64,000 nucleotides of DNA from Salpingoeca rosetta (GCA_033442325.1 JAWQFM010000029.1:338966-402965), one strand, 5' to 3'; shown: positions 1-64,000, numbered from the stretch's first letter. Notes: a model not told the origin generated them from the sequence alone. Numbers and translations are program-made.

Positions 1-582
1 CGCGTCGATGGCGCCATCCGCGCGGGGGGCGGTTGGGTCGAGGTCGCGGCGGGCGGCGATGGCCGAGTCGGCGGTGGGGGCGAGCGGGTCGTGCTGCTCA
101 AAGTGATTCATCCTGAGACGACGGGGGGGGGTGTGATGGTGGGATGGAGCAGTGAGAACAGGGGCACGGGACAAGACAGGACAACAGAGTAACACAGTTC
201 ACATCACACAGCAAGCGAGTCACCTCGTACATTATCGCCGCCGCCGCCACCACCACCACCACCACCACCACCACCACCACCACCACCACAGACACCACAT
301 CACCGACATTACGTCACCACCACGTCACAGCACCTGATGAAGGTCTTGAGGTCGTCAACAGACTCCACAGCGCCGGCGTCGCGGCGGAAGATCTTGGCGC
401 GCGGTGCCAGCTGGTACGTGTAGTCGTCGCCGTGCGCACGTGCAGCGGCAGGATAGTTGGACACGTTGTAGATCTGAGAGGTTGGGAGGGGGAGGGGAAG
501 AAGGGGATGTGATGCGAGGGAAAGTTTGGGGGCAAAGGAGAGAGGTGTGGGTGACATCAAATCAAGATACATCAACCATGAC

Positions 583-644
<62 letters not shown>

Positions 645-1244
645 CAGACACACACACACACAGGCAGACAAAAGGCTGACCCATGGGTAGTAGGGGACGT
701 TGTAGCTTGGCCAGTAGCTGCGCTGCAGATCCATTGTCTTGTCCTCAAGCACATACGCACCAGGAATCTGATGCACACCAGAGATGCGGTGATGATGATG
801 ATGATGATGATGATGATGAGCCGAGGTGTAGGACGGCGAGGGAGGAACCCATGGCACACACACACACACACACACACGCACACACAACACGCACACGCAC
901 ACACACACGCACACACACACATATATACACACACATGCACACGCACACGCACACGCACACACACACACACCTGTTCGGAGACCCAGAAGATGCCGTGTGG
1001 GAGGGGCTGGCCCGGGACGAAGAGCTTGTAGTCGATTGTCATCCACTGGTTGTTGTACGTCCCGCTCTGGTACTGGTAGAAGCGCTCATGCCACTCCCGG
1101 CCCGTGTTGGTCATCCGCGTTGCAACAATCACGCGCACCCTGTTGTTGGCAGTGGTGATGGCGGCGGAAGCCATGTGAGTGCATTGGAGGAGGAGGAGGT
1201 GGTGGTGGTGGTGGTGGTGGTGGTTGATTCACACGGCAGCACAA

Positions 1245-1326
<82 letters not shown>

Positions 1327-2793
1327 CCACACACACACACACATACACACATACACACAACCACACACGCACACACACACACACACACACACATTATATG
1401 CTTACCAGTATGGAAGGGTGCTTGGGTTGACCATGTCATACAGGGTGTTGTTGAAGATGCCATTGGTTGTCTCCATAATCGCCATCTGAACAGAAGGCAG
1501 GGGGGAGGAGGAGGGTGCCATGAAGTGACGGGTGAGGATGAGGATGGCGGTGAGGTGTGGTTGTGACACTCGCAGGGGAATATACACCATGCAACAGCAA
1601 CGTATAGCGGTGCACACACACACACACATACACACACATACACACACACATACATACACACACACACACACACAAAACGCGGCACAACACAACCCACCCT
1701 CTCTGATGTGATGTAGTAGTCGTCGAGGGATTCCAGAAGGGCGGGGTAGCCCGAAAACATGACTGTACTCGTTTTGGTGCCTGCCGTGGTGGAATAGGGG
1801 AGATGGTACACCTGGTGGGCGCAAGATTGCAAGGGTGGTGTGAGGGCAGTGACAGAGTGACAGAGTGAGAAGGGGAAAGATACTGACACACACACGCACG
1901 CATGCACACACACACACATGCATACAACACACACACACATGCATATAACACACACACATGCATACAACACACACACACATGCATACAACACACACACACA
2001 CACACCAACACACACACATCACAACACAACACAACACATCACAACACAACACACACATCACAACACAACACACACTCACGCACACACACACACACACCAC
2101 AACACAAAATCATATGCATCCGTCACGAACCTTGAAGATGCGCAGCATTTGGGAGTAAGGGCACCAGGTGGTGTGTGTGAACATGAGATCGGATAAATCG
2201 TCCGTGACCTTCACCATGGCGCTGCAGTGCGTTGTGTCCGCCATAAAGTCCTTCAATTCCTGTTGTGTCATCGCCGTCACGTTGGGCCGCTTCCCCGGAT
2301 ACAACGCAAGCTCAATCGTCGGCAGATCAACCACTGCAGGGGCAAGAGGGGGGGAGGGGAGGGGAGAGTATAAGCGAGGGAGAGAAGGGAAATTGCGTGC
2401 ATGTGCATGTGTGCATGTGCATGTGTGTGTGTGTGTTGAAATCGTTCCGAAGCAAAGTGTATGAATAAATAGTCCGCTCAATCACACACACCACCACCAC
2501 CACCACCACATACAAAACACCATACACACACATCATGCACGTACGAAGGTTAAGGAGCAGCATGTCGGTGAAGGTGAGCTTCTTCTGCCCAGCTGCGTTG
2601 TAGCCTGCCACGAGCCCATTCAGCTGCTGATACACCAGCGCAACCTGGACAGGTACGATGACAAGCAGCAGATGGTTTGTGTGTGTATGAGTGTGTGAGT
2701 GTGTGTGTGTGAGTGAGAGTGGGAGAGAGAGAGTGTGTGTGTGTGTGTGTGCGTGTGTGTGTGTGTGTGAGAGAGTGGGAGAGAGAGAGAGAG

Positions 2794-2867
<74 letters not shown>

Positions 2868-3738
2868 GGAAAGGAAGCAGAGGCCGTTCGCATGCAAAAG
2901 CGAGTGATGTATATCATCAGCCCACTTTGAAAACATTCACACGCGTACAAACCTGTGTCCAGAACGGGTCCTGTGGGTTGTGCTTGATCTTGTCCATGGT
3001 CCAGTTGTAGTTCTGCTGCACAAAGGCCATGACCTGTCTCAAGCGATAGTGACACGCCACGTTGGGTGAGATACGAGCGACACTCGTTCTGCGCACTCAC
3101 ATAGGCAAACATGCATGTGCACACACGCACACGCACACGCACACACACACATGCACACACACACACACACACGCATGCACTACCTTTGGGTCATGCTCTG
3201 GCTCCAGGTTGAGGTACGTGTTGTAGATCATATCCGCTGTAACCAGACCTTCCACGTAGCCTGCAAAGTTGATGAATTCGGGGTAAGTTGAGTACGGAAC
3301 GAAGAAAGGTGTCACAAAGCACTCGGCCTCAGCAGCACCGCCAGCGATTAGCCAGCCAGACACATACACTCACTCACTCACTCACTCACTCACTCACTCA
3401 CTCACTCACTCACTCACTCACTCACCCACTCACTCACTCACGCGCGCACCGGCAGAGAAAGCGGCGAGGTTGTCGTTCTGGACGGAGGTGGATGGCTTTG
3501 TCTGGACGTGCAGCTTGGCAAACCCAGTCATGTTGTAGGCGGGAAGGTTGTGGCTCGCCAGTGCAGTCCACTCGCCACCGCTTGCAGACACGACGCGGCA
3601 GTCAAAGCCATCCTGTCCCTTGCGCGCACATGCCACCGCCGTCTTGGACGGAGACGCCGCCGCTTGGCCACTGCTGTAGCCAACCACAACAGCGAGCAGC
3701 AGCGCCACAGACAACACACAACAACGCACCAGCAGCAT
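1..3738 (-). CDS. Phospholipase B-like (PLBD/lama family) Ntn-hydrolase, secreted/lysosomal; 3' end lies beyond the window start
   Basis: GT-AG spliced exons approx. 3738-3450, 3260-3184, 3033-2953, 2644-2545, 2333-2131, 1811-1698, 1485-1406, 1139-971, 767-681, 473-334, 112-<1. Signal peptide [19 protein letters not shown]. Family motifs: AFSAGYVEG, HCSAMVK (Ntn nucleophile Cys), [65 protein letters not shown]. Confidence 0.93.
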
Positions 3739-4164
3739 CGTGTTTGGTTGGTGTTTGGTTCAAGGGCTTGTAGAAATATGGTGGTAAATATCAAACGATT
3801 ATCCGCAGAACGGCGCTGTTTGAGGTGAGGTCGTGCTTCCGCCATCATCAGACCTAGAGATCTTGCACCCTTCCACCCCCTCGGCTCTGCTCCCCTCCCA
3901 CCCGCCCACCAGCCCACCATTCTCCTATTCTGCTGTCCTCGTGTCTTGGTCAGTGTTTTATGCATAACCATGTGTTCATCGCCAAGTCGTCAAGCAAGCT
4001 TGTAACAGTCCAGACCCGTCAACACCTGCCAAAGCGAGCAGGCAAGAGGGCAAGCATCAATGATGATGAGGATGAAGATGAGTGCGAGCACTGTCTGCGT
4101 CGGAGTGGTTCACACGGCTCACAATTGAGCGCTCACTTCAGCAAAAGTACACTCCTCGCCACCA

Positions 4165-4198
<34 letters not shown>

Positions 4199-4201
<3 letters not shown>

Positions 4202-6214
4202 TGCAACACACACACTCGTCAAACCCACCTTGGAGTCTGTTTGAGAATACGTGCACTTTTGATCCACACGCGCTTGCAGCGACGCAAACACGCTTCTCGC
4301 TTTCTCAAACTCCGGTATCTGCATGAATGATATTGGTGTTGTGAGCGTGCAAGTGCGCGCGTTGTGCAAAAGGCGCTCTCGACATCCCCCCTTCCACACT
4401 CACGCCAAAGCACAAGAACAAAGCCAAAGGAAGGCAGCACGACGATCGCATTGGGCCACCTTGTCGATTGCTGCTCTGTTCATGGTCTGCGCAGCGCGGT
4501 AGAGTTCCATATCGCGAAGACAGCTCTGCTCCAGCAGTGCAAGGAGATCTGGCGGCAGCTGGTTCATCCTCGGCCGTCCCTCAACCACCTGCAAGCGTGC
4601 AATGCATCGTGTTGGCATCGGGGGTAGGGGGCAGGATTTGCGCGCAAAGGTCGCACAGGAGCACAGAAGAGTGCGTTGTGCCCTGCCATTCCCTTTGCAT
4701 TTCATCCTCCCATATGTGCAGTCCAGGCATGTGTAAGCGCACCCAAGCGTACTCCACAAAAGCAGCAGCAGCAATATCTCACCTTCTGTCGCTTGTAAGT
4801 GAGGTGCTGGAGCGGCACGCGCATGCGAAAGGCAAGCAGCACCAGCAGTTCATCCATCTTGTCTGTCACCCCAACGACCTACAAGAACGTGCATGTGAGT
4901 ATGTGTGTGATGTGTGAGTGATGTATGAGTGATGTGTGAGTGATGTGTGTGTGTGTGTGTGTTGTCACACAAGAGAGCCGCAAGCAAACCACTCAACTGT
5001 CGCAGACAACACCAAAGTACGACACGCAACATTACAAACCCAACAACAACTACACAAGCTGCGAGATGACGTTGTAATGTAACGCACGTCAATGTCCTTG
5101 AGTTCTTCCTTTGCATCCTCCACGTCCATGGTTCCTCGTGACAACACGCGCGTGTAGTGATCCTGTGCATGCAAGCACGACGCGAGCAGGCACATTGCAC
5201 TCCGCGTGTCTGTCTTGTGCAGCACAGTCATGCATTTGCATAACCACCGTCACACTCCCCACACTCCAACAATCCAACCACATCCACCACACCCACCACA
5301 CCCACCACACCCACCACATCCACCACATCCACCACATCCACCACACCCACCACACCCACCACATCCACCACACCCACCACACCCAACAACATGCACCTTC
5401 TCCTGCTCGTTGTCGTCGAGCCACTGCCTGAGCTCGCTGTGGCTCGGGATGGTGTTGGTGGAGTCGCCCTCCAGCACCTTGTCATAATAGTACCGCGACA
5501 TCAACCTGTGCATTGCATCGTCGTCGAGGATGGCGAGGCATGAGGTCGGTTACTACTTGCATGCATGCGTGCCTGCATGCGTGCGTGCTTGCACGCACCA
5601 AACACAACGGAGCGAAGAGCTACTCGCGAAGTAGTTCCACGAATACACACACACACAAGCACACACACACACGTGGAACACACACACACACACGTGGAAC
5701 ACACACACACTGACACACACACACACACTTGCAGCTGCACACACACACACACACACGCACGCACACACGCACGCACGCACACACACACGCACATGCACAC
5801 ACACATGCACACACCTGTCAATTGGATTACGCATGACGGTGACGGCAACGGCATGGCTGCCGACAAAGAAGCGAAGACCGTGCGCCCCGCCCACGCCCAT
5901 CACCAACTCCGTGTCGTGTGTCGTCCACACCTGAACCAAGGAGACCACGCAAAGAACAGCGTCAAACACATGCGTGTCAGCGCTCTCAGTAGTTGTGGTA
6001 GCGTCGACCCTATCAAAGGCAAGCGCATCGCATTGGCTCACTTGGCAAGGGAGACTGTCGAAGAAGGCCTCTGCGCGTCCACACAGCTTCTTTCCGCTGA
6101 GCTCAGCCAGTCGCTCCAACACCAGCGACACCGTCGTCGAGCCAACCTGAGACGCCAACGAGAAGAGATGGAAGGGCGGACAAGTTGGCACGCCGAGCAG
6201 AAGCACAAAGCTGC

Positions 6215-6273
<59 letters not shown>

Positions 6274-6899
6274 CGCACATACACATATTATCATACACAC
6301 ATTCAAACATACATGCACGCACACACGCACACACACACATATGCGTACATACACATACACACACACACCTTGTGGAACTTGAGGAAGGCGACGGGCAGCA
6401 TGGCGCTGCGCCAGTCCACCGGAGCAGTGAGGCGATCCACCTCCTCCATGCTCATCTGCAGACTCGTCTGCTGGTTCTCGGTTCGCGTGAATGATGATGA
6501 CGACGATGACGACGACGACGACGACGCAGAGGCGGCGGTGTCGCCTCGCTGGTCGTCTTCAGGAGACGTGCACACGCAGTCTGTGCATGCACGTAGCAGC
6601 CAACCAGATACACGCTGCTGTGCATCCGTTGTTCCGTGCTCGCAGGCACTGCCAACGCATGTCCACCCCGTCTCGCACACACAATGCGCGTTGTCGCTGC
6701 TCACTTTGGCACCGCGCGCCGCGCACTCCTGTGCCGTGAAGCTTTCAGCGTGGCGCCTTCTCCTACTGCTGTTACTGCTGCTACTGCTGCTTTCCGTCAC
6801 GGGGGCTGCCACAACAACCGATGCCGCCAACGCGCACACCAACACCACCACCAGCACCACCAACAAGCACACAGACACACCTTTCATCTTCTCCACCAT
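4199..6899 (-). CDS. Golgi-type sulfotransferase, galactose-3-O-sulfotransferase (GAL3ST)-like, with a Cys-rich stem module
   Basis: N-terminal hydrophobic anchor. 5'-PAPS-binding motif VAFLKFHK|VGSTT spans the intron at about 6369/6146. 3'-PB motif TVMRNPIDR|LMSRYYY. Later exons give [15 protein letters not shown] and DMELY. Last exon 4318-4199 ends in TAG. Confidence 0.82.
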
Positions 6900-7141
6900 T
6901 TTGGTTTTTTGCGTGTTGTGGCAGTTGCTTGTTGTGGCCAAGAAGCCGAGCACGCGCCTGGCGTGTTGACGTGTTTGGTTGTTTATTGCCGCACTCTCTT
7001 TCTCTCTTTCACTCGCTCACACATACACGTGCACAAACGCATGCACACGCACACGCATGCACACACACGCGCGCGCGCACACAAACCTAGTCCAAAGAAA
7101 AGCAAAGCAAGAAAGACGTGCGAGCGAGAACATGCCATATC

Positions 7142-7767
7142 TCAGACGTATTTAATGTGGGCCGAGTCCTTGTCGTACTGCTCCTCGGAACGCGTGTATG
7201 TCTTGACGTGCCACACGTACACCTTGGTGCAGTCGTCGGCAAGGGGCTCCAGGTCCTTCGTATCCAGCCCCGTCGCCTCCAAGAACGCTGCCTCCCCCGT
7301 CCCGCTCGCTGCGAGCGGCGTGAACAGCACCGGCTTATCGCGCAGGAAGAACTCAACTGACACGGCAAACGCGGCCATGTCAAAGGGGAACCGCTTTCGC
7401 GCCTCCGTCACCCACGACGCGAACCCCGTAATCTTTGGTGACAGGGAGCAGGGAGATGAGGGCGGAGTGATTGGGGAGTGGGTGAATGGTGAGGGCAGGG
7501 TGCAGTCAGTGAGAGTCAGTGAGAGTCAGTGAGAGTCAGTTAGAGTGAGTGGCTGGGAGAGGGTGAATGTTGAAGGTGGCAAGGTGGCAAGGAGGCAAGG
7601 AGGCGAAAAGGTTCAGACACAATCACGCACGCACATCACAACACACCGTTCCGTTTGTGACGAGCGGCGTCTCCACGCGTCGTGCGCCCGAGTACGCAAC
7701 CGGCCATACGCCAACCCGCTTCACCTGCAGAAACAAACAGCACGGTGGCAAGCAGGTAAGTGTGTCA

Positions 7768-7810
<43 letters not shown>

Positions 7811-9718
7811 TGTGTGCGTGTGTGTGTGTGTGTTTGTGTGTGTGTCAGGGTGTGTGTGTGTGTGTGTGTGTGTGTTTTTGAGAGAGTACAGGCCGATGGA
7901 TCGTAGTGGAAACTGACGTCAGCAAACGCAAGCATGCGCACGTAGACACATAACGCACACCTTTGCGATTTCGTCAAATAATCGCACGTCATATGCGTTG
8001 TCATCATCTGCCAGCAGAACCATCACAAACCGTGAGCAGCGAGCTGTCGTGTTCACAACGTCACAAGTAGGCGACAGCGGAACAAGATGCTCGGCAAACG
8101 GACACATAACCAGACACACACACACACACACACAGACACACACACACACAGACACACACACACACACACGCACACGCACAGACACACACACGCACACACA
8201 CACAGACACACAGACACACACACAGACACACACACCTGCAAAGTAGACTTTTGAGTTTGAGTTGACGTTCTTCATAGACCGGATGTACGATATGCCCAAG
8301 TTGCGTTGCGTGTTCGCCTTGAACTTGTCTGCAACGTGTGGTGACAGTGGGTCGAGCGGTGAATGAAGCATGCAACCCGTGTTACAGCCGACAGGCACGA
8401 GCCAAGAACAGGCACGAGACACGTGCGCATCCCCCACCTCCTCCTCACACACGTGCGCAACATGCGCGTATCGCTACTCACAGGGTGGATGTTCTTCTTT
8501 GATGTTGAGGTGGACGTAGGGCACTTCGCAGGAATCGAAGAAATGTGTCACAAGGTCTGTCTTTGTGTCTGAATCCTCCACCACAATCCACAACAGGTTG
8601 TGCTGCAAAAGCGCACACGCACGCACGCGCGGCTGTGAGCAGGCTAGCACAAATCATGGCACACGCGCAGATAAATGAAAGCAGCCGAGCACACGCACTC
8701 GCACATGCACATGCACACACACATAGTCATGATCAAACAGACACACACACACACACATAGCCATGATCAAACAAACACACAGACACGTTCACACACATGC
8801 ACAAGCAAACACACCTTTTGACTGGCGAGCTGAAGCGCCTGTTTCAACCGCGTAAGGTCCACCAGCTGCGACTTGCGCGTGTACGTTGGCGTAACCTGCA
8901 GCCAAATGAGTGGTGTTGAGCTGCAGGGGACAACGTCAAGTAAACACCCAAACACAGACGTAGGCACACGCACGAGCAAGCGTTTCAACGCACCACGAAA
9001 ATGCCTTCTTGGCTTGGGCTGAAGCTCCGTGCGCCCGCAGGTCGTCTCATGGATTCCCTGCATCGCGGTGTGCGCAAATGTGTATTTGTGGACATGTGTG
9101 AGCATGTGTGTGTGTGTGAGTGTGTGTGTGTGTGTGTGCGTGCGTGTGCGTGTGTGTGGACGAGCGTATGTGCACATATGTGTGTGTGTGCGTGTGTGGA
9201 CATGGGTCGGCAGATGATGGCACGCTGGTCCGAAGGGCTACACCACAGTTGTACATACTCACACACACACGTACACACTCACACACGCACACACACACGC
9301 ACAACGCACTCGCACACACGCACACACGCACTCACTGTCTCAATTTGGAAGATAGCTGCTCCACATCTGCCTGGTGCTGCTGTATCCTGACCACCAACTG
9401 CAACAGCACAAGCACAGGCAAGCACGCCGACAGTCAGACGACCCGAATTGCAGAGCCGCAACCAACTGTCAACAACAGCAAAACAATGACGACGACAAGT
9501 CACAAGAAAGCCGCTGCCCCCCCCCCTCCAAACCAACGAACCAACAACACCTCACGCCATCACTGACAAAGACAACGACCCGCAGGCTCTCCACTCTCTC
9601 TCCCTCTTCTCTCCCTCTTCCTTACGTTCTTGTGGTCGATGGCGACGAGGAAACACATCACCACTAGCACCAGCAGCAGCGCTGTGCGCGCATCCCGCAC
9701 CCAAGCGCCCTGCCTCAT
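7142..9718 (-). CDS. Glycosyltransferase family 43 (beta-1,3-glucuronosyltransferase, B3GAT-like)
   Basis: Type II TM exon ([27 protein letters not shown]). Spliced motifs IFV|[28 protein letters not shown]|DDDNAY (DxD), [35 protein letters not shown]. Confidence 0.93.
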
Positions 9719-10032
9719 CGTCTCTTTGTGGCAAACAAAGTTCGGAAATTTGGGTTGCAACATTGCAAATTATCGCTCATTGCCTCGTTACGTCCGCCTT
9801 GAAAGTTAAGACTGCTCCTACGTAGCTCGTTGTTGTTGGTGTGCAGTTGCGAAAAGACCGCATTTCGATCGCACTGTTGCCGCAACCCACACAAACAACA
9901 AGGCACCTGCTGTGCGTCGCACTTGTCGCTTGTGCCATAAAACCCACACAGCGCAAGTCAGACACGTCACCCAGCAAGAACAGCGAGAGCCAAGCAAGCA
10001 AGCAAGCCAGGAAGGACAACAGACAGGGAACG

Positions 10033-10799
10033 ATGATGAATGCTGCGAACAAGGCGTGCGGGTGCTTCTGCTTCACCCTCGTGTTCCACAATGGCACGGA
10101 CGACGCAACAAACGCGGCCATGGATGCAGCCATCCCACAGGTGAACGAAGCTGTGCTGTACAATGTGCGGTGTGACGCGCGGGGTATGTTGAGGTGTGAC
10201 GCCTAACATCTCATCGTTGTGTTGTTGTGGTGCACCTTGCGCAGTTGAAAGTGGACGCGGAGCTGGCGACTGCGGCCCTCGACCACGACGGTGACATCGA
10301 GTGGCTGGACTGGAAGATCGGGCAGCTCGATCGTAAGTTCCTTCCTGATTGGTGGTAACCCAGCTGCTTGCTCTCGCTTTGTCGGCTGTGAGGGAACTGG
10401 ATCCGTTTTGAAATCAAACCCACGGATCGCCGCGCGACTAACCTGATCATATGTATTCGCGTTGCTCAACTCCACTGGCAGGGAACAAGCGCATGGTGTG
10501 CGTGTATGGGTCGCTGAAATTTGAGCAGGAGAGCGTGGCTGGGCACGAGCTGGAGACGGCGCTGGAAGAAGCGCTTGCTGCCACGCCAGCGCGCCTGCCC
10601 GATCTCCGTCTGCAAGAAGTGGAGGTGGAGATGGTGGCCACGTTGCCGGTCCGCGTGCCACTGGAGAGCGTGTGCATCAACGACATCACCCACACGGCTG
10701 CCGCCTCCAACGTCTCCGACCTGCAGTCCCAGATTTCGCGCCTCGGCATTGCCGTGCTCAAGGACGCCCTCTCCACAGCCGTGCTCCAGCAGTGAGTTG

Positions 10800-10860
<61 letters not shown>

Positions 10861-10900
10861 GGAGGGGGGAGGGGAGGGGCGAGATATGGACATGGGCGTG

Positions 10901-10938
<38 letters not shown>

Positions 10939-12613
10939 GCAGTCTGGAGCTTCAACAGGCTGTTTCATCGCATCTACAGCATTCACACTCGCGTATGCAC
11001 ACGATCTTCCTGCTATGTAGGGCAAAGGAGGAGGCCGACAAGGCAATCGAGCGGGCTGACAAGGCGCTGAAGGCGCGTGGCATCGACATTGGACACGAGG
11101 ACTTCCGCTTCAAGGAAATCTCTTCCCGCCAAAGTGAGAGAAGCGACGTGGAACAGAAGAGAAGGGACAGGGACAGGGGAACGAGTGTATTGCGAGTTGG
11201 TGTGTGAGCTGTGTAAGCAGCTGTGTGTGCTGTGTGTGTGTGTTGTGTGCTGTGTGTGTGCTGTGTGAGCAGTTGTTGCACACGGGCAGCACCGTCACGA
11301 CTTTGGCCATCGGGTGAAGTTGGGAGGTACCTGCAATTGCCCACGATATCGTGCCTTGTCTCCTCACACATCACCACCGCCACGTTCCCTTCGTCATGCT
11401 GTACATATGTGTTTGTCTGTGTGTCTGTGTCTGTGTGTGTGTTGTTTTGTTCCCCTCCTGCAGAGCAGCGGTTTGATCTTCTGTTGGATATGGACGAGTG
11501 CGTTGGCGTGAATGCGTTGGGTACACTGGGTCCCTGGCGACAGCTCGTTGAGGCCATACTGGGGAAAGACGTCGTGTTCCAGGTGATGGCAGCAGCTGAT
11601 GATGCGATGTGCTGATGGCGAAATGGCGGTGCTCAACCTGGTGATGGTGGTACTGGTGCTGGTGCTTCTGGTGGTGCTGGTATGCTGGTGGAACGCACAC
11701 ACTGGTAGCTTGACGTCCTTCACTCACCCACAAGACTGTGCTGCCATCCTTAACACATCCTTATTCACCATCACCCTCCCCCCCCCCATGGTACAACCTG
11801 CGTCAGACCTCTGTTGTGTATTCGCGGCCCGGCGCTGAGGAACAGACGTGGCATGCGGACGGCCCACACGTTGGCAGGACGGCCGACTGGACAGGCTGGT
11901 GAGTCGCCCGTGGTTGTGCTGTGGTTGAGTCTGTAGTCGTGTTGTGGTTGGTAGTTGTCATTGTATTGGTGTGGTTGGTAGTTGTCATTGTATTGGTGTG
12001 GTTGGTTGATGGTTGCGTGTGGTGTTTGGGGACGGTGATGGTGGTCGTCATCGTGGCTGTGGTGGTGTAACCTGGGCAAGCGCTGCCGTGGCGTTGGAGT
12101 CGTGTGTGGAGCTCGTCACAACCTCACTGTCACACACACACACACACACACACACCGCCCTTGCCTTCTGTTACAGCGGGCACGAGGCGCCGTACGCGCT
12201 GTGTGTGTTTGTACCGCTGGTGCAGTTCTCTCCAGAGCTCGGCTTTACGCAATTCTGGCCCGGATCACACAAGTACGACGGCCTCCTTGGTAGGTAGACA
12301 TGTGTGTGTGTGTGTGTGTGTCTTCTTTCTGCGTGTGTGCTATGTATGCAGCACAAGTTCTGCGCCAGTAGCACAAGTCACAGTCAACTCCGCTCACCAA
12401 ACCAACGGCATCCAACCAACACTTCACACTCACTGATGCTCACACACACAACACATCACACACGCCTTCCTACCATAACCACCACCACCACCACCACCAC
12501 CACCAGGGTTTGGCCCCGTGTGTCCGCTGATTGAGTGTGCAGTGGACGGGCTGGTTGACCTCGGCGCTGCACTCGTCTACGACTACAGACTCATCCACAG
12601 AGGTGTGTGTGTG

Positions 12614-12654
<41 letters not shown>

Positions 12655-12895
12655 GTGCTGAAATGGCTACAAGCTATCGCCAGTGCATAAGCAAGGAACT
12701 TGACCCTGCCTCACATATCCCCCCCCTTCACCAACGCTAACACCCACACCAACATCCAACACCTCACGCTACCACGCAGGCATGCCCAACACCTCTGAGA
12801 GCAGCGAGCGGCCCATGCTGCAGTTTCTGTATCACCGCCCCACGTACAAGGAGGCGCGAAACTACGGCACACAGTCCCTCTTTGCAGCTGCATAG
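10033..12895 (+). CDS. PhyH-family (phytanoyl-CoA dioxygenase-like) Fe(II)/2-oxoglutarate dioxygenase
   Basis: Spliced exons give [17 protein letters not shown] (HxD), [25 protein letters not shown]|MPN (distal His) and ERPMLQFLY (2OG-binding Arg). Stop TAG at 12893-12895. Start is uncertain (ATG 10033 or 10120). Confidence 0.85.
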
Positions 12896-12950
12896 TACTG
12901 CCTCGATAAAGAGGGATGAGTGGTGTGCTTTGTGTGTGTGTGTGTGTGTT

Positions 12951-13004
<54 letters not shown>

Positions 13005-13482
13005 CATGTGTTTCATGTGTGTTTCGTGTGTGTGTGTGTGTGTGTGTTCGTGAGTTTCGTGTGTGTGTGTGTGTGTGACTGAGTGGATGAGTGTGTGTGT
13101 TATATGTGTGTATACGTGGATTTGCTTCCAAAACTCGCGTTTCCACACTTTGCCTGAATCTGTCAACTTCATCACCAACGTGTTGCCATTGCCATGCGTC
13201 CTGTAGAGTTCGTTTATTACTGTGTAGTCGTGTCGCTTGAGGGGCAGCACGCTGCCTGCAGCTTTGTTGCCAACACCGTTACCCGTCATCAACAACGACC
13301 GTAAATGCACACAAGGGAGACTGCGATGCACAAACAAGTCCTAACCTAGACAACTGAGCGGAAAGAAGGAGAAGAGGAGAACAAGGGACAAGATGGAAGA
13401 AAGATGCAATGCACTGACACACACACACACATGCACACACACACATGCACATGCACACACACACACGCATGTACACATGCCA

Positions 13483-16785
<3,303 letters not shown>

Positions 16786-17190
16786 CGTTGTTGTCCGTTG
16801 TTGTCCACATCAAAAGTCGATGTCAGCAGTGTGCTCATGGACGATGATGACTTTTATGGTGACCGCTGAGTGTCGTGCTTGTGTGTTGACTTGCTTGCTG
16901 TGTTTAATTGAATCGTTGAGGGCGGTTTGCCATGCCATCACGCCACCGTGTAAGCAGTCGAGTCCCACACTGCTACTCTCTCACACCCTCAAGAAATAGC
17001 CACCCATACGCCCCTCACCCGCTTCGGTTCATAATCACTCATCACCACTGCACCACCCACCAGCCCCCTCTTCCTCTCTTCCTTTCTTTCTCTCTTCCTC
17101 TCCGTAGCATCCTTCCTACCTCGCTGCACATCACTTCAACACTCCCTCATTCCCCTGATCCCCCACCCGCATCATCTCTGCTGCTCCCGC

Positions 17191-17387
17191 TCATGCCGAG
17201 TCGAGCGCGGCAGTGAGTTTCTTCCGCACGCCAGACGGCAGGCCAAGTTTCTTCAGTGGTGGAGAGGGCAGTGAAAGGTGGGTAGGTGGGAAGGTGGGGG
17301 GGGGTTGTGAGTGAGGGCGTGAGGACAGGAAAACGTGAGGATGAGAGGGTGTGAAAGGGTGCCGATATGAGGGTGCGAGATGAACAC

Positions 17388-17420
<33 letters not shown>

Positions 17421-19212
17421 CCTTGAGGTCTGCTGCGCTGCACTGCTGCAGGTCCTCAAGCGACATGCCCTCGTCCTCAAACACGCGCGCAAACTCCTGC
17501 ATATCCAGCGTTGCCAGGAACAGCCGCAACGCTTCGCCGTCGTCCTTGTCTGCGCCAAGCTGTGCCAGAAGCATGCCCGTATCGCTACGCCGGGACCGCA
17601 CATCACCACCGCCATCTGTGGACTGCGAGTGCGCCGACGTCATAGACGTGCGAGACGCGCCCTGGTGGTGGTGGTGGTCGTCGTGAGTAAAGGGAAAAAC
17701 AGGGGATGGGGGAGGAAGGGCGTGCACATGGGGGGTCAGGTGCTCACATGCACAAGTGTGAACGTACACCTACACATCCACCATCCACCATCCATCATAC
17801 AAACACCATCACATGTCCACCATCCCAAGGTGTCCGTACCCTGTCGCGCATGCCAGTGCCGGTGCTGCCGTTGTCCGTTGAGGATGTGCGGCGGCGCTGG
17901 GGGCGGGCTGGCGATGAGGTTGAGGCGGGGGCGCCAGACATCCCCGCAAGCTGTTGGTGGTAGGGGTGGGGAGGGGGTGTAGTGTGTGTTTTTGGGGATG
18001 GTGCGTCGTAATGAGATGCAACACACAATCAAAGACATACACACACACGCATGCACACGCACACACACACACACACACACACATACGCACACACACATAC
18101 GCACACACACACACACATACGCACACACACATATGCGCACACACACACAATCCACCACAACGACACCTGCGAGAATGATGTTGGGGCGGCCCCCTTCTCG
18201 ACGGGTCCTGCCTCGGGTACATCACCGCCTTTGGACTTCTTTCTCTTCTTCGCTTTGAGCGTCTTCTTTGCCTGCTTGCGCGCCTCCTTCTCCAGCTCAG
18301 CCACCGTCTTCTTGGCCTCCTGTATGAGGGGGGATGTGGCGTATAATGGTCGGTGGACATTGCGGTAGATTTGGTAGTGTGCAGGGGTGTGCGTGTATGT
18401 GTGTTTTGATGTGCTGAACAACAAAGCATGTACATCACACACACGCACACTCACTCACACGCACACGCACACACACATGCACTCACACACACACATGCAC
18501 GCACGCACACACGCACACCCACTCATTACTCACACACAACACACACACCACACATCCACCACACGGCACCTTGTGGCCCTTTGCGTATTCGCTGCGTGCG
18601 GCCTTTGCCTTCTCCTTTGCCTCTGCCAGCGCCTTCTCCATTCGCTGCATCACTTTGTCCGCCTTGTGGTCTTCCTCTGGGCACGTGGAGCAAGTGGTGG
18701 TGGTGTGGTGAGAGGGTGGTGTACAGGTGATTGGGGGGGGGGGTGTGGAGTAGTTTGGTGATGGGAATGGAATAAGAGTGAGGAGGGGGATGGGTGATGA
18801 ATGGGGTTAGCTTGGGGTAGGAAGCTGGATGCAGGTCTTTAGGTCAGCAGTTGGCGCATGATAGAGAGCACACATGAAAAGCAGTACAGCACCAGCACAG
18901 CATGACCACAGCAATACCACACACAACGCAGCAGCCCAACAGCCCAACAAATACAACAAAGAGAGCAACAACACTGCACGTGCTAGAGATGTCAGCGCTC
19001 TGAGTCTCACCGGCCAGCTTGAGGAATTTCGCCACGAGCTCATGCCCCTCCTCCACAGCCACCTCACATGCTGTCTCGTTGTTGTTGTCGGTGATGGTTG
19101 CGTCTGCGCCTTGCTCCACCAGCAGCAGCGCTGTGTTCAGCTGCCCGTTGTATGCGGCTGCCAGTGGAACACGTGCGAGCACGTGTGTGTGTGTGTGTGT
19201 GCGTGTGTGTGC

Positions 19213-19252
<40 letters not shown>

Positions 19253-20052
19253 GTGTGTGTGTGTGTGCGTATGTGTGCAAGCCCACGTGTACGTGTCATG
19301 AAAAGTGTTGACAGGTTACAACGGCGCCGCGGTATAACAGCCCCCTTTCTCGCCCTTCACCCCCTCCTCCTGACCTGCGTGCAGTGCGGTCGCGCCATCG
19401 TAGTCATGCGCATCAATCTCTGCGCCTGCGCTCAGCAGAGCCTGACAAAGTTGAGGTGGTGTTGCGTCAGTAGCAAGCGTGGCATGAGGTGGCGCTGCGA
19501 TTGGTTGCTCTGCAAAGACAGAGACAGAGCGCGCGCACGCGCAGACACACATACACATACACACATACACACACATACGCATACACACACATGCACACAT
19601 ACACACATATGCACATACATGCACACATACACACACATACACACACATACACACACATACACACACATACAAATACACATACACATACACATACATACAC
19701 CTAACAACCCCTTTCGGCCCCAACAAAGCACACAAAGCACAACAAAACAACACACACGGCACAGTGCACTCACTTGGATGCATCCCGGGTGGCCATACCA
19801 CGCTGCGTAGTGCAGCGGCCGCATGCCGTCACCGTCCACAACACTGCGAAAGCACAACACACAACAGCCATCGGTCAGGCAAAACGCGCTGCCACACAGT
19901 GGCACATCATCACCACAAACACAAACAACCACCGCCACCACCAACCAAGAATCACCGCCCACTCACTTTGCGTCTGCAGACTTCAACGCCTGTGACAAGG
20001 TCTTTGTGTCGCCTTCCTTGGCCAAGATGTGCAATGCAGAAGCGTCACCCAT
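17191..20052 (-). CDS. Ankyrin repeat + basic coiled region + C-terminal SAM protein, SANS (USH1G)/ANKS4B-like
   Basis: ANK repeats DGDGMRPLHYAAWYGH, DYDGATALHA|AAYNGQ and DNNNETACEVA. A K/E-rich helix follows. C-terminal SAM LRLFLATLDMQEFARVFEDEGMSLEDLQQCSAADLK|KLGLPSGVRKKL resembles the SANS SAM as I recall it (LETFLASLHMEDF...CSDLDL...PLGPRKKI). Confidence 0.8.
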
Positions 20053-20188
20053 GGCTCTGCTCACGATGTCACGAACAAGCACAAGGAGAACAAGGTGGTG
20101 CTGCTGCTGGTGTGCTGGTGCTGTGTTGTGCTGTGTTGTTTGGTGTTGTGTTGTGCTTGTTTTGCTTCTTGCAGACAGCCGACACTGA

Positions 20189-20258
20189 TTTTACCACATG
20201 TCCAATGTTTTACCAACACCGCCTCCTATTTTACCACCTCGTCCCGGTGTGGTAAAAT
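20189..20258. promoter_or_regulatory. Phased TTTTACCA motif array in the divergent promoter between the SANS-like gene and OGT
   Basis: TTTTACCA at 20189, 20208 and 20229, and inverted TGGTAAAA at 20250. Regulatory function is inferred only from position. Confidence 0.35.
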
Positions 20259-20507
20259 TGGGTCAGTGGGCAGATCAGACACCCATTTTTCGATTGCCGA
20301 AAAGTTTGCGTCCACACGACAAAGTTTCGTAGAGAATCGCCCGGTTTTGCATGAGCAAGACGGAAAAAAAGAATAAATAATTTCGGCACATCAGGAGGCA
20401 GCGAGCGGCGCGGGGTTTTGTCAACCCAAACAACCCATCAAGACGCAGCAAAACCAGACGAAGGCGAAGGAAGGAAGGTGAAGGAAGAAACACACACACA
20501 CAAACGA

Positions 20508-20828
20508 ATGTCGTGTGTGTGTGTGTGAGATTGAGAGAGAGCGGCAACGTTGGTGACAGCTGAAGTTCGCACACACACAAACTCGGAAAGCGTGCAGACC
20601 CAGGCCGACCAACTTGCACGCCATTATCCACAGCACACGCTGCAGGTTGTTCCCCCCCCCTCCCACCCGTTACTGCGGACGACGGACTGTTTGGTTGAGA
20701 GCTGCAAGCACAACTGACGCCCCAACGTCTTCAAAGCCTTTGCAGGGTGTGCGCAACGACCTTGGTAACCTCCTCAAGTCACAGAACAGGAGAGCTGAGG
20801 CAAAAGCCTGCTACGAACGTAAGGCACA

Positions 20829-20911
<83 letters not shown>

Positions 20912-21266
20912 CGATCGTGGGCGTGTGCGTTGTATGTTGCTCTTTCGTCTGAGTTGCCAAACTACAGTCCCTCCCCGTCCCAACAACAAGCTCACTCCAC
21001 CACCATCACCGCCATCACCGCCATCACCACAGGGGCGCTGCAGCAGGACCCTGCGCTGGCTGTCGGGTGGAACAACCTCGGCTGCGTTGTGCTGGACGAT
21101 GGCAGCGTGCAGGAGGCCATCAACCACTTCTCCCGCGCCATCTACCACGATGAGCAGCTCGAGTGCGCATACTCGAACCTCGTCAACGTCATGGGCCCCG
21201 AGCTGGCTGCCGTCGCCCTCATCAACCTCGCAAACAGGATGCGCGATGAAGGTGTGCGTGCGCGCG

Positions 21267-21302
<36 letters not shown>

Positions 21303-22733
21303 ATGGGATGCAGAGGTGCTGAAACGTGCAACCATGGTTGCTTCACGTCACCCGCTTCACACATGACCGCATCTGCTCACCACCACCACCACCACCACCA
21401 GGCCGGGTGTTCCAGGCGCTGCAGGTGTACCGGCGGTCGCTGGCTGTGCACACGACGGCGCACGGCCACGCTGGTCTGGCCACTGTCTTCCATCGCACGC
21501 AGCAGCTGCGGGAGGCCGCCTTCCACTATGCCGAGGCCATCAAGCTCAACCCGCGCTTTGCAGAGTGCCACACCAACCTCGGACACGTCTACAGGTGTGG
21601 TGGCATGTGTGCGTGTGTGCGTGTGTGTGTGTGTGTGATGATCGTGTGTTTAAGGTGTGGGTCACGGCGCCGTTCTTCATCCTTTTTTTTTTTTTGCCCT
21701 GTCCTCAACCCTCACACGTTCCTCACCAATCATTCCCCACCAACCCTCGTCCGCCCCCCCCCCTCATACAGAGAGCTAGGGGACCTGAACCACGCGCGCC
21801 AGGCGTTTCTGAGCGCCGTCGCCGTCAATCCAAACTCCGCCGACGACTACAACAACCTCGCATGCGTCTGCAAGGATCTTGGTAAGTCGCGAGTATATGC
21901 AAGACAATGTGTGTGTGTGCGTGTGCGTGTGTGTTTGTGTGCGTGTGTGTGTGTGTGTGCTGCAGGTCCGCCCCCAACTCATCACATTCAACCACCACCA
22001 CCAATCATCTTCGCCACGTGCAGGCATCATTCACGAGGCAATTCGTTACTACAAGGCGTCGCTCAGCCTCAAATCCGACAACCCAACTGTCTTCTGCAAC
22101 CTCGCCCACTCGCTCCAAATGGTAGGCATGTGCGTCTGTGTGTCTGCGTGTCTGTGTGTCTGCGTTTGCTTTACTTGAACTTCCCTTTCTCTCTCTTTCT
22201 CTTTCTTTTCACCTCACCACCACATCACCCTCCCTCTCCCCCCCCCACCGCCATCTCCTCCTTCAACTCCAATGCAGGTGTGCGACTGGGGCGACTATGA
22301 GCACCGCATGCGCCAGCTCGTGTCCTTAATCAACCAGCAAATCACCAGCAACCTCTTCCCCTCGGTGCACCCGCACCACTCGTTCCTGTACCCGCTGCCT
22401 AACACGCTTCGTCGCTCCATTGCGCAAGCGCACGCCGACGCCGCGAAACGAAACGTGGCCATGCTCCAGCGGCCCCCATACTCCTTCAAGGACTACGTGC
22501 CCCTGAAAGGGCGGCTGCGTGTGGGCTTTGTGTCGTCGGACTTTAAAGACCACCCCACGTCGCACCTCATGCAGAGCGTGCCCGGATACCACGACAAGTC
22601 GCTGGTGGAGGTGTTCTGCTACTCGCTCGCCCCCGATGACGGCAGCGTGTACCGGCGCAAGATTGAGCGTGAGGTGGAGCACTTTGTCGACCTCAGCGTC
22701 ATCACAGACAACGGCCTCGCTGCAGGTGTGTGC

Positions 22734-22778
<45 letters not shown>

Positions 22779-23580
22779 TGTGTGTGTGGGTGAATGTGCG
22801 TGCGGATGTGTAGAGATGAAACGTTTGCTTGCCTGCACTGTTGCCTGTGAACTCCCCCCCCCCCTTGTTATCCTCTAATTCACCCTAATCCCGTGTGTTC
22901 TGCCGTCACCACTTCCTCCATCGCCACATCATCTCAACTTCATCTCCATTACCAGATCGCATCTACGCTGACCGCATCCACATCCTGATCAACCTCAACG
23001 GGTACACAAAGGGCGCGCGCACGGAGATTTTCGCCCTCCGCCCCGCCCCCATCCAGGCCATGTGGCTCGGTTATCCAGGCACTTCCGGCAGCGATTTCAT
23101 GGACTACATCATCACAGGTGCGAACTGTGTGTGTGTGTGACATTTGTGTTACGTTTGTGGTTCATGTGTGTGTGACACGTGTGCCACATGTGCGCCGCAT
23201 GTGCGTTTGTCTGTGCCTGCCCCCTTCCCCCCCCCTTCTGCACGTTACCCTTCCCCACAGCCTCCGCCTCTATTCTGCCCTCTCTCCCCTTCCTCACTCT
23301 GCATGTCCACCACCACCACCTTGGTCTCTGTCGTCGTCGTCGACTCAGACGCGCTGACAACGCCGCCTGAGCAGTGGCAGGACGCGTACTCGGAGCACCT
23401 CGTGTACATGCCGCACACGTTCTTTGTCGGCGACCACGCCAACATGTTCCCGCTGCCGCCAAACCACGACGTGCGCGACCCTGATGAGGAACGCCGTATC
23501 ACCTCTGCTGCCCTGCCGTACACGCAGGGGCTCTCCCAGGCAGACGCGCGCGCACACGCACAGCGCGTGAGCACCGCACT

Positions 23581-23619
<39 letters not shown>

Positions 23620-23885
23620 ACAGTTGGGTCATGTTGCGCAACCGCCCATTGATCAGTACCAGTCTGCGCAGACGGTGCATGGCAGCCACGTAGCTCACCA
23701 ACAGCAGCAGCAGATGGGCGATACAGTTACTGCCCCCATTTATGCGTCCACACTGGCACAGGTCCTCGCATCGAATCCGTTCAACATTCCATACGTCGGG
23801 GTGAGTACATGCGTGCTTTGTGTGTGTGGGTGTGTGTGGGTGGGTGGGTCTGTGGGTCTGTGGGTCTGTGGGTCTGTGTGGGTGC

Positions 23886-23951
<66 letters not shown>

Positions 23952-24309
23952 TTCGCGCGTGACGCTCCCTTGCTCCTCAAGAGTTGACCCACTCACACGC
24001 TCACACGCTCACTCACCATCGTCACCATCGTCACCCTCCCACCAAAGACCAACTATGTCATCCCCGGGGCGGCGCATGCGTTCCCGAGCGCGTACATCCC
24101 GAGTCTCCAGTATGTGTTGCCGCAGGGGCAGGTGCCTGCGCACCCCGTCATGCCCGCGTCTGCGTCACAGGCCAGGCTAAACGCGTTTATCATGCCCATG
24201 CAACACCTGATTGGGCACATGCAACAGCAACAACAACACCATCAACAACAGTCTGTGCTACAATCCCTGCAACAAGCAGCACCACAGCACCCCGCGTACC
24301 TGCCCATGC

Positions 24310-24350
<41 letters not shown>

Positions 24351-25075
24351 CCCGAACAGGTACGCGAATGATGGTGTTGCGTGTTATATGTGTGTATGTG
24401 CACGTTGTGTGGCGGTTTGGGCTGGCATTTGCGTCTGGTACTGACTCTCACACATGTTCTGCCGTATTTATATTCACATATCTGCCCCCCCCCACGACAC
24501 ACACCCACACACACCAATGCTTGGTTCCCTTCAGGCGGACCGCGATCTGACGCGGCTGCTGAACATGACACTGGACACAACCAAGGCGGCGGCGCAGGCG
24601 TCAGCAGCAGCAACAGCCGCGCAATCATCGGCAGAGCAAGCAGCCTCCACCTCCACCACCGCCCTCACATCATTATCAACATCTGCACCAGCATCGTCGA
24701 CATCATCGTCGTCGGTTATGGCGCGTGGTGCGCGTTCATCGCGTGGTCGCCGTGCAATGGCGCCGACAGCGGCAGCGGCGGCGGCAGTGAAGAAGAGGGA
24801 ATCGCCAACACGCGATGCGCTGGAGAGCATCGAGCGACCAGCCAACAAGAAGGCAGCATGCAGCCTCCAGAGCGACGACGATGATGGTGATGGCGATGGT
24901 AACTGTGGGGATGATGCGATTGTGCGGCGCGCTGCTGGTCTTGGCGTTGGTGTTGGCGCTGGTAAGGGCTCCACAAGTAACGGCGTGACTGGCAATGGTA
25001 CTCGCTCCAGCACTGAGGGCGTGCGTGGCCAGATTGGCACTGGCACGAACACAGCCTCCACGGCAGCCCACACGC

Positions 25076-25151
<76 letters not shown>

Positions 25152-25418
25152 GCTGCTGCTGCATCAGCAATATCATCAGCAGCATGCACCGCAACAGGCC
25201 GTCGTGTCACTTGAGGAGCAGCCGCACCACCCACGCTACGCTCACCCAATGCCCTCGCAGCCCTCGCACTCGCAAGCGGTCATGATGGGGTACGCCGCAC
25301 CCGCGCCAGCCATCGTCCACATGAAGCCAATCCCGGTACGTAACAGGAGGGCGGGGAGTGATTTGGGTGAAGTAACGGAGAGTGTGTCAGCGAGACGTGT
25401 GTGGGGGGGGGCAGAGAT

Positions 25419-25458
<40 letters not shown>

Positions 25459-25664
25459 ACTTCGGACACTCATGCTCACGTCGCGTCACTCTGGGCCGTT
25501 CCATGTTCTGTGTGATAGAAAACGCCATCGCATGCGCCCCTCCCGCCACCGGATCAGCCGAATCAGCCGCCACTCACGCGAGCGTATTACGGTCTTCCCC
25601 AAGACAAGATCATCCTCTGTAACTTCAACCAGGTACGTGCATGTGTGTGTTGTGTGTTGTGGGT

Positions 25665-25719
<55 letters not shown>

Positions 25720-27420
25720 TCAACATTGCATCGCTCCCACCTGATCTCTCCTTCTCTCTCACGCTCATTGTCTCGCATTTCTGCCATCACCTCATCCCTT
25801 CAACACCTGCCTCACCACCCACAACCCGCCAACCCGTGCCGTGTGACACAGCTGTACAAGATCGACCCGATGACGTTCTCGCTGTGGCTGGACATTCTCA
25901 AGGCGACGACCAACACAGTGCTGTGGATTCTTCGCTTCCCGCCTGCTGGCGAACAGAACCTGCGCATGCACGTGCAAGCCGCTGGCCTCGACCAGTCACG
26001 CGTCATCTTCAGCCCCGTCGCCGGCAAGGTGGGTTGTGTGTGTGTGTGTGTGTTTGCTTTGTTTGGATTATGTTCTGTTGATGTCTTGCACTCGGAAACG
26101 TGTGCACATGTGTGTGTGTGTCACGTGTGTCACGTGCATCACGATCGCTTTGTTGCGCTGTCTGTCTGCATTTGTTCCCACCGCCTTTGACTCACTTTGC
26201 TGCATCCGCCCCTCTCACCTCAGGTTGAGCACGTGCGTCGCGGTGCGCTGGCGGACCTGTGCCTGGACACGCACGCGTGCAATGGCCACACAACGGGCAT
26301 GGACATTCTGTGGGCCGGCACGCCCATGCTGACGCTGCCAGGTGACACGCTTGCATCACGCGTTGCGTCGTCGCTGGTCACCGCGCTCGGGTGCCCTGAA
26401 CTGATTGCGTCATCCCGCCAAGACTACTTCAACAAGGTCTGTGCACGTGTGTGTGCGTGTGTGCGTGTGTCTGTGTGTCTGTGAGTGTGCTGAATGTTGG
26501 GGGCACTTTGTGTCGCTTCTTGAATCGTTTCCTTGATTGTGATCATCGTCATGACGGCGCGCACTACCCCTCACGGCTCCTCAAACCCCCCCCCTCCCCC
26601 AACTGCTACTGCTCTTACCGCAGGCCGTTGATTTGTGCCGAAACCCACGCAAGCTCCTCGACATGCAGCACAAGGTGGGAAGCACCAACCACTCGCCACG
26701 GCATGCTGCTCAACTGCGCTCGCAGTACTTCCACGCGTCCACGCACACACACACACACACACTGACACTGTCTCACCAACTCACTCACTCACTCTCTCTC
26801 ACACTCACACACACTGACACTGTCTCACCAACTCACTCACTCACTCTCTCTCACACTCACACACACACACACACATCTCTCCTCTCCTCTCATCTCCCCT
26901 CGCGAACCACCAGGTCCGCCATGCGCGCACACGTGCGCCGCTGTTTGACACGCGGCTGCTGACGCGGCATTTGGAGCGGTCCTATTTCGCAATGTGGAAC
27001 AACTACGAGAAGCAGGGCACGCCCACGCACCTGTGCATCGAGCCCGTGGCAGAGTGCACCGTCCCGTGCTCCAGCCGCCCGGACACGCGCGCCCCCACAG
27101 TGGCAACGCCGCTGACATACCCGTCGCTGACCAAGACGATTGTCGGTGTCCCGCAAACCACTTCCGCGCCGCAGCCACAGCACCACCACCATCTCCACCA
27201 CCCACAGGCGGTCGTGCCATCAGCCGTGTCAGCCGTCCCGTCACTCCCGCCACCGCCACATGCACACGCGCACGCGCACGCGGGGATTGCAGCTGCACCG
27301 GCTGCCGCACACATGTCCATGATACCCATGCAGGCGCTGGTGCAATCGCAGCAACATCAGCAGCTTCAGCAACACCACCACCAACAGCAACAGCAGCAGC
27401 AACATCAGCAGCTTCAGCAA

Positions 27421-27452
<32 letters not shown>

Positions 27453-27810
27453 GATGATGGCGGCGGCCAACGCACAACAAGGCCACGTCACATTCCCCGC
27501 TGCCATGCACAGCCAACAGGCGCACCAGGCCCACATGCAGCACCAACAGATGCAAGCGCACCAACAGCAGCAGGCAGCCATGCACATGCAGGTGCCACAG
27601 CAGCAGCAATTAGGCACGCCGATGCAAGCACACCACCGCAGCCAACCGCAGCAGGTTCAGTACCACCAACTCGTTCAACCACAACAACAACAGCAGCAGC
27701 AGCAGCAGCAACACGCACACGCACACCAGCAACAACATGTGCAGCAACAGCCCTTGTCGATGCACTTTCCAGCCCTCTCAGCCATGGGCCACGTGAGCAT
27801 GGGCAGATGA
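20508..27810 (+). CDS. OGT: UDP-GlcNAc:peptide O-GlcNAc transferase (GT41, animal/SEC type) with shortened TPR array and polyQ insertions
   Basis: TPRs [10 protein letters not shown]..., WNNLGCV..., [13 protein letters not shown]. Catalytic region [85 protein letters not shown]|[34 protein letters not shown]. Start uncertain (nearest ATG 20508; first clear coding sequence from 20746). Confidence 0.96.
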
Positions 27811-28333
27811 TGGCGATGTGGACGGCTCAACTGTTGTGGTTGATGTGCGGTACATGTTTGCTTGTTTGTGTGCTTGCTTGCTGGCTTGTTTGCGTGCTTG
27901 CTTGCCGAAAAAACAGCCCTTCCTCCTCCCCCCCCCCCTTCCTTTGTTCTGTTCCACGTATCTGCTCTGGTTTCTTTTAATTGACTCTTTGCCTTTCGCC
28001 TTGACCGGTTCGTTTATTCTTCGCTCGTGCACGTCGTGTCACAACATCACGTCACTGCTGTCATCATCACCGCCTGTGTTTGGTTGTGTACATAACTGAC
28101 GACCCCAACTCAGCTGATGAAACCATGCATTACCCAGCCCGCACGTGCCAGTTACTGTTGCCGTGTGTTATCGCGTCGTCTGTTCTCTCCCTCCTGCATC
28201 TTCCCCTCCTTCTGCTTCCATGTGCACCACCCTTCCGTTGCCTTTGGCGTCACTGCTCGTCGGCTGGAGGTACCGCCGTCGATGAATGAATGAACGAACG
28301 AACGAACGAACGAATGCGTGTGGCCTAGAGCGA

Positions 28334-29210
28334 CTATGAAGACGAGGAGGCGGGCCGAGGTAGGCTTGGAAGGATGAAGTTGCCGTAGTACGAGGACACG
28401 TCGGTAAAGTGGCCGAGGCAAGTCGAGGCATGCTGCAAGAAAGCAAAGATGTGACAGGGAGAACGAGAAGCGGGAATGTTGATGTGTGATTGGAATGGCA
28501 GGGATGCAGATGTGTGAGTGGAAGTGCAAGGTTGGTCTCGCGGACAAACGTGCAATCAATCAGCAGGCATGCAACGGATGTGTACACTACAGGAACAACC
28601 ATCAAAGGAGACGCAAGAAACGGACCGCAGCAGCTTGGCGTCTGAGGTCCTCCAGCCGCTTCTTCTTCTCGTGCTGTTCTACCAAGGCATGGTGTGCAGG
28701 TCGGCGCACTGCCGTCTCTGCCTGCGTTTGTAGTTGTGGCTGTGCTTGCGGTTGCGCCTGTGACTGCTGTTGTCTGGGCGGTCTGTCGGCGGTCATGGAT
28801 AGAGGTGGTTGGTGTTGCTGAGATGGCGTCAAAACAGGCGGTCGGGTTGACAGCGGTGCCTGCGTCGCATGCGGTGCAACGTAATGTTGATGCTGGTGCT
28901 GATGCTGGTGCTGATAACGGTACGGCTGTGGCGGTATCGCGTCTTCTGACTCGGCACCGTGCGCCAGCGGTCGCTGCGGCCAGTCGCTGACGTGCCGTGG
29001 TTGTGGGTGCTGTTGGTGTGAAAATTGTGGAGCGCGTTGTGGCTGGTGTGGCGCGTGCTGTGGCTGGTGTGGCGCGTGCTGTGCATGTGGGAGTATCCCG
29101 CCTCGACCACGTCGGTGGCCATGTGCGTGGCCACGTCCACGGCCACGACCACGGAAACGGCGGCTGTGCCCACCACGACGTGCGTGGTGTTGGTGGGGAT
29201 GGTGGTTCAT
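28334..29210 (-). CDS. Hypothetical low-complexity protein (RG-, H-, Q-rich), two exons
   Basis: Exon 29210-28626 (MNHHPHQHHARRGGHSRRFRGRGRGRG...EKKKRLEDLRRQAAA), GT..AG intron, in-frame exon 28432-28334 (HASTCLGHFTDVSSYYGNFILP...). No recognisable domain. Confidence 0.5.
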
Positions 29211-29557
29211 CCGCTGCGTTTGTCGCGCTGTTGTTGCTGTTGGCGCTTGCCGGTTCGGTTGTAGAAAATTGGTGAATGTGGTGGCGATTTGTCCGTTTGT
29301 GGTGAAGGCGCGCAGCAGCACCGACGATATCGCTTGTTGTGCCAAGCCGCCTTCTTCTCGCTCTCCTCCCTACCCCCCGACGATCCCCTCCACTCCAGTC
29401 CCCCTCCTCTTCTCCTCTCCTTCTTTGTCCTCTCCTCTCCTTCTTTGTCCCCTCCTCTCCAGCTCTCCAGCTCCCTCCTCTCAAAGCCCGTTCTCTTCGA
29501 GGCTTTCCCCCTTTGCTGCGCACGAGCCCACGCACACTTAGACACTTCCACGCGATC

Positions 29558-32500
29558 ATGAGTGAACAACAGCAGCAGAACCAGGAACAGATACCTGAAT
29601 GGTGTGAAGGCCTGATCGAGGCAATCATGGACGGCTCCTGTGAAGGGACACTGACGTAAGTGTGCAGATTTGTGTGTGTATCTGTGTACTGTGTCTGTGT
29701 GTGCGTCTGTGTGTCTGTGTGTGTGTGTGTCTGTGTGTCTGTGTGTGTCTGTGTGTCTGTGTGTGTCTGTGTGTATCTGTGTCTGTGTCTGTGTGTCTGT
29801 GTGCGTGTTTGTGTCTGATCTCTGTGTGTGCGTCTGTGCTACTGTCAGTGAATGTGAGAATCGAGATCAACGTGATGCGTGTGGCCTCATGGATTGATGT
29901 TGTTGATAGGCTGGCAGGGGAATATTTAGACCCGATTTCAGTGTCTGCGCAGATGCTGGCCAGAATTCTTGAGGCGATTGCCTCCAGCAATGCTAGCATC
30001 GTGAAGCTCGTGTGAGTACAGTGAACAAGCAGTACCTCCACAGACATGAGAATTGTGCGTTGGGTTTGGAGCGAGCTACCTCCTCACAAACGATGCGCTG
30101 TTTGTCTCCTCACTGTTGACTGCTAAGTGTGGTGGAAGCACTCCTTCCATGGAAAGCCTTGCTTCCACTCGCATATTCGCTCGAGACGTGGACGTGCTTG
30201 TGCACACGCAGGTACGTGAATCGGGTGGTCCTGGGATCAAACTCTTAGGCCATTGCTGTCAACGTTATCGCGCTACTGTCCTGATGTGATTCACACGCAC
30301 ACCAACTGCACATTGCTGCGCTGCATAACATGTGACCATGCTGTGATATCCTTGTGAGAATGTAACACATGTGTATGAACTCAGCTGTGTTATTCACTGC
30401 ATTTGCTTTGCCCATTTGCTTCCTGCTCCAGTGCAATGGCAACGCTCTTTGGGTGCAACCTTTCCAATGAGCGCATGCACACTGTAGTCAGTGGCCTGCA
30501 AAACCTGATGGGCCTGCGCACCCTCGAGTAGGAACTGCAGTGTGTGGAATGTCGACTTATTATTTGTGTTGCAGGCGGTGTTGCTCGAGGTTGAAAAATG
30601 TCTTCGCCAGCAGATCTGGGGAGACGAAGTTGTGTGCAAAGTGGCCCTTGCGTTGTTACTCCAAGCCCTGTGATGCGCTCACCAACTCTCGGATCTGTGT
30701 TCTTCTTGCCTGAATTGGCATGCACTACCAGTATTCTTCGCATGTCACTTGACCGGACAGAGATGCATGTTTTTTTGTCGACCCTTTCGAAGCTAACAGG
30801 CTTACGATCCCTTTCGTACGTGTTGTCATGAGTGTTGGTTGAAAGTGGCTGTTTGCTCACTCATTTTAATGTGTGTGGTTGGCACGTACACCGTGACTGC
30901 TGGTTTTGGTCCGTTGCCGTGGGTGTTATCTTCTGCATGGGTTGTGCTGTGCGGCTGGCATTGGTCATGAATTCTCACGAACTTTGAATGCGATTGTGTC
31001 TTGATCCACACAGTCTCTTTGCGATCAGCCTGCCACAAAAAGCCGAGAGCAAGCCGAAAACTTGGCAGGAGCTGCTGCAGATGAGGTTTTGTCCGCCGAT
31101 GCTTCATCGGGAATCGTGCTGTGTGCTGACAATTTGATATGGATGGACTATTTGATTGCACGCACGGATGAGGGTGTGGTACATGCATACCAAACTTGGG
31201 GCATCATGCAGTCGAGTCACAGTTCTGTCTAACATGCGCTTGATCTTTCGTGCACTGTGTTGCACTGTGCCTGCTGGACACGCAGCTGTTTCTCCGGGTT
31301 TTTGCCCAAGACACCGGGACCCGGGAGCATGCGCGCACTTGCAGAAGCACTTGCCAAGTTGACGAACCTTCAACAACTCAAGTAAGTGAGCTGAACAAAT
31401 GTTTGATCCGGTTATACGACTGCCAGCTAGCTTTTGCGACGTGCGCGCACGACAGACGACAGGCACAGACACACACGCATAAACAGCGACCGAGAGTGTG
31501 TGTGCGTGTGAGGGCGTGATAGGATTTCCTGTTAAAACACTTGTGACTGGCGGCTTTTGACATTACGAAGATTTGTTTTCTCTGGCATTGAACCTGTTTC
31601 TCAAGACTTGCATTGCATTGTGGTTGTGCTTACTTTGGCTGCGTGTTGCATGTGCAGACTGAACGGCAACAATTTCGGACCTGAGGGCATGGGCGCACTC
31701 GCAGCAGCACTTGCCAAGTTGTCCAACCTTCAACAACTCAAGTTTGTATGGGTGTGTTTGCGTGCGCGTGTGACTTGTGGAGCAGGCCCTACACAGTGGC
31801 GCTTTTGTGAGCGTGCTCAATGTTTGTGGGCTGTTTCGCTGCGTGTCGTGGAAGTTGAGCATGTACATCATGCCACTGACATCAGATGATCGTTGCACTG
31901 CACTTGACCGGTTTGTCATGTATCTTTGCAACTCCCCCCCCCCCAAAAAAATATTAGCTTGTCAACGAACGAGCTTGGGTGCGACGGCATGGGCGCCCTC
32001 GCAACAGCACTTGGCAACTTGACAAGCCTGCAACAACTCAAGTTTGTATACGTGTGTGTGCGCGCGCGTGTGTGTGTGGGTGTGCTGTACGGCCGATTCG
32101 TTGAATTGGTGTGGTGATGGATATGTTCATCGTTTTGCAGCCTGTGTGAGTGCATGTCAGGGTGGCTGAGCGTGTTTTTCATGCCGCTCGCTTTTACCTG
32201 ATGTATTTGTTGTGCGAGGTTGTGACCTCATTCACATCACCACTCTGCGTGATGATTGCACTGTCCTTTTTTTTTTCTTCTTTTTTCCCCTGCGCACTCC
32301 CAACTAGCTTGTCATCGAACGAGCTTGGGTGCGACGGCATGCACGCCCTCGCAACAGCACTTGGCAACTTGACAAGCCTGCAACAACTCGAGTTAGTTAG
32401 TGTGGATTTTATGGGAGACAGACTCGTTGAAGTGGTGTTGTGCTTGAGGTGTCCATGGCTTGCGGTATATTGTAGGAATAGTTGCGCACGTGCATCATTA

Positions 32501-32735
32501 TGGTACAGGGTTGTAGCCGTCGTCACGTGTCGACTCACCAGTGAGTGACGTTTTACGATTGGTGCACTTGCTTTTGCTTTTCTTGTGTGTTGACTGCGGG
32601 CGTGATGTGCAGTCTGAGCAGCAACAACGTTGGACCTGAGGGCATGGGCGCCCTCACAACAGCACTTGCCAAGTTGTCCAACCTTCAACAACTCAAGTTT
32701 GTATGCGTGTGTTTGCGTGTGTGTGTGTGCGTGTG

Positions 32736-32793
<58 letters not shown>

Positions 32794-35700
32794 CGTGTGT
32801 GTGTGTGTGTGTGTGTGTGAAGCACGTGCACGGTGACACTGGGCCCGTAGCCATGGATCATTGTGTGTTACTCACGTTTGACCCCTGATTTATTTTGTGA
32901 TTCCTGATGAACCCTTTTACATCTCGTGCCCATTAGTATCAACAGGAACAGCCTTGGCTCTACGGGCATGCACGCGCTTGCAAGGAGCGTTGAAAACCTG
33001 GCAGCTCTGCGTTATCTCAGGTTTGTGTTTGTTCGTTGTGCTCATTTGTTAACCGATATTGTTGACACGCTGCTATGCACTCCCGACGCGTTTCTCACAT
33101 GTATGCTGACGGCCACTGCAGCGTTACAAACAACAGCATCACGCACCTGACACCTGAGTATCTCAAGACTGTTCACATTCGTGTCGTTGATGTGAACGAA
33201 AACCCCATCCTGTGCCCTCCCGGCTCGGTTCTTACCCCAGAAGAAAGCTTCTGGTATGACGATCTCGATGAGGGGCCCTGGGACAACCGTCAGGGAATAT
33301 TTCCGTATCTACGCGACGTGGAAAAGGGGCACGAGCTTCTCACACGATCTCGCCTCGTGTTTATTGGGGATGGCGGTGTCGGCAAGACCACCCTCAAGGC
33401 GGCGCTGATGATGCTGCACAACGCCGATCGCGAAACGTTGCTGGAGGGCATTCGTACGTCCTTACGCACCGAGTTGAGAAGGTACACAGAGGCCGACTTC
33501 CGCCAGTGGGTGGATCACGATCTGGCGCACAGGGACGGGTTCTTTGACGAGGAGTGCCCGAGGGCCAAGGGTATAACGGGGAAGCGATGGTTGGCATGCA
33601 CCGATGACCAACTGCAGCAGTGGTTTGGCAGTGCAAACACGCCTGCCTCTGAGGACGTTGTGCAGCGCATGCTTCAGGCAAAGCGCTTTCTCCTCAGCAA
33701 AGGTAGCAAATTGTCTTCGTCCAAAGACAGCGGCAGCCCGTTCCAGCAGCTCTTGCACATGCCGCACGTGTGGACGGAAGGCATTGACGTGGACCACTGG
33801 ATCAAGCACGCGTTTGACTTGTGGGATTTTGCGGGCCAGCTGGAGTTCTTCCCGGCCCACCAGCTCTTCATGGCCTCGCACATGGCCGTGTACCTCCTTG
33901 TGTTTGATGCCTCAAAAGGGTTGGAGCATTCCATCGCCCGTATCAGTGTGTGGCTCGGCCTGCTGCAAGCATGCCGCCTGTCTCGACACAAGCAAGCCGA
34001 AGCCGTGCAAGTGCGGCTGGTCGCCACCAAGACAGACTTGCCATCCTTTGATTTTGATCTCCAGCACCTCCACGCTGTTGTGCAAGAGCGGGTTGGAAGC
34101 GAGTTTCATCTTGGACACTGCTGTTTTGCCCCACGCTACGATGAACACGACATTGGTGATGCAGGCGCCGACTTCGGCCTTGTTGCCTTGGATGAAGAAC
34201 TCGCGACACTGCGAAGGGAAGGTGTGCCCTACGTCCAAGTCCCTACCGCCTATTTGAGCATCAAGAACTGTGTGCAGAGCATGAAAATGGAGCAGCACCA
34301 GGTGTGGCCCATCATTAGTGTGTCCGAGATCGACTTCCGAGACAAGGACCCCGACCTCATTTTGAGGTTCTTGGACGATGCGGGTGTGGTGCGGCGCATT
34401 CCCGATGACGAGGACCGGTGTGTGCTGGAGCCGGTGACCTGGCTAAGCAAGCTGATGGCGGCGCTGCTGCACCCGCTGCACGGCTTGAGGCTGACGACTG
34501 CGCAGGCGGGCACAGCAAGCACAGCGGTCTTCGTGCCTGGCGTATCTGTACTACAAGCCGTGAACGCGCTGGAAAAACGAAGCATTCGCATCCCACAGTA
34601 CGCGCAGGACGATTTGCTGCCATTCCTCGCTTCCTTTGACGTGTGCTTTGCACTGGGTGACGGACGCTTCACGTTTCCCGCCCTCCTTCCTCGCCAAGAT
34701 CCTCACCCGACCATCAGAGCCAGGATGAACGAGCTGCTTGGCAGTGAGCCGGGCGTCATCTTTGGACGGCGCCTGCAGTGCACAAAGTCGGACGACTGGC
34801 TGCCGCCCACGTGCTGGTCAGCGATTGTGAGGCGGCTGTTTCCGATTGTGAACGCCATTCGAGGCGTGCCTATCCACCTCAGCTTGGGCATGTTTGTGGC
34901 CCAAATCAACGACACCAATTGCCTGGCGGTGTGCACGGATGATCACGAGTTTTCCCACTGTCTGGATGTGATTGCAGTTGGCGGTAACGCTGCGGTCCTT
35001 GATCTCGCCATGTTCTTTGTCATCAATGGCCTCAAGCGGTTGATGACTTTGTCCACGCTGGAGAAGCGCTGTTTGGTCACAGCTGCCGCAACAGATCCTC
35101 TGGCAGTCACCCAACCCTTGCTCCAGCGCGGCATGCGTACGTTTCCCGCACCCACGACGGTGCGCCCTGGTGCGATCTTACCTCCTCCTCCTCCTGCTGA
35201 AACTGACCTGGTTGGGGTATATTATCACTATCTGCTGCAACATCAATTCCAGTATATTGGGAGCATAGGCCAGCTACTTCACCAACAAGAGCTTCAAGAT
35301 GCGTTTTGTATGACGACAGATCCCCGCATCGTGGAAGAACGACTGCCAACGACCTCCGCACCGCAACCCACGTGGCCTTGTGGTGCGCAACATGTCCTCG
35401 ATGGCATACGGGTTTCGTCGTTGCAATTTATGGGTGGGCTCTTTGGCAAGCACGTGTACGAAGGCAGCATGTCTGATGCTGAAGGCACGGCAGGTGGCAC
35501 ACATGCGCCCTCTCATGCGACAGCTTCCAACACTCAGGTGGCTGTGTGGGCAATTATGCAACCAAGCAGTGCACTGCAGCTACCTGCAAGTGGCACGGTA
35601 CTGCCTGATGCCCTCCTTCGCTACCAGGGCGTTCAGCACGACAGCAGCCTCAACATTTCCTTCCTGCCAGCGCGCGTGCCATGTCACTCGCGCCCGTTGT

Positions 35701-37070
35701 CGCCGGATATCTTGTCCTCCCTTGATCACGCGGCGCTGCGCTCTCTCATCCGTGGCATCACTCACGGACTGCACTTCCTGCACTCGCGTCAGCTCACGCA
35801 CGGCAGCCTATGCGCACATCACGTGCTGTGCTGTCCGCAGGAGGTTGGGGCGAGCGTACCCAGCAGCAGCGTGTACCGTGCAAAGCTGGCTGCATACGGG
35901 CTGGGTGTTGGGTGCATGGATTGTGGTCAGGAGTGGCTGGCACCAGAGCAGCGTGCTGTTGCCCCACATCACCGCCAAAGGTCAAAGTCAGCAGACATGT
36001 TTGCGTTTGGCCAGGTGATTGCATTCATCCGCATGCGTGGCAATGTCAGCAACACCACCACCCCCACCAGCAGCAGCAGCGACAGTACCACCAGTACCAC
36101 CACCAGCGCCATGGCTGGCGTTGTCAACGAGGGTGCAGAGGCGGCGTTTCAGGAAGCGGCCAAGTACGCCGTTGTGCGGCTTACACGCAAGGCACCAGCA
36201 CAACGCGTGAGCGCGGATGATTACCTCCGCACAGCAGAAGGCGGCGGCGTCTTCCTGTTCCAGGACCATGACCCGAGCGACGTGGCGGCGCGCTGCTTGT
36301 TGCCTGCGCTGCAGTTGAGCCAGGTGCGAGTGAAGAAACAGCAGTGCACAAGTGATGAGTGGCAGCAGCTAAGCGCCGACAAGAGGAACGCCATCGGCAA
36401 GTTCCTCAGCCAGTGGACGGGTGGGTATTGGTTGGCGCACACTGGTGTCGGTGGAGGACATGACAACGTCACTGACAAATGGAAGGCTGTGCTACGCCAA
36501 GGAATGCCAGCGCTGATGCATGCCATGGAACACAGTGGCGGCGACTGCAGCAGCAGCAGCACCTGTGGCGATGCGTGTGACTACAGTGATGACGTGCAAG
36601 GGCTGTTTCAATGCATGTACGACCTCGTGTACGATACCCAACCATGGTGCTCTGTGGAAGTGCTGCGTCAAGCTGGCTTGCTGGATGAGACCACTCAGGC
36701 ACTGTGCAAGGCGACACTGTATCGCCAGCTGAACCACATGCTCCCGTCTGTGTTTTTGTGTTTGCACAACTTCCGACGAGCGTCAACGGCGCCCTTCAAG
36801 GCCGCACAGGCTCTGAGCCTGCACTTTGGACACGGTGGTGGCAACGCCAGCGAGAAGCAAAAGAAGCCCGCCACCATGGCGGCAACTGCGCAAGGCGAGT
36901 TGCAGGCGCTGCACCTTGACGATGATGCAATGGAGCTTTCGGCGCCAGACACGGAAGTGTCTAGTTCAACCATCAAAGCAAATCAGAAGAACAAGGCTGC
37001 GTTGAAGTCGGTGCAGCGGTGGTTAGCTGAGGATCAGATGGAAGACGATGACGCCGACGCAGATTGCTGA
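29558..37070 (+). CDS. Roco protein: RNI-like LRRs - Roc GTPase (SAM-like insertion) - COR - pseudokinase - degenerate KEN/RNase-like domain
   Basis: Phase-2 exons 29558-29655, 29910-30011, 30128-30211, 30432-30527, 30732-30815, (31014-31085), 31286-31381, 31658-31741, 31958-32041, 32308-32391, 32613-32696, 32937-33020, then one exon 33122-37070. Roc motifs: [48 protein letters not shown] motifs: VPTAY, LEPVTWL, FPALL. Kinase-like motifs: [36 protein letters not shown]. Confidence 0.9.
31658..32696 (+). repeat. Tandemly duplicated 84-nt LRR exon modules (A-B-B-A arrangement)
   Basis: 31658-31741 and 32613-32696 ([23 protein letters not shown]) are near-identical and share downstream intron starts gtttgtatg(g/c)gtgtgtttgcgtg. 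31958-32041 and 32308-32391 ([24 protein letters not shown]) are near-identical. Confidence 0.9.
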
Positions 37071-38067
37071 TGAGGGTGCGTTGGGGGGGGGGGGTTCCGT
37101 GCAGCGTGTTCGTTGTGAAGGGATTGTGTGTGTGTGTGTGTGTGTGTTTGTGTTTGTTATGTGTTTGTGTGTAAGCACATGGTTGTGTTGTGAATTCTTC
37201 CATCTGCCTGCAGCCATGTACCGTGTGAGGTTGTCTCTGTCTGTGCCTTGCTTTTGCCGTTGTTGGTTTCTCTCTTGCTTTTTTTCGCTTGCGGTCGTGT
37301 GTCGTAAACTCCCTAACACTCCCAACAACCTCAAGCAGCAACACAAGCTAAGCGCGCGCACAGAGCGCATTGCCTCGCACCTTCGCGAGCGCGTCGCAAA
37401 CTGTTCCGTTGCCAAGTCTGTCGGCATGCAAGTGATGCGTGCTTGCAATGCTGTCACGCGATGTGACGGTGATGTGACGGTGATGTGATGTGCGCGTGGC
37501 GTGAGATGTGACTGTGTTCACATTGTGGCGAACAACAAACTTTGGGTGTTTTTGAACGGGGCAGCATGGATTTGGCGCGTTGTGTGTGCTTGGGGGAAAT
37601 ACCCATGAATTTTCTGCATGCATGCATGACACGGCGTTCAAAAACCAGTGTGCAATTGTTTTTGGTGCGGTTTTTGGGTCTCTCTCTTCTGTGTTTTTGG
37701 TTGTTTTGTGTGCGGTATGAACGCACAACCATGTGAACTCGGCACGTCATGGCCGAGCTTGGTTGCCGAGGGAAGGTGCTTCGCGACGACAACATGACAA
37801 CATGACGGTTGTCGAGGAACAGTGCCACGCTGCCTGTGGGCTTGTTGGAGCTGTTGTGTCTCCTGCGTGTCGTCTCTCGCCACAACTGCGTGCCTTTGGT
37901 TTTTGTCTGTTGTCTGTTTTGTTGTGGACTGAGCGTGTGCCAGGTGTGCTGTTCATTTTCTTCGCACACCTGCACACACAAAGCACAAGCACACATCTTC
38001 CAACTTCCCTCCACAAACCTACAAACACACATCCACGCACATCCACACATATCCACAAACCACCACC

Positions 38068-39296
38068 ATGGGATCCCCGCTGATGCTGGTTGCGCTGGCA
38101 CTGGCGGCACTCACAGTCGCCTCCCTTCCTTCTGCGACCCTTGGGGTTAGTGGTCGAGGAAGACCTGGCACGCCCACTATCGCGATGGCCACGTACCAGT
38201 GCGCCACTACCCTGCCTGGCTGTCCTTGTGTCCTGCGTATGGTTGAATGAAGGAAGAGGAAACAAAGTCTGTTTGCTTCGCATCGCGTGCCATGGGCGTC
38301 GATTTTTTGGGTTGTGCGTGCCGAAGCCGTTCTCTCAACCGCGGTACTGCTCAGGATCATTGCGTTGACTGCCGTTCTGCTTTTCCGCTTTCCCCTGTGC
38401 TTGTTGTGACAGGCCGTCACCCTCGGAGATGAGCTGACCGCCTCGGAGTTTTTCGATGAAACGGTACGACACCGCCGCTGCAGCAGCAGCAGAAGAGAAG
38501 GGAGACGCTCGTGTTGTGTAGTGAAGTGAAAATCAACGGACGGGATGACATGCGACATGCATTGGTTCTTTGATGGTGCAAATGCAGGCGTGTGGAAAAG
38601 GTGTGCGCGTGCGACCCTTTTCCTTTTGTAGCTCAACTCCTACTCACGCGAGACAGCAACTAACTGCCTTGTGTTGTTTGGTGCACCTGTTGCTGTGTGT
38701 AGGCCCTCACGACAAGCTGCAGCCAGCTGACCGCGTCTGCTGTTGGCTACTACTTTGAGAGCGGCCAAGCCACCGGCATCTCCCGCTCACGTTGCACACT
38801 TGGCGGTTCCTGCCAGTGCGACCAGCTTGACACCTGCGATACCGGTGGTACGTCTTGTCTGTGTGTGTTGTGTTGTGCGTTGTGTGTGTGTGCGCGTGTA
38901 CATATGTGCGTTGTGTGTTCCATGTGTTACGTGCGCAAGTGTACTTCTTGGGTATGTGTGCGCACACGCATACTTTTGAGGCATTCTACCGCTTGCGCTC
39001 CGCCATTTGTTCCACTTCAGTTGTCCTTCTTTCGTCCTCATCACACGTGGCTGCATGCAAAACATCCTGTGCAGACTGCCTCAGGGTGTATCGGTGCAAC
39101 GACACGACCTTCAACGGATGCTTTGCCGTGACCAACTGCACTCAGAATAGCTTCGACACCACGTTGGAGGTTGGTGCCTCTGTTCATGCGGGCGGGAATA
39201 GACTATTTCCGCTGCCTTTTGTATTGCTGTCATTGGCCACCCTGCACGAATCCCCTCATGACCCCAAACAGAACCCACCCCATTTCATTATTTCTT

Positions 39297-39366
<70 letters not shown>

Positions 39367-40065
39367 CACACTCGCACAGGTGCAAGTTGACTGCAGTCGT
39401 GGGCTTCCACTGGACGAACGTAGCGAGGAAGATTTGGACTTGTTTGCCATGCGCTGGAAACAGGCCCTGAGCGATGATTGCGGCATCACTGGACGGGTGT
39501 GTGCGTGTATGTCTGTGTCTGTGTCTGTGTGGAGGTCGCTTCATCCCCACGCTGTGATGGCTCACACACATACAACCACTACACACACACACACACACTC
39601 TCTCTCTCTCTCTCATACACTGACGCCACAACAGCATAAACGCACACATGCGCATTGTCAGCTGCGAATGCATGTACCAACACAAGAATACACTCACTCA
39701 CTCACTCACACACACACACACTCACTCGCTCGCTCCGCTCACACACACACACACTTACACATGCACACACACTTACACACGCACAGTTGTGCCGGTACTA
39801 TGGCGACACGGCAGAGTCGCTGCAAGTGATCAATGGATCCACCTTCCGCACCACCGCCCTCAATGCTGCCCATGCGGAAGACCTTGCGATTTGCGCAGAG
39901 ACTGCGCAGTTTCGTTTCAACCGCTGCACCGTCGTGTCTGTGGTGGAGGTGTCGGCCACGACGACAACCACAACAACAACGACAACAACCACAACGACCA
40001 CAACAACAACAATCACAACAACCACAACAACCACAACAACCACAATAACCACCACCACTACTACG

Positions 40066-40114
<49 letters not shown>

Positions 40115-41993
40115 CTACAACGACAACGACAACGACCACAACAACAACAACAACTGCACCGCCTTGTGACTATGACTGCGAAGACAGTGTGCAGTTGTGC
40201 ATCGGCAAGGTGCGTCGGACAGAACGTTGTTTGGCAGCTGGCACACAGTTTACATGCCTTTTGTCCTTTCGTCCTTCGTCTGCAGTCCTGCAGCATTGTT
40301 GTGTCTTGGCATCACGCGATCACTGCTGCCGGTCCTTGTGCAAGCTATTCACGCACACACATACACACACATACACACACACGCACACACACGCACACAT
40401 ACACACACATACACACACATATACACACATATACACATACACATACAGGCGTCGCTGGACACGGGAAACGGGCGGGACGTCTTTGCAGAGTGCATGACAG
40501 CCAGATCACACCACAGCAGCGGCGCGTTTGTGGCGTTGGGAGTCTGCCTGGCAGACTGCGACGAAGTGACGGGCACCACCACGCGCGATGAAACCCATCC
40601 AATCTACTTCTGCTAGTAAGATCCTGTCATTCAAAGTGTTGGTTCATGCAACGAGCTGTAAAGGGCATGTATGACTTTGTCTGCAATGTTGCCATCTGTT
40701 TCGCTCATGCCACCTGCCTTACTCGAGTACCGCATGCGGACCTACGGACCATGTTCATGCTCTGTGGTTGCGTACGAGTATTCTCACACACGCACGCCTC
40801 CCACACACACGCACGCACACACACATACACGTAGTCAGATGTGCGCGTTCAGCACAGCTGATGTCGACTGCGATGTCGTGTTCACGTCAACTACCACAAC
40901 AACAACGACGACAACAACAACCACAACAACAACGACTACTACGACAACTACGACAACGACCACTACGACGACTACGACCACGACAACTACTACCACTACC
41001 ACGACAACCACGACCACTACCACGACTACGACCACCACCACCTGCGCAACCACTGTCGCAACGGCGGGCACTGCAACGAGTGGACAGTCTGAATCGACAG
41101 ACGTCATGTTCGCTTCCAACGGCATTGGCTATGCGTGCCCTGGGTCAGCGACGTATGTGATGACCATCGATCCCAGCGACGACAGCGTCAACGCAACAGC
41201 CATTGATGTGTCTGCATACGGCACGAACCTGAACTGGTACGGCGGCGCATTCTCCAACGGATACGCCATCTGCGTCCCATATCATTTGAAAAACATCGCG
41301 CTTGTCATCGACACCAGTGACAACAGCATTAGCACCACTACCTTTTCAACGTCTTGCTCCAGCGCTTGCTACCGAGGGGCCACTGCCGTCAACGGCAAGG
41401 TCTACGGCACACCATTCCGTGCATCGGAGCTGCTCATCATCGACGCTGCCACAGGCACCACAGACACCAGCATCGACGTGTCTGCTTACGCACCAGGCGT
41501 CACCTACAAGTGGGCTGGTGCCGAGGTGGCAGCTGATGGTCGCATCTTCATGGCGCCGTGGAGCAGCAACAATATCCTCGTCATCGATCCCGACACGAAC
41601 GCCGTCTCCACCATTGCCATCCCAGCACTCGACAAAGCCTTCGCAGATCTTGTTGCAGCACCAAATGGCCTCCTCTTTGGCGTTCCCTCGGATGCCACCT
41701 ACGTGCTCATTGTGGATCCTAGCGACGACAGCGTCGACACGACGAGCATCACCGACATCAGCTCTGGCACCTTCAAGTGGCTCGGTGGCGCTGCTGCTTC
41801 AGATGGCCTCTTGTACATGGTCCCGTCGAGTGCCTCAACCATCCTCGCTGTGAACCCAACAACCCTGGAAGTCACGGAAGAATCCTCGCCTGTCAAATAC
41901 TGCGGCTTAGCCCGCACCGCTGACAATGGTGCTGTGTATTCGACAACGGGCTATGCTGCCGCCTTCTTGGTGATCGGGCCAACTTGTGCGTGA
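38068..41993 (+). CDS. Secreted mucin-like protein: signal peptide, Cys-rich domains, two poly-Thr stalks, C-terminal 7-repeat beta-propeller
   Basis: Signal peptide MGSPLMLVALALAALTVASLPSATLG. Spliced Cys-rich exons. Thr tracts at about 39958-40154 and 40890-41041 use mixed ACN codons, so they are not pure microsatellite. Seven repeats of xDG-x-x-Y-x-x-P-x-x-A-x-x-L-x-I-D-P from about 41110 to 41985. No TM segment at the C-terminus. Confidence 0.8.
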
Positions 41994-42862
41994 GCTGACT
42001 TGGGTGGGTGTGTTCTGTTCGCACAATCGTGGCACTGTATGGACCACGTGCGCCTCTGTGCTTTCGGTCTCTATGATGGCGCTTGTCCTCGTTGCTGCTG
42101 CTCGCTTGTTTTGTTTATGTGTGCATGTGTGCATGTGTGAAGGTGTGTGTGTGTGTCTACCACGTGGGCTTGTGTGTTGTGTGTGCCCGACCGGGTGTGG
42201 TTGCTTGCCGTGTGACTGCGTGGTATGATCGATCACACCGCGTGCTTGTTCTGAGGTGCTTTGCCCGTCATCCTCATCAAACCCGAGCTTGCAAGTGGGG
42301 TCCTGGTGCTCGTGTTTGACTGTGCATTGTGCCTTCGTTTAACACCATCTTCAGTGCTTCGTTTCGTGTCAGTTCGCCTGACGTTCTTTGCTTGAGGCTT
42401 TGATGGTGTTGGCGCTCTTCTAGTCTTCTGTCCGTCCAGGCCTGATCAATTCAGACAGTATGAGCAATGACTCGAGCGTGTGTGTGCCTGTATGCGTGTG
42501 CGTCTGTGCGTGGAAGCCATTGAAGCATTGAATCAAAAGAACAAGCAAGATTGCTGTCACGTGAGAGCAATATCAAATCATGGAGCTGAGAGAAGTTGTC
42601 TAATTGAGAAAAGCAGTGCTCCAGTGTTAGACCGCTAGAGAGCAAGAACGCAAGAGTGTCGCTCGGCTGAGTGTTGGTGGTGTGTTGGTGTGTTGTTGTG
42701 TTGAGGGTGGTGAAAAGCAGGGAACAACACATGGGGCATTGTTGGCGATCTGTCGGCAGTGTTCATAATTTTCGAGCGTCAATGACGCTGGGAAGGAAGG
42801 CAAAGGAAGGACAAGACAAGCAAGAAGCAAGCGTGTCTGTGTTGTGCTTGCTCTGTGCGGCA

Positions 42863-48542
<5,680 letters not shown>

Positions 48543-49132
48543 AGTCGGAAGTGCTTGTGTGTGTGTGTGTGTGCGTGTGTGTGCTTGTGTGTGCTTGTGC
48601 TTGTGTTTGTGCGTGCTTGTGTGTGTGTGTGTGCAACGCGTGGGCACGTGGCGTTTGTGCAACACGTGGCGTTTTAGCGTATTAGTGTTTTGAGCTGCTG
48701 AAGTGTGGCCTCGTCATCATCGTCAGCACGGTGATGCTGTGCGGTGTTATTGTTATTTGATATTTGCTGTCCATAGGCCAGCATGTTTGCACGTGATAGC
48801 CGCTAATTTTCCCTCCTGTCATTCCACTCTCTCCTCTTTTGCTCAATTCTTCCGAGCACTGCGCCCACCTCTGTAAGCTATTTCACATCACAGCGCTTCG
48901 CGTCACGTGGCGCATGCATTTACGTTTCGTCATGCAAACACTTTTCGCAAAGCAAACGGGGGAGAGAGGAAGGAAAGATGGGGAAGTGATAACACGGCAG
49001 TTGTAAAGCAGTTTGGGGGAGAGACAAGCAGAGGGGGAAATGGGAGGAAGCTAAGGAGATGTGGCGTGTAATATGTGAATGCATGGCGTGCCGCCACACA
49101 CGTTCATGCACCACACAACAAAACACAAAAGC

Positions 49133-49208
49133 AAGCAAACTGACAAGCAAACTGACAAGCAACTGACAAGCAAACTGACAAGCAAACTGACAAGCAAACT
49201 GACAAGCA
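49133..49208. repeat. 12-bp minisatellite (CAAACTGACAAG) about 6 copies
   Basis: Direct tandem repeat with no spacers, downstream of the stop codon of the minus-strand orphan gene. Confidence 0.85.
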
Positions 49209-49300
49209 CACACACACACACACATACACACACGCACACACACACACACACACACACGAATAGACAAAGCAAACGAATCCCACACATCATCGTGTCCCTG

Positions 49301-51737
<2,437 letters not shown>

Positions 51738-52945
51738 TAAGTCCACAACTGTGGAGTGACCACCAGAGCGGTGGTGCGGGTGGGAGTCTTGTGCTTCTTC
51801 TTGTCTGCTTGTTGTGTTTGTTGTCAAAGGGAAAATGCTTCGGCAAGCGCAAGGCGGTGCACAAAACAACAATCAGCCAAGAAGAAGCAAGGCAATCGCA
51901 CACCTTGTTGCCGTGCGTGCTTGCGTGGCAGACGCACACGATGTAGAAAAGGTGTCTGAGTTGTTACATTACGCGCGCTTGCACCACATTGCCGGATGCT
52001 TCTCACTTGATTGCGTCGGTGGTCAGGTCACGCACTTTCAGAGCAATTTGCGCCTTCCTGAAGTCCTGAAGTCAGAGTACGCACCACACAAGAATCGCGA
52101 ATCCCACAACAATTGCATGGTGACATGGGAAGACACTTGCGGGACGCGTGTGTGACATGCGCCCGATGCAAGGCAAGCCACTCTTCTATTTTTATCTAGA
52201 GGCAGCTGAATAGCAGAAGTTGCTCTCGTGCAAAGGAATCGTCTGGCAAGTGGACTGCTGGACGTGTGCGTGTCACGATCCTTCGCACACATCGCACGCT
52301 CCATCTCACATCACACACCACCGACTTGCTCGTTTGTGGGCCACTTCAATAGGGACGGTGTTTGCCAGCAAGACAGGGGCTTGAGGAATTGAGGACGCTT
52401 CTTGTGTTGTCTTGTTGTATCCGTTGTGGTTGTGGTTGCGTTCCTTCATCGCCGTTAGCCTCGGCGTTAGCCTCGCGGTGCTCACGCAAGGTGCGCTGTG
52501 AGGAAGAGCATCACACACCAACGCGCACTTCAGAGTGGAAGTGCAGCCTTGGTTGACGACTGATTTCAGTCTAACCAGAAATCCAAACAGCCACTAAAAC
52601 CGCATCAAATCACATTGCAGAATAACATGGCTGTTTATTTTTTGGCTGGTTCGTTTTTTTGGATCGCCTGTGTGTCTTGGTCGGCGAACAACAAACAACG
52701 ACCAAACAACAACAACAACCGCACACCACCTGCAGGCTCACACCTCATTGTGCTGCCTGCCTCACCACCACCACCACCACCGCTCCGTCTCCGCATTTCT
52801 CTTCCTCCTCCTCCTCGTTTCGTTGCAGATGCACGGTGCTGCAACGGTGTTGGAACGAGAATAGCAGCACCGCAGCAGGAACTGCAGGGACACAAGCAGG
52901 AGCTTTTTGTGGCAGCTCGGCACTTGACACAACACAAGCTCCACG

Positions 52946-63366
<10,421 letters not shown>

Positions 63367-64000
63367 AGAGACACGTGCGTGCGCGAGCGTGTGCATGTGT
63401 GGAAGTGGGGAAGGGGGCCGGGAGAGGGATGGTGGTGAGGTGTATTTGTTTCCTTCTTGCTTTTGTTTGCTTGATGTGACATGACATGAGTGTGTTTTGT
63501 ACTGGTGCTTGTGCTTCAGCGTGTACTTAAAGGCGTGATTCTGCATCTTGTACATGAGACAGTTCACCCAGGCCTGTGCCTGTTCACAAATCCACTCGTA
63601 GGTCAACAATTGAAGCGCAGAACTGCATGTGATGCGACGCGACATGGCACACGACCGACGAGTGCTCGACATTGTGTTACTCAAGTGCTTAAGGAAGCAC
63701 GAAGATGGAGCGATGTGTCGTAGCAAGCTTCGCGTGTCATCAAACCATGTCACTGTCACAACCACACACGCTCAACCTGAATTGAGGATTGGCAACGTGC
63801 GTGGAGAATTGGGAATGATTTACGTGTGGAGGGGAACTGTAACTTGGTGCAATTGCGATGGAAACAGATGTGTCACGGGCAAAACCTTTCAGGAAGGAAG
63901 CCTGCATGTCTTCCTCTTGTTTGGCATTTCGCATGAGGTGACATTCAGGCGTCGACTGGTGTTTGGATTGTGGAGACGAACAATCAAGCGGCAACCACGT

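Follow-up and report, generated by a model that had tools for sequence, protein, structure and literature searches.

A Roco protein gene of Salpingoeca rosetta carrying a pseudokinase and a predicted degenerate KEN domain

Introduction

KEN nucleases require a kinase-templated dimer, and in IRE1 the kinase is followed directly by the KEN domain. RNase L, which is restricted to jawed vertebrates, combines a repeat sensor (ankyrin, binding 2-5A) with a pseudokinase scaffold and a KEN domain; the role of its kinase domain has been described, and the protein arose by addition of the sensor to an existing kinase-RNase unit (PMC10400998). An Rx4-6H motif is essential in KEN domains, and the compiled KEN fusions involve kinase, ankyrin, CCCH, UBI and BRCT domains, Roc-COR not being among them (PMC3710099). 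Roco proteins such as LRRK1/2, the Dictyostelium Roco proteins and the brown-algal LRR-ROCOs share the order LRR-Roc-COR followed by a kinase fold and carry WD40 or other tails. They act as nucleotide-regulated dimers, with COR-B forming the main dimer surface in a bacterial Roc-COR structure (PMC4104024), and the brown-algal members have been proposed as immune receptors (PMC11378527).

Here, we analyse a gene of the choanoflagellate Salpingoeca rosetta in which LRR-Roc-COR is followed by a dead kinase and a helical tail that very probably represents a degenerate KEN domain. The window (the whole stretch of 64,000 nucleotides that was analysed; G000:C29:338966-402965) belongs to a genome of 55.4 Mb in 68 contigs. 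The locus resembles RNase L in the order of repeat sensor, pseudokinase scaffold and KEN-like domain, and a paralogue on contig C2 shares the R-N-x3-H motif with RNase L, at a Tyr-to-Arg spacing which we take to be the same in both. Unlike RNase L, the focal gene has LRR plus Roc-COR in place of the ankyrin sensor and lacks the catalytic residues. As in IRE1, the KEN-like domain adjoins the kinase directly, and the IRE1-like gene of S. rosetta has WLAPE, YSTDV and RNKVEH in register; however, the focal protein has LRR-Roc-COR in front of a dead kinase instead of a luminal/transmembrane part and an active one, and its single intronless exon from Roc to tail contrasts with the many introns of the IRE1-like gene. 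The focal protein is neither IRE1 nor RNase L, and its tail stays under the KEN profile cut-off and has lost the catalytic motif by which KEN domains are strictly recognised. From other Roco proteins it differs in that the kinase is dead and is followed by the KEN-like domain. A preliminary description of the locus could place this architecture among no described Roco proteins, and we likewise found no report of a Roco-KEN fusion in the open literature searched (text, not figures) or in the fusion list of PMC3710099. Within that literature, a Roco protein fused to a dead kinase-KEN module is a previously undescribed layout.

Gene Organisation and Transcription

The frame is open from 33075 to 37070 (+; 1,331 codons) and holds all the motifs quoted in the preliminary description. 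RNA places the true exon start at 33122, giving one exon of 1,316 codons (window 33122-37070, +) that encodes Roc, COR, pseudokinase and helical tail. The architecture proposed earlier (LRR-Roc-COR-pseudokinase-KEN-like) is borne out, except that the LRRs lie on separate upstream exons outside this open frame. When the exons were translated and compared individually, the probable first coding exon (29558..29656, +; ATG at 29558), encoding an N-terminal cap, was found to resemble the N-terminus of the paralogue PTSG_06810. An array of one-repeat LRR exons, mostly of 84 nt and in phase 2, extends over 29859..32696 (+); the exon set is approximate and was obtained by an AG/84/GT scan with per-exon translation (for example, 30732-30815, 31658-31741, 31958-32041, 32308-32391 and 32613-32696, all +). 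The brown-algal ROCOs also have phase-2 one-repeat LRR exons, of 72 nt rather than 84 nt (PMC11378527). RNA reads and contigs show splicing on either side of the last 84-nt LRR exon (32937..33020, +), and an RNA loose end connects an earlier LRR exon with 32937. This last LRR exon is followed by a GT-AG intron of 101 nt in phase 2 (33021..33121, +), supported by eight reads with five starts in X17 and by contigs in X1 and X2; the frame was checked, and the intron keeps LRR and Roc in frame. The LRR repeats are therefore on the same transcript as the Roc exon, as the RNA demonstrates.

Stranded reads from two RNA runs cover the focal exon on the sense strand, and a 2.5-kb contig (contig runs presumed to be RNA) covers COR-B through the tail with 0 differences from the window; the longest RNA evidence falls short of the whole exon on one molecule. 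RNA coverage includes the low-complexity tail of about 95 aa with the stop codon (36783..37070, +), which has no match in Pfam. The kinase-KEN reads are attributed to the focal gene because, at low depth, none of 19 detectable sites specific to the near-identical twin on contig C4 appeared (0/19), and an origin of the reads from that twin was rejected on the same count. An assembly chimera was also rejected, since the contig matches the window throughout from COR-B to the tail and the fusion recurs at two other loci. The same RNA runs contain transcripts of both the focal gene and C2. At most diagnostic sites of the shared Roc, about 83-100% of the reads carry C2-specific alleles, so the C2 gene provides the major transcript (roughly four- to eight-fold in X17).

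Roc, COR and the Pseudokinase

The Roc GTPase (33330..34229, +) matches PF08477 with an E of 8.4e-10 (39.4 bits against a cut-off of 27). Its motifs G1 (33366), G2 (33771), G3 (33822) and G4 (34020) are apparently intact, and an insertion of about 130 aa follows the P-loop. A COR domain likely follows directly (34230..35354, +; boundaries approximate), as suggested by a full-length but weak match to the COR-A Pfam model (E 0.1), by paralogues named COR-domain proteins and by the identities, COR-A being nearly identical among paralogues while COR-B has diverged. The focal protein is a Roco protein.

The kinase region (35400..36299, +) matches Pkinase below the cut-off, with an E of 7e-5 (isolated region) to 1e-3, and its ESM Atlas neighbours are pseudokinase-helical proteins. 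The motifs VYEG (in 35433-35465), VAVW (35538-35549), HGSLCAHH (35799-35822), AYG (in 35886-35900), WLAPE (35934-35948), DMFAFG (35994-36011) and RVSA (36204), all on the + strand, can be followed along it. As described earlier, its catalytic motifs are degraded; since the beta3 Lys, the catalytic-loop Asp/Lys/Asn and the DFG Asp have all been replaced, established criteria class it as a pseudokinase. Its affinity to IRE1, proposed earlier from its motifs, appears weak, and a grouping with IRE1/RNase L would be tentative. Among PDB sequences, the C2 C-lobe finds IRE1 as the third kinase family at a non-significant E of 0.13, LRRK/TKL kinases being absent among the best 60 matches of that search. 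For the focal kinase, the TYK2 pseudokinase and DAPK lead with non-significant scores, and IRE1 stands far down, likewise for the profile. Over subdomains VIII-IX, two IRE1 exons score well, but TKL-like kinases (preselected for similarity) score equally or higher. Low-complexity insertions are present in both the kinase and the KEN-like domain of the focal gene.

The KEN-Like Tail

The helical domain (36300..36782, +) starts directly after kinase subdomain XI and contains TDKWKAVL (36471-36494), YSDDV (36582), YDLVYD (36618-36635) and an LYRQ..LH segment (36717-36767), all on the + strand. It has no Pfam or PDB match of its own, the PF06479 cut-off not being reached, and PDB sequence searches with the KEN segment alone gave no match. 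Nevertheless, it aligns end to end with the tail of the C2 paralogue (XP_004997100) in BLASTP (about 27-29% identity, E 3e-13). For that C2 tail, PF06479 (Ribonuc_2-5A) is the best of 24,736 Pfam models (E 3.7e-4, model positions 31-111), at 21.1 bits under a cut-off of 23.3, an unrelated helical DUF scoring E 0.004; the match contains R-N-x3-H and is placed as expected after the kinase. The KEN likeness noticed earlier in the focal tail thus exceeds chance only via C2, because its own matches are absent and the C2 homology is significant. In the ESM Atlas, the C2 tail falls near HEPN-clan clusters (0.90, with low recognition; a lead only), and the focal kinase-tail module has STKLD1/ULK4-type kinase-helical proteins as its top matches, a chordate kinase+Ribonuc_2-5A cluster standing fifth (0.96).

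The IRE1-like gene of S. rosetta, located via two GWLAPE exons (G000:C21, about 613-618.6 kb), has KEN exons whose YSTDV and RNKVEH line up in register with the focal YSDDV and YDLVYD, and its Tyr..R-N-x3-H register is identical to that of the C2 tail. Exon-wise similarity to this KEN gave p 0.04 when C2 was compared in a restricted search and 0.18-0.24 otherwise, values that are non-significant alone. No significant similarity was seen between the focal KEN and the S. rosetta IRE1 exons, and the exon-wise comparisons gave no statistical support for direct descent from IRE1. AlphaFold2 (with a three-sequence alignment) predicted all-helical structures for the C2 kinase-KEN and the focal KEN at a pLDDT of 38.6 and 33.4; Foldseek and VIA fold searches were uninformative because the models are of low confidence for lack of homologues. 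A PF06479 profile search of the own genome returned no candidates and was equally uninformative, its controls being silent too. Taken on sequence grounds, the tail is very probably a degenerate KEN domain and the module an IRE1/RNase L-type kinase-KEN unit, dead in both halves.

The loss of the nuclease motif recognised earlier is evident. The catalytic R, N and H are replaced by Y (36618), D (36621) and D (36633), the motif reading Y-D-L-V-Y-D in the focal copy, H-D-L-V-Y-D in C4 and R-N-V-C-H-H in C2. Given these residues, the focal and C4 copies are predicted to be nuclease-dead, and the C2 paralogue, the RNxxxH-retaining relative that the preliminary description proposed to search for (G000:C2), is possibly an active RNase. 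Each catalytic change requires just one non-synonymous base change (CGC>CAC>TAC, AAT>GAC, CAT>GAT). The split between the focal and C4 copies is recent (dS about 0.05 in the kinase-KEN module), and the loss of the motif is older than this split.

Paralogues, Segment Exchange and Selection

The kinase-plus-tail module has two further copies in the genome, on C4 and C2. The C4 twin is about 95% identical to the focal copy over the module and has a different LRR exon set. The C2 gene (XP_004997100.1) is 47% identical to it in the kinase and about 27-29% in the tail, and no other folded part has diverged as far as the KEN. An additional domain of about 230 aa, without a Pfam match, is present in the C2 gene. 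Three more loci of the same Roc-COR clade (one on C15 and two on C18) have a different short C-terminal domain; in the assembly, the C18 copies carry frameshifts.

Identity along the genes is mosaic. Between the focal gene and C2, the C-terminal Roc is 99% identical (dS 0.10), COR-A 91% and COR-B 40%, and dS is near 2 (saturated) in COR-B, kinase and KEN (contrast with Roc, p 5e-25). Between the focal gene and C4, the C-terminal Roc and COR-A are 98-99% identical, COR-B 68% and kinase-KEN 94-95%. Since a near-identical C-terminal Roc stands beside a saturated kinase-KEN, the genes exchange segments (by conversion or recombination), and this exchange is superimposed on effector modules that diverged long ago. 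The S. rosetta genome shows frequent gene conversion, which need not be adaptive.

In the focal/C4 comparison, dN/dS lies near 0.5 for the kinase and the KEN (simple counting method; combined p 0.055), which suggests constraint without demonstrating it, purifying selection on the dead KEN alone being non-significant (p 0.22). In the pseudokinase, the focal/C2 comparison gives about 0.3. No sign of positive selection was seen. Outside the S. rosetta genome, word- and length-limited searches found no relatives among 1.84 billion representatives (generic kinases only), among 5.8 billion proteins, or in metagenome, viral and prokaryote contigs, and such a blank is not proof of absence.

Possible Roles of the Disarmed Copy

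From Roco and KEN biology, a family mechanism can be envisaged in which ligand binding by the LRRs would shift the Roc-COR dimer cycle, which would pair the pseudokinase scaffolds and close a two-fold KEN active site. RNA would be cleaved by the closed KEN dimer of the C2 paralogue, and this armed copy might be read as a ligand- and GTP-gated RNase; the focal copy would be unable to cut, and mixed focal/C2 dimers would damp or gate the RNase. We tentatively favour, at somewhat less than even chances, a role of the focal copy as a non-catalytic partner of C2, which is consistent with its different LRRs, nearly identical Roc core and co-expression. Plant NLR integrated decoys and sensor/helper pairs combine an active paralogue with a weak or dead one, as does the IRE1beta-IRE1alpha pair; these are functional analogies only, and the focal, C4 and C2 genes are unlinked (contigs C29, C4 and C2). 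In the latter pair, IRE1beta suppresses IRE1alpha (bioRxiv 10.1101/586305). Tight focal/C2 heterodimers would nevertheless be disfavoured, because COR-B is only 40% and KEN only 29% identical, and the stoichiometry would be poor for an inhibitor, because the dead gene gives the minor transcript. A broader reading, which we consider rather unlikely, is that a defence receptor resembling RNase L evolved independently in S. rosetta from a Roco GTPase scaffold, with XP_004997100 as the armed copy. The disarmed copies, with different LRR sensors and a GTPase core homogenised with that of the armed one, would then serve a GTP-gated RNase as its sensing or braking subunits.

Simple decay, absent from the preliminary description, is a serious competing explanation; the regulatory partner that it did propose is plausible and is weakened by the diverged COR-B. 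The focal gene could have arisen by duplication of an armed Roco-kinase-KEN gene and then lost its effector function, an RNase being costly, with the effector now drifting and the gene persisting as an LRR-Roc-COR protein or as a donor of LRR/Roc sequence. The single non-synonymous base change that each catalytic replacement requires, the divergence of KEN (29% against 47% for the kinase), the low-complexity insertions, the frameshifted C18 copies and a focal/C4 dN/dS not significantly below 1 (p 0.055-0.22) speak for such a relic, whereas more than 1,270 codons free of stops and frameshifts in both dead copies (focal and C4), the splicing and transcription of the focal gene, the retention of hydrophobic core positions and the dN/dS point estimate of 0.5 speak against it. 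On balance, this reading is somewhat unlikely in absolute terms, yet nearly as likely as the partner role.

The integrated decoy suggested earlier, in which pathogen inhibitors directed at IRE1 or at the armed paralogue would be baited by the dead kinase-KEN, which would then trigger the Roco switch, fares worse. Both enzyme halves are dead and the related Roc-COR clade shows swapped C-termini, in an immune-like context with one-LRR-per-exon cassettes as in brown-algal ROCOs (PMC11378527). A decoy should, however, stay near its model, and the focal KEN is 29% identical to C2 and non-significant against the IRE1 exons; moreover, positive selection was not seen and no other output domain is present. 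This reading is judged improbable because the domain is close to neither candidate target. We know of no such pathogen inhibitor. It is quite improbable that the tail is another helical domain behind an ordinary Roco (TKL-type) pseudokinase, with the C2 motif arising by chance: the missing direct Pfam/PDB match, the sub-threshold C2 match, the STKLD1/ULK4-type top neighbours and the exon-wise p of 0.04-0.24 would fit, but PF06479 leads all 24,736 models at the expected position with R-N-x3-H inside, a separate method (ESM Atlas) gives HEPN-clan neighbours, and no LRRK/TKL kinase is among the best 60 PDB matches. That the dead KEN has a non-catalytic output of its own (RNA or protein binding), independent of C2, is very improbable; non-catalytic HEPN domains have been proposed to bind RNA (PMC3710099) and the COR-B divergence would insulate the focal protein from C2, but acidic residues replace the basic R/H pocket, which is unfavourable for RNA binding.

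If the tail is a KEN domain, the family would show for a second time, and independently, the joining of a repeat sensor to the IRE1 kinase-RNase unit, and the route of RNase L would have been repeated in the closest unicellular relatives of animals under the gating of an LRRK2-type GTPase. It would also offer a Roco protein whose output can be assayed directly (RNA cleavage by C2), together with a natural dead control, the focal gene. The importance of the focal copy lies chiefly in its place as the dead member of the trio. S. rosetta can be cultured and edited, which would make testable both the path from Roc-COR nucleotide state to effector and RNA-cleaving immunity in choanoflagellates. A further contig of 4.4 kb (C52) carries a 99.9% identical Roc with rearranged LRR exons.

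Variation within the Roc-COR clade

The window gene, of LRR-Roc-COR-pseudokinase-KEN-like architecture, carries an insertion of about 130 amino acids that separates the Roc P-loop from switch I (window 33400-33770); this insertion is common to the entire Roc-COR clade, and a Pfam search with its core returned no match. The motif-intact paralogue on contig C2 (XP_004997100), the 5' end of which is covered by an assembly gap, possesses an additional C-terminal region of about 230 amino acids (L006:8476-9165), which is apparently beta-rich, has no Pfam match and is missing in both dead copies (the window gene and its C4 twin). In the clade members on contigs C15 (L013:3400-3849) and C18 (L014 and L015), the C-terminus is formed by a short helical domain without a Pfam match, appearing death-fold-like by eye; as assembled, both C18 copies harbour frameshifts. 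Furthermore, the unplaced contig C52 (L026, 4,457 bases) bears a Roc 99.9% identical to that of the window together with the same LRR exons in a different order; it is either an alternative allele or another copy, which would be the fourth.

IRE1-like gene and atypical kinases

Elsewhere in the Salpingoeca rosetta assembly, an IRE1-like gene on contig C21 (L052/L053, about 613-618.6 kb) displays two GWLAPE kinase segments at a distance of about 2.9 kb from each other, as well as a KEN that is divergent and has RNKVEH and RNase L-type spacing. The genome also harbours long open frames by the dozen, encoding 1,000-1,900 amino acids and in many cases located on contigs C27 and C25, with a partial match to the tyrosine/TKL kinase model that comprises only the model's first half and a short later piece; these frames constitute an expanded atypical kinase family.

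Other features of the window

The upstream neighbour of the Roco gene (about 21300-27810, + strand), in which TPR repeats were found, looks like an ordinary gene for O-GlcNAc transferase with a Gln-rich tail. Phospholipase B exons (1086-3172, - strand) and a RhoGAP (58500-60287) are also present. Within a low-GC stretch (36%; 49600-52000), open frames overlap on both strands at 49622-50852, which suggests a tandem repeat.
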